This document shows, piece by piece, positions 1-64,000 of a DNA stretch of 64,000 nt; position 1 is the first letter of the stretch; each line of letters opens with the position of its first letter. Source of the DNA: Escherichia coli (lineage in GTDB: Bacteria; Pseudomonadota; Gammaproteobacteria; Enterobacterales; Enterobacteriaceae); assembly GCF_050920415.1 (NCBI RefSeq), contig NZ_CP169309.1. The stretch is one strand, 5' to 3'. The position numbers and the translations under genes were made by a program. The notes under the pieces are model-generated. The model made no database searches, had not been told where the DNA came from, and worked only from the letters and a program-made list of their open reading frames with translations.

Positions 1-18
1 TATGCAGTGATTTTTTTT

Positions 19-46
19 TGCCGGGTCGCCCCGGCTTTTTTATTTT
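19..46. terminator. GC-rich hairpin flanked by T-runs; probable intrinsic terminator of the gene upstream of the window (dinI in K-12 order)
   Basis: inverted repeat gccggg/cccggc followed by TTTTTT, with a T-run before it as well. Confidence 0.4.
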
Positions 47-287
47 ACTTACGAATTTCGAGTACAAAATTTCTACACTTCCTCAAAATAATTGCACAAT
101 ATGCTAAAAAAATATGAATGACATGCTGTTTTATTGTTCATATAAATCTTAAAAGCAAAAATTTATCTGTTCCCCCCTTTAAAAATTCGGTGAATACCCT
201 TACTTATTGGTATACTGAAGTTGCTTCAGATAAAAACGCATTGAACCTCGAATAACGTTGTCTAGTAACACGAATTAGGGGGCCATG

Positions 288-542
288 ATGGAAAAAAATA
301 ATGAAGTCATTCAGACTCATCCGCTCGTAGGGTGGGACATCAGCACCGTTGATAGCTATGATGCGCTGATGTTGCGTTTGCATTACCAGACCCCAAATAA
401 GTCCGAGCAGGAAGGGACTGAAGTTGGTCAGACGCTCTGGTTAACCACTGATGTTGCCAGACAATTTATTTCGATATTAGAAGCAGGAATCGCCAAAATT
501 GAATCCGGTGATTTCCCGGTAAACGAGTATCGGCGTCATTAA
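288..542 (+). CDS. bssS: biofilm regulator BssS
   Basis: ORF track 285..542 (85 aa); translation recognised as BssS; start probably the second Met. Confidence 0.9.
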   Translation: MEKNNEVIQTHPLVGWDISTVDSYDALMLRLHYQTPNKSEQEGTEVGQTLWLTTDVARQFISILEAGIAKIESGDFPVNEYRRH

Positions 543-656
543 CATGACATGACCATCCACCCAAAAGGCACCTCACTGGTGCCTTTACCATTTCTGGGTT
601 GTATATCTGCATTCAGTTAATTACTCTGCTTAAACCATGAGAGCAGAGAGAAAAAA

Positions 657-1775
657 ATGAAATACGATCTCATCATTATTGGCAGCGGTTCCGTAGGCGC
701 TGCCGCCGGGTATTATGCAACCCGTGCCGGTTTAAACGTGCTAATGACCGACGCCCATATGCCACCGCATCAACACGGCAGCCACCACGGCGATACGCGA
801 TTAATTCGCCATGCTTATGGTGAAGGCGAAAAGTATGTCCCGCTGGTCCTCCGCGCGCAAACGCTGTGGGATGAACTCTCCCGCCACAACGAAGAAGATC
901 CCATTTTTGTACGCTCTGGCGTCATTAACCTTGGCCCGGCTGATTCCACATTTCTCGCCAACGTCGCCCACAGCGCCGAACAGTGGCAACTCAACGTTGA
1001 AAAGCTCGATGCGCAAGGGATTATGGCCCGCTGGCCGGAAATACGCGTCCCGGACAACTACATCGGCTTATTTGAGACTGATTCCGGCTTTTTACGCAGC
1101 GAACTGGCGATTAAAACCTGGATCCAACTGGCGAAGGAAGCGGGTTGTGCGCAGTTGTTCAACTGCCCGGTCACCGCAATTCGTCATGACGATGATGGCG
1201 TAACTATTGAAACCGCTGACGGTGAGTATCAGGCGAAAAAAGCGATCGTCTGCGCGGGAACATGGGTAAAAGATCTGCTCCCGGAACTGCCTGTCCAGCC
1301 CGTACGCAAAGTATTTGCCTGGTATCAGGCCGATGGTCGCTATAGCGTGAAGAATAAATTCCCGGCGTTTACCGGTGAACTGCTCAATGGCGATCAATAT
1401 TATGGTTTTCCGGCAGAAAACGACGCGTTGAAGATTGGCAAACATAACGGAGGCCAGGTTATCCATTCAGCGGATGAACGTGTTCCGTTTGCGGAAGTGG
1501 CCAGTGATGGGTCAGAAGCCTTCCCGTTCTTGCGCAATGTATTGCCGGGTATCGGTTGCTGCCTGTACGGCGCTGCCTGCACCTATGATAATTCGCCTGA
1601 CGAAGATTTTATTATCGATACTCTACCCGGCCACGATAATACACTGCTCATTACCGGCCTGAGCGGGCACGGTTTTAAATTTGCGTCAGTTTTAGGGGAA
1701 ATAGCTGCCGATTTTGCGCAAGACAAAAAAAGCGATTTTGATTTGACGCCATTCAGGCTTTCCCGCTTCCAATAA
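657..1775 (+). CDS. solA: N-methyl-L-tryptophan oxidase SolA
   Basis: 372 aa ORF; N-terminal FAD-binding GxGxxG motif (IIGSGSVG); recognised as SolA. Confidence 0.95.
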
Positions 1776-1822
1776 TCATCATTACGGCCTCCAGAATGAG
1801 GCCGTTTTTACAGGAGTATTTA

Positions 1823-1936
1823 ATGCGTCGGCTGTTGCACTATCTCATCAATAATATTCGCGAGCATCTGATGCTTTATCTTTTTCTCTGGGGTCTGTTG
1901 GCAATTATGGACCTGATCTACGTGTTTTATTTTTAG
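1823..1936 (+). CDS. yceO: small hydrophobic protein YceO
   Basis: hand translation [37 protein letters not shown] (37 aa), SD caggag 7 nt upstream; below the ORF-track size cut-off. Confidence 0.6.
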
Positions 1937-2197
1937 TTTTTCCGCACTGACATAAACTGACAAATATTTAATCTCCCTTTCATTTAGCGTGAAAAATTGA
2001 ATGAGATTCTTCCTGCCTCTACAGCACTCACCAGACCTTCCAGATGCTGAACCCACTAAACTTATGAAGATTCTTTCATTATTAATTCAAAATTATTGAA
2101 ATAAAAATAAATATCATTCAATTTGTTATTTTTGTGTTGCAATTCATTCTCCGACACGCCATTTTCTTTCTCTCGCAAATTCGTTTTGGATGCACTT

Positions 2198-2764
2198 ATG
2201 TCATTCACAAATACCCCTGAACGCTATGGTGTTATATCTGCGGCCTTACATTGGCTAAGCGCAATTATTGTCTATGGCATGTTTGCTTTAGGTCTGTGGA
2301 TGGTCACGCTCAGCTATTACGATGGCTGGTACCACAAAGCACCCGAATTGCATAAAAGCATCGGCATTTTGTTAATGATGGGGCTGGTTATTCGCGTTCT
2401 TTGGCGCTTCATATCTCCACCGCCGGGTCCGCTGCAAAGTTATTCGCCCATGACTCGTGTTGGCGCAAAGGCAGGACATCTTGCATTGTACCTATTGCTG
2501 TTCGCCATCGGCATCAGCGGCTATCTGATCTCCACTGCCGATGGTAAACCGATCAGCGTTTTTGGCTGGTTTGACGTCCCCGCGACCCTCGCCGACGCTG
2601 GCGCACAGGCTGACTTTGCCGGTGCCCTGCATTTTTGGCTCGCGTGGAGCGTCGTAGTACTGTCCGTTATGCACGGATTTATGGCCCTGAAGCATCATTT
2701 CATCGATAAAGACGACACTCTGAAGCGCATGCTGGGAAAGTCGTCATCTGACTATGGAGTATAA
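2198..2764 (+). CDS. yceJ: cytochrome b561 family membrane protein YceJ
   Basis: ORF 2123..2764; start placed at internal Met (MSFTNTPERYG) to give the expected ~188 aa; multi-pass hydrophobic protein. Confidence 0.85.
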   Translation: MSFTNTPERYGVISAALHWLSAIIVYGMFALGLWMVTLSYYDGWYHKAPELHKSIGILLMMGLVIRVLWRFISPPPGPLQSYSPMTRVGAKAGHLALYLLLFAIGISGYLISTADGKPISVFGWFDVPATLADAGAQADFAGALHFWLAWSVVVLSVMHGFMALKHHFIDKDDTLKRMLGKSSSDYGV

Positions 2765-2767
2765 AAA

Positions 2768-3343
2768 ATGAAAAAAAGCCTGCTTGGTTTAACCTTCGCT
2801 TCCTTGATGTTCTCTGCGGGTTCAGCGGTTGCCGCCGATTACAAAATTGACAAAGAAGGTCAGCACGCCTTTGTTAACTTCCGCATCCAGCATCTTGGCT
2901 ATAGCTGGTTATATGGCACCTTTAAAGATTTCGACGGTACTTTTACCTTTGATGAAAAAAATCCAGCTGCCGATAAAGTGAATGTGACAATTAACACCAC
3001 CAGCGTCGATACTAATCACGCCGAACGCGATAAACATCTTCGCAGTGCAGATTTCCTCAATACCGCAAAATATCCACAGGCAACATTCACCTCCACTAGC
3101 GTAAAGAAAGACGGTGATGAGCTGGATATTACCGGCGATCTGACGCTGAACGGGGTCACCAAACCCGTCACGCTGGAAGCGAAATTAATTGGTCAGGGCG
3201 ACGACCCGTGGGGCGGTAAACGTGCAGGCTTTGAGGCCGAAGGCAAAATTAAGCTCAAAGACTTCAATATCAAGACAGATTTAGGTCCAGCTTCTCAGGA
3301 AGTGGATCTGATTATTTCAGTGGAAGGCGTACAGCAGAAGTAA
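2768..3343 (+). CDS. yceI: periplasmic YceI-like protein
   Basis: 191 aa ORF with N-terminal signal peptide; recognised as YceI; 4-nt gap after yceJ. Confidence 0.9.
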
Positions 3344-3352
3344 GCGTGAAAT

Positions 3353-3378
3353 GTTGCCGGATGACACGCATCCGGCAA
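3353..3378. terminator. bidirectional hairpin between convergent yceI and trhO
   Basis: gttgccggatg/catccggcaa inverted repeat followed by a T-rich stretch. Confidence 0.5.
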
Positions 3379-3384
3379 TGATAT

Positions 3385-4437
3385 TTATTCTGTTGGATCA
3401 GGAATGCCCAGTGTTGTATTCAGACGTCCACGAGACTTATTAAAGATCTTATTGCCATTTTCACGTCCTGCCCGACGGCGTCGCTGTTCTTCTGGCGGTA
3501 ACGCGCTTTCTTCGCAGCAAATCTCACTACAACAACCTTTGTATTTTTCTGCACATACTGGACACTGAATAAACAGCAGGTGGCAGCCATCATTTTTACA
3601 GTTGGTATGGCTGTCGCACGGCGCACCGCACTGGTGGCAATGCGCGATAATCTCATCAGAGATACGTTCGCCCATCCGCTCGTCAAACACAAAATTTTTG
3701 CCAATAAAACGCACTGGTAAGCCCTGCTCGCGCGCCTTACGGGCGTATTCAATAATTCCGCCTTCGATATGCCAGACTTTATTGAATCCGTTATGTTTCA
3801 TCCAGGCACTGGCCTTTTCACAACGAATGCCGCCGGTGCAGTACATAATGATTTTTTTATCTTTATGTTCCTGCATCATCTCGACTGCTTTTGGCAGCTG
3901 CTCACGGAAGGTATCTGCCGGAATTTCCAGCGCGTTTTCAAAGTGCCCCACTTCATACTCATAGTGGTTACGCATGTCGATAAACAGTGCATCGGGATCG
4001 TCAAGCATGGCGTTCACTTCTGCCGCTTGCAGATACTCACCAACATTACTGGCATCGAAGTGAGGATCGTCAATACCGTCGGCTACGATGCGATCGCGCA
4101 CCTTCATGCGCAGTACCCAGAAGGATTTCCCGTCATCATCCAACGCGATATTCAGGCGTAAGCCATCTAAAGCCGGGTCGAAGCCGTATAGCTGTGCGCG
4201 AAATGTTTCAACATTGCTCGCAGGTACACTGATTTGCGCGTTAATCCCCTCATGCGCCAGATACACTCGCCCAAAAATATTCAGCGCAGTAAACAGCTGA
4301 TATAAAGCGTCACGGGTCGCTTTCGGATCGGCGATGTGGAAATACTTATAAAACGAAATGGTGGTGCGCGGTTCGCGCTCAGCCAACATTTTGGCTTTCA
4401 GCGCGTCGTTGGAAATGCGGTTGTGTAACACTGGCAT
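3385..4437 (-). CDS. trhO: rhodanese-domain tRNA uridine(34) hydroxylase TrhO (YceA)
   Basis: ORF 3385..4491; start set at [10 protein letters not shown] to give ~350 aa; rhodanese active-site Cys region (CTGGIRCE). Confidence 0.85.
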
Positions 4438-4661
4438 GGTGTACGGTTCCTGCGAGATGGGAAAGTAAAAATCCGCGGCATGATATAGCAATTATCGATA
4501 ATTAACATCCACACATTTTACGCTACATTTGCGCATTAAAAATTATTTATTATTTACAAGCGCGGTAATTTCGCCCAGTCTTCAGCCACAAATTTTGGTT
4601 GCGGGCGAAAAAATGCGACAATACATACAATTGCCCGAATAGGTTGAAAAACAGGATTGAT

Positions 4662-5582
4662 ATGACGAATCTACCCAAGTTCTCCACCGCACTGCTTCAT
4701 CCGCGTTATTGGTTAACCTGGCTGGGTATTGGCGTACTTTGGTTAGTCGTGCAATTGCCCTACCCGGTTATCTACCGCCTCGGTTGTGGATTAGGAAAAC
4801 TGGCGTTACGTTTTATGAAACGACGCGCAAAAATTGTGCATCGCAACCTGGAACTGTGCTTCCCGGAAATGAGCGAACAAGAACGCCGTGAAATGGTGGT
4901 GAAGAATTTCGAATCTGTTGGTATGGGGCTGATGGAAACCGGCATGGCGTGGTTCTGGCCGGACCGCCGAATCGCCCGCTGGACGGAAGTGATCGGCATG
5001 GAACACATTCGTGACGTGCAGGCGCAAAAACGCGGCATCCTGTTAGTTGGCATCCATTTTCTGACCCTGGAGCTGGGTGCGCGGCAATTTGGTATGCAGG
5101 AACCCGGGATTGGCGTTTACCGCCCGAACGATAACCCACTGATTGACTGGCTACAAACCTGGGGCCGTTTGCGCTCAAATAAATCGATGCTCGACCGCAA
5201 AGATTTAAAAGGCATGATTAAAGCCCTGAAAAAAGGCGAAGTGGTTTGGTACGCACCGGATCATGATTACGGCCCGCGCTCAAGCGTTTTTGTCCCGTTA
5301 TTTGCCGTTGAGCAGGCGGCGACCACGACCGGAACCTGGATGCTGGCACGGATGTCCGGCGCATGTCTGGTGCCCTTCGTTCCACGCCGTAAGCCAGATG
5401 GCAAAGGGTATCAGTTGATCATGCTGCCGCCCGAGTGTTCTCCGCCGCTGGATGATGCCGAAACCACCGCCGCGTGGATGAACAAAGTGGTCGAAAAATG
5501 CATCATGATGGCACCAGAGCAGTATATGTGGTTACACCGTCGCTTTAAAACACGTCCGGAAGGCGTTCCTTCACGCTATTAA
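4662..5582 (+). CDS. lpxL: lipid A biosynthesis lauroyltransferase LpxL (HtrB)
   Basis: ORF 4599..5582; start set at MTNLPKF to give 306 aa; recognised as LpxL. Confidence 0.9.
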
Positions 5583-5588
5583 ATCTCC

Positions 5589-5620
5589 CATGCCGGATGC
5601 TTCAAAATGGCATCCGGCAT
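5589..5620. terminator. hairpin downstream of lpxL
   Basis: atgccggatgc ... gcatccggcat inverted repeat immediately after the lpxL stop. Confidence 0.4.
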
Positions 5621-5753
5621 TACCACAGCAAATCCCCCTGATTTAGCGATAAAAGCTCTCTGGATTGCGCCCCCTGGAAGTCGGGCGCATAATTAGTGTG
5701 CTTATCTTTTCTTCTTATGTTCACCGCGCCTGGCGCACCAACAGCGGATTGCT

Positions 5754-6980
5754 ATGTCACCCTGTGAAAATGACACCCCTATAAACTGGAAACGAAACCT
5801 GATCGTCGCCTGGCTAGGCTGTTTTCTTACCGGTGCCGCCTTCAGCCTGGTAATGCCCTTCTTACCCCTCTACGTTGAGCAGCTTGGCGTTACCGGCCAC
5901 TCCGCCTTGAATATGTGGTCCGGTATTGTCTTCAGCATTACATTTTTATTTTCTGCCATCGCCTCACCGTTTTGGGGTGGGCTTGCCGACCGTAAAGGCC
6001 GAAAACTCATGCTATTACGCTCTGCCCTCGGCATGGGCATCGTGATGGTGTTGATGGGGCTGGCACAAAATATCTGGCAGTTTTTGATCCTGCGGGCGCT
6101 GCTTGGTTTGCTTGGCGGATTTGTTCCCAACGCTAACGCACTGATCGCCACACAAGTACCGCGTAATAAAAGCGGCTGGGCGCTGGGTACGCTCTCCACA
6201 GGCGGCGTTAGCGGCGCGTTGCTCGGCCCAATGGCTGGTGGTTTGCTTGCCGATAGCTACGGCTTACGTCCGGTATTCTTTATTACCGCCAGTGTGCTGA
6301 TACTTTGCTTTTTCGTCACCCTGTTTTGCATCCGAGAAAAATTCCAGCCAGTCAGCAAAAAAGAGATGCTGCATATGCGGGAAGTGGTGACATCACTTAA
6401 AAACCCGAAACTGGTACTCAGCCTGTTTGTCACCACGTTAATCATCCAGGTGGCGACGGGTTCAATTGCCCCTATTCTGACGCTGTATGTCCGCGAACTG
6501 GCGGGTAACGTCAGTAATGTCGCCTTTATCAGCGGCATGATCGCCTCGGTGCCAGGCGTGGCTGCTCTGCTGAGTGCACCACGACTCGGCAAACTTGGCG
6601 ATCGAATCGGCCCCGAAAAGATCCTGATTACGGCGCTGATCTTTTCTGTACTGCTGTTGATCCCAATGTCTTATGTTCAGACGCCATTGCAACTTGGGAT
6701 TTTACGTTTTTTGCTCGGTGCCGCGGATGGTGCACTACTCCCCGCCGTACAGACACTGTTGGTTTACAACTCGAGCAACCAAATCGCCGGGCGTATCTTC
6801 AGCTATAACCAATCGTTTCGTGATATTGGCAACGTTACCGGACCATTGATGGGAGCAGCGATTTCAGCGAACTACGGTTTCAGAGCGGTATTCCTCGTCA
6901 CCGCTGGCGTAGTGTTATTCAACGCCGTCTATTCATGGAACAGTCTGCGCCGTCGTCGGATACCCCAGGTATCGAACTGA
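5754..6980 (+). CDS. mdtG: MFS multidrug efflux transporter MdtG
   Basis: 408 aa multi-pass hydrophobic ORF; recognised as MdtG. Confidence 0.9.
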
Positions 6981-7062
6981 TTTTTCGCCTTTCATACTTG
7001 CAAAAGCGGAGAATCAGCTATCCTTTTCCCTGAAACCTCATCAACTCAAAGGGAGAATCGTG

Positions 7063-7437
7063 ATGACCATGTACGCAACGCTTGAAGAAGCCATTGACGC
7101 TGCACGCGAAGAATTTCTTGCAGACAACCCCGGCATCGACGCCGAAGACGCGAATGTGCAACAGTTCAATGCCCAAAAATACGTTTTGCAGGACGGCGAC
7201 ATCATGTGGCAAGTTGAGTTTTTTGCCGACGAAGGGGAAGAAGGTGAATGTTTACCCATGCTTAGCGGTGAAGCCGCGCAAAGTGTCTTTGACGGCGACT
7301 ATGATGAGATAGAGATCCGCCAGGAGTGGCAGGAAGAGAATACATTACATGAATGGGACGAGGGGGAATTTCAGCTTGAGCCACCGCTGGATACGGAAGA
7401 AGGACGGGCAGCTGCTGATGAGTGGGATGAACGCTAA
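7063..7437 (+). CDS. msyB: acidic protein MsyB
   Basis: ORF 7060..7437; highly acidic 124 aa product; recognised as MsyB. Confidence 0.9.
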   Translation: MTMYATLEEAIDAAREEFLADNPGIDAEDANVQQFNAQKYVLQDGDIMWQVEFFADEGEEGECLPMLSGEAAQSVFDGDYDEIEIRQEWQEENTLHEWDEGEFQLEPPLDTEEGRAAADEWDER

Positions 7438-7665
7438 TTACTCATACGGGCCATGATGAATGTCGATCGGCAGCAGTAAAGTATCAAAAACCAGGGAGAA
7501 TGGCAGATCAAGGATCGTGACATAACGCCAGGCGGAGTCACGCACATCCCATTGCACACCAGGATAATATTGGTTGCCATGCCCCTGCCCCGGTATAGTG
7601 CGACTAATAATACTGCCGCAGCCACTCAACAAGGTCACCATAATACTGACCATGATGAAACGCAT
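7438..7665 (-). CDS. yceK: lipoprotein YceK
   Basis: 75 aa ORF with lipobox LLSGC. Confidence 0.85.
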   Translation of the reverse strand: MRFIMVSIMVTLLSGCGSIISRTIPGQGHGNQYYPGVQWDVRDSAWRYVTILDLPFSLVFDTLLLPIDIHHGPYE

Positions 7666-7729
7666 TTGATACCTCTCCCGTAAAAAAATACCGGCATAAC
7701 GCCGGTATTTTTATTGGCTCGTTGTTTTT

Positions 7730-7826
7730 GCCGGATGCAGCGTGACCGCCTTGTCCGACCTACAAAATATTGCAAAATCAATACATCGTAGAACGTTGTA
7801 GGCCTGATAAGCGTAGCGCATCAGGC
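7730..7826. repeat. REP/BIME palindromic elements between yceK and opgH
   Basis: gccggatgcagcgtgaccgccttgtccgacctac and gtaggcctgataagcgtagcgcatcaggcc match the E. coli REP consensus. Confidence 0.7.
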
Positions 7827-7835
7827 CACTACGTT

Positions 7836-12018
<4,183 letters not shown>

Positions 12019-12300
12019 TCAGCACGCTGGCTCATGGATTAAGCACCTGATTGCAACCGTTTTCACTTTCCGTGCTTCTCCTAAAGACAGAAGCATCGAC
12101 TTCGTGTAGGGTTTGCCAGCAAATTTATTTATCAACCGTCTTACAGACGCTTCCATTCTGGTTAGTGGTAGCGATGATGCTATGCATAAAAACCTTGAAG
12201 CCTGCGCCTGGCGCGGTCAGGTCGGTGTCGCTATGGCAACAAGCCTAAAGGCATAACCCGACAGAGATAAGACGAAAAATCCGAGATTAGTTAACCATAT

Positions 12301-13458
12301 ATGAACCCAGTACCCGCGCAACGTGAATATTTCCTCGACTCCATCCGCGCCTGGCTGATGTTGTTAGGGATCCCTTTTCATATTTCTTTAATCTATTCGA
12401 GCCATACATGGCATGTGAATAGCGCCGAACCGTCATTGTGGCTGACCCTTTTTAATGACTTCATCCACTCGTTCCGCATGCAGGTATTTTTCGTTATATC
12501 CGGGTACTTTTCCTACATGCTTTTTTTACGCTATCCCTTGAAAAAATGGTGGAAAGTACGTGTCGAACGTGTAGGGATCCCGATGTTAACAGCCATCCCC
12601 CTACTGACATTGCCGCAATTTATTATGCTGCAATACGTCAAAGGGAAAGCGGAAAGTTGGCCTGGACTGTCATTGTATGACAAATATAATACGTTGGCCT
12701 GGGAATTAATATCGCATCTGTGGTTTTTATTGGTGCTAGTGGTCATGACGACGCTGTGCGTATGGATATTTAAACGCATCAGAAATAATTTAGAAAATTC
12801 TGATAAAACGAATAAAAAATTCTCGATGGTAAAATTATCGGTGATTTTTTTGTGCCTCGGCATCGGTTATGCGGTAATAAGAAGAACGATTTTTATTGTG
12901 TATCCACCCATTCTGAGTAACGGCATGTTCAATTTTATTGTCATGCAAACGCTATTTTATTTGCCGTTCTTTATCCTCGGCGCACTGGCTTTCATTTTCC
13001 CTCATCTTAAAGCCTTGTTTACCACGCCGTCTCGTGGCTGTACCCTCGCAGCAGCATTGGCATTTGTCGCTTACTTACTCAACCAGCGCTACGGCAGTGG
13101 CGATGCCTGGATGTACGAAACCGAGTCGGTGATCACGATGGTCCTCGGTCTATGGATGGTGAATGTGGTCTTCTCCTTTGGCCACCGTTTGCTTAATTTC
13201 CAGTCGGCGCGGGTGACTTACTTTGTTAACGCATCGCTGTTTATCTATCTGGTTCATCACCCGTTAACGCTGTTTTTCGGCGCGTACATTACACCGCACA
13301 TCACCTCCAACTGGCTTGGTTTTCTCTGTGGCCTGATATTCGTAGTAGGGATTGCGATAATTCTGTATGAAATTCATTTACGCATCCCGTTACTGAAGTT
13401 TTTGTTCTCTGGTAAACCGGTTGTTAAGCGTGAGAACGATAAAGCACCAGCCCGTTAA
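12301..13458 (+). CDS. opgC: OPG succinyltransferase OpgC (MdoC), acyltransferase-3 family membrane protein
   Basis: 385 aa multi-pass hydrophobic ORF; recognised as MdoC; divergent from opgGH. Confidence 0.9.
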
Positions 13459-13465
13459 GCCGCGT

Positions 13466-14896
13466 TTACAATAACCATTCCACAGGCAATATCGACGCCA
13501 GTCTGACCATAACCCGCTTCCAGAAACTGGTAGCGGGTTCTTTTTTGAGAACAATTTCTTTCTTTGCATGACGATCAACCCAGTTGATCCGCCCCCACCT
13601 GTCCAGACGGAGCTGCCAGGCCGCATCATACTGGCTCTGAATAAAGCGTTTATCAATTAACTCTGCCAACGTTTCGCTCTCTATCACGAACCCCATTTCA
13701 GTATTGAGCAATGTCGAACGTGGATCGAAATTGAAAGAGCCAATAAACACCGTTTTACCATCGATGCTAAAGGTTTTAGCATGCAGGCTGGCACCGGAAT
13801 TACCGGTTATGCCGCGATCGTGTAACGTACTACTTTGTTCACGCGTCGGTTTGAGTTCATATAATTCCACGCCGTAGCGGAGCAATTTTTTGCGCCAGCG
13901 CGCGTATCCGGCATGGACGACAGCAACATCGTTAGCGGCAAGAGAATTGGTTAGGATCGCAATCTTTACCCCTTTTCTCACCATCCGTAAGAGTTGCGCC
14001 ACACCTGCGCGTGTCGGTACAAAATAGGAAGAGATAATATCGATGCGTTCACTGGGTGAGCCCATGATATCGAACAGGCGTTGCGGTAACAGTGAATGCC
14101 GTTTTGCCTTGCCTTCCCCTTTCGCCGGATCATCACTTAATAAACGTGTTTTCGCCCAGATAAGCGGCAACGTTCCATCAACCAGATGATTTATAAACGG
14201 GCTGGATTCCATTTTGCGTAAATAACGATGCGTCATGGCATCGTCATGCCAGGAGGCGGGTAACTCGATGCGATCCGCCATTTCACCTTCCGGGACATCC
14301 AGCACCTGCTGTAAGGGTGAAACCGATTTACAATACCAGTAGCGGGCGAAATCATCGGCAACGTCCTCTACAACTGGTCCTATTGCCATGACATCTAAAT
14401 CCGAAAAAAGTGGCTCTTCCCCTGCACCAAAATAGGCATCACCAATATTTCGCCCCCCTACCAGCGTCACCACGCCATCGACAGTGAAACTTTTATTGTG
14501 CATACGGCGATTGAGACGGGAAAAGTCGGTGATATAACCAAGCGGACGTAGCAAGCGAAACGAGAAAGGATTAAAAAGCCGGACTTCAATGCGGGGATGA
14601 CTGTCAAGCAAGCGTAAAATGTCGTCAAGTCCGGGTGTATTGTTGTCGTCCAGCAACAAACGGACGCGAACGCCACGCTTTGCTGCGGCTAACAGGGCGG
14701 AAAACAGTAACCGACCCGACATATCGTCCTGCCAGATGTAATACTGAACATCCAGCGTATGCTCTGCCATTTCGGCCAGACGATACCGGGCGGCAAACGC
14801 ATCCAGACTTTTCTCCAGAGGGAAAAGGCCACACTGACCGGGATGTTGCGAACACAGTGGCAGCACCGCGCTCGCCAGCCGGGGCAAATCATTCAT
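13466..14896 (-). CDS. clsC: cardiolipin synthase ClsC (YmdC), phospholipase D family
   Basis: ORF 13466..14956; two HKD motifs ([18 protein letters not shown]); start uncertain, placed at MNDLPRL where it overlaps the ymdB stop. Confidence 0.85.
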
Positions 14897-15422
14897 CTCC
14901 TTGTTGGGTAAGGAGTCTTTCGTAGAGGTGGGCGTTTTCTTCATCATAACAGACAAAGTATACCTGTTCGGGTAAAGCGTGACGGGTAATAAATTCTGAA
15001 ACGGTTTTTACTGCGATTTCAGCCGCTGCCGCACGAGGGTAACCATAAACCCCAGTACTAATTGCAGGAAAAGCCACTGACGTATAGCTGTTTGCCGCCA
15101 CCAGTCGTAGGCTATTGAGATAGGCATCCTGCAAAAGCTGGTCTTCGTTTTGTTCACCACCACGCCAGACTGGCCCGACGGTGTGCACTACGGCTTTAGC
15201 GGGAAGATCGCCTGCAAGCGTAATAACGGCATGCCCCGTAGGGCAATCGCCCTGCTGTTGCCTGACTTTTAAACAGGCATCCAGAAGGGCCGGACCCGCT
15301 GCGCGATGAATGGCTCCATCGACGCCGCCGCCTCCCATTAATGACGGATTAGCCGCATTCACAATCACATCAACGGCCAGTTTGGTAATATCACCCTGCA
15401 CAACATGAATACGCGTTTTCAT
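14889..15422 (-). CDS. ymdB: macro-domain O-acetyl-ADP-ribose deacetylase YmdB
   Basis: 177 aa ORF; recognised as YmdB. Confidence 0.9.
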
Positions 15423-15516
15423 AACGCCTCCTTACACCTTCTTGTTTCTTAAGTGTACAGCAGGCTTTTTGGTTAAATCGCATTTTTCTGCTCAGCAAGG
15501 TGAGTTGTTCAGAAAC

Positions 15517-15896
<380 letters not shown>

Positions 15897-15897
15897 C

Positions 15898-16281
<384 letters not shown>

Positions 16282-16339
16282 ATTCATCTCCCGAAAAAAA
16301 ACAGGGCTTACGCCCTGTTTCTGTAATACGAAATATAAA

Positions 16340-16795
16340 TTAGTACTGATGAGCGGTCGCGTTGTTGCCAAAACCAACCTGAGTAACGTTTACGCTAGAG
16401 TTAGATGCAGTTTGATCAACTGCAGCACCGTTACCACCACCAAACTGTTTAACAGTCATTTCAGAGTTTTTACCGTTCCACTGATCAAGAGTGGCACTGT
16501 TACCGAAGCCACGTTGGGTCAGATCGATTGAGCTGTCATCAGAGCCCTGACCAACATCTGCACCGTTACCGCCACCGTGCTGGGTAATCGTCAAGTCAGA
16601 GTTACGAGCATCAGTTTGCAGAGCAAGTGCAGAGTTACCACCACCGTACTGGTAAATATTCAGCTCTGAATTTGGGCCGCTATTATTACCGCCACCGCCA
16701 TGGTGACCACCACCGCCATACTGAGGAATAGAACCTGCCAGAGCGCTACCAGAGAATACGATTGCTGCAATTGCTGCTACTTTTAAAAGTTTCAT
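16340..16795 (-). CDS. csgA: major curlin subunit CsgA
   Basis: 151 aa ORF; signal peptide and five imperfect curlin repeats (SxxxxxQxGxGNxA). Confidence 0.95.
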   Translation of the reverse strand: MKLLKVAAIAAIVFSGSALAGSIPQYGGGGHHGGGGNNSGPNSELNIYQYGGGNSALALQTDARNSDLTITQHGGGNGADVGQGSDDSSIDLTQRGFGNSATLDQWNGKNSEMTVKQFGGGNGAAVDQTASNSSVNVTQVGFGNNATAHQY

Positions 16796-16835
16796 GTAAA
16801 ACCCCCATCGGATTGATTTAAAAGTCGAATGGAAA

Positions 16836-42400: not shown

Positions 42401-43454
42401 CCATATTCAGACCATGCGTAGCAAAGGCCGTCCGGTGTTCCAGGCGGTGCGGGAAAACAGTGAAGATGCCCGCGAATGGCAAAGTGGCACCTTTGTCGCC
42501 CCGACGCTGATCGAACTGGATGATTTTGCCGAATTGCAAAAAGAGGTCTTTGGTCCGGTGCTGCATGTGGTGCGTTACAACCGTAACCAGTTGCCGGAAC
42601 TGATCGAACAGATTAACGCTTCCGGTTATGGTCTGACGCTTGGCGTCCATACGCGCATTGATGAAACCATTGCCCAGGTCACTGGCTCGGCCCATGTCGG
42701 TAATCTGTATGTTAACCGTAATATGGTGGGCGCAGTGGTTGGGGTGCAACCATTCGGCGGCGAAGGGTTGTCCGGCACCGGGCCGAAAGCAGGCGGCCCG
42801 CTCTATCTCTACCGTCTGCTGGCGAATCGCCCGGAAAGTGCGCTGGCGGTGACACTGGCGCGTCAGGATGCAGAGTATCCGGTCGATGCACAGTTGAAAG
42901 CCTCATTGACTCAGCCGCTAAATGCACTACGGGAATGGGCGGCAAACCGTCCAGAATTGCAGGCGTTATGTACGCAATATGGCGAGCTGGCGCAGGCAGG
43001 AACACAACGATTGCTGCCAGGGCCGACGGGTGAACGCAACACCTGGACGCTGCTGCCGCGTGAGCGCGTATTGTGTATCGCGGATGATGAACAGGATGCG
43101 CTGACTCAGCTCGCCGCCGTGCTGGCGGTGGGCAGCCAGGTACTGTGGCCGGATGACACGCTGCATCGTCAGTTAGTGAAGGCATTGCCATCGGCAGTCA
43201 GCGAACGTATTCAACTGGCGAAAGCGGAAAATATAACCGCTCAACCCTTTGATGCGGTGATCTTCCACGGTGATTCGGATCAGCTTCGCGCATTGTGTGA
43301 AGCCGTTGCCGCGCGGGATGGTGCAATTGTTTCAGTGCAGGGTTTTGCCCGTGGCGAAAGCAATATCCTGCTGGAACGGTTGTATATCGAGCGTTCGCTG
43401 AGCGTGAATACCGCTGCCGCTGGCGGTAACGCCAGTTTAATGACGATCGGTTAA
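39489..43454 (+). CDS. putA: bifunctional proline dehydrogenase / P5C dehydrogenase and repressor PutA
   Basis: ORF 39426..43454; start set at MGTTTMGVKLDD; ~1320 aa; recognised as PutA. Confidence 0.95.
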   Translation, partial: GMGTTTMGVKLDDATRERIKSAATRIDRTPHWLIKQAIFSYLEQLENSDTLPELPALLSGAANESDEVPNPAEEPHQPFLDFAEQILPQSVSRAAITAAYRRPETEAVSMLLEQARLPQPVAEQAHKLAYQLADKLRNQKNASGRAGMVQGLLQEFSLSSQEGVALMCLAEALLRIPDKATRDALIRDKISNGNWQSHIGRSPSLFVNAATWGLLFTGKLVSTHNEASLSRSLNRIIGKSGEPLIRKGVDMAMRLMGEQFVTGETIAEALANARKLEEKGFRYSYDMLGEAALTAADAQAYMVSYQQAIHAIGKASNGRGIYEGPGISIKLSALHPRYSRAQYDRVMEELYPRLKSLTLLARQYDIGINIDAEEADRLEISLDLLEKLCFEPELAGWNGIGFVIQAYQKRCPLVIDYLIDLATRSRRRLMIRLVKGAYWDSEIKRAQMDGLEGYPVYTRKVYTDVSYLACAKKLLAVPNLIYPQFATHNAHTLAAIYQLAGQNYYPGQYEFQCLHGMGEPLYEQVTGKVADGKLNRPCRIYAPVGTHETLLAYLVRRLLENGANTSFVNRIADTSLPLDELVADPVTAVEKLAQQEGQTGLPHPKIPLPRDLYGHGRDNSAGLDLANEHRLASLSSALLNSALQKWQALPMLEQPVAAGEMSPVINPAEPKDIVGYVREATPREVEQALESAVNNAPIWFATPPAERAAILHRAAVLMESQMQQLIGILVREAGKTFSNAIAEVREAVDFLHYYAGQVRDDFANETHRPLGPVVCISPWNFPLAIFTGQIAAALAAGNSVLAKPAEQTPLIAAQGIAILLEAGVPPGVVQLLPGQGETVGAQLTGDDRVRGVMFTGSTEVATLLQRNIASRLDAQGRPIPLIAETGGMNAMIVDSSALTEQVVVDVLASAFDSAGQRCSALRVLCLQDEIADHTLKMLRGAMAECRMGNPGRLTTDIGPVIDGEAKTNIERHIQTMRSKGRPVFQAVRENSEDAREWQSGTFVAPTLIELDDFAELQKEVFGPVLHVVRYNRNQLPELIEQINASGYGLTLGVHTRIDETIAQVTGSAHVGNLYVNRNMVGAVVGVQPFGGEGLSGTGPKAGGPLYLYRLLANRPESALAVTLARQDAEYPVDAQLKASLTQPLNALREWAANRPELQALCTQYGELAQAGTQRLLPGPTGERNTWTLLPRERVLCIADDEQDALTQLAAVLAVGSQVLWPDDTLHRQLVKALPSAVSERIQLAKAENITAQPFDAVIFHGDSDQLRALCEAVAARDGAIVSVQGFARGESNILLERLYIERSLSVNTAAAGGNASLMTIG

Positions 43455-43460
43455 ATAGGT

Positions 43461-43490
43461 AGCCGGAGGATGTTACAACCTCCTCCGGCA
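43461..43490. terminator. bidirectional hairpin between convergent putA and rutR
   Basis: gccggagga ... cctccggc inverted repeat. Confidence 0.5.
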
Positions 43491-43493
43491 TCA

Positions 43494-44132
43494 TTAACGT
43501 GGTCGAATCCCCTCAAGAATAATCCGCTGCACGTTTTCAACCGTTTGATTGAAAAACACTTCATCGCGCAACGTGGCACCTGTCACCGCCTCCACCTGAG
43601 GGGCGAAATCGGCGTAATGTTGAGTGGAAGCCCAGATCATAAAAATCAAATGCTGCGGATCAATCGGCGCGAGTTTGCCGCTTTTAACCCAACCGGCAAT
43701 CAGCGCCGATTTCTCATCAATTAACGTTTTCAAATCGCCCGTTAGCTCATCCATTAATAACGGTGCGCCTGCCAGCATCTCCATACAGAACAGGCGCGAA
43801 GCCTGCGGATAATCGCGGGAGACTTCCAGCTTCAGACGGATGTACTCTTTAATCGCTGCCAGTGGGGCGAAATCTTCACGAAACGCCTTCAATGGTGCCA
43901 ACCAGATATCCAGAATTTGTCGCAGCACGGCAATATACAGCGCCTCTTTAGACGGGAAGTAATACAGCAGGTTGGTTTTTGAAACGCCTGCCAACTCTGC
44001 GATCTGCTCCAGCCTTGTGCCGTGAAAACCGAATTGTGAAAAAGTGTCCAGTGCTGCGCTAAGAATCGCTTTTTTCTTCGCGCTTACTGCGCGCGAACGC
44101 TTACCCGTTGTTTTCACTGCGCCTTGCGTCAT
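43494..44132 (-). CDS. rutR: TetR-family regulator RutR
   Basis: ORF 43494..44159; start set at MTQGAVKTT to give 212 aa; N-terminal TetR HTH. Confidence 0.9.
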   Translation of the reverse strand: MTQGAVKTTGKRSRAVSAKKKAILSAALDTFSQFGFHGTRLEQIAELAGVSKTNLLYYFPSKEALYIAVLRQILDIWLAPLKAFREDFAPLAAIKEYIRLKLEVSRDYPQASRLFCMEMLAGAPLLMDELTGDLKTLIDEKSALIAGWVKSGKLAPIDPQHLIFMIWASTQHYADFAPQVEAVTGATLRDEVFFNQTVENVQRIILEGIRPR

Positions 44133-44238
44133 GCGCTCTCCCCTCTTGTTGATTGGCAACAGGATAGCAAAACCCCCGCCCGGCCTCGACCTTCTGCACT
44201 CTCATCGCGCACGAATGCATGTTTTATGTGCAACTGTT

Positions 44239-44254
44239 TTGACCGTTTAGTCCA
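44239..44254. promoter_or_regulatory. possible RutR box
   Basis: TTGACCGTTTAGTCCA partially matches the palindromic TTGACCAnnTGGTCAA. Confidence 0.35.
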
Positions 44255-44317
44255 CTTTTTTCCAGGCATTTTAGACAACTTAGCATTAACACATTAATAA
44301 CATTCACTTTTTAAAAA

Positions 44318-44334
44318 CTGGCATCCGCTTTGCA
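44318..44334 (+). promoter_or_regulatory. sigma54 (-24/-12) promoter of the rut operon
   Basis: cTGGCATccgctTTGCAa fits TGGCAC-N5-TTGCA, ~30 nt upstream of the rutA start. Confidence 0.7.
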
Positions 44335-44362
44335 AACAAGCCATTACGCGGCTGAAAAGGAT

Positions 44363-46203
<1,841 letters not shown>

Positions 46204-46214
46204 GGAGTTTAATG

Positions 46215-46601
46215 ATGCCGAAATCCGTAATTATTCCTGCTGGCAGCAGCGCACCGCTGGCCCCCTTCGTTCCCGGCACGATGGCTGATGGCGTGGTGTA
46301 TGTCTCCGGCACGCTGGCTTTTGATCAACATAACAACGTGCTGTTTGCCGATGACCCAAAGGCGCAAACCCGCCACGTGCTGGAGACAATTCGCAAGGTT
46401 ATCGAAACTGCGGGTGGCACGATGGCGGACGTGACCTTCAACAGCATCTTTATTACCGACTGGAAAAATTACGCCGCGATTAACGAAATCTACGCCGAGT
46501 TTTTCCCGGGTGACAAACCGGCGCGATTCTGCATTCAGTGCGGACTGGTAAAGCCTGACGCGCTGGTGGAAATCGCCACGATTGCGCATATCGCTAAGTG
46601 A
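46215..46601 (+). CDS. rutC: aminoacrylate deaminase RutC (RidA family)
   Basis: ORF 46212..46601; 128 aa from MPKSVIIP. Confidence 0.9.
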
Positions 46602-46608
46602 GGTGGCG

Positions 46609-47409
46609 ATGAAACTTTCACTCTCACCTCCCCCTTATGCTGATGCGCCCGTAGTGGTATTGATTTCGGGTCTTGGCGGCAGCGGCAATTACTGGTTGCC
46701 GCAACTGGCGGTGCTGGAGCAGGAGTATCAGGTAGTCTGTTACGACCAGCGCGGTACCGGAAATAATCCAGATACGCTGGCGGAAGACTACAGTTTGGCG
46801 CAGATGGCAGAGGAACTGCATCAGGCGCTGATGAGTGTGGGGATTGAGCGTTATGCGGTGATCGGCCATGCGCTCGGGGCGCTGGTGGGAATGCAGCTGG
46901 CGCTAGATTATCCCGCATCGGTCACTGCACTGGTCAGCGTTAACGGCTGGCTACGAATAAACGCCCATACCCGCCGCTGTTTTCAGGTTCGCGAACGATT
47001 ACTGCATAGCGGCGGCGCGCAGGCATGGGTGGAAGCGCAGCCGTTGTTCCTCTACCCCGCCGACTGGATGGCGGCCCGCGCCCCTCGCCTTGAAGCGGAG
47101 GACGCGCTGGCACTGGCGCATTTTCAGGGCAAAAACAATTTACTGCGTCGACTTAACGCCCTCAAACGTGCTGACTTTAGTCGCCATACGGATCGCATCC
47201 GCTGCCCGGTGCAAATCATCTGCGCCAGTGATGATCTGCTCGTGCCATCAGCATGTTCCAGTGAACTTCATGCCGCCCTGCCCGATAGCCAGAAAATGGT
47301 GATGCGCTATGGCGGACACGCCTGCAACGTGACTGATCCCGAAACGTTTAATGCTCTGTTACTCAACGGGCTTGCCAGCCTGTTATATCACCGTGAAGCC
47401 GCCCTGTAA
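46609..47409 (+). CDS. rutD: alpha/beta hydrolase RutD
   Basis: ORF 46582..47409; start set at [10 protein letters not shown] to give 266 aa. Confidence 0.9.
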
Positions 47410-47418
47410 GGAATTGCT

Positions 47419-48009
47419 ATGAACGAAGCCGTTAGCCCTGGTGCGCTTAGCACCCTGTTCACCGATGCCCGCACTCACAACGGCTGGCGAGAGACACCCG
47501 TCAGCGATGAGACATTACGGGAGATTTATGCCCTGATGAAATGGGGGCCGACATCAGCTAACTGTTCTCCGGCACGGATCGTGTTTATCCGCACTGCAGA
47601 AGGAAAAGAACGTCTGCGCCCGGCGCTTTCCAGCGGCAATCTGCAAAAAACCCTGACCGCGCCCGTCACCGCGATCGTCGCCTGGGACAGTGAATTTTAT
47701 GAACGGTTACCACAGCTGTTTCCTCACGGCGATGCCCGCAGTTGGTTTACCTCCAGCCCACAACTTGCCGAAGAAACAGCGTTTCGCAACAGTTCCATGC
47801 AGGCGGCCTATCTGATCGTCGCCTGCCGGGCGCTGGGGCTGGATACCGGCCCGATGTCAGGCTTTGACCGTCAACACGTGGACGACGCCTTTTTTACGGG
47901 CAGCACGCTGAAGAGCAATCTGCTGATTAATATCGGCTATGGCGATAGCAGCAAGCTTTATGCGCGCCTGCCACGTCTGTCCTTTGAAGAAGCCTGCGGG
48001 CTGTTGTAA
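47419..48009 (+). CDS. rutE: nitroreductase-like malonic semialdehyde reductase RutE
   Basis: 196 aa ORF; recognised as RutE. Confidence 0.9.
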
Positions 48010-48019
48010 GGAGCAAACT

Positions 48020-48514
48020 ATGAACATTGTCGATCAACAAACTTTTCGCGATGCGATGTCCTGCATGGGCGCGGCGGTCAATATCATCACCACGGACGGT
48101 CCCGCCGGGCGTGCTGGCTTCACCGCCAGCGCCGTCTGTAGCGTAACCGACACACCGCCCACATTACTGGTGTGCCTGAATCGTGGGGCGTCCGTCTGGC
48201 CGGTATTCAATGAAAATCGAACGCTGTGTGTAAATACACTTAGCGCCGGGCAGGAGCCGCTTTCAAACCTTTTTGGCGGCAAAACGCCCATGGAACACCG
48301 CTTTGCCGCCGCCCGCTGGCAGACTGGTGTGACCGGATGCCCGCAACTGGAAGAAGCACTGGTTTCATTTGACTGCCGCATCAGCCAGGTGGTGAGCGTC
48401 GGCACCCACGACATCCTGTTTTGCGCCATCGAAGCGATTCATCGTCACGCCACCCCCTACGGGCTGGTGTGGTTTGATCGCAGTTATCACGCGCTGATGC
48501 GCCCTGCTTGTTAA
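48020..48514 (+). CDS. rutF: flavin reductase RutF
   Basis: ORF 47939..48514; start set at MNIVDQQTF to give 164 aa, 10 nt after the rutE stop. Confidence 0.9.
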
Positions 48515-48534
48515 CCTCCTTAAGGAGACAGCTG

Positions 48535-49863
48535 ATGGCAATGTTCGGTTTTCCTCACTGGCAGTTAAAATCGACCTCTACAGAGAGCGGCGTGGTCGCG
48601 CCGGATGAACGATTGCCGTTTGCTCAGACGGCAATAATGGGCGTTCAACACGCGGTGGCAATGTTTGGCGCGACAGTGTTAATGCCGATTCTGATGGGGC
48701 TGGATCCCAATCTTTCCATTTTGATGTCGGGGATCGGCACGTTACTGTTTTTCTTTATTACCGGCGGGCGCGTCCCCAGTTATCTCGGTTCCAGCGCGGC
48801 TTTTGTCGGCGTGGTGATCGCCGCGACGGGCTTTAATGGTCAGGGAATTAATCCGAATATCAGCATCGCGCTGGGCGGGATTATCGCCTGTGGGCTGGTT
48901 TATACCGTCATTGGCCTGGTGGTGATGAAAATCGGTACGCGCTGGATTGAACGACTAATGCCGCCGGTTGTGACGGGTGCGGTGGTGATGGCGATTGGCC
49001 TGAACTTAGCGCCTATCGCGGTGAAAAGTGTATCGGCTTCGGCCTTTGATAGTTGGATGGCGGTAATGACGGTGCTGTGTATTGGGCTGGTGGCGGTGTT
49101 TACCCGTGGCATGATCCAGCGATTATTGATTCTCGTAGGATTAATTGTCGCCTGTCTGCTGTATGGCGTGATGACCAACGTTTTAGGGCTGGGAAAAGCC
49201 GTCGATTTTACTCTCGTCAGCCATGCTGCCTGGTTCGGTCTGCCACATTTTTCCACTCCTGCTTTTAATGGTCAGGCAATGATGCTGATTGCGCCCGTGG
49301 CGGTTATTCTGGTGGCGGAAAACTTAGGTCATCTGAAGGCGGTAGCCGGGATGACCGGACGCAATATGGATCCATATATGGGGCGGGCATTCGTAGGCGA
49401 TGGGCTGGCAACAATGCTTTCGGGTTCTGTCGGCGGTAGCGGCGTAACCACCTATGCTGAAAATATCGGTGTGATGGCCGTGACCAAAGTCTACTCGACG
49501 CTGGTGTTTGTTGCTGCCGCCGTCATCGCCATGCTGTTGGGCTTTTCGCCGAAATTTGGCGCACTAATCCATACCATTCCGGCACCGGTGATTGGTGGTG
49601 CGTCAATTGTTGTGTTCGGGTTAATTGCCGTCGCAGGCGCGCGGATCTGGGTACAAAATCGTGTGGATTTAAGTCAGAACGGTAATTTGATTATGGTCGC
49701 AGTAACCTTAGTGCTGGGTGCTGGTGATTTTGCTCTCACGCTGGGCGGTTTTACGTTGGGAGGGATCGGTACAGCAACCTTTGGCGCGATTTTACTCAAT
49801 GCGTTGTTGAGCAGAAGGTTGGTTGACGTTCCTCCGCCAGAAGTTGTTCATCAGGAACCATAA
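48535..49863 (+). CDS. rutG: pyrimidine permease RutG (NCS2 family)
   Basis: ORF 48508..49863; start set at MAMFGFPHW to give 442 aa; multi-pass. Confidence 0.9.
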   Translation: MAMFGFPHWQLKSTSTESGVVAPDERLPFAQTAIMGVQHAVAMFGATVLMPILMGLDPNLSILMSGIGTLLFFFITGGRVPSYLGSSAAFVGVVIAATGFNGQGINPNISIALGGIIACGLVYTVIGLVVMKIGTRWIERLMPPVVTGAVVMAIGLNLAPIAVKSVSASAFDSWMAVMTVLCIGLVAVFTRGMIQRLLILVGLIVACLLYGVMTNVLGLGKAVDFTLVSHAAWFGLPHFSTPAFNGQAMMLIAPVAVILVAENLGHLKAVAGMTGRNMDPYMGRAFVGDGLATMLSGSVGGSGVTTYAENIGVMAVTKVYSTLVFVAAAVIAMLLGFSPKFGALIHTIPAPVIGGASIVVFGLIAVAGARIWVQNRVDLSQNGNLIMVAVTLVLGAGDFALTLGGFTLGGIGTATFGAILLNALLSRRLVDVPPPEVVHQEP

Positions 49864-49867
49864 ACAG

Positions 49868-49892
49868 AAAACCGCCGGGATTACCGGCGGTG
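49868..49892 (+). terminator. hairpin after rutG
   Basis: ccgccgg gatta ccggcgg stem-loop starting 5 nt after the rutG stop. Confidence 0.45.
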
Positions 49893-49920
49893 CAGATTGT
49901 TGACAACGTGCGCATTGTTC

Positions 49921-50022
49921 ATGCCGGATGCGGCGTGAACGCCTTATCCGGCCTACAAAACAGTGCAAATTCAATATATTGCAATCTTCTGGTAGGCCTG
50001 ATAAGCATCGCGCATCAGGCAA
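49921..50022. repeat. REP pair (BIME) between rutG and ymdF
   Basis: gccggatgcggcgtgaacgccttatccggcctac and inverted gtaggcctgataagcatcgcgcatcaggca. Confidence 0.75.
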
Positions 50023-50120
50023 GCTTACATTTGTCATCAGTATCAACCGCCGGGGTAACCGGCGGTGATGGCTTTTTGACGAGCGACAGACAAAAATGCA
50101 TGCGTCATTGATTAGCCCGG

Positions 50121-50294
50121 CTAGTTGTCGCTTTTACCGTGACTGCTCTTGCCACCTTTTTTACCTGCTTCAGATGCGCGCTGCGGGTCATTTTTGAAAT
50201 TACCCCCGCTGTGCTGTCCACCTTTTTTACCTGCTTCTGATGCTCTTTCGCGGTCTTCTGCAAAATTGCCGGAACCGCCTCGATGGTTTGCCAT
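50121..50294 (-). CDS. ymdF: KGG-repeat stress-induced protein YmdF
   Basis: ORF 50121..50324; start set at MANHRGGSG to give 57 aa; repeated EAGKKGG motifs. Confidence 0.8.
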   Translation of the reverse strand: MANHRGGSGNFAEDRERASEAGKKGGQHSGGNFKNDPQRASEAGKKGGKSSHGKSDN

Positions 50295-50648
50295 TACTGA
50301 CCTCCGTCTGGGTATAGACATCATATTGCATAGAATTAACGCGGCGTATGGCGGCTGCCATATTTTCGCTACGTGGGACTAAGCTTAGTGAACTGACGCG
50401 GGCAGACCCGCGTTTGGTAATATCCTGCAACAGCTTCTTAGCGAGAATAGATATCATCTCCAATAATTATCTATAAGCCGCTCTTATGATTAAAAAAACG
50501 CGATGAGATAAAAATGTGTCATTTTGCGACAAAATTGCGTGCTTGTGAAAGTTGTTATAAATCAAATAAGTGGTTGTGAAATTTGCACTCTGAAAAGGAC
50601 GTCTTATCTTTAAATAAGTGGTAGCGAATCGCTACGGAATAGAGATAA

Positions 50649-51263
<615 letters not shown>

Positions 51264-51283
51264 TCTTCAACAGGAGGATACGC

Positions 51284-51511
51284 ATGCCAACTCAAGAAGC
51301 GAAAGCTCATCACGTCGGTGAATGGGCATCTCTGCGCAATACGTCGCCGGAAATAGCCGAGGCCATTTTCGAAGTCGCCGGGTACGACGAAAAAATGGCG
51401 GAAAAGATTTGGGAAGAAGGTAGCGATGAAGTGTTAGTCAAAGCCTTTGCTAAGACCGATAAAGATTCGCTTTTTTGGGGCGAACAGACCATCGAACGTA
51501 AAAACGTTTAA
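51284..51511 (+). CDS. yccJ: small protein YccJ
   Basis: 75 aa ORF, 20 nt after wrbA; recognised as YccJ. Confidence 0.9.
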
Positions 51512-51518
51512 TCCTGAA

Positions 51519-51547
51519 CCTCCCCCGTGGTGAACGGGGGAGTTTTC
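51519..51547. terminator. intrinsic terminator after yccJ
   Basis: ctcccccgt ggtgaa acgggggag stem-loop followed by TTTTCG. Confidence 0.65.
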
Positions 51548-51888
51548 GATTATTCATTGACCAACGTCTCATGCCCTGTTATTACTGTGAGATATTCAAT
51601 CACGTTATCAAATAAAAAAATCGATATCATTGCGGTAAGCTTGTTATTGATTATAAATATGGGTAATAAGCGATATCCAGCATGAATTTGATTGTACAGA
51701 GTATTTCCTATATAGCCATTGGTTAAATCTTGAAGATAAGATACCTCCGGCTGAAAAATCCATCCCGGCAATGAAGGATGTGATATTTTCGTAATTCTCT
51801 TGCAGAATAAACAACCCTGGATACGCTCTGAATACAAGGAAATTTTCCAATAAATTATTTATTCATCAATACTCCCCGGCGAGGATCA

Positions 51889-52407
51889 TCAAAATATCTC
51901 ATTATCTTTTAAAACTGCCCAGCCCGTTATAACGGACGTTATCTGGCGCACGCTGAAGTGGGCATGATACTCACTTTCATTAAAATGCTCGACATGATTT
52001 GCTAATCGCTTAGCTAGATAATTGACGTTCAGTCTGTGCCAAATTTTTAGCGAAAAATAGCAAATTTCAAGCCGGGAATTTATCAAAGCATCCTCATTTA
52101 CTTCACCATGAACAATAAAGTCACGCATAAACTGCAGGTGTTTAATTAATAAAATCCATTCACTTTCAGTAAGATAGTTTTTCCCACGCAGATTATAATA
52201 CAGAGATTTGATTAATGGGATCTTCTGCTTATGGCGCTTTGACCGCGCTGAGCACAATATTTGTTCTATCAGGCCAAGCGTCCCTTTCTGACGCAACCAG
52301 CACCGGAGTTCAGACTGCGCGCTAATGCCGCGAGCCACCGACAAATGTATTTGGGTAAGCAATGCGTATAAACCTAATAAAAACGCGTCGTGATAATACC
52401 GCTTCAT
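51889..52407 (-). CDS. hypothetical protein, 172 aa, downstream gene of an AT-rich two-gene islet; no family recognised
   Basis: ORF-track ORF; start preceded by aaggtgg 3 nt upstream and only 12 nt after the stop of the upstream ORF. Confidence 0.55.
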   Translation of the reverse strand: MKRYYHDAFLLGLYALLTQIHLSVARGISAQSELRCWLRQKGTLGLIEQILCSARSKRHKQKIPLIKSLYYNLRGKNYLTESEWILLIKHLQFMRDFIVHGEVNEDALINSRLEICYFSLKIWHRLNVNYLAKRLANHVEHFNESEYHAHFSVRQITSVITGWAVLKDNEIF

Positions 52408-52419
52408 TACCCACCTTTG

Positions 52420-52788
52420 TTATCGTAATTTTTTAAACAAATAATCATATAAAATTTCGGCAATGAATTCTGCATGTTCACGTCGCACAATGACATTCAT
52501 AACGTAATATTGCGCAGCAATTTCATTGATAAAATGTTCAGGCAGTATGAATACGCGTGCATAAGCCGAGTATATTTCCAGTATTTCATTTGAGATGTTT
52601 TCAAGATCAACGCAATAATTTGTCACATCATAAAAAAGATTAGCGTATTTTTTATTAATTATGCTAAGGCATATAAATGGGGCATTTAATTTTTCACACA
52701 ATTGCCAGTGCGTTCTTTCATTTTCTCCCTTCCATGTATACTTCATTTTGTCAGCCATCCTTTGATTTACGCGTCTGAAGTTTACCAC
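52420..52788 (-). CDS. hypothetical protein, 108-122 aa depending on start, upstream gene of the AT-rich islet; no family recognised
   Basis: ORF-track ORF; alternative in-frame starts at 52758 (MADK..) and 52746 (MKYTWKG..) with aaagga upstream. Confidence 0.5.
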   Translation of the reverse strand: MVNFRRVNQRMADKMKYTWKGENERTHWQLCEKLNAPFICLSIINKKYANLFYDVTNYCVDLENISNEILEIYSAYARVFILPEHFINEIAAQYYVMNVIVRREHAEFIAEILYDYLFKKLR

Positions 52789-52955
52789 TGTGTCTGGGGT
52801 AAACCATGCGTTCTATGGTAAAAATTATACGAGATGTGGCGCTGCGTAATATTCTGCTCCCTCAATATATTTCTGGTGAATATGTTCCAGGTTAATTGGG
52901 AAGATCTGCATGTGATCTTCCCAATTTTATGACTACAAAATGTCAATAGCCGGGT

Positions 52956-64000: not shown

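Follow-up and report, generated by a model that had tools for sequence, protein, structure and literature searches.

The small gene yceO between solA and yceJ of Escherichia coli: comparative support for a 37-codon reading frame

Introduction

Small inner-membrane modulators made of a single helix include AcrZ, which works with AcrB, MgtS with MgtA, MgrB with PhoQ, and CydX in cytochrome bd. The type I toxin peptides Ldr, Hok, TisB, Ibs and ShoB are likewise short, hydrophobic, helical and poorly expressed. For the E. coli gene yceO, Hobbs et al. (2010) is said to be the primary paper on the acid-stress phenotype. The gene itself is already known; it has been annotated for decades, has a curated Pfam family and a published deletion phenotype, and its product has been epitope-tagged and detected.

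Lists of acid-stress small proteins and genes contain yceO (PMC12997748; PMC8765455). In a 2025 study in which YceO was the test case, top-down mass spectrometry detected 19 small proteins, this one included, and YceO with an SPA tag, made from the chromosome of K-12, which encodes the identical peptide, was detected by immunoblot (PMC12529367). The estimate given there puts its chromosomal level at least 10,000-fold lower than the one reached from pBAD with 0.002% arabinose. Elsewhere yceO comes up only in passing, within a deletion interval, in a Tn-seq table, in transcriptome tables and as the site of a mutation left unexamined in an evolution experiment. Literature searches found no paper under "DUF2770" and only unrelated matches under "b1058". 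What is added here, by comparing sequences, is only comparative support for a 37-residue start and a description of a conserved arrangement of terminator, Shine-Dalgarno (SD) site and ORF.

Results

Identity of the reading frame

We analysed a 64-kb stretch of E. coli DNA, called the window below; the positions of its features are collected in Table 1. A preliminary description of this DNA had pointed to a 37-codon ORF with a good SD site between solA and yceJ, had named it yceO, and had ascribed its absence from the ORF track to a 60-aa cut-off. Direct reading of the sequence confirmed an ATG at 1823-1825, followed by 37 sense codons and a TAG at 1934-1936. The SD site was predicted to form a duplex of -6.9 kcal/mol with the 3' end of 16S rRNA. 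The genes solA and yceJ flank the ORF on the same strand, with 47 nt between the end of solA and the ATG and 261 nt between yceO and yceJ. The ORF lister extended the frame to an upstream ATG, giving 46 codons (1796..1936). Both the 37- and the 46-aa versions are shorter than 60 aa, and the cut-off indeed accounts for the missing entry.

The name was borne out by Pfam, by the PGAP coordinates and by K-12 b1058. Pfam PF10968 (DUF2770) matched with 79.9 bits for the 37-aa form and 79.1 bits for the 46-aa form, against a curated gathering cut-off of 25. All 36 positions of the model aligned, with residues 1-36 of the shorter form, which are residues 10-45 of the longer one. The NCBIfam scan matched no model, and the NCBI name derives from the Pfam model. 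PGAP annotates a 114-nt CDS, "YceO family protein" (WP_001253418.1), at identical coordinates in E. coli strain MFDS1022581, which is 100% identical over the 551 bases around the ORF; this stretch had matches in 5424 of 5426 complete E. coli genomes. A 161-nt query spanning yceO was found as one copy per genome in 5414 of the 5426. The PGAP-annotated record of K-12 MG1655 also carries the 37-aa WP_001253418.1. In the curated K-12 reference NC_000913.3, yceO is b1058 (NP_415576.1), "DUF2770 domain-containing protein YceO", with 141 nt and 46 aa. The peptide of the window was identical to that of K-12, and the four nucleotide differences inside the ORF were all synonymous. We regard it as practically certain that 1823..1936 is yceO, an already annotated and genuine small protein gene.

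Table 1. Positions of yceO and of other features in the 64-kb window
Feature	Position	Strand	Basis or remark
solA	657..1775	+	upstream flanking gene
solA intrinsic-terminator-like hairpin	1784..1809	+	arms 1784-1791 and 1798-1805, loop 1792-1797, U tract 1805-1809
Upstream in-frame ATG (46-aa form)	1796..1798	+	K-12 reference start, NC_000913.3; probably not the main start
Shine-Dalgarno caggag (AGGAG core)	1811..1816	+	6-nt spacer to ATG 1823
78-aa ORF antisense to yceO	1820..2056	-	looks spurious
yceO CDS, best-supported form	1823..1936	+	ORF list, PGAP CDS, Pfam PF10968, dN/dS
NNIREH motif codons (residues 10-15)	1850..1867	+	most conserved stretch of the family
Codons of C-terminal hydrophobic segment (residues 16-37), predicted transmembrane helix	1868..1933	+	hydropathy, AlphaFold2
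Asp30 codon	1910-1912	+	D30 invariant, outside the search pattern
Direct repeat TGACA-N5-TGACA	1948..1962	+	starts 11 nt after yceO stop
Inverted repeat TTCAAAATTATTGAA	2086..2100	+	block conserved across genera
TTGCAA-N17-CATTTT	2137..2165	+	block conserved across genera
yceJ	2198..2764	+	downstream flanking gene
ES056 sRNA	17899..17990	+	Rfam, above gathering score
tRNA (serX position)	23589..23673	+	Rfam, above gathering score
Ysr251	32519..32712	+	Rfam, above gathering score
naRNA4 (CssrE)	33856..33933	-	Rfam, above gathering score
ymdG, 8 aa	39228..39254	-	annotated E. coli gene; putA-putP intergenic region
ES036 (CssrF)	49957..49999	+	Rfam, above gathering score
ymdF, 57 aa	50121..50294	-	annotated E. 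coli gene; 98% DNA identity to K-12

Conservation and synteny across genera

Searched with index-free HMMER, 1.84 billion representative proteins yielded 38 relatives at E <= 0.001. Apart from truncated, frameshifted or repetitive entries, they shared the pattern MRR..[YF]L.NN[IV]REH.....LW...A..D..Y. In some of the representatives, mis-annotation had joined YceO to the SolA C-terminus, a first pointer to a solA-yceO arrangement in other genera. A word-indexed protein search gave only relatives from Escherichia and Shigella; HMMER and a genome scan reached other genera. The scan, in which one genome per species was searched with the NN[IV]REH motif as the retrieval pattern, yielded 113 confirmed loci. 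The best 80 of these 113 were analysed, making 81 loci with the window. They span Escherichia, Citrobacter, Salmonella, Enterobacter, Klebsiella, Raoultella, Kosakonia, Leclercia, Lelliottia, Atlantibacter, Cedecea, Buttiauxella, Siccibacter and others, plus one Yersinia. Judged by these searches, yceO is restricted almost only to Enterobacteriaceae.

The first 36 codons were compared among 76 unique homologues of about 20 genera, taken from the same best 80 of 113 loci and the window. The yceO frame was open in all 76, and the other five frames were open in 0 to 21. Entropy at the three codon positions was 0.78, 0.27 and 1.31, and the median pairwise dN/dS was 0.14 in the yceO frame vs 0.79 and 3.5 in shifted frames. 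By this substitution pattern, yceO is under purifying selection as a translated coding sequence. Lack of a translation signal and of conservation had been named in the preliminary description as the findings that would speak against the ORF; what we found was an SD site and purifying selection, to which PMC12529367 adds the immunoblot.

Among the 81 loci (the best 80 of 113 and the window), solA lay directly upstream on the same strand in every one. The solA-yceO gap was mostly 46-139 nt, with Buttiauxella sp. A111 (10 nt) and Yersinia rohdei (1146 nt) as exceptions. Vertical inheritance within one family may be all that this strict linkage reflects. The genes yceJ-yceI followed downstream in 66 of the 81 and were absent from the other 15 (Klebsiella, Raoultella, Pluralibacter and others), in all of which yceO was intact. 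In 9 of these 15 loci a convergent trhO shared 3-10 nt with the 3' end of yceO, and in the remainder trhO was further downstream or not found.

Variation was also observed. In-frame length variants of E. coli YceO differed in the Leu-Tyr stretch of the helix, reading LYLF, LYLYLF (39 aa) or LYLYLYLF (41 aa), or carried a two-residue deletion. Several rare E. coli alleles were frameshifted, with unrelated C-termini, and the gene of Salmonella enterica subsp. arizonae was truncated after 22 codons. Such variants suggest that the sequence is prone to slippage and that yceO is now and then lost.

The hairpin upstream of yceO and expression

Directly after the solA stop codon, RNAfold predicted a hairpin of -16.3 kcal/mol (z = -2.97) with the form of an intrinsic terminator. 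In E. coli the SD site of yceO starts two bases past its U tract. A simple terminator scan of 1500-2400 did not call this hairpin because the maximal stem absorbs one T of the run; folding and a comparison of the loci established it instead. Among the best 80 of 113 loci and the window, 79 of 81 had a GC-rich hairpin of -8 kcal/mol or better (median -15.3) between solA and yceO, ending a median of 21 nt before the start codon, and a T-rich tail followed in 45 of the 81. The stems varied between genera (GGCCTC/GAGGCC, GCTCCGG/CCGGAGC, GGCTTCGG/CCGAAGCC and GCCCGG/CCGGGC), indicating that the structure rather than the sequence is maintained.

A simple scan of 1500-2400 found no sigma-70-like promoter on the plus strand. 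Since the SD site abuts the solA U tract and no promoter-like site was found upstream, expression of yceO is probably weak. Its mRNA would arise by read-through of the solA terminator, or from a weak promoter inside the 3' end of solA; either origin fits the very low abundance of the protein.

In loci from Klebsiella and Raoultella, this upstream hairpin follows an A run and has no T run downstream. There it could serve as a terminator for the opposite strand (trhO), in which case yceO would be antisense to the trhO 3' UTR.

Predicted structure of YceO

The hydrophobic character noted in the preliminary description was borne out by a GRAVY of 0.96, with 19-residue windows reaching 2.15 over the C-terminal half. 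Given a 62-sequence alignment, AlphaFold2 modelled YceO as one continuous helix over residues 2-36 (mean pLDDT 95.1). A PDB sequence search gave no solved relative even at E = 10. Three Arg and one Glu lie in residues 1-15. The hydrophobic segment of 22 residues (16-37) has no Lys or Arg, a single acidic residue (D30) and an aromatic C-terminal end. Because of this charge distribution and the positive-inside rule, YceO is predicted to be a tail-anchored inner-membrane helix with its N-terminus in and its C-terminus out.

Invariant or nearly invariant residues were N10, N11, R13, E14, H15, Y19, L22, W23, A27, D30 and Y33. In alignments A2 and A3, N10, N11, R13 and H15 were invariant and E14 was at least 90% conserved. 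The peptide of the window carries NN[IV]REH, W23 and D30, which both alignments show as invariant or conserved to at least 90% and which were present in the index-free HMMER matches. Invariance of NN[IV]REH among the scanned loci is partly circular, the motif being the retrieval pattern; D30, W23 and Y19 lie outside that pattern, and the motif is also retained in the index-free HMMER matches, apart from one E-to-T change. Plotted on a helical wheel, N11, H15, Y19, L22, W23, D30 and Y33 lay inside an arc of about 120 degrees. Conservation had a helical moment of 0.14 vs a shuffled mean of 0.067 (p = 0.023), a result of modest significance.

Start codon and alternative readings of the frame

Two starts are annotated for yceO, and the K-12 reference version, on which the preliminary description was silent, was weighed against ATG 1823. 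If the true product were the 46-residue protein from ATG 1796, the 37-codon reading would be a truncation. The longer form is the one annotated for b1058 in NC_000913.3 (141 nt) and in UniProt, the frame is open from 1796, and the Escherichia loci examined carry ATG or TTG at that position. The 46-aa sequence was also used in the 2025 proteomics paper, and its 11-residue N-terminal peptide was observed (PMC12529367). However, the peptide was seen only with the 46-codon ORF in pBAD24 and its vector ribosome-binding site, a construct that says nothing about the native start. In the predicted RNA, the A and U of ATG 1796 lie in the loop of the -16 kcal/mol hairpin and its G opens the 3' arm; the SD-like duplex upstream is -1.7 kcal/mol, i.e., no SD site. 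The nine extra codons (MRPFLQEYL) lie outside the Pfam model, which begins at the second Met, and PGAP gives 37 aa, K-12 included. Base for base they are the 3' arm of the hairpin, the U tract and the SD site of the second start, so their conservation within Escherichia needs no coding role; outside Escherichia they were not conserved. Among the best 80 of 113 loci, 25 had an in-frame stop within the nine upstream codons and only 6 had an open start codon at the -9 position, the upstream translation being unrelated elsewhere. The position of the Met of MRR, by contrast, carried ATG or GTG in 76 of the 81 loci (the same 80 and the window), with an ATG one codon away in four more, and an SD-like site of -4 kcal/mol or better preceded the homologous start in 52 of the 81. 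By this comparison the conserved start of yceO is the Met of MRR. The 37-codon start picked in the preliminary description is the PGAP start and agrees with the Pfam model and with the cross-genus conservation. We infer that the main product is very probably the 37-residue form made from ATG 1823 and AGGAG; the 46-residue product is improbable.

The nature of the frame itself was considered in the same way. Short ORFs are plentiful, with 65 of at least 20 aa in the first 4 kb of the window, and an ORF of the length of yceO alone is no more than chance expectation. This, together with the extremely low native level described in PMC12529367, would suit a chance open frame in the region of the solA 3' end and upstream of yceJ, with no functional protein. 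The coding-type substitutions, with 76 of 76 frames open and a dN/dS of 0.14, the match to a curated Pfam family, and the detection by immunoblot and top-down mass spectrometry (PMC12529367) all argue against it. We judged yceO to be real because it matches a family, is conserved and has been detected in published work, not because of its length, and the chance frame was rejected on the Pfam match, the selection pattern and the published detection, its probability being negligible. A regulatory leader peptide (uORF) that controls the yceJ-yceI operon and has no protein function of its own would fit the position of yceO, upstream on the same strand with no terminator-like site called in between. 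However, 261 nt and a conserved promoter-like element separate it from yceJ, and the entire peptide is conserved, not a few codons. Co-occurrence with a regulated downstream gene was not found either, as yceO persists intact in 15 of 81 loci (the best 80 of 113 and the window) that have no yceJ-yceI; the leader reading is very unlikely. Size, a single hydrophobic helix and very low native expression make YceO resemble Ldr, Hok, TisB, Ibs and ShoB, and by that analogy it might be a type I toxin, a membrane-damaging hydrophobic peptide silenced by an antisense RNA. Against this, yceO is single-copy, vertically inherited and fixed after solA in all 81 of these loci, and the antisense frames are not conserved. 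Neither a cognate antisense RNA nor toxicity was found: no Rfam family matched 1700-2200 on either strand, and in the available part of PMC12529367 pBAD induction was routine, over-expressing cells being grown for 2 h and harvested with no mention of toxicity. A toxin is as improbable as a leader peptide. The preferred reading remains a genuine small protein gene with a 37-codon frame.

The yceO-yceJ spacer and other features of the window

Between yceO and yceJ, a direct repeat, TGACATAAACTGACA, was observed. Its pattern, TGACA-N5-TGACA, occurred only once in the 64-kb window. Among the best 80 of 113 loci and the window, it was found in 61 of the 66 loci with yceJ-yceI and in none of the 15 loci that have no yceJ-yceI. 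In most genera the second TGACA copy reads TTGACA and is followed 16 nt on by TAAnnT, forming a sigma-70-like pair about 235 nt upstream of yceJ. The element may serve as the promoter of a long yceJ leader or of a separate RNA; no site for a known regulator was recognised. Two further blocks of the spacer were conserved across genera, the inverted repeat and TTGCAA-N17-CATTTT, the latter ending about 30 nt before the yceJ ATG; together they look like an operator and a proximal yceJ promoter. The spacer was strikingly constant in length, at about 260-264 nt in most genera among the same loci.

The preliminary description had also suspected other small proteins hidden in the window, and this holds for the annotated ymdF and ymdG. 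The spot of yceO is covered on the opposite strand by a 78-aa ORF, long enough for the 60-aa ORF track. Across the yceO part, the antisense frame was open in just 21 of 76 homologous sequences, and it looks spurious. Rfam matches in the 64-kb window (Table 1) included none near yceO.

Discussion

Identity, coding status and the 37-residue start, taken together, can be held with good confidence. The start has practical consequences. If it is correct, the K-12 reference is nine codons too long, which would alter the masses and peptides expected in small-protein proteomics; the 11-residue target peptide used for YceO is one example. The 60-aa cut-off matters here as well, as it hides real genes (yceO, ymdF and ymdG) and leaves only the antisense 78-aa ORF at the yceO spot.

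In the proposed mechanism, the basic N-terminal 15 residues with NN[IV]REH would lie at the cytoplasmic face and the last 22 residues would span the inner membrane. A conserved polar stripe on a lone transmembrane helix is expected of a helix that packs on a membrane protein or on itself, and the conserved face of YceO would accordingly dock on a larger inner-membrane protein or mediate self-association. By analogy with small membrane modulators, it is conceivable, at somewhat less than even chances, that the binding target of YceO is a larger inner-membrane protein with a role in acid or envelope stress. A more specific scheme is doubtful: YceO would be a pH-responsive micro-regulator in which D30, buried in the outer-leaflet half of the helix, and NN[IV]REH let it attach to and tune a larger inner-membrane protein when the periplasm is acidified, with expression gated by read-through of the solA terminator. 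If true, it would explain the reported acid-shock phenotype.

Compared with described systems, the gene of the window is the same gene as K-12 yceO (b1058, PF10968, WP_001253418.1), with the same peptide and the same solA-yceJ position; the public records differ only in the annotated start (46 aa in NC_000913.3, 37 aa in PGAP). YceO differs from Ldr, Hok, TisB, Ibs and ShoB in having no Rfam antisense RNA, a single copy and strict synteny, and in that its induction was apparently tolerated (PMC12529367). It is closer in kind to AcrZ, MgtS, MgrB and CydX, with which it shares a length of 30-50 aa, one predicted transmembrane helix, a stress-linked phenotype and low abundance. However, it has no sequence relationship to any of these four, and unlike them it combines an unusually conserved juxtamembrane NN[IV]REH with an invariant Asp inside the hydrophobic segment.

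Follow-up and report, generated by a model that had tools for sequence, protein, structure and literature searches.

In the E. coli DNA analysed, clsC most likely starts at a pair of adjacent ATG codons, ATG14947 and ATG14944, to give a ClsC protein of 493 or 492 aa, a reading held with slightly better than even confidence. The first ~19 codons of clsC would coincide, in the +1 frame, with the last 19 sense codons of ymdB, forming an out-of-phase same-strand overlap of 59 or 56 nt, and both the start and the initiation region of clsC would lie inside ymdB. The junction-proximal TTG14887, provided with an AAGGAG motif, and ATG14896 would act at most as secondary starts dependent on the translation of ymdB.

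The window, a stretch of 64,000 nucleotides of E. coli DNA, carries the two genes on the minus strand (Table 1). Of 5426 complete E. coli genomes, 5423 matched a 601-nt junction query, 3659 of them with an identity of at least 99 %; the features annotated under these matches were ymdB and clsC, and the junction DNA was 100 % identical to that of strain RM14723. YmdB matched the NCBIfam model NF001660 with 376 bits (cutoff 271) over residues 1–177 of 177, that is, as a full-length equivalog. The predicted clsC product is a cardiolipin synthase C of the PLD superfamily with two PLD/HKD catalytic domains; Pfam recognized two stretches of PLDc_2 (137 bits) as well as the active-site motif of PLDc, located at residues 387–411. 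These matches and the RefSeq annotation agree with the gene identities given in a preliminary description of this DNA, which had also placed the ymdB stop codon correctly and pointed to an operon-like arrangement, borne out by two genes that overlap or abut on the same strand. ClsC of K-12 is described by Tan et al. (2012) as synthesizing cardiolipin from PE and PG.

The locus corresponds to ymdB-clsC of E. coli K-12 (b1045-b1046), with an identical structure and the same neighbours, csgA-csgC-ymdA upstream and opgC/mdoC downstream. The ClsC protein encoded in the window is 99.4 % identical to that of K-12 (b1046), from which it differs at a few residues. The sole issue between the two is the annotated start codon. 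In NC_000913.3 and in UniProt CLSC_ECOLI clsC starts at TTG14887 (473 aa), whereas PGAP placed the start at ATG14947 (493 aa) in all seven RefSeq records sampled, including one K-12 MG1655 assembly. The same allele has been deposited with four N-termini (493, 492, 476 and 473 aa), of which the 476-aa form starting at ATG14896 is found on 72 contigs only. The ambiguity of the clsC start is genuine, already visible in public data and a known annotation problem, and the caution of the preliminary description that the start could not be set from the sequence alone holds. To most readers the case will be an ordinary one of an ambiguous start codon where two genes overlap, of low general interest; nevertheless, the two most used E. 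coli annotations differ by 20 residues at the N-terminus of ClsC and both have been propagated on thousands of records.

Table 1 Positions of genes, candidate start codons and other features of the ymdB-clsC junction in the window
Feature	Position	Strand	Remarks
ymdB CDS	15422..14889	-	177-aa macrodomain O-acetyl-ADP-ribose deacetylase; ORF list, RefSeq on identical DNA
ymdB stop TGA	14891..14889	-	
clsC, longest ORF	14956..13466	-	
clsC CDS, long 493-aa form (best-supported)	14947..13466	-	PGAP, Pfam, comparative
TAA closing the clsC frame upstream	15008..15010	-	codon -44
TTG opening the maximal ORF	14954..14956	-	unlikely start; equivalent TTG in frame in 2 of 7 genomes with separated genes
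ATG-ATG pair	14942..14947	-	codons -23/-22 relative to core Leu27; best-supported start
ATG14896	14894..14896	-	codon -6; 8-nt ATGAATGA overlap with the ymdB end; least supported
TTG14887	14885..14887	-	codon -3, 1 nt past the ymdB stop; K-12 reference start; main rival or possible second start
SD-like AAGGAG	14897..14902	-	within ymdB codons Gln-Gly-Asp
Predicted mRNA hairpin CUCCUU-ACCCAAC-AAGGAG	14897..14915	-	sequesters the SD; inverted repeat and fold
ymdB Leu171 codon CTT	14910..14912	-	third-position purine or TTR gives TGA/TAA in the clsC frame
67-aa Cys-rich third-frame ORF	14689..14892	-	from out-of-frame ATG (14892..14890), ATGA with the ymdB stop

The clsC frame stays open for 67 nt into ymdB, and the first 59 nt of the long form lie within ymdB in its +1 frame. 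The positions 14954, 14945, 14942 and 14894, at which the preliminary description had located in-frame Met codons, each give the lower coordinate of a codon that is indeed in frame; three of these codons (14947..14945, 14944..14942 and 14896..14894) are ATG, but the outermost one (14956..14954) is TTG, which can serve as a start in bacteria but does not encode Met. The ATG named there as the most downstream start does overlap the end of ymdB, but a further candidate downstream of it, TTG14887, had been missed.

The minus strand at the end of ymdB reads AAGGAG ATG AAT GA, so the SD-like motif adjoins ATG14896 with a spacer of 0 nt, and no other SD is present 4–10 nt before this codon. TTG14887 is the sole candidate with a well-placed SD, at a working distance of 8–9 nt (-8.5 kcal/mol). 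The ATG pair has no usable SD, only a weak AGG(U) 13–16 nt away (-3.8 kcal/mol). The AAGGAG motif is predicted to be sequestered in an mRNA hairpin (-6.2 kcal/mol, 60 % of the ensemble, z -1.8), which is kept in E. fergusonii and broken in E. albertii and which would be opened by ribosomes translating ymdB. The out-of-frame ATG14892 is situated 3–4 nt past the same motif; the ORF it opens was rejected as a gene, with no Pfam match and no out-of-frame alternative TIS in INRI-seq. A conserved TATACT sequence located 8–9 nt before the ATG was considered as a -10 box for a leaderless clsC transcript and found unsupported, as a consensus scan of 14800–15600 gave no sigma-70-like promoter.

The pattern found in the window alone is not much above chance and becomes meaningful only by comparison with other genomes. 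The upstream ATGs are partly forced by the Tyr/Phe-Asp-Glu stretch encoded in ymdB, since the codons for Tyr-Asp-Glu, TAT GAT GAA, give ATG ATG in the +1 frame; similarly, ATG14896 follows from the Asp-Glu codons GAT GAA. Given the amino acids and codon usage of ymdB, the chance of an open frame was estimated at ~0.32 per lineage. With a background of one stop per ~28 codons in the clsC frame of ymdB, the open frame is weak evidence when taken one lineage at a time.

The comparison was performed on 32 Enterobacteriaceae genomes, with the distal region defined as codons -28 to -19. Conservation of the upstream codons, suggested in the preliminary description as a check, proved extensive: an ATG was present in the distal region in 30 of the 32 genomes, any distal start in 31, and the upstream frame of clsC was open in 31. 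ATG14947 is the positional homologue of this family-conserved start. In eight genomes, among them Salmonella, Leclercia, Intestinirhabdus and four in which ymdB and clsC are separated, the distal ATG was the only canonical start, codon -19 being the closest position at which any ATG, GTG or TTG could occur. A proximal start is not conserved among the relatives that share the junction. Some proximal start was found in 21 of the 32 genomes and none in the remaining 11, the positions varying (-3, -6, -8, -9, -10, -11); in only 10 relatives was the conserved core preceded by an ATG at a distance of up to 12 codons, at -3, -6 or -9. All 20 species compared encoded Leu171 of ymdB by CTT or CTC, which corresponds to stop avoidance in the clsC frame, and just 3 of 81 comparable ymdB columns were pyrimidine-only. 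No ClsC-specific model covers the N-terminus in NCBIfam, hence there is no model boundary at this point.

A natural experiment is provided by genomes that lack the overlap. In seven of them (Yokenella, Phytobacter and five relatives) an intact ymdB ends 90–230 nt upstream of clsC. An ATG at -24/-23 was kept in all seven, and in two (L092 and L094) it was the sole start in the open frame. The 23–24 codons that follow this ATG were almost unalignable (identity 0.59 vs 0.48 for random sequence). The clsC frame was free of stops, compared with 5 in one of the other frames and 15 in the second, and the probability of finding it open in these genomes was jointly ~0.002. Indels after the ATG were multiples of three, while those of other lengths occurred just upstream of it. 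ATG-23 and the open frame have also outlasted the decay of ymdB in Intestinirhabdus. The start and the frame of clsC were retained where the overlap had been resolved. Conservation thus concerns the start codon, the openness of the frame and the DNA immediately before them rather than the sequence of the tail, and the extension is a variable N-terminal tail that is probably dispensable. It is from the junction anatomy, the conflict between annotations, the conservation and the behaviour of the frame in genomes with the overlap resolved, all directly observed, that we infer initiation at the conserved ATG in E. coli itself.

Dual coding was considered as a further line of evidence and rejected. 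The raw synonymous diversity of ymdB was lower in the overlap (0.46 vs 0.55, p 0.035), but this difference was gone after normalization for codon degeneracy, when no suppression of synonymous change in ymdB was detected over the overlap (z -0.24, p 0.37; minimum-window permutation P 0.48). Since synonymous change is not suppressed and an SNP common in E. coli (14907 C>T) replaces a Pro of the ClsC extension by Leu, a dual-coding signature is lacking. Population variants were too sparse to decide between the starts: ATG>ACG at 14947 or 14944 occurred in 0 of 5426 E. coli genomes, though both changes are synonymous in ymdB, and none of these genomes carried the Leu171 alleles CTG or CTA, which place a stop in the clsC frame. 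The sole variant found to affect the candidates was TTG14887>TTA in one of the 5426 genomes (H1827/12).

The main rival reading, which we regard as rather unlikely, is that clsC starts at TTG14887 by classical coupling, the upstream open frame being a by-product of the ymdB sequence. Ribosomes that finish ymdB would melt the hairpin, and they, or fresh 30S subunits binding the freed SD, would restart 1 nt downstream. Besides the position of its SD and its standing as the curated reference annotation, this codon has in its favour that the conserved protein core begins exactly there and that a start precisely 1 nt past the ymdB stop recurs in three junction types (TGA-T-TTG, TGA-T-ATG and TAA-C-GTG). 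The TTG with its SD is shared with E. fergusonii and C. amalonaticus, and the same position is occupied by ATG in five genomes of the C. freundii group. In C. werkmanii, with stops in the upstream frame, the ATG at -3 is the only possible start, so the short ClsC is evidently sufficient there. On the other hand, E. albertii has TTA at this position and lacks the TTG, as does E. coli H1827/12. The SD is not conserved either, being AAGGCG in E. albertii and absent from the C. freundii group and from Salmonella. Of the 32 relatives, 11 are devoid of proximal starts. The persistence of the ATG and of a 24-codon open frame in genomes without the overlap is also left unexplained.

Published start-site data bear on this codon as well. 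INRI-seq, which confirms ~70 % of annotated starts, gave 0/0/0/0/0 at TTG14887, and the annotated clsC start was undetected both by this method and by in vivo Ribo-RET (PMC9825163). No autonomous initiation was seen in vitro by INRI-seq on the isolated transcript that contained AAGGAG, ATG14896 and TTG14887 without the upstream ATGs. This null result may arise because the SD-sequestering hairpin was present in the template, and the coupling model would account for it in this way. ClsC has no entry in the TRAINSPOTTER N-terminomics supplement or in that of PIRT-seq. According to statements in reviews, ymdB in cis raises ClsC, which would fit coupling at TTG14887, and the title of a 2024 paper states that the ymdB product is not needed for the substrate specificity of ClsC.

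Within the ATG pair favoured here as the start, ATG14944 was picked by tetracycline ribosome profiling (TetRP). Table S2 of that study assigns to ymdC/clsC an alternative ATG located upstream at -57 nt, equivalent to ATG14944, with signals of 0/30.1/16.1 (two of three samples) compared with 0/0/5.7 at the annotated TTG (Nakahigashi 2016, PMC4909307). The authors classified ymdC as 'not conclusive (5' ORF)' (PMC4909307), because elongation along ymdB could produce a signal at a site inside the upstream ORF. In being listed with an alternative upstream start, ymdC/clsC resembles the re-mapped and dual-start genes of E. coli; unlike the 39–61 confirmed cases, it was set aside as unresolvable (PMC4909307). 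Initiation at an upstream Met, which the preliminary description had named as an observation that would speak against its own proposal, is indicated strongly by the comparative evidence and weakly by experiment.

That proposal, a coupled start at ATG14896, did not find support. Translation from this codon (476 aa) by termination-reinitiation over the 8-nt ATGAATGA overlap seems very improbable. Overlaps of 8 nt are a common class of coupled junction, and the codon is an ATG kept in all four Escherichia species examined, including the TTG-less E. albertii. Some Citrobacter-like proteins have been called from the equivalent position (MNELTRL...), and the 476-aa form does occur among the deposited records. 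However, the SD adjoins the codon directly, the ATG is a by-product of ymdB coding, and neither major annotation uses it. Its equivalent is a Thr or Arg codon in several close relatives, and C. amalonaticus, Salmonella, Intestinirhabdus and most other genera lack the ATG. No signal was reported for it among the TetRP alternatives or the INRI-seq alternative TIS.

It could also be proposed that both starts are used, the long proteoform being made from ATG14947/14944 and the short one from TTG14887 and/or ATG14896, with their ratio set by how heavily ymdB is translated. Some relatives, such as Salmonella, can produce only the long form and C. werkmanii only the short one, and for this reason both forms are probably functional. 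Every candidate codon is nearly invariant across the 5426 E. coli genomes, and dual starts were reported by TetRP for many E. coli genes (PMC4909307). Nevertheless, two clsC peaks or protein sizes appeared in none of the datasets examined and the TetRP row for ymdC contains no second candidate, so the use of both starts is considered improbable, if less so than a start at ATG14896.

If clsC does start at the ATG pair, the reference 473-aa ClsC of the UniProt/EcoCyc type is 20 residues too short. The 5' end of clsC would be truncated in constructs made from the annotated TTG and in ymdB deletions that spare just the last few codons, and some ymdB knock-out phenotypes would in part be effects of a clsC hypomorph. 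The standard in-frame deletion of ymdB in the Keio design reportedly keeps only the last few codons. A deletion of this type would remove ATG14947/14944, and therefore the phenotypes of such mutants may be confounded by reduced ClsC. The effect of ymdB on ClsC would find a simple explanation in cis if the start or the initiation region of clsC lay inside ymdB; the long-reported need of YmdB for full ClsC activity could, as a tentative suggestion, be largely such a cis effect.

Among known systems, the lipoprotein-type ClsC homologues of Betaproteobacteria and other Proteobacteria share ~50 % identity with the enterobacterial protein over the whole PLD core, from the TRLGRA motif onwards. In at least 17 of the 39 examined the core is preceded, at a distance of ~25 residues, by a signal peptide with a lipobox (…LLAGC|ALPPLE.R…). 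Enterobacterial ClsC, unlike these, has no signal peptide and bears only a short variable tail. E. coli ClsC was accordingly rejected as a lipoprotein, as its LPLC motif does not qualify as a lipobox and relatives do not share the Cys.

Coupled stop/start junctions are of the ATGA, TAATG and TGAnATG types, as in the gene pairs of the trp operon. The ymdB-clsC junction resembles them in having co-directional genes, a start within a few nucleotides of the stop, an SD inside the upstream gene and a hairpin that upstream translation could open. It differs from these systems in that coupling is putative, the proximal start is not conserved and the best-supported start is located 56–59 nt further upstream.

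The junction region was matched in 5423 of the 5426 complete E. coli genomes, where it is annotated as ymdB and clsC. YmdB scored 376 bits against its NCBIfam equivalog, ClsC contains two PLD domains, and the identity of the locus as ymdB-clsC is not in doubt. The gene order of the neighbourhood (opgC/mdoC, clsC, ymdB, ymdA, csgC, csgA, csgB) is the same as in E. coli K-12, with nothing unusual.

Features of the ymdB-clsC neighbourhood (window coordinates)
Feature	Position	Strand	Remarks
opgC/mdoC	12301-13458	plus	adjoins clsC
clsC reading frame	14956 to 13466	minus	open from TTG 14956
67-aa ORF	14689-14892	minus	Cys-rich, third frame
ymdB	15422..14889	minus	stop TGA 14891..14889
ymdA	15517-15828	minus	
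csgC		minus	
csgA	16340-16795	minus	follows csgC
csgB	16836-17318	minus	last gene of 12301-17318

The minus strand at the junction reads ...TAT GAT GAA GAA AAC ... CTC CTT ACC CAA CAA GGA GAT GAA TGA in the ymdB frame and ...TTG TCT GTT ATG ATG AAG AAA ... TTA CCC AAC AAG GAG ATG AAT GAT TTG CCC CGG CTG in that of clsC. Named by their high-end coordinates, TTG14956, ATG14947, ATG14944, ATG14896 and TTG14887 are the codons in frame at which clsC might begin; the codon at 14950 is GTT and hence no candidate. The preliminary description, which is largely right about what is an ordinary junction, listed Met codons at 14954, 14945, 14942 and 14894. These are correct as low ends of codons, except that the one at 14954 is TTG, and TTG14887 was overlooked. 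An out-of-frame ATG (14892..14890, minus strand) overlaps the stop of ymdB in a classic ATGA 3-4 nt past AAGGAG and opens the 67-aa ORF, for which neither a Pfam match nor an INRI-seq signal was found and which is probably spurious.

The clsC start is truly ambiguous, as that description noticed, and public databases and one profiling study already show this. PGAP placed the start at ATG14947 (1482 nt, 493 aa, 59-nt overlap) in all seven RefSeq records sampled, including a K-12 MG1655 assembly, whereas the curated NC_000913.3 record starts clsC from the TTG 1 nt past the ymdB stop (473 aa, NP_415564.2). An exact-sequence look-up in public collections recovered all four N-terminal forms of one allele: 473 aa (typically UniProt CLSC_ECOLI) and 493 aa (typically PGAP) in at least 1000 contigs each, 476 aa (from ATG14896) in 72 and 492 aa (from ATG14944) in 25.

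A well-placed Shine-Dalgarno sequence was found only at TTG14887 (AAGGAG 14902..14897, 8-9 nt spacer, -8.5 kcal/mol). The upstream ATGs 14947/14944 have AGG(U) alone, 13-16 nt distant, and ATG14896 directly adjoins AAGGAG. A 6-bp hairpin is predicted to pair AAGGAG with CUCCUU of ymdB codons Leu170-Leu171 (-6.2 kcal/mol, 60 % of the ensemble, z -1.8); it is intact in E. fergusonii and disrupted in E. albertii.

TetRP (PMC4909307) lists for ymdC (clsC) a new start, an ATG at -57 nt relative to the annotated one and equivalent to window 14944, with signals of 0/30.1/16.1; the annotated TTG gave 0/0/5.7. The new site was rated 'not conclusive (5' ORF)' by the authors, since it falls within the coding sequence of an upstream gene with strong expression. 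In INRI-seq (PMC9825163) the synthetic clsC transcript began 30 nt upstream of the TTG and thus carried the hairpin, AAGGAG, ATG14896 and TTG14887 without the upstream ATGs. The annotated start gave 0 in five replicates, and the template showed just a marginal CTG at +69 and no alternative site at ATG14896; ymdB gave 150-320, and about 70 % of annotated starts were confirmed by the method. In vivo Ribo-RET was likewise 0 for clsC. In vitro, the proximal sites therefore do not act as a region of autonomous initiation. The zero could have been caused by the hairpin, and coupled initiation at the proximal sites could by this route be compatible with it. ATG14896, which the preliminary description had preferred, is the least likely of the starts, and a very improbable one, with its zero spacer and no INRI-seq site.

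The junction was then compared in 32 Enterobacteriaceae genomes, with clsC-frame codons counted from the conserved Leu27. Thirty have a distal ATG (codons -28 to -19), and 21 a proximal start of any kind, at varying positions. In eight genomes, with Salmonella, Leclercia, Enterobacter sp. ENT03 and Intestinirhabdus among them, no ATG, GTG or TTG lies closer than -19, which leaves the ATG within ymdB or a non-canonical codon as the start. Use of TTG14887 as the main start, for which its Shine-Dalgarno sequence speaks, gains from C. werkmanii, where a 2-nt deletion closes the upstream frame and the homologous ATG at -3, which overlaps the stop of ymdB as ATGA, is the sole usable start; judged from this gene, the short protein is evidently sufficient. 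Against it, besides the INRI-seq zeros, the codon is TTA in E. albertii and in 1 of the 5426 complete E. coli genomes, and we consider it unlikely. Comparable use of TTG14887 and the upstream ATG pair appears more doubtful still. The TTA-carrying E. coli, in the same state as E. albertii, is the blood isolate H1827/12 (NZ_CP013031.1, 1875826-1875870; L102).

Seven genomes of unchanged synteny (Yokenella, Phytobacter and five relatives) have resolved the overlap: 90-230 nt separate the end of an intact ymdB from clsC downstream, and a decayed relic of a ymdB 3' end lies directly 5' of clsC, e.g. QIYLSCYDNKNARR in Phytobacter. All seven keep an ATG at -24/-23, which in two is the sole start in the open frame. 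The following 23-24 codons are 0.59 identical (0.48 for random sequence with the same aligner) and contain no stops, vs 5 and 15 in the other two frames; the product of shuffle-based chances for the open frame was 0.0018. Extension lengths differ only by 3 nt, and non-3n indels are present immediately upstream of the ATG. On the simplest reading this ATG would be the family's clsC start codon, with ATG14947 as its positional homologue. Just before the ATG of these genomes, some 45 nt (…ACCAACC…AGGGCAGATATACTT…) form a block with an identity of 0.69, above that of the extension; this block may act in initiation or in regulation. The block (…ACCAACCnAACGG…AGGGCAGATATACTTTG…), non-coding and derived from a ymdB 3' end, was seen in the comparison loci L089-L094 and L018; in E. 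coli, a simple scan for sigma-70 promoters over the homologous region was negative. In Intestinirhabdus alba (L098:766-1059) ymdB is apparently decayed (a 92-aa ORF is called, only residues 113-177 being alignable) and ATG-23, the frame and an intact clsC are retained, so clsC can persist without functional YmdB.

In 20 species, clsC-frame stops occur within ymdB about once per 28 codons, with none between -29 and the junction; with the amino acids of ymdB and its codon usage taken into account, the chance of an open frame is about 0.32 per lineage. Only one site is vulnerable to closure, Leu171-Thr172 of ymdB. Leu171 is CTT/CTC in 20/20 species (of 81 comparable columns, just 3 hold pyrimidines alone), and CTG or CTA was found there in none of the 5426 E. 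coli genomes. Synonymous change in ymdB over the overlap was not suppressed after control for degeneracy, and a common SNP (14907 C>T, minus strand; 4 of 6 sampled variant alleles), silent in ymdB (ACC>ACT), replaces Pro17 by Leu in the long form of ClsC; the sequence of the tail is therefore not under selection. Selection acts on start and frame alone.

On balance we lean towards the upstream pair 14947/14944 as the clsC start. Conservation across the family suggests that initiation in E. coli would take place at this in-ymdB ATG, without a Shine-Dalgarno sequence and within a translated ORF. According to reviews, the yield of ClsC is higher from clsC clones containing ymdB, 'by an unknown mechanism'; elsewhere in the literature YmdB is regarded as a partner that ClsC requires. 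A 2024 paper states in its title that the ymdB product is not required for ClsC substrate specificity. An explanation in cis might lie either in a start codon or initiation region of clsC located within ymdB or in coupling of clsC to the translation of ymdB.

Fused reading frames were also observed. One E. coli allele in Logan assemblies (L100:1001-2956, L101:386-2341) encodes a 651-aa YmdB-ClsC fusion, in which one G is lost from the GGGG run at 15053 (ymdB codon 124) and A15009T abolishes the TAA normally closing the clsC frame; the contig is present in at least 20 samples, the deletion being in a homopolymer and possibly a sequencing error. Salmonella-like fusions of 652-653 aa (L099:1001-2962, Logan; L095 for comparison; P0024, with 28 member sequences, and P0025) result from a 1-nt deletion at ymdB nt 214, one frameshift sufficing because the clsC frame of Salmonella runs through ymdB without a stop for 149 codons.

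Among distant homologues of ClsC (Burkholderiales, Oligoflexus, Alcanivorax and others), at least 17 of 39 (L044, L049, L053, L056-L082) possess a lipoprotein signal peptide with a lipobox (…LLAGC|ALPPLE.R…), which precedes the tblastn match at roughly codons -50 to -20. Unlike these lipoprotein-type proteins, enterobacterial ClsC has no signal peptide, a difference that may be relevant to the side of the membrane faced by its active site.

Follow-up and report, generated by a model that had tools for sequence, protein, structure and literature searches.

A sigma54 promoter and a RutR operator in the divergent rutR-rutA control region of Escherichia coli correspond to mapped K-12 sites

The rutR-rutA control region of E. 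coli is already known, and both of the motifs analyzed here, a sigma54 (-24/-12) promoter and a RutR box, match sites that were experimentally mapped in strain K-12. The DNA under study, called the window throughout, is a 64-kb stretch of an E. coli genome in which rutR and rutABCDEFG are transcribed divergently. We are confident, though short of certain, that the region between them is an enhancer-dependent sigma54 promoter with a built-in repressor operator. There is little discovery value in this, the region having been studied since 2000-2007 and being backed by maps of sigma54, RutR, and NtrC binding across the genome. Its value is that of a positive control, with both published sites recovered from raw sequence to within one base. 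Comparative analysis added base-level NtrC and IHF candidates, the helical phasing of an enhancer/operator module, evidence bearing on which start codon rutA uses, and a conserved motif in the leader, all of use to anyone dissecting how this promoter combines nitrogen and pyrimidine signals. These details are incremental, and of all the elements only the leader motif might open something new.

Identity of the promoter and operator with K-12 sites

Annotation of the neighborhood gave the order putA-rutR-rutABCDEFG. The rutR gene (43494..44132, minus strand, start codon at 44132-44130) encodes a TetR-family, uracil-responsive regulator, and rutA (44420..45511, plus strand) encodes the pyrimidine monooxygenase and is the first gene of rutABCDEFG. 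The spacer (44133-44362) is 230 bp long and aligned without gaps to that of K-12 MG1655. A 2.2-kb query from the locus had matches in 5421 of 5426 complete E. coli genomes, and putA-rutR-rutA-rutB was annotated in all of the matches listed. These 2.2 kb were 100% identical to E. coli MFDS1022581 and ~97.7% identical to most E. coli.

Set against rutAp/rutR-rutA of K-12 (b1012-b1013), this is the same locus with the same spacer length of 230 bp, and the sigma54 17-mer, the RutR box, and the NtrC-like sites are identical. The two spacers differ by 13 substitutions (15 across the 341-bp alignment), 10 of which are clustered between the RutR box and the promoter, at 44261-44305. In the IHF-like site a single substitution is present, within the unspecified N4; the specified positions of all five proposed elements are unchanged.

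The rutABCDEFG promoter, CTGGCATCCGCTTTGCA, lies at 44318..44334 on the plus strand, with its GG at 44320-21 and its GC at 44332-33. The first-pass annotation had reported TGGCAT-N5-TTGCA at this place, and the motif is indeed there; its proper span is 44319-44334, the quoted start at 44318 being the preceding C. The claimed fit to the -24/-12 consensus also held, as the GG and GC are 10 nt apart, which is the canonical geometry. By taking C 44333 as -12 we arrived at a predicted start at ~44345. The further claim of a correct spacing to rutA did not stand, as spacing of this kind is no true criterion: from the predicted start it is 18 nt to a K-12-style ATG at 44363 and 75 nt to the start codon at 44420, with the promoter itself 29 nt upstream of the first ATG and 86 nt upstream of the second.

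The pattern TGGCAY-N5-TTGCW occurred once in the 64-kb window versus 0.34 matches expected, and at least one match was found in 27 of 100 shuffles. With a position weight matrix derived from 30 published sigma54 sites, from which rutA was excluded, the rutA site scored 15.5 bits, which equals the median of the real sites; only one other match in the window scored higher. The top score in the window was reached in 14% of shuffled windows. It belonged to CTGGCACAAATATTGTT (38105-38121, minus strand, 15.9 bits), a match whose score is compatible with chance and which is sense-oriented inside a 502-aa open reading frame (37561-39069) of the size and position expected of putP. A second sigma54-like motif in the spacer, TTGGCAACAGGATAGCA (44153-44169, plus strand), has a GG-N10-GC arrangement directed toward rutA and is probably due to chance; most of the sampled E. 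coli have it, but one of them (L003) has TT in place of the GG, and other genera have TGCCA.

Comparison with K-12 showed that the 17-mer is identical to the ChIP-seq site assigned to rutA (PMC4591121). In that study by Bonocora et al. (2015), sigma54 peak OS10 contains the motif CTGGCATCCGCTTTGCA on the rutA strand with a PSSM score of 9.96 and a predicted start 18 bp before rutA, and the rutA promoter is flagged as predicted ("P") in the EcoCyc column (PMC4591121). A genomic-SELEX peak for the RpoN holoenzyme, with an intensity of 71-73%, was likewise placed in the rutA/rutR spacer by Shimada et al. in 2021 (PMC8743547). Because the site is identical to the K-12 sequence, we apply sigma54 binding to the present strain. 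Our search of the literature, in which Zimmer 2000, Loh 2006, Kim 2010, and Shimada 2007 were known through later papers only, found no mapped rutA transcription start.

The RutR box, TTGACCGTTTAGTCCA, occupies 44239..44254 and is centered at ~-98.5 from the predicted rutA start. It had been described as a partial match to the palindromic RutR consensus, and this was borne out: it agrees with TTGACCAnnTGGTCAA at 11 of 14 positions and has the consensus bases at position 4 (A) and position 13 (T), the two most important in the consensus according to Shimada et al. 2008 (PMC2475637). When the window was scanned with the consensus, allowing up to 3 mismatches, 3 matches were obtained versus 2.65 expected. 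TTGACCGTTTAGTCCA is the exact reverse complement of TGGACTAAACGGTCAA, the K-12 RutR site for rutA, an intergenic 11/14 site that was detected by ChIP-chip, that RutR bound in gel-shift assays, and that was already among the known RutR targets (PMC2475637). A rutA-rutR fragment binds RutR with a KD of ~8.6 nM, and uracil inhibits this binding with an I0.5 of ~9 nM (PMC2952853). In K-12, transcription of rutR starts upstream of the box, and uracil-sensitive autoregulation of rutR is lost when four bases of the operator are mutated (PMC4325133). Since the box is identical to that of K-12, we take RutR binding, uracil sensitivity, and the autoregulatory role to apply here.

A strict sigma70 consensus scan of 44050-44480 gave no promoter. 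In a relaxed scan, the best -10/-35 pair on the minus strand was a candidate sigma70 promoter of rutR at 44268..44297, composed of a -35 element TTAATG (44297-44292), an 18-bp spacer, and a -10 element TAAAAT (44273-44268), with a predicted start at ~44261. This start would put the RutR box at ~+8 to +23, which agrees with the published position of the box (PMC4325133).

Conservation of the spacer and candidate NtrC and IHF sites

Eight E. coli genomes that span the range of identity to the window were compared. The sigma54 motif, the RutR box, and NtrC-like site B were invariant among them, and polymorphisms were concentrated at 44261-44306. Within E. coli, 3 of 80 motif columns were variable versus 28 of 207 other columns (Fisher p = 0.018). 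In the locus of E. coli 23CRST001 (L083, 3501-3590), a deletion that extends from inside NtrC-like site A into rutA removes the RutR box, the promoter, and the 5' end of rutA, and rutA is annotated there as a pseudogene.

A scan based on RutA, with one genome per species, yielded 80 loci, and motifs were counted over 79 of them. The rutR gene is upstream of rutA in nearly all loci (in Escherichia, Pantoea, Erwinia, Serratia, Yersinia, and Stutzerimonas/Pseudomonas) and is divergent in all but one. A sigma54-type motif preceded rutA in 78 of 79 loci, versus 0.8% of shuffled controls, and a RutR box with a match of at least 10/14 was present in all 79, versus 10% of shuffled controls. From an alignment of 33 Enterobacteriaceae sequences and RutR-anchored views of the other families, we found that the order NtrC-like site A, NtrC-like site B, RutR box, IHF-like site, and sigma54 promoter is kept in Enterobacteriaceae, Erwiniaceae, and Yersiniaceae. 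Stutzerimonas/Pseudomonas has the same order of elements and the same spacing of A, B, and the RutR box (20-21 and 23 bp), and the NtrC-like dyads of Stutzerimonas, TGCACGATCTTCGTGCA and CGCACAAACCAGGTGCT, are nearer to consensus. A variable stretch at ~44261-44286 is not conserved, and a T/A tract is located between the IHF-like site and the promoter.

The start-to-start distance between the RutR box and the sigma54 motif, taken over loci L003-L082, was 68-71, 76-81, or 88-90 bp. The resulting classes are separated by steps of about one helical turn, which suggests that the enhancer/operator module may be constrained to one face of the helix relative to the promoter, as for a looping enhancer.

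Two tandem RutR boxes, ~20 bp apart, were observed in Erwiniaceae and Yersiniaceae (for example TTTACCAAATGGTCTA followed by TAGACCAAATGCTCAA; loci L025, L032, L034, L037, L039, L053, L063, L067, L069, and L071). Enterobacteriaceae, including the present window, retain only the first of the two. Two further blocks between rutR and the NtrC-like sites are strongly conserved, namely CAGGATAGCAAA at 44160-44171, which is CAGCATAGCAAA in most genera, and CTCGACC at 44185-44191. The first of these is near the rutR ribosome-binding site, and on the rutR strand it reads TGcTATCCT, an extended -10-like sequence ~28 nt before the rutR ATG. This block may be a second rutR promoter or a site for another protein.

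Two NtrC-like dyads are present 87-140 bp upstream of the sigma54 promoter. Site A, TGCACTCTCATCGCGCA (44195..44211), is centered at ~-142, has the consensus TGCAC-N7-G-N2-CA, and is offset by -44 from the RutR box. Site B, TGCATGTTTTATGTGCA (44216..44232), is centered at ~-121, has the consensus nGCnTG-N6-GTGCA, and is offset by -23; its distance is 21 bp to site A and 6 bp to the RutR box. Each of the two sites matched TGCACC-N5-GGTGCA at 9 of 12 positions, a pattern that was found in the window at chance rate (29 matches versus 31 expected). The same scan matched a 181-bp tandem repeat at 23658-24320 (3.7 copies, 98% identity) three times, at 181-bp intervals; in each unit of this repeat a T-run follows a terminator-like hairpin. 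In the comparison of species, conservation at fixed offsets was 81-97% for the outer half-sites TGCAC and GTGCA. The right half of site B, GTGCA, was conserved at 81-94% per position over 79 sequences and did not vary among the 33 aligned Enterobacteriaceae sequences. On average, the match to the NtrC consensus peaked sharply at -44 and -23 from the RutR box, with values of 5.5/12 versus a background of ~3. From this pattern of conservation we infer that sites A and B are bound by NtrC.

NtrC control of the operon, which the first-pass annotation had also proposed, is consistent with a K-12 ChIP-seq peak in the region (PMC4066584). In nitrogen-starved NCM3722, a K-12 derivative, this peak at ycdMLKJIHG (= rutABCDEFG) was 94-fold, at low resolution (PMC4066584). 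As the sites are identical to those of K-12, we apply NtrC occupancy of the region to the present strain too. By coordinate conversion, its interval corresponds to ~44295-44375 of the window, which is centered on the promoter and not on the proposed upstream sites. The rutA-rutR spacer was absent from NtrC genomic-SELEX peaks at the level of at least 40%, and we found no NtrC footprint on the region in the literature. Reviews state that the rut operon is under sigma54/NtrC control.

Between the putative enhancer and the promoter is an IHF-like site, TAACACATTAATA (44287..44299, plus strand, centered at ~-52), which has one mismatch to the consensus YAA-N4-TTGATW (WATCAANNNNTTR core). This block is the most conserved of the spacer in the 33 Enterobacteriaceae, and a role for it in IHF binding is what we infer from its sequence. 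It is possible, although we lean away from this explanation, that the block is conserved as the -35/UP region of the rutR sigma70 promoter and that looping relies on intrinsic curvature alone. The best rutR -35 candidate, TTAATG, does overlap the block, the region is A/T-rich with T- and A-tracts, and our literature search found neither a link between IHF and rutA nor IHF binding at rutA. What the -35/UP explanation leaves unaccounted for is that the conserved core follows YAAnnnnTTGATW, a pattern that is perfect in several species (for example at loci L006, L063, L065, L067, L069, and L071), and that the block persists in Pseudomonadaceae even though the rest of the spacer has diverged. The IHF and promoter roles are, moreover, not mutually exclusive.

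The rutA leader and start codon

Transcription from the predicted start would give rutA a 5' leader of ~75 nt (44345..44419, plus strand). It includes the K-12-style ATG at 44363 and the motif GCAGGATGC at 44365-44373, and a Shine-Dalgarno sequence, GAGAGG (44408-44413), precedes ATG 44417/44420. The rutA start codon is ATG 44363 in the K-12 annotation, which gives a protein of 382 aa, versus ATG 44420 as called by PGAP in MFDS1022581, which gives 363 aa. As coding sequence, the 19-codon N-terminal extension of K-12 RutA (44363-44419) lacks conservation. The corresponding stretch of other species contains in-frame stops, is in another frame, lacks a start codon, or has a ~45-nt deletion, and the E. 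coli of locus L003 has an in-frame TGA within it. The PGAP call and the conservation pattern favor ATG 44420 as the probable start of rutA. Among RutA crystal structures, both the 382-aa and the 363/364-aa forms exist.

The leader motif, GCAGGA(T/A/C)GC at +21 to +29, was invariant in 23 species from three families (Enterobacteriaceae, Erwiniaceae, and, represented by Serratia, a third), whatever the frame or start codon. It matches CAGGA(U/A/C)G, the CsrB-repeat element described as a CsrA target (PMC7652899), and it can present the GGA in a small hairpin loop. A second GGA is found close by, at 44359-44361.

We looked for structured RNA in the leader. An Rfam scan of 44100-44500 with E-values up to 10 returned no match, the only conserved structure that RNAalifold gave for 23 rutA leaders was a 2-bp GC/GC clamp, and the fold of the single leader sequence was no better than that of shuffles (z = +1.6). 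A riboswitch or attenuator is supported by neither RNAalifold nor the single-sequence fold. We also rejected a conserved upstream open reading frame or leader peptide (MQDAAPR...): the start codon varies among ATG, GTG, CTG, TTG, CCG, TCG, and AAG, the frame relative to rutA is 0, 1, or 2, and the length ranges from 5 to 44 codons.

A literature search found no link between CsrA and rutA, and the supplementary tables of CsrA CLIP-seq contained no rutA peak. One peak in those data, peak_110, is inside the K-12 rutR coding region (U00096 1074528-1074704). That the leader motif is a site for CsrA or another RNA-binding factor, and so an undescribed post-transcriptional layer that links pyrimidine catabolism to carbon status, is a speculation that we hold to be doubtful. 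If it is true, the 19-residue N-terminal extension of K-12 RutA is leader RNA and not protein.

A proposed mechanism and its relation to known systems

We propose that sigma54 RNA polymerase would form a closed complex on CTGGCAT-N5-TTGCA at 44318-44334. Under nitrogen limitation, phosphorylated NtrC would occupy the two adjacent sites at 44195-44211 and 44216-44232, and an IHF-type bend at ~-52 (44287-44299) would bring it to the polymerase, where the NtrC ATPase would drive open complex formation and transcription from ~44345. When uracil is absent, a RutR dimer on 44239-44254 would block rutR transcription as a roadblock, as shown in K-12, and apo-RutR may also dampen activation of rutA by hindering NtrC assembly or looping. 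Uracil binding would release RutR, which was likewise shown in K-12, and phosphorylated NtrC could then activate the sigma54 polymerase. By this combined RutR and NtrC logic, full expression of the operon would be expected only if a shortage of nitrogen coincides with a supply of pyrimidine. Putative parts of this scheme are the start site, the IHF site, the exact positions of the NtrC sites, and the mode by which RutR interferes with rutA activation. The overall claim of the first-pass annotation, that pyrimidine catabolism is controlled by NtrC and RutR, is in keeping with the K-12 sigma54, RutR, and NtrC binding data.

The effect of RutR on rutA has been reported both as repression (PMC4325133) and, in an earlier paper of the same group, as "activation" (PMC2952853). 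It could be argued that the RutR box is solely the autoregulatory operator of rutR, where RutR acts as a roadblock, and that it has no direct effect on a rutA promoter controlled essentially by NtrC. We consider this unlikely. It is true that the direct genetic test of the box was made with a rutR-lacZ fusion (PMC4325133), that the box, ~99 bp upstream of the rutA start, is outside the polymerase footprint, and that rutA mRNA was neither raised nor otherwise changed in exponential phase when rutR was deleted or RutR was inactivated by acetylation. That mRNA experiment is uninformative here, however, because NtrC is inactive under those conditions and derepression could not show. Passages of later papers that cite Shimada 2007 and Loh 2006 also have RutR repressing rutABCDEFG through this single box, and the fixed 23-bp offset between the box and site B, kept from Pseudomonadaceae to Enterobacteriaceae, suggests a functional link to the enhancer. 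The RutR footprint at carP1 covers 26-28 bp and extends 6-8 bp past the box; a footprint of that size here would extend, on one side, as far as the edge of NtrC site B and, on the other, to the predicted rutR start. RutR may be an anti-activator, preventing NtrC by steric hindrance from assembling on a helically phased enhancer.

Judged by sequence only, the two motifs do no better than chance in 64 kb, and it might be held that both arose by chance and lack a function in this strain, given that the sigma54 pattern appears in 27% of shuffles, that 14% of shuffled windows reach the top matrix score, and that RutR-like matches occur at chance rate; this is practically refuted by the identity to bound K-12 sites, by the invariance of the motifs in the sampled E. 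coli while the adjoining spacer varies, and by their occurrence in 78-79 of 79 loci from several families versus 0.8% and 10% of shuffles. It is because they are identical to bound K-12 sites, invariant in E. coli, and conserved across species that we accept both sites as real.

Promoters of the glnAp2/glnHp2 type have a GG-N10-GC core and a pair of NtrC dyads located over 100 bp upstream on one face of the helix, and glnHp2 has an IHF site between the enhancer and the promoter. The rut region resembles them in its GG-N10-GC, its two upstream NtrC-like dyads, and its intervening IHF-like site. It differs in that its NtrC-like sites are weak, with one good half-site each, in that a TetR-family operator is placed between the enhancer and the IHF-like site, and in that a divergent sigma70 promoter shares the same DNA. 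The carP1 operator belongs to the same family of 16-bp boxes (carA, TTGACCATTTGGTCCA; rut, TTGACCGTTTAGTCCA) and has a similar affinity for RutR (9.5 nM, versus 8.6 nM for rut). At carP1, the box is far upstream, at -184.5, and the effect of RutR is positive, as an anti-repressor, whereas the rut box adjoins the enhancer downstream of the rutR start and the effect of RutR is negative.

Follow-up and report, generated by a model that had tools for sequence, protein, structure and literature searches.

The window, a 64,000-nt stretch of Escherichia coli DNA, carries a BIME-1 element that was very probably inserted into the putative bidirectional terminator of rutG and ymdF, with duplication of the whole 23-bp palindrome, probably by cuts at the feet of the hairpin. 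The two genes are convergent (rutG on the + strand, ymdF on the - strand), and the element and the duplicated hairpins sit in the spacer between their stop codons (Table 1). The window is oriented as the reverse complement of K-12, in which the region lies near 1.068 Mb.

Table 1. Features of the rutG-ymdF spacer and its neighbours, in window positions
Feature	Position	Strand	Basis or remark
rutG CDS (pyrimidine transporter)	48535..49863	+	ORF list, rutG annotation in matching E. coli records, tblastn
A-rich tract TAAACAGAAAA	49859..49869		Sequence, terminator scan; outside the left hairpin; on the - strand, T/U-run of the ymdF-direction terminator
rutG stop codon TAA	49861-49863	+	
Left copy of target hairpin AACCGCCGGGATTACCGGCGGTG	49870..49892		Direct repeat D1; fold -17.7 kcal/mol; only one copy in short alleles
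Complete BIME-1 unit (left arm, Y PU, L linker, Z1 PU, right arm), 152 bp	49893..50044	+	Block absent from short alleles
BIME-1 left arm CAGATTGTTGACAACGTGCGCATTGTTCA	49893..49921	+	Partial terminal inverted repeat with right arm (I1); conserved in alignment A2
Y-type palindromic unit (REP)	49922..49956	+	Inverted repeat I7; exact Y PU pattern match
L linker, 35 nt, IHF-site-like ATTCAATATATTG	49957..49991	+	Conserved in A2; Rfam ES036/CssrF match here
Z1-type palindromic unit (REP), inverted relative to Y	49992..50021	+	Inverted repeats I4, I11; BIME-1 pattern match 49942-50005
BIME-1 right arm AGCTTACATTTGTCATCAGTATC	50022..50044	+	Conserved in A2; junction base counts
Right copy of target hairpin AACCGCCGGGGTAACCGGCGGTG	50045..50067		Fold -20.2 kcal/mol; equals the single hairpin of several short alleles
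T-rich tail ATGGCTTTTTG, original	50068..50078	+	rutG-direction terminator tail; present after the single hairpin of short alleles
ymdF CDS (57-aa KGG-repeat stress protein)	50121..50294	-	ORF list, annotations, tblastn

Two stem-loops, CCGCCGGGATTACCGGCGG at 49872-49890 and CCGCCGGGGTAACCGGCGG at 50047-50065, bracket the element. The pattern CCGCCGG-N5-CCGGCGG has exactly two matches in 64 kb, where 0.03 are expected, and none of 100 shuffles reached two. The repeat extends to 23 nt, AACCGCCGGG[A/G]T[T/A]ACCGGCGGTG, with 21/23 identity between the copies and a start-to-start spacing of 175, and it encloses a sequence of exactly 152 bp. Because the stems are palindromic, orientation is decided by the loop and the outer bases; by manual count the copies match at 21/23 positions as direct repeats and at 16/23 as inverted repeats, so they lie in the same orientation. 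A preliminary description of this DNA had reported two near-identical stem-loops bracketing a REP pair in the same orientation, which our counts bear out. The sites it gave (49868..49892 and near 50045..50070) exist, with ends that were off by a few bases.

We then considered the hairpins as terminators. Each folds at -15.7 to -20.2 kcal/mol (z of about -3.5 to -4) and has the GC-rich stem-loop and U-run of an intrinsic terminator, with an 8-bp stem containing 7 G:C pairs. A terminator scan flagged a + strand site with its stem at 50046-50066 and the tail GATGGCTTTT, and a - strand site with its stem at 49891-49871 and the tail TTTCTGTTTA; only the distal hairpin is thus flagged on each strand, hairpin 2 on the + strand and hairpin 1 on the - strand. 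The single hairpin of the short alleles described below carries both tails, the A-tract on one side and the T-tract on the other. Judged by these tails, the ancestral-type spacer is one in which a single GC-rich hairpin forms a putative bidirectional intrinsic terminator common to rutG and ymdF.

We compared the locus across the species. A 657-bp query spanning the spacer matched in 5,425 of 5,426 complete E. coli genomes. The full-length long form, with hairpin, BIME-1 and hairpin as in the window, is present in 1,733 of the 5,426. About two thirds of the 5,426, a number obtained by subtraction and from an evenly spaced sample of the matches, have a short form with one hairpin and without the BIME, and the sampled non-long genomes are ~175 bp shorter. 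The short allele, ...CATAAACAGAAAACCGCCGGGGTAACCGGCGGTGATGGCTTTTT..., retains one hairpin and lacks the BIME in ST131, O157:H7 and other representatives (alignment A1). Long and short alleles differ by 175 bp, which is made up of the 152-bp element together with a single 23-bp copy of the hairpin. Between the unique flanks there are 23 nt in short alleles and 197-200 nt in long alleles. The preliminary description had read the paired hairpins as a terminator duplicated around a BIME that had inserted there, or as a target duplication from REP mobilisation, and a short allele that is the long allele minus 175 bp agrees with this. It had also pointed to genomes with one hairpin and no REP pair as the comparison to make; such genomes exist and are the majority of the 5,426, and the outcome it had named as refuting, both hairpins in all genomes regardless of REP content, did not occur.

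A third allele occurs in 18 genomes, NT1W25 among them; here the same point is occupied by another BIME-1 copy, 86.8% identical to that of the window and in the opposite orientation. The inverted BIME-1 of NT1W25 is bracketed by the same hairpin (..CCTCCGGGGTTACCCGGCGGTG|element|ATCCGCCGGGGTTACCCGGCGGTG..), and the inverted allele is also present in E. coli SCPM-O-B-8794 (L097), where the hairpin copies are identical at 23 of 24 positions. Since two elements in two orientations are accompanied by the same duplicated segment, duplication accompanies insertion, and the rutG-ymdF hairpin is a preferred target.

The 3' end of rutG (window 49400-49863) is unusually divergent among E. coli, with 90.7-95.5% identity over 463 nt, whereas the ymdF side is 93.5-99.6% identical across the same comparison; this suggests a recombination boundary or relaxed constraint beside the BIME site. 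Some O157:H7 genomes have a ymdF of 108 nt rather than 174 nt, an in-frame loss of 66 bp (O157:H7 OK1, L004 581-688) that probably arose by recombination between the internal KGG-motif repeats of the gene. In the window these KGG-motif repeats appear as direct repeat D5 (50072-50090 and 50156-50174). The short-allele strain SCU-116 has rutG annotated as a frameshifted pseudogene (L002 1-500).

The inserted sequence has the organization of a BIME-1. As the preliminary description stated, a REP pair lies between the hairpins; its Y and Z1 units are in inverted orientation, as seen from inverted repeats I4, I7 and I11 and because the sequence fits the Y-linker-Z1 pattern exactly. Across copies the 35-nt linker is conserved, and its putative IHF site, ATTCAATATATTG, differs by one mismatch (by eye) from WATCAANNNNTTR. 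An Rfam match to ES036/CssrF at 49957-49999 scored 38.5 bits against a gathering score of 37.6 and was the sole match above threshold; we rejected ES036/CssrF as an independent gene because the Rfam model covers the BIME-1 linker only. Insert positions 1-152 align at 85-88% identity to sites at yiiF-fdhE, fepA-entD, satP-mog, gcd-cueO and tkt, five intergenic loci taken from genomes without the insert at rutG-ymdF. In the multiple alignment (A2) the similarity begins and ends exactly at the insert boundaries, CAGATTGTTGACAA... and ...TTGTCATCAGTCTC. Whole-length matches elsewhere and similarity confined to the insert therefore identify it as one complete BIME-1 that extends beyond the REP pair. 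The preliminary description was right that the inserted unit includes the REP pair, but the unit is larger, a complete 152-bp BIME-1 with conserved outer arms.

Other characters of the family are also present. The sequence is dispersed, multi-copy and extragenic, with at least 38 sites in a genome and with the five other intergenic loci matching over the full length, and the arms with their A/B motifs are kept in A2 in a unit of the ~140-150 bp size class. The REP hairpins start 29 and 23 nt in from the BIME-1 ends. As inverted repeats, the consensus ends CAGATTGTTGACAA and TTGTCATCAGTCTC match at 11 of 14 positions, and the terminal 30 nt of the copies have a median of 14/30 matches (among the matches listed). 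The element itself is of a catalogued repeat kind, BIME-1 (RIB/RIP, the REPIN-type REP doublet of E. coli). Elsewhere in the window, at 33803-33936, two more Y-type palindromic units lie on the same strand 100 bp apart, with 1 and 3 mismatches to the Y consensus; this pair is a BIME-2-like or atypical cluster.

We assessed whether the footprint recurs at other BIME-1 copies. A species-representative genome collection was scanned with a BIME-1-specific pattern, which gave at least 120 loci, and setting the element ends against the consensus arms yielded 46 full-length copies (among the matches listed, plus the window), 34 of which are exactly 152 bp long. For each copy the left-flank suffix was aligned to the right-flank prefix, and a score of ≥12 was taken as a flanking repeat. 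The control consisted of 2,070 mismatched left/right flank pairings, including orthologous loci in sister genomes. Among the matches listed, 27 of the 46 full-length copies have flanking repeats by this threshold, compared with 0.8% of the mismatched pairings. By genome, scores of ≥12 were obtained for 6/13 copies in E. albertii, 9/13 and 7/12 in two Pseudocitrobacter genomes, 4/7 in E. coli SCPM and 1/1 in the window. After removal of orthologues, these represent 19 independent target hairpins in four genomes (among the matches listed).

The duplicated segments of the 27 cases (among the matches listed) are 17-30 nt long, and their copies are 80-100% identical. They fold end to end at -9 to -20 kcal/mol, centred on the hairpin dyad; with 45-nt folds a few large dyad offsets appeared where another helix was picked, and the repeats folded alone pair end to end. 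The duplications overshoot the outermost G:C pair by a modal 2 nt (range 1-5) on each side. The upstream outer flank is A-rich in 20/27 cases and the downstream one is T-rich in 17/27, a pattern characteristic of bidirectional intrinsic terminators. Repeats abut the exact ends of the element. Because the flanking hairpins are locus-specific while the element is constant, the hairpins are target sequence and not element sequence. What the allele and locus comparisons have shown, at the level of sequence, is a duplication that is symmetric about the dyad, varies in length with the hairpin, and involves a palindrome that is single in the empty alleles. The flanks themselves show a weak preference in the junction base counts (...CTT before the element, AAG... 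after it).

The remaining 19 of the 46 full-length copies have no long duplication (among the matches listed). In a minority (L116, L118, L120, L053 and L081) the repeats are only 4-7 nt long and lie at one foot of a single hairpin; other copies have none. At the zapB locus (L095), considered as a further E. coli empty-site test, the left flank proved to be strain-specific, and there was no allele with which it could be compared. We rejected plasmid and phage copies as recent clean-junction insertions: all full-length copies examined are captured chromosomal segments, from the cueO, dppA and ybjO regions and a transduced bio locus. The captured cueO, dppA-dppB and ybjO segments are on plasmids L138 (IncY pE6474.2), L139 and L140, and the segment on pE6474.2 adjoins an ISVsa5 (IS10-like) transposase. 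Two arrays in E. albertii look like local amplification: a run of four 147-bp BIME-1-like units in tandem, which have truncated right arms and are not separated by hairpins (L018 6973-7478), and a BIME-1 flanked on both sides by more BIME-1 with the same hairpin separating each (L044 ~1600-1850). The Y-linker-Z1 pattern also matched in a Desulfonatronum MAG contig (L046), where the sequence beside the match is unlike the BIME-1 consensus arms, and in a 262-bp contig of Desulfosporosinus sp. OT (L078). These matches in unrelated anaerobes are most likely enterobacterial contamination or mis-binning.

The tkt locus provides a graded series. Downstream of tkt, the hairpin AAGGGCCGCGAAAGCGGCCCTT occurs once in WP4, where a T-run follows it; the arrangement is hairpin-BIME-1-hairpin in SCPM and hairpin-BIME-1-hairpin-BIME-1-hairpin in GPEC403. 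Every extra BIME-1 brings exactly one extra hairpin (alignment A3). The second tandem BIME-1 of GPEC403 (L014 251-600) has the locus-specific variants of the first copy, and its left end, GAGACTGATGGCAA, is now a near-perfect complement of its right end, TTGCCATCAGTTTC. This suggests a local duplication followed by intrastrand palindrome-templated correction.

The alternative that survives best, although we consider it improbable, is that the ancestral state is the long form, from which a deletion between the 23-bp direct repeats, by slipped mispairing or RecA-independent recombination, produced the short form; the repeats would then be no insertion footprint. Short direct repeats around a 152-bp quasi-palindrome are good deletion substrates, and earlier work, as summarised in PMC1187871, named the absence of BIME-1 'excision'. 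In a tree of ~715 nt of coding flanks, the long alleles fall on at least three haplotypes interleaved with short alleles, and the loop variants of the short alleles (GGTAA, GGTTA and GATTA) mirror the left and right hairpin copies of the long alleles. The tkt copy is common to E. coli and E. albertii, yet some E. coli are empty. Deletion accounts for loss, however, and not for the origin of the repeats. It does not explain why the same architecture occurs at 19 unrelated hairpins (among the matches listed), with repeats that abut the exact ends of a dispersed element, or why two different BIME-1 copies in opposite orientations occupy one site. Since E. albertii also has the tkt copy that some E. 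coli lack, precise loss between direct repeats probably occurs too, as a secondary process on top of insertion, and some short alleles at rutG-ymdF may be such losses between the 23-bp repeats rather than never-filled sites. With interleaved haplotypes at a recombining locus and this shared tkt copy, gain and loss are therefore inseparable for each lineage. As a source of an outgroup, rutG and ymdF were not found in the E. albertii or Pseudocitrobacter BIME-1 loci compared, and an exact YmdF protein look-up for outgroup contexts returned only E. coli-like contexts.

Alternatively, the terminator could have been tandemly duplicated first, for unrelated reasons, and BIME-1 inserted later between the copies without duplicating anything. 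This order of events would agree with an IS200/IS605-like mechanism that makes no duplication (PMC3333891). We consider it very improbable because no hairpin-hairpin allele without a BIME was seen among the length classes at rutG-ymdF or tkt. It would also require that one and the same rare precursor had arisen at each of 19 independent loci (among the matches listed) and that every insertion had hit the joint exactly, and at tkt exactly one hairpin is added per added BIME. The idea that rutG and ymdF each have their own hairpin terminator and that the two are alike through coincidence or convergence, or else that the hairpins belong to the outer parts of the BIME, has next to no probability: convergent genes often own one terminator each and the scan flags one hairpin per strand, but 21/23 identity that includes the loop and outer bases, with 0.03 chance matches expected, speaks against it, and short alleles with exactly one copy and the locus-specific hairpins elsewhere refute it.

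Under the preferred reading, insertion with duplication of the target hairpin, one target strand would be cut at one foot of the hairpin and the other strand at the opposite foot, in each case ~2 nt outside the G/C stem, and most simply with the palindrome in an extruded or folded state. The element would be joined in and the hairpin-length single strands then filled in. Duplication length would consequently equal palindrome length instead of a fixed stagger set by the enzyme. A folded palindrome places its feet side by side, so that an ordinary stagger of ~4 nt would enclose the whole palindrome, and the rare 4-7-nt repeats at one foot could be products of the same reaction on unfolded DNA. 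For this geometry of cuts at the two feet, which we read from the repeat boundaries, we would put the chances at even or slightly lower. Replication template-switching as the origin is less likely because the ends of the element share no homology with its targets.

RAYT/TnpA-REP is the candidate enzyme for mobilisation of REPs, BIMEs and REPINs, and its in vitro cleavage is confined to single-stranded DNA, at C^T (PMC3333891). Given this activity and its duplication-free relatives, the candidate enzyme does not obviously predict the footprint. In the junction base counts (...CTT|CAGA...TCTC|AAG...), many boundaries have a C^T 2 nt away. We dropped a sequence-specific C^T cut model since the rutG-ymdF junctions (..GGTG|CAGA..) do not fit it.

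We compared the locus with described systems. BIME-1 elements consist of inverted Y and Z1 units with a ~35-nt L linker bearing an IHF-like site and outer arms, ~150 bp in all, and are extragenic at gene 3' ends, numbering dozens per genome and varying in presence from strain to strain (PMC3333891; PMC1187871); the element studied here resembles them in each of these respects. The element, its family and its presence/absence polymorphism are thus already known from the accounts given in these two sources, the latter citing Bachellier 1997. The insertion mechanism is called unknown by Ton-Hoang et al. and by a 2026 preprint (PMC3333891; bioRxiv 10.64898/2026.03.23.713779). We see no difference in the element itself; bracketing by a duplicated locus-specific terminator hairpin is not in the descriptions found. 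In the REP, BIME, REPIN and RAYT literature searched, of which Bachellier et al. 1997 was not part, there is no mention of target duplication or duplicated terminators. That study (Genetics 145:551) reportedly sequenced filled and empty BIME-1 sites, and flanking repeats may be noted there; its abstract is said to read the absence of BIME-1 as 'excision'. Boccard & Prentki 1993 reportedly described the 3'-end location of these elements. The locus is a case of a known element kind with an apparently under-described insertion footprint. The joint proposition, that BIME-1/REPIN insertion is directed by target structure through hairpin-foot cuts and that this footprint is also unreported, is tentative, and we regard it as unlikely to hold in full.

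Other mobile systems recognize folded DNA: class C group II introns target terminator hairpins, IS1397 targets PU loops and integrons use folded attC sites. Class C introns, IS1397/ISKpn1 and attC recombination resemble BIME-1 in that the target is chosen as a folded stem-loop. They differ in that they enter next to or within the hairpin and are not known to duplicate all of it, and their enzymes are unrelated. Like MITEs (ERIC/IRU, Correia), the element is small and non-coding, with ends that match imperfectly as inverted repeats, target direct repeats and strain polymorphism. To our knowledge, no matching DDE transposase exists for BIME-1. MITE duplications are short and of a fixed length set by the transposase (PMC3184786), whereas those at BIME-1 are variable (17-30 nt) and track palindrome length. 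One review describes REPs as being without MITE signatures.

With the IS200/IS605 family the element shares subterminal hairpins, ends set away from the feet of those hairpins, and a candidate cognate enzyme of the Y1 HUH type, which binds the hairpins of REPs (PMC3333891). Members of that family insert beside a short motif and make no target duplication (PMC3333891, PMC2817692), in contrast to the structure-defined duplications seen here, which are 23 nt at rutG-ymdF and 17-30 nt at 27 of 46 copies (among the matches listed). In place of a short specific sequence beside the left end, the flanks of BIME-1 are locus-specific hairpins.

The arrangement has predicted consequences for both genes. 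The original U-tract is still attached to each outer hairpin, and rutG transcripts are therefore predicted to pass hairpin 1 and the BIME and to stop at hairpin 2. ymdF transcripts should be the mirror image, with a predicted stop at hairpin 1 after passing hairpin 2 and the BIME. With termination predicted to be kept in both directions, such insertions would be tolerable, which would fit the 3'-end location of BIME-1. Both 3' UTRs are predicted to gain a REP doublet and the convergent transcripts to gain ~200 nt of overlap, additions that are relevant to strain-to-strain differences in expression.

REPs and BIMEs are the most abundant repeats of E. coli, and their insertion route has been open for ~40 years. 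Reproducible duplication of the entire target hairpin, with cuts that would fall ~2 nt outside the stem, is a footprint that narrows the possible mechanisms and speaks against a simple single-strand paste of the IS200/IS605 type. It would account for the presence of BIME-1 at gene 3' ends and between convergent genes, and the terminator hairpin is a defined target for in vitro and in vivo assays. If true, structure-directed insertion contradicts the no-duplication IS200/IS605 model and gives a substrate for the long-missing transposition assay. It would also explain the position of these elements at the 3' ends of transcription units.

Follow-up and report, generated by a model that had tools for sequence, protein, structure and literature searches.

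The islet that separates yccJ from agp in this Escherichia coli strain probably holds an 'orphan' immunity cluster without a toxin: three genes for immunity to polymorphic toxins, ORF-B, ORF-A and ORF-C, one of which has decayed here. This reading is based on homology, the toxin-immunity adjacency observed in relatives, the absence of a toxin, purifying selection and the distribution of the islet. The original prediction had singled out the locus as the best candidate for an undescribed system in the window (the whole 64-kb stretch of DNA analyzed). That claim did not hold, since the relatives occupy the immunity position after Rhs or HINT polymorphic toxins (for ORF-C, by remote homology). 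Toxin-less immunity genes are already well described, and what is new here is three uncatalogued immunity families.

An AT-rich islet between two convergent genes

The convergent genes yccJ and agp lie about 1.44 kb apart in the window, whereas in the K-12-derived strain MC4100 the gap in the aligned empty site is only 37 bp. The features of the region are as follows.

51284-51511, plus strand: yccJ
51520-51542, plus strand: intrinsic terminator hairpin of yccJ, kept outside the islet
51550-52955, minus strand: whole islet, 1,406 bp, AT-rich and not in K-12 (empty-site alignment, GC profile, genome survey)
51550-51554, and again 52956-52960 at the start of the agp stop region, no strand: 5-bp microhomology TTATT (junction sequences)
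51550-51866, minus strand: ORF-C pseudogene, disrupted by frameshift; other carriers have the gene intact, encoding 100-105 aa
51889-52407, minus strand: ORF-A, 172 aa, WP_000833427.1, annotated by PGAP as hypothetical protein (context of relatives, dN/dS, HMMER)
52420-52746, minus strand: ORF-B, 108 aa, WP_000878101.1, annotated by PGAP as hypothetical protein (context of relatives, dN/dS)
52825-52830, minus strand: candidate -10 hexamer TATAAT, read by eye
52894-52926, no strand: perfect 13-bp inverted repeat inside the islet
52956-54197, minus strand: agp

New DNA begins at position 51550 and extends to the agp stop codon at 52956. The GC content, calculated in 200-nt windows, is 0.31-0.40 over most of the interval 51500-52950, rising locally to 0.475 at 52200-52399, compared with about 0.49-0.60 in the flanking wrbA, yccJ and agp genes. 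Rhs C-terminal/immunity modules are typically richer in AT than the genome that carries them. These results agree with the original prediction of an AT-rich insert of about 1.4 kb, accessory and absent from K-12, where yccJ and agp were expected to lie only a few tens of base pairs apart and to share a terminator; the hairpin at 51520-51542 is the equivalent of that terminator. The checks proposed at that stage, namely alignment with K-12, a pan-genome panel and a sliding-window GC profile, were all run and yielded the boundaries and composition given above and the carrier frequency given below.

The inverted repeat, which lies about 30 nt beyond the agp stop codon, folds as RNA with -24.3 kcal/mol (z = -4.4) and has no U-tract on the agp strand upon direct reading of the sequence; it probably serves as a partial agp terminator inside the islet. 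The candidate TATAAT hexamer, which precedes the start codon of ORF-B by about 80 nt, is conserved in the allele of locus L008 and is accompanied by no good -35 element. A scan with the sigma-70 consensus, requiring both hexamers, detected no clear promoter in the islet. The interval had no matches in Rfam, and no DNA match to the islet was found in plasmid or phage collections. A literature search retrieved no paper on immunity genes at the yccJ-agp locus.

The islet consists of three co-oriented genes on the minus strand, in the order ORF-B, ORF-A, ORF-C and in the same direction as agp, and an inventory of open reading frames in the interval revealed nothing beyond them. Both minus-strand frames of the original prediction, encoding 172 and 108 aa, are present, and the frameshifted ORF-C had been missed. 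In the intact allele of L008 the genes are tightly packed, with spacers of 12 and 6 nt. The dN/dS ratio is about 0.2 for each of the three genes between lineages with dS of 0.24-0.51 (0.17-0.30 for ORF-A, 0.16-0.26 for ORF-B, and 0.19-0.20 for ORF-C in L003 and L008-L010). At the level of sequence divergence this shows that all three are real genes under long-term purifying selection.

Relatives of the islet genes adjacent to polymorphic toxins

None of the three proteins had a significant match in Pfam, NCBIfam, PADLOC, PHROGs or PDB, as expected from the original prediction that neither of the two products then seen belonged to a catalogued family, and a word-indexed protein search returned only Escherichia copies of each. 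The distant relatives described below came from an exhaustive profile search, tblastn on plasmids and a metagenome scan. Of the homology and structure searches originally proposed, the former produced distant relatives, and neither Foldseek on the ORF-A model nor the domain databases assigned a family. In Rhs and related polymorphic toxin loci, the usual site of the cognate immunity gene is directly downstream of the toxin C-terminal domain.

An exhaustive HMMER profile search of 1.84 billion representatives yielded 12 further matches to ORF-A, ten of them full-length or partial relatives (E 5e-34 to 2e-4). In five independent settings (L011-13, of which L011 is from CP019986.1, L014-16, L020, L025 from Proteus mirabilis, and L031 from E. 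coli, which stands for CREC-544 and 23 other E. coli genomes, 24 in all), relatives of ORF-A are located directly downstream of one and the same Rhs C-terminal toxin domain. Their start codons overlap or abut the stop codons of co-oriented PAAR-Rhs or orphan Rhs genes, and these Rhs genes carry the same C-terminal domain after a DPxGL motif. This domain, labelled 'VRH(H/Y)TS...GVHVEVEPFGDP', contains the pattern 'VRH(H/Y)TS..G..GVH(V/I)E(V/I).PFGD..YVEF(D/E)' in all five toxins. Further members of the ORF-A family are orphans inside immunity or Rhs arrays. We infer that ORF-A is an orphan from a family of immunity proteins, predicted to be all-helical, whose cognate partner is this Rhs C-terminal toxin.

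The toxin domain paired with the ORF-A family is a candidate ADP-ribosyltransferase, weakly resembling Pfam Tox-ART-HYD1 (PF15633): one of three toxin tails gave a borderline match (i-E 4e-4 to 1.2e-3) covering model positions 1-76 of 97. It had no match in NCBIfam, and its profile found no PDB chain. Identity between ORF-A and those immunity proteins that still have the toxin beside them is only 29-37%, and among the ORF-A relatives searched there was no toxin whose immunity protein exceeds 40% identity to ORF-A. Since immunity is usually highly specific, such divergence, like the 52-54% identity of ORF-B reported below, weighs against the immunity reading. Residues E83, R125, E140 and H141 are invariant in the family. 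The AlphaFold2 model of ORF-A is all-helical and weak (pLDDT 61); in Foldseek it retrieved uncharacterized family members, followed by non-significant DUF86 and DUF4145 proteins (E 0.7-2.4).

The fragment 'RDFIVH' of ORF-A fits the HEPN catalytic pattern Rx4-6H, and the Foldseek matches just mentioned, together with the presence of two small neighboring genes predicted to be co-transcribed, would suit a type II toxin-antitoxin pair or an abortive-infection pair, in which ORF-A might be a HEPN-like toxin and ORF-B its antitoxin, or the roles might be reversed. Nevertheless, neither the arginine nor the histidine of this fragment is conserved in the ORF-A family, and ORF-A was rejected as a HEPN RNase. 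Moreover, relatives of ORF-A and ORF-B never occur together outside Escherichia, each being accompanied by its own Rhs toxin, and no toxin-antitoxin or abortive-infection family was matched in PADLOC, Pfam or NCBIfam. A pair of this kind is thus largely refuted and very improbable. ORF-B was likewise ruled out as a remnant of the toxin cognate to ORF-A, to which it has no similarity.

ORF-B has a homologue with 54% identity on the Phytobacter plasmid pTMTA97303 and homologues with 52-54% identity in seven metagenome loci; a scan of representative genomes with ORF-B found nothing. In all eight of these non-Escherichia loci (L024 and L039-L045, at least three sequence types) the ATG of the ORF-B homologue is situated 3 nt after the stop codon of the same Rhs toxin, so that the identity of ORF-B to family members with an adjacent toxin is 52-54%, and the pairs are embedded in arrays of further orphan Rhs C-terminal modules. 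The paired toxin is an Rhs C-terminal domain of about 90 aa, 'RKCSSSRKP...HVTDYKIKD', with no match in Pfam, NCBIfam or PDB. The adjacency suggests that ORF-B is an orphan member of the immunity family cognate to this unclassified toxin. Its AlphaFold2 model (pLDDT 48) is too weak for fold inference.

In the window ORF-C carries indels relative to strains N3 and N96, and local HMM matches to it are split over two frames; the intact gene encodes 104 aa in N3 and 100 aa in L008-L010. Comparison by hhalign with a Streptomyces family gave 96.3% probability (E 1.5e-9), a remote homology. One of five Streptomyces relatives directly follows, at a distance of 12 nt, the gene of a 'polymorphic toxin-type HINT domain' protein, another one lies beside an SMI1/KNR4 gene, and three have uninformative neighbors. 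A scan of representative genomes with ORF-C found nothing, and no relatives of ORF-B or ORF-C were found beside the distant ORF-A relatives. Judging by this remote homology and one clear genomic context, ORF-C appears remotely related to a polymorphic-toxin immunity family.

A tblastn search with the three toxin tails and Rhs cores found nothing significant in the 64-kb window, and six further islet loci were equally negative. Since islet and window alike lack a toxin or Rhs remnant, the three genes are read as an orphan immunity-gene cluster. The islet is AT-rich, rare, accessory and unannotated, as might be expected of a new type of anti-phage defence or some other accessory system not yet described. 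However, it contains no enzymatic or sensor domains, the PADLOC models gave zero matches to its proteins even at E <= 1, PHROGs and the phage and plasmid DNA collections contain nothing similar, and the neighborhoods of the relatives are consistently polymorphic-toxin loci rather than defence islands. We therefore give such a system hardly any credence.

Distribution, exchange and decay of the islet

Among 5,426 complete E. coli genomes, only 5 carry the islet. Strains 2013C-4282 and MFDS1022581 are examples of carriers. In E. coli, E. albertii and E. fergusonii it lies at one and the same position between agp and yccJ, and its alleles do not follow the divergence of their flanks: between E. 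coli and E. fergusonii, ORF-A is 98.6% identical, compared with 94.5% for wrbA and 92.8% for agp. The discordance and the shared site point to exchange by homologous recombination or to old alleles, and not to a fresh insertion. The original suggestion of horizontal acquisition is thus partly supported, though not as a new insertion; a gene inventory and a repeat search of the interval detected no integrase or recombinase, tRNA or att site, or insertion sequence, the 5-bp TTATT being the only terminal repeat.

In every lineage examined except L008-L010, at least one of the genes is disrupted. N3 has a frameshift in ORF-A, L038 has a broken ORF-B, and ORF-C is dead in the window strain and in E. 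albertii. A truncated ORF-A of 119 aa occurs on 261 contigs, the most of any variant among the matches listed. Together with the small number of carriers and the lack of a toxin whose immunity protein closely resembles ORF-A, this would be expected if the islet were a decaying relic, the remainder of an ancient Rhs/immunity array that is no longer useful and is being lost from Escherichia. A deletion across the TTATT repeats might also explain a clean return to the K-12 junction, if the repeats did not arise by chance, as is possible in AT-rich DNA. On the other hand, long-term purifying selection on all three genes across deep allele lineages, retention at the same site in three species, and the near-identity of the E. 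coli and E. fergusonii ORF-A copies within flanks that have diverged, suggestive of recent spread, all speak against a relic, which we regard as unlikely.

Proposed function and comparison with known immunity loci

If the islet is an orphan immunity cluster, as favored here, its proteins would be made in the cytoplasm. [quoted passage not shown] ORF-A would neutralize a variant of the 'VRHHTS...GVHVEVEPFGDP' toxin and ORF-B a variant of the 'RKCSSSRKP...HVTDYKIKD' toxin, ORF-C being already inactivated in the window strain. Expression, toxin binding and actual protection by the islet proteins are all inferred here.

For the immunity protein Tri23 of Photorhabdus laumondii, experiments have demonstrated direct binding to its cognate Rhs ART-HYD1 toxin, Tre23 (PMC8661411). 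Tri23 is small and cytoplasmic, and its gene follows the sequence for an Rhs C-terminal domain of the ADP-ribosyltransferase type, which the protein neutralizes by direct binding, with no repair activity (PMC8661411). It may serve as a working model for ORF-A, likened by the role described and not by sequence. The toxin paired with the ORF-A family bears only a weak resemblance to Tox-ART-HYD1, and its profile retrieved no PDB chain. Zhang et al. 2012 linked another immunity family, Imm-My6CBD, to Tox-ART-HYD1 in polymorphic toxin loci (PMC3482391). Imm-My6CBD is described as alpha+beta, whereas ORF-A is predicted to be all-helical and has no significant Pfam match, and thus the ORF-A family appears distinct from Imm-My6CBD and uncatalogued.

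Orphan rhs-CT/rhsI arrays are known in E. coli and Salmonella (PMC3150448, PMC3967940), as are poly-immunity clusters (bioRxiv 10.64898/2026.07.13.738213). Similarly to the orphan immunity genes of Rhs/T6SS and CDI loci, the islet genes are small, AT-rich and co-oriented, and belong to families partnering Rhs C-terminal toxins; as in orphan immunity arrays, several unrelated immunity genes stand side by side with no cognate toxin encoded. However, classical orphan modules are located downstream of full-length rhs or cdiA and usually retain a toxin C-terminal fragment, whereas the islet has no Rhs core, no such fragment and no T6SS or rhs locus nearby in the 64-kb window, and is flanked by two housekeeping-type genes, its site being common to three Escherichia species.

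Among gut Bacteroidales, acquired interbacterial defence (AID) clusters, reportedly described by Ross et al. in 2019, are said to be toxin-less immunity arrays that protect against T6SS effectors of other strains. They resemble the islet as read here in being toxin-less and horizontally exchanged. Unlike the islet, which has three genes and no mobility genes, they are large, reside on mobile elements with recombinases, and have reportedly been shown by experiment to protect. A tentative extension, which we consider possible but rather doubtful, is that the agp-yccJ islet is a genus-wide, immunity-only 'interbacterial defence cassette' of Escherichia, exchanged by recombination, unlinked to rhs or T6SS loci and kept by selection, which shields non-producers from Rhs toxins of other Enterobacteriaceae. 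If so, it would be a proteobacterial counterpart of the Bacteroidales clusters, would comprise three new immunity families, one of them against an ADP-ribosyltransferase-type Rhs toxin and another against the unclassified toxin paired with the ORF-B family, and the candidate attackers would be Citrobacter-, Proteus- or Phytobacter-like bacteria.

The rarity and frequent decay of the islet limit its general importance. Nevertheless, the analysis provides a testable function for three families of hypothetical proteins that fall outside all domain databases searched, two of them tied to specific, still uncharacterized Rhs toxin domains. The islet offers a compact case of immunity genes that occur away from toxin and secretion loci, their chromosomal position being conserved across three Escherichia species, and may bear on the survival of non-armed gut strains under T6SS attack.

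The insert between yccJ and agp

Pairwise alignment with the K-12-derived strain MC4100 identified new DNA exactly where the original prediction had placed an islet missing in K-12. A 37-bp gap with a single shared hairpin terminator separates yccJ from agp in MC4100, much as the original prediction had described for K-12; in the window this distance is about 1.44 kb. The predicted AT-richness was likewise borne out, the GC content being 0.31-0.40 across most of the insert versus about 0.5-0.6 in the flanking genes. Both co-oriented minus-strand ORFs that had been noticed are annotated by PGAP, but they are not the only genes, since alignment of the islet of three strains revealed a third co-oriented gene, ORF-C.

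Features of the yccJ-agp region (window positions)
50667-51263, plus strand, wrbA
51284-51511, plus strand, yccJ
51520-51542, yccJ-side terminator hairpin, retained according to pairwise alignment
51550-52955, islet, new DNA relative to MC4100
51550-51866, minus strand, ORF-C remnant, disrupted by indels
51889-52407, minus strand, ORF-A (WP_000833427.1), 172 aa, PGAP hypothetical protein
52420-52746, minus strand, ORF-B (WP_000878101.1), 108 aa, PGAP hypothetical protein
52894-52926, perfect 13-bp hairpin 3' of the agp stop, fold -24.3 kcal/mol, z = -4.4
52956-54197, minus strand, agp

Intact ORF-C encodes 104 aa in E. coli N3, where the situation is opposite to that in the window and ORF-A is frameshifted, and 100 aa in L008-L010, which represent a divergent E. 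coli lineage and retain all three genes. The intergenic spacers of 12 and 6 nt in the intact L008 allele indicate a putative three-gene operon. A conserved TATAAT about 80 nt upstream of ORF-B, found by sequence inspection, is only a candidate -10 element, and a consensus promoter scan of the islet detected no convincing promoter. Because the hairpin at 52894-52926 has no U-tract on the strand of agp, read-through transcription from that gene is plausible. Between allele lineages (dS 0.24-0.51), dN/dS is 0.17-0.30 for ORF-A, 0.16-0.26 for ORF-B, and 0.19-0.20 for ORF-C; purifying selection has therefore acted on all three genes at the protein level.

Distribution and history of the islet

In agreement with its proposed accessory nature, the insert was found by BLAST in five of 5,426 complete E. 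coli genomes (MFDS1022581, with a 100% match, 2013C-4282, WL297, N96, and N3), every time at the agp-yccJ site. The same position holds the islet in E. albertii, E. fergusonii, and several E. coli lineages, and a word-indexed search of 5.8 billion proteins recovered Escherichia copies alone. No match to the islet DNA was detected in plasmid or phage DNA collections, and the ORF inventory and Rfam search revealed no integrase, IS, tRNA, or Rfam element within it; its only terminal repeat is TTATT.

The relationships of the islet alleles are discordant with those of the flanking genes. ORF-A and ORF-B of the window are 98.6% and 95.7% identical to their E. fergusonii counterparts, versus 94.5% for wrbA and 92.8% for agp, whereas relative to L008 the identity is 88.3% for ORF-A and 99.2% for wrbA. 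Compared with K-12, identity falls from 99-100% in wrbA and yccJ to about 95% in agp (dS 0.23) and about 83% in yccE, which indicates a probable recombination or haplotype boundary exactly at the islet. Taken together, the distribution, the allele pattern, and the absence from the plasmid and phage collections do not fit a recent mobile-element insertion. The site common to several species, the flank-discordant alleles, the boundary, and the same absence fit an old, polymorphic accessory locus that has moved between lineages of Escherichia through homologous recombination and undergone frequent loss.

The islet genes are frequently frameshifted. Contigs with full-length ORF-A number a few hundred and those with a truncated 119-aa form 261; the E. 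albertii islet has a decayed ORF-C and an inserted IS3-family element. Two human gut metagenome contigs carry freshly disrupted copies, with ORF-A split (L037) or ORF-B cut after 28 codons (L038), which adds to the view of continuing decay. Given these frameshifts and the rarity of the islet, a decaying relic is a credible, if rather improbable, explanation; against it, dN/dS has stayed at about 0.2 over the long term and the E. coli and E. fergusonii copies are nearly identical, which argues for at least recent utility.

Several side observations concern the surroundings of the islet. The E. albertii element (HTH_Tnp_1/rve) lies between decayed ORF-C and yccJ (L005 6928-8299, L006 5643-7014, L007 1030-2401); the only other mobile element seen beside islet copies is an IS66 fragment on metagenome contig L034. 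The agp allele of the window is distant from those of N3 and L008. The hypervariable yccE gene (54489-55742, minus strand, about 34% GC) encodes 'PVDGDGYCLLRAI' and 'GNHYDVY', by eye resembling the Cys/His signature of OTU-type cysteine proteases; phmmer found no PDB match for its product.

Relatives of the islet proteins and their Rhs partners

The islet proteins have no Pfam, NCBIfam, PADLOC, PHROGs, or PDB sequence match, and structure prediction was of limited use (pLDDT 48 for ORF-B). An anti-phage role was rejected, as PADLOC matches none of them, and so was a HEPN RNase assignment of ORF-A, whose Rx4-6H-like 'RDFIVH' is not conserved across the family.

An exhaustive profile search of 1.84 billion representatives identified distant ORF-A relatives (E 5e-34 to 2e-4). 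The genes of three of them, P0013 (loci L011-13), P0014 (L014-16), and P0017 (L020), begin where a PAAR-Rhs or Rhs gene stops, or overlap its stop. In Proteus mirabilis (L025) a copy is likewise placed at an Rhs toxin end, as is a 171-aa gene that E. coli CREC-544 and 23 further E. coli genomes carry within an orphan Rhs module; its product is 30% identical to ORF-A (E 3e-19). Other relatives are orphans within immunity or Rhs arrays. All these Rhs partners have one common domain of about 115 aa past the DPxGL demarcation motif, with the pattern 'VRH(H/Y)TS...GVHVEVEPFGDP...YVEF(D/E)...GPRNTA'. Judged by gene order, this is the canonical toxin-immunity arrangement, in which one putative immunity family follows one toxin family. 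The toxin domain is tentatively assigned as an ADP-ribosyltransferase, because its Pfam Tox-ART-HYD1 match is borderline (i-E 4e-4 to 1.2e-3, one of three sequences).

In L025 (NZ_OL790811.1, 7569-8480) a single 303-codon ORF spans the C-terminal toxin domain and the gene of the ORF-A family, so that the toxin stop has apparently been lost or frameshifted; a 1,295-aa Rhs lies upstream in another reading frame. This arrangement occurs in two 4-Mb P. mirabilis records that PLSDB lists as plasmids but that are clearly chromosomes. Downstream of the Rhs/ORF-A-type pair in L011 (CP019986.1, 5676-8795) is a typical orphan toxin/immunity array, with a further orphan Rhs fragment whose tail is of the Scabin-like/pertussis-S1-type ADP-ribosyltransferase kind, several small ORFs, and Tox-HNH-EHHH and phage-integrase fragments.

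For ORF-B, tblastn detected a 54% identical homologue on the Phytobacter plasmid pTMTA97303, directly preceded by an unannotated Rhs fragment (ending '...IDPLGL') with a C-terminal domain of about 90 aa, whose stop is 3 nt from the homologue's ATG; the surrounding array contains AHH+Imm43 and a TNT-toxin fragment. A metagenome scan added seven ORF-B-type loci of at least three sequence types; in each of them this toxin domain ends 3 nt ahead of the homologue. This domain has no match in Pfam, NCBIfam, or PDB. In the Phytobacter plasmid locus itself (L024, NZ_AP028044.1, 6844-7998) the Rhs fragment comprises 384 codons, is missing from the PLSDB gene table, and carries the complete toxin domain ('RKCSSSRKP...HVTDYKIKD'); the array around it consists of orphan toxin/immunity modules.

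For ORF-C, tblastn gave weak matches to Streptomyces plasmid genes, and hhalign confirmed that the two are remotely homologous (96.3% probability, E 1.5e-9, 90 columns). One Streptomyces member lies 12 nt downstream of a 'polymorphic toxin-type HINT domain' protein and another adjoins an SMI1/KNR4 gene; the neighbours of the other three are uninformative. An immunity role is thus plausible for ORF-C, as a weaker assignment than those of ORF-A and ORF-B.

A probable orphan immunity cluster

With the three toxin tails and Rhs core sequence as queries, tblastn yielded no significant match in the 64-kb window or in six other islet loci. ORF-B as a remnant of the ORF-A toxin was ruled out, the two having no similarity. 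No relatives of ORF-B or ORF-C were found beside distant ORF-A relatives, which led us to reject a toxin-antitoxin reading and suggests that the three genes are independent modules assembled at one site.

We consider it quite probable that the islet is an orphan cluster of immunity genes against Rhs-type polymorphic toxins. Such clusters are a category already known, so that the candidacy for an undescribed system in the original prediction is not supported; the islet is located away from any rhs or T6SS locus, and it comprises three putative immunity families missing from current domain databases. ORF-A and ORF-B are only 29-37% and 52-54% identical, respectively, to those family members that are encoded beside a toxin gene; the targets of these exact alleles would be putative variants of the paired toxins.

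The best experimental precedent is Tre23/Tri23, where an Rhs ART-HYD1 toxin is inactivated by its immunity protein through direct contact and the modification is not reversed (PMC8661411). Zhang et al. 2012 (PMC3482391) linked Tox-ART-HYD1 to the alpha+beta family Imm-My6CBD. In contrast, ORF-A is predicted to be all-helical and has no significant Pfam match, and therefore, with Imm-My6CBD compared by description, appears to be a separate, uncatalogued immunity family. Similarly, a survey of Salmonella SPI-6 described Rhs-ART-HYD1 effectors whose immunity proteins, like ORF-A, have no recognised domain.

We infer that the islet genes would be expressed and that their products would bind toxins and confer protection. 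Most likely they would act as cytoplasmic immunity proteins: when the type VI secretion system of a competitor injects an Rhs C-terminal toxin, the matching islet product would bind and block it.

What the first reader, a model, noticed from the sequence alone, without database searches (positions are those of the whole stretch)
51889..52788. Two translationally coupled small ORFs forming a compact operon
The upstream ORF (108-122 aa) ends with TAA at 52420..52422. The downstream ORF (172 aa) starts 12 nt later, preceded by aaggtgg. That layout is typical of two-component modules such as toxin-antitoxin, effector-immunity or small defence pairs. The upstream product is acidic and probably helical; the downstream product is basic in stretches (SARSKRHKQK) and rich in His and aromatic residues. 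Neither has a signal peptide or TM helix that I can see. The function assignment is speculative.
Basis: inference. Interest (0 to 1): 0.7.

Follow-up and report, generated by a model that had tools for sequence, protein, structure and literature searches.

The report
Toxin-less orphan Rhs immunity gene islet
The two small genes are real, but they are not a toxin and its antidote: each resembles a different "antidote" (immunity) gene that normally sits right behind a different Rhs toxin fired by rival bacteria, so this rare 1.4-kb Escherichia islet is most likely a small stock of spare antidotes without any toxin.

Summary
Two tightly packed minus-strand genes, A (52746..52420, 108 aa) and B (52407..51889, 172 aa), are separated by 12 nt containing AAGGTGG, and both are under purifying selection (dN/dS about 0.2). 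They lie in a 1.4-kb AT-rich islet between agp and yccJ, present in 5 of 5,426 complete E. coli genomes and at the same site in E. albertii and E. fergusonii. The ancestral unit has three genes, A-B-C; C is a pseudogene in this window.

The "two-component module" reading is not supported. Relatives of A (52-54% identity) always start 3 nt after one Rhs toxin tip, including a full VgrG-adaptor-Rhs locus in E. coli. Relatives of B (30-37%) start at the stop codon of Rhs proteins carrying a different, Tox-ART-HYD1-like tip in Citrobacter, Salmonella, Enterobacter, Proteus and E. coli, or stand alone. The two families never co-occur outside this islet. C matches small Streptomyces proteins, one directly behind a polymorphic toxin. 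No toxin remnant exists in the islet or window, and no islet-bearing genome carries either tip.

Best reading: a toxin-less array of orphan T6SS/Rhs immunity genes. This is a known kind with unnamed families. Protection itself is untested.

The parts
51555..52955 (.). AT-rich accessory islet (about 1.4 kb, GC 0.33-0.41 against about 0.5 in the flanks), inserted between the agp stop codon and the yccJ/agp bidirectional terminator. K-12 has a 37-nt spacer at this position.
   Evidence: Composition; alignment with the empty K-12 site; present in 5 of 5,426 complete E. coli genomes; same site in E. albertii and E. fergusonii.
52420..52746 (-). Gene A, 108 aa (alternative upstream GTG at 52788 gives 122 aa). 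Orphan member of an unnamed Rhs-immunity family whose relatives abut 'tip A' of Rhs proteins.
   Evidence: ORF; PGAP CDS; dN/dS 0.09-0.26; 54% identity to Phytobacter WP_125124879.1 and 52% identity (E=2e-38) to the gene after a full-length E. coli T6SS Rhs. These relatives start 3 nt after the Rhs stop.
52411..52417 (-). Shine-Dalgarno-like AAGGTGG inside the 12-nt A-B spacer, 3 nt before the B start codon.
   Evidence: Read directly from the sequence.
51889..52407 (-). Gene B, 172 aa, basic, all-alpha. Orphan member of an unnamed immunity family paired elsewhere with Tox-ART-HYD1-like Rhs tips ('tip B').
   Evidence: ORF; dN/dS about 0.2; remote homologues; homologues start at or overlap the stop of Rhs proteins in Citrobacter, Enterobacter, Proteus, Salmonella and E. 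coli; AF2 pLDDT 79.
51568..51868 (-). Pseudogene of gene C. It is intact (100-105 aa) in a divergent E. coli lineage and in strain N3; here it has frameshifts near both ends and an internal stop.
   Evidence: Three-frame translation and tblastn; intact copies in L006-L008 and L002; dN/dS about 0.3 between intact copies; profile match to small Streptomyces proteins.
51520..51542 (.). GC-rich hairpin: the yccJ/agp bidirectional terminator, displaced by the islet. It is the only strong terminator-like site downstream of the A-B-C unit.
   Evidence: Terminator scan; the same hairpin abuts agp in K-12.

Best explanation
The finding is part of a small, toxin-free array of orphan immunity genes against Rhs-type polymorphic toxins delivered by type VI secretion. 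The array is A, B and a decayed C. Each product is inferred to bind and neutralise one incoming toxin tip. B would act on an ADP-ribosyltransferase-like (Tox-ART-HYD1-type) tip, and A on a different, uncharacterised basic tip of about 95 aa. Both tips are carried by Rhs effectors of competing Enterobacterales, including other E. coli. The genes do not act on each other. They are co-transcribed cassettes sitting between agp and its terminator. The islet is an old Escherichia accessory element that has been lost from almost all E. coli, exchanged between species through its conserved flanks, and eroded gene by gene. Shown here: gene reality, purifying selection, homology, the positional association of each family with its own toxin tip, and the absence of any toxin. 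Inferred: immunity activity, toxin specificity and expression.
For: 1. The genes are real. dN/dS is about 0.2 for both genes across E. coli, E. albertii and E. fergusonii lineages.
2. The B family sits behind tip B. P0010 (37% identity) starts at the stop of a 1,487-aa PAAR-DUF6531-YD-shell Rhs in a VgrG-DUF2169 locus of Citrobacter. P0012 does the same in Enterobacter, followed by Imm15 genes. P0015 in Proteus, P0020 in Salmonella, and a 171-aa E. coli CREC-544 protein (30% identity, E=3e-20) also abut Rhs C-termini.
3. The tips upstream of B homologues are mutually homologous (52-58% identity) and give a weak Tox-ART-HYD1 Pfam hit (i-E 8.9e-4).
4. The A family sits behind tip A. The Phytobacter homologue (54% identity, E=3e-30) and its copies in six fetched loci lie 3 nt downstream of Rhs fragments carrying one conserved tip. 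They sit inside arrays of recognised cassettes: Ribonuclease/Barstar, AHH/Imm43, TNT, Endonuclea_NS_2/SUKH, Imm8, Imm26. In E. coli JNE120442 the order is VgrG, DcrB-like protein, 1,531-aa Rhs, A-type gene (52% identity, E=2e-38).
5. The families are independent. A and B are unrelated and never co-occur outside the islet.
6. There is no toxin. No similarity to either tip and no DPxGL core motif was found in the islet or the 64-kb window, and DNA similarity to cognate modules is confined to the inside of the A coding sequence. The 24 tip-B and 3 tip-A E. coli genomes do not include any of the 5 islet carriers.
7. C is related (hhalign 96%, E=1.5e-9) to small Streptomyces proteins. One lies 12 nt after a polymorphic-toxin HINT protein and another lies beside an SMI1/KNR4 gene.
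8. The concept has precedent: an in-silico orphan immunity islet in S. Typhi (PMC7400221), an experimentally protective orphan RhsI in Serratia (PMC10539506), and AID arrays in Bacteroidales (bioRxiv 10.1101/471110).
Against: No experiment shows that any member of the A or B family is an immunity protein; the assignment rests on gene position. Identity to the nearest toxin-linked relatives is modest (A 52-54%, B 30-37%), and immunity is usually allele-specific, so the toxins actually neutralised, if any, may be unsampled variants. Neither family matches a named Imm family, TriTu or any solved structure. The A model is poor (pLDDT 60). No consensus promoter was found upstream of A, so expression is not shown. 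The three genes are packed 6-12 nt apart with no toxin fragments between them, which differs from the usual orphan arrays and leaves room for a shared function other than immunity. Several lineages show decay (C here, B in N3), so the islet could be a relic without a current role. The evidence for C is the weakest: tblastn E=0.03-1 before profile comparison, and mixed contexts.
Confidence: 0.68

Rival explanations
1. A and B form a cognate two-component module (toxin-antitoxin, or an orphan effector fragment plus its immunity protein) in which one product is toxic and the other neutralises it.
For: Tight 12-nt spacing with a Shine-Dalgarno sequence, and an acidic/basic pair (pI 5.9 and 9.5), match the typical layout of such modules. 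Orphan Rhs tips with immunity genes are common, and orphan Rhs modules have been reported to behave like type II TA modules in Salmonella (PMC7043789, title and abstract as listed).
Against: Each family occupies the immunity slot behind its own Rhs tip elsewhere. They never co-occur outside the islet. A has no similarity to tip B, no Rhs core or DPxGL remnant, and no homology upstream of its start codon. No TA, toxin or defence family matched either protein. In strain N3, B is truncated to 120 aa while A stays intact, and in the cognate loci each gene exists without the other, which does not fit mutual dependence.
Confidence: 0.05
2. The islet is a decaying relic. The genes once served as immunity genes beside an Rhs locus that is now lost, and they currently have no function.
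For: C is a pseudogene here and in E. fergusonii and E. albertii-type copies. B is truncated in N3. An IS element sits next to the islet in E. albertii. The islet is absent from more than 99.9% of complete E. coli genomes. No consensus promoter was detected.
Against: A is intact in every lineage sampled, and B in all but one. dN/dS of about 0.2 holds even between deeply diverged alleles (dS 0.3-0.5), which shows selection over most of their history. The near-identity of B between this E. coli and E. fergusonii (dS 0.04 against 0.12-0.33 in the flanks) suggests recent spread rather than passive decay.
Confidence: 0.2
3. A-B-C is an operon with a function unrelated to interbacterial immunity (for example anti-phage defence or regulation) that has recruited immunity-like folds.
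For: The three genes are packed unusually tightly, without toxin fragments between them, at a conserved chromosomal site in three species. Small AT-rich accessory islets often carry defence genes (general knowledge).
Against: No PADLOC, PHROG, Pfam or NCBIfam match. No enzymatic or DNA-binding motif is evident. All detectable relatives of A and B are in Rhs loci or orphan-immunity arrays.
Confidence: 0.07

Closest known systems
Orphan Rhs immunity genes (RhsI-type), e.g. SMDB11_2280 of Serratia marcescens Db10 (PMC10539506)
   Same: These are small cytoplasmic proteins homologous to the gene found immediately downstream of an Rhs C-terminal toxin, and the host carries no cognate toxin. The Serratia case shows that such an orphan can protect against T6SS-delivered Rhs toxin.
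   Different: The Serratia orphan is 88% identical to the cognate immunity protein and lies inside the T6SS/Rhs1 locus. Here identity to the nearest toxin-linked relatives is 30-54%, the genes lie far from any Rhs or T6SS locus, and protection is untested. The families are unrelated in sequence.
Putative T6SS/CDI immunity islet of Salmonella Typhi (PMC7400221)
   Same: Both are chromosomal islets in Enterobacteriaceae made mostly of orphan immunity genes whose homologues sit in T6SS/CDI toxin loci of other bacteria. Both have a restricted phylogenetic distribution, and both were inferred in silico.
   Different: The S. Typhi islet has 14 genes and includes T6SS/CDI gene fragments. The islet here has 3 genes, contains no toxin or delivery fragments, and is inserted into a 37-nt convergent intergenic spacer.
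Acquired interbacterial defence (AID) gene clusters of Bacteroidales (bioRxiv 10.1101/471110)
   Same: Both are arrays of immunity genes without toxins, and both move between species. Here the islet alleles are incongruent with the flanking genes.
   Different: No mobile-element or recombinase gene is present here; exchange appears to occur by homologous recombination of the flanks. The array is also much smaller and the phylum is different.
TreTu/TriTu Rhs ADP-ribosyltransferase-immunity pair of Salmonella (PMC9825190) and RhsA-Tox-ART-HYD1 candidates of SPI-6 (PMC10469887)
   Same: Tip B, the partner of the B family, gives weak hits to Tox-ART-HYD1 (i-E 8.9e-4) and to TreTu_C and the TreTu chains 7zhl/7zhm (E about 0.04-0.3). 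The SPI-6 survey lists Rhs-Tox-ART-HYD1 effectors whose putative immunity proteins have no known domain, and a B-family member (P0020) occurs in such a Salmonella Rhs array.
   Different: B has no detectable sequence similarity to any solved chain (the TreTu chains 7zhl/7zhm were found only with the toxin tip) and does not match the Pfam TriTu family. In the structure search its model matched only generic helical bundles. ART activity of tip B is only predicted.

Membership tests
Orphan polymorphic-toxin (Rhs/T6SS) immunity genes | Homology to proteins encoded immediately downstream of a polymorphic toxin C-terminal domain | tested here: met
   A: 52-54% identity to genes starting 3 nt after Rhs tip A. 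B: 30-37% identity to genes starting at or overlapping the stop of Rhs tip B in five genera. C: profile match (96%, E=1.5e-9) to a Streptomyces family, one member of which lies 12 nt after a HINT polymorphic toxin; this is the weaker case.
Orphan polymorphic-toxin (Rhs/T6SS) immunity genes | No cognate toxin encoded next to the gene or in the same genome | tested here: met
   No tip-A or tip-B similarity and no DPxGL motif in the islet or the 64-kb window. None of the 24 tip-B or 3 tip-A E. coli genomes is among the 5 islet carriers. Caveat: the genome-level test used blastn, which detects only about 65-70% or higher nucleotide identity.
Orphan polymorphic-toxin (Rhs/T6SS) immunity genes | The product binds and neutralises the toxin and protects against delivery by an attacker | not testable with these tools
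   Needs co-expression rescue and competition assays.
Cognate Rhs effector-immunity pair (including orphan Rhs-CT plus immunity modules) | A toxin domain preceded by an Rhs core end (PxxxxDPxGL) lies immediately upstream of the immunity gene | tested here: not met
   A has no Rhs core motif and no similarity to either tip. The region upstream of A has no homology to the cognate modules.
Type II toxin-antitoxin module | The two genes co-occur as a conserved pair across genomes, and one belongs to a recognisable toxin or antitoxin superfamily | tested here: not met
   The pair occurs only in the Escherichia islet; elsewhere each family is found without the other. No Pfam, NCBIfam or PADLOC match to TA families.
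Known anti-phage defence systems (PADLOC-DB) | Match to a defence-system protein model | tested here: not met
   0 families at E<=1 for A and B. PHROGs also gave none.
Named immunity families (Pfam Imm*, TriTu PF24689, SUKH/SMI1_KNR4, Barstar, Imm-My6CBD) | Significant profile match | tested here: not met

The most novel reading that the evidence does not exclude
The Escherichia genus maintains, at one fixed chromosomal site (agp/yccJ), a polymorphic, toxin-free 'immunity cassette' of tightly fused orphan immunity genes. It is exchanged across species boundaries by flank recombination and kept by fluctuating selection from Rhs-armed gut competitors (Salmonella, Citrobacter, Enterobacter, Proteus, other E. 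coli). That would make it an enterobacterial counterpart of the Bacteroidales AID systems, built from two or three immunity families that no database yet names. One of them would be the missing immunity family for Tox-ART-HYD1-type Rhs toxins.
Probability: 0.4. Interest if true: 0.45.

Novelty: new member of a known kind. Interest (0 to 1): 0.3.

Why it matters
Orphan immunity genes are thought to shape which strains survive contact-dependent warfare in the gut, but direct evidence outside Bacteroidales and a few Serratia and Vibrio cases is limited. This islet offers a compact, easily cloned test case in E. coli: two intact genes, each with an identifiable candidate toxin partner present in sequenced E. 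coli, Salmonella and Citrobacter strains. It also gives a functional hypothesis for two (perhaps three) 'hypothetical protein' families that have no Pfam or NCBIfam model. These include the partner of the Rhs-Tox-ART-HYD1 effectors, whose immunity proteins are listed as domain-less in Salmonella SPI-6 surveys. It is not a new mechanism.

Tried and rejected
- **Family libraries.** PADLOC, NCBIfam, PHROGs and Pfam on A and B gave nothing significant. The only entries were chance-level hits to Rad10 and DNase_II at E>0.01. C gave nothing in Pfam or NCBIfam.
- **Word-indexed protein search.** It found only relatives of at least 80% identity for A, B and C; those that carry a name are Escherichia.
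- **Genome-contig scan with a B-family alignment.** The second found only Superficieibacter.
- **A structure.** pLDDT is 60 and the five models disagree. Foldseek on that model gave only noise (best E=0.9, Bcl-2/Mcl-1-like hits), which I rejected.
- **Is A a toxin tip?** I tested A as the orphaned toxin tip partner of B. There was no similarity to any tip-B sequence or to Rhs cores, so I rejected this.
- **Are A and B paralogues?** hhalign probability is 0.2%, so I rejected this.
- **PDB sequence searches.** A and B matched nothing. The toxin tip matched only Rhs core ends, with a faint TreTu similarity.
- **Pfam on tip A.** No match, so the activity of A's presumed target is unknown.
- **Promoter scan.** No consensus sigma-70 site lies upstream of A. 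A perfect TATAAT at 52829..52824 (minus strand), without a recognisable -35, was seen by eye only.
- **Phage collection.** tblastn with A found no match.
- **Superficieibacter neighbour.** I first thought by eye that the neighbour ORF was SUKH-like. NCBIfam gave only weak TPR-type hits, so I do not make that claim.

Full report
**1. Observation**

The window around the finding is Escherichia chromosome: rutEFG, ymdF, wrbA, yccJ, then the islet, then agp, a yccE-like gene and cbpAM.

Two ORFs lie on the minus strand exactly as described.
- A ends with TAA at 52422..52420. It is 108 aa from ATG 52746, or 122 aa from GTG 52788.
- B runs 52407..51889 (172 aa).
- The two are separated by 12 nt, 5'-CAAAGGTGGGTA-3', which contains AAGGTGG.

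PGAP calls the same two CDS "hypothetical protein". A is mildly acidic (pI 5.9) and B is basic (pI 9.5).

Both genes are under purifying selection across diverged copies in E. coli, E. albertii and E. fergusonii. dN/dS is 0.09-0.26 for A and 0.17-0.24 for B, with dS up to 0.5. They are therefore real genes, not chance ORFs in AT-rich DNA.

**2. The unit is larger than the finding**

The genes sit in an AT-rich islet of about 1.4 kb (51555..52955; GC 0.33-0.41). The islet lies between the agp stop codon and the hairpin terminator shared by yccJ and agp. In K-12 this spot is a 37-nt spacer.

Only 5 of 5,426 complete E. coli genomes carry the islet; essentially all the others have the empty site.

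The islet occupies the same site in E. albertii and E. fergusonii. In a divergent E. coli lineage (L006-L008) and in strain N3 a third gene C (100-105 aa) follows B by 6 nt.

In the window C is a pseudogene, with frameshifts near both ends and an internal stop (about 51868..51568). In N3, B is truncated to 120 aa. The ancestral operon is therefore A-B-C, and it is eroding differently in different lineages.

**3. Neither protein matches a named family**

- PADLOC, NCBIfam, PHROGs and Pfam gave nothing significant.
- The word-indexed search of 5.8 billion proteins returned only relatives of at least 80% identity; those that carry a name are Escherichia.
- An exhaustive HMMER search with B found remote relatives at 27-38% identity. 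They come from Citrobacter, Salmonella, Enterobacter, Superficieibacter, Xenorhabdus and Proteus, and all are annotated as hypothetical.

**4. What B's relatives do**

Several B relatives sit directly behind Rhs proteins:
- P0010 (37% identity) starts at the stop codon of a 1,487-aa PAAR-DUF6531-YD-shell Rhs protein in a VgrG-DUF2169 T6SS locus of Citrobacter werkmanii. Orphan Rhs fragments and small genes follow it.
- P0012 does the same in Enterobacter, followed by two Imm15 genes.
- P0015 (Proteus) follows an Rhs C-terminus by 4 nt.
- P0020 sits in a Salmonella Rhs array that also contains TriTu and Imm43 genes.
- In E. coli CREC-544 (and 23 other E. coli genomes) a 171-aa protein, 30% identical to B (E=3e-20), overlaps the stop of an Rhs fragment.

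The toxin tips upstream are all homologous to one another at 52-58% identity. They give a weak Pfam hit to Tox-ART-HYD1 (i-E 8.9e-4) and fainter hits to TreTu.

The gene immediately downstream of an Rhs C-terminal toxin is, by the established paradigm, its immunity gene (stated for example in PMC10539506). Other B relatives stand alone, in Superficieibacter, Xenorhabdus and Proteus L022.

A Salmonella SPI-6 survey lists Rhs-Tox-ART-HYD1 effectors whose putative immunity proteins have no known domain (PMC10469887). That is consistent with B belonging to this unnamed family.

The AF2 model of B is confident (pLDDT 79, pTM 0.78) and all-helical. It matches only generic helical bundles in the PDB. 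In AFDB it matches its own family plus uncharacterised Bacteroidota proteins.

**5. What A's relatives do**

tblastn against plasmids found a 54%-identical protein (E=3e-30) on a Phytobacter diazotrophicus plasmid. It starts 3 nt after a 384-aa orphan Rhs fragment. That fragment has YD repeats, a DPIGL...DPLGL core end, and then a basic tip of about 95 aa with no Pfam match.

The same protein recurs in many assemblies. It is always directly behind that tip, and always inside long arrays of recognised orphan cassettes: Ribonuclease/Barstar, AHH/Imm43, TNT, Endonuclea_NS_2/SUKH, Imm8 and Imm26.

In E. coli JNE120442 the arrangement is VgrG, a DcrB-like protein, a full-length 1,531-aa Rhs, and then an A-type gene 52% identical to A (E=2e-38). 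Its tip is 90% identical to the Phytobacter one. A therefore also belongs to an Rhs immunity family, but one partnered with a different toxin.

**6. A and B are not partners**

- They are unrelated (hhalign probability 0.2%).
- Across all 43 fetched loci, A-type genes always abut tip A. B-type genes abut tip B or stand alone. The two families co-occur only in the Escherichia islet.
- The islet and the whole 64-kb window contain no similarity to either tip and no DPxGL Rhs core motif. DNA similarity to the cognate modules is confined to the inside of the A coding region.
- None of the 24 tip-B or 3 tip-A E. coli genomes is an islet carrier.

The A-B pair is therefore neither a toxin-antitoxin module nor a cognate effector-immunity pair.

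**7. Gene C**

C has only close Escherichia relatives by word search. tblastn gave marginal hits to small Streptomyces proteins, and a profile-profile comparison supports the relationship (96%, E=1.5e-9 over 90 columns).

One of these Streptomyces proteins lies 12 nt downstream of a "polymorphic toxin-type HINT domain-containing protein", and another lies beside an SMI1/KNR4 gene. The other contexts are uninformative. This suggests that C is also immunity-like, but it does not prove it.

**8. Evolution**

Islet alleles do not track the flanking genes.
- Window against E. fergusonii: B has dS 0.04 and A 0.18, while wrbA has 0.25 and agp 0.33.
- Window against the divergent E. coli lineage: the islet has dS about 0.35, while wrbA and yccJ have 0.02-0.04.

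This pattern fits an old, genus-wide accessory module exchanged by recombination through conserved flanks and lost from most E. coli. The sample is small, so this remains an inference.

**9. Mechanism proposed**

A and B, and formerly C, are orphan immunity proteins. They would bind and block incoming Rhs toxin tips delivered by the T6SS of competitors.

Shown: gene reality, homology, positional association with two distinct toxin tips, and the absence of toxins.

Inferred: neutralising activity, specificity (identity to the linked relatives is only 30-54%), and expression. No consensus promoter was found. The genes lie between agp and its displaced terminator, so read-through from agp is possible.

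**10. Comparison and novelty**

Orphan immunity genes and immunity islets are an established concept: the S. Typhi islet (PMC7400221), the Bacteroidales AID clusters (bioRxiv 10.1101/471110), and the experimentally tested Serratia orphan RhsI (PMC10539506).

This is a new, small member of that kind, built from families that Pfam and NCBIfam do not yet model. Interest is modest. Its value is as a compact test case and as an annotation for the immunity partner of ART-HYD1-type Rhs toxins.

Noticed in passing
window 54489..55742 (-): A 417-aa AT-rich (GC about 0.33-0.35) ORF lies between agp and cbpA. PGAP annotates it 'hypothetical protein' or 'YccE family protein', and it had no Pfam hit in the precomputed tables. 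It is a second low-GC patch right next to the islet.
   Followed up: no
window 52956..54197 (agp) compared with 50667..51511 (wrbA, yccJ): agp in this window is unusually diverged from K-12 (dS 0.23, 95% nt identity), whereas wrbA and yccJ on the other side of the islet are typical for within-species comparison (dS 0.02-0.04). This suggests a recombination boundary or introgressed segment next to the islet.
   Followed up: partly
window 52898..52922: A perfect 9-bp inverted repeat, GGGAAGATC-(7 nt)-GATCTTCCC, lies 34 nt past the agp stop, inside the islet. On the plus strand it is followed by AATTTTAT. It could be a weak replacement terminator or a regulatory hairpin. The terminator scan did not call it.
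   Followed up: no
L003 6928-8299 and L004 5643-7014 (E. albertii): An IS3-family element (HTH_Tnp_1/rve) is inserted between the remnant of gene C and yccJ in E. albertii copies of the islet.
   Followed up: no
L030 6844-7998; L043 2714-7309: The Rhs tip partnered with the A family (about 95 aa, very basic N-terminal part...DHV[IM]KH...HYMAKFDK.GRMTHVTDYKIKD) has no Pfam match. It appears to be an uncharacterised T6SS toxin domain, and it is present in at least 3 E. coli genomes on a full-length Rhs.
   Followed up: partly
AFDB hits to the B model: A set of roughly 165-195-aa uncharacterised proteins from Bacteroidota (Chryseobacterium, Hymenobacter, Chitinophaga, Flavobacterium) resembles the B model (TM about 0.55-0.64, 15-20% identity, E 1e-3 to 7e-2). 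They may be distant members of the same immunity fold. Their genomic contexts were not examined.
   Followed up: no
L042 1531-2801 and L043 8715-9494: The E. coli Rhs arrays that carry the cognate modules lie next to integrase/XerC genes and to HigA and SymE-type addiction-module genes. The toxin-bearing versions therefore sit on integrative islands, unlike the toxin-free islet.
   Followed up: no
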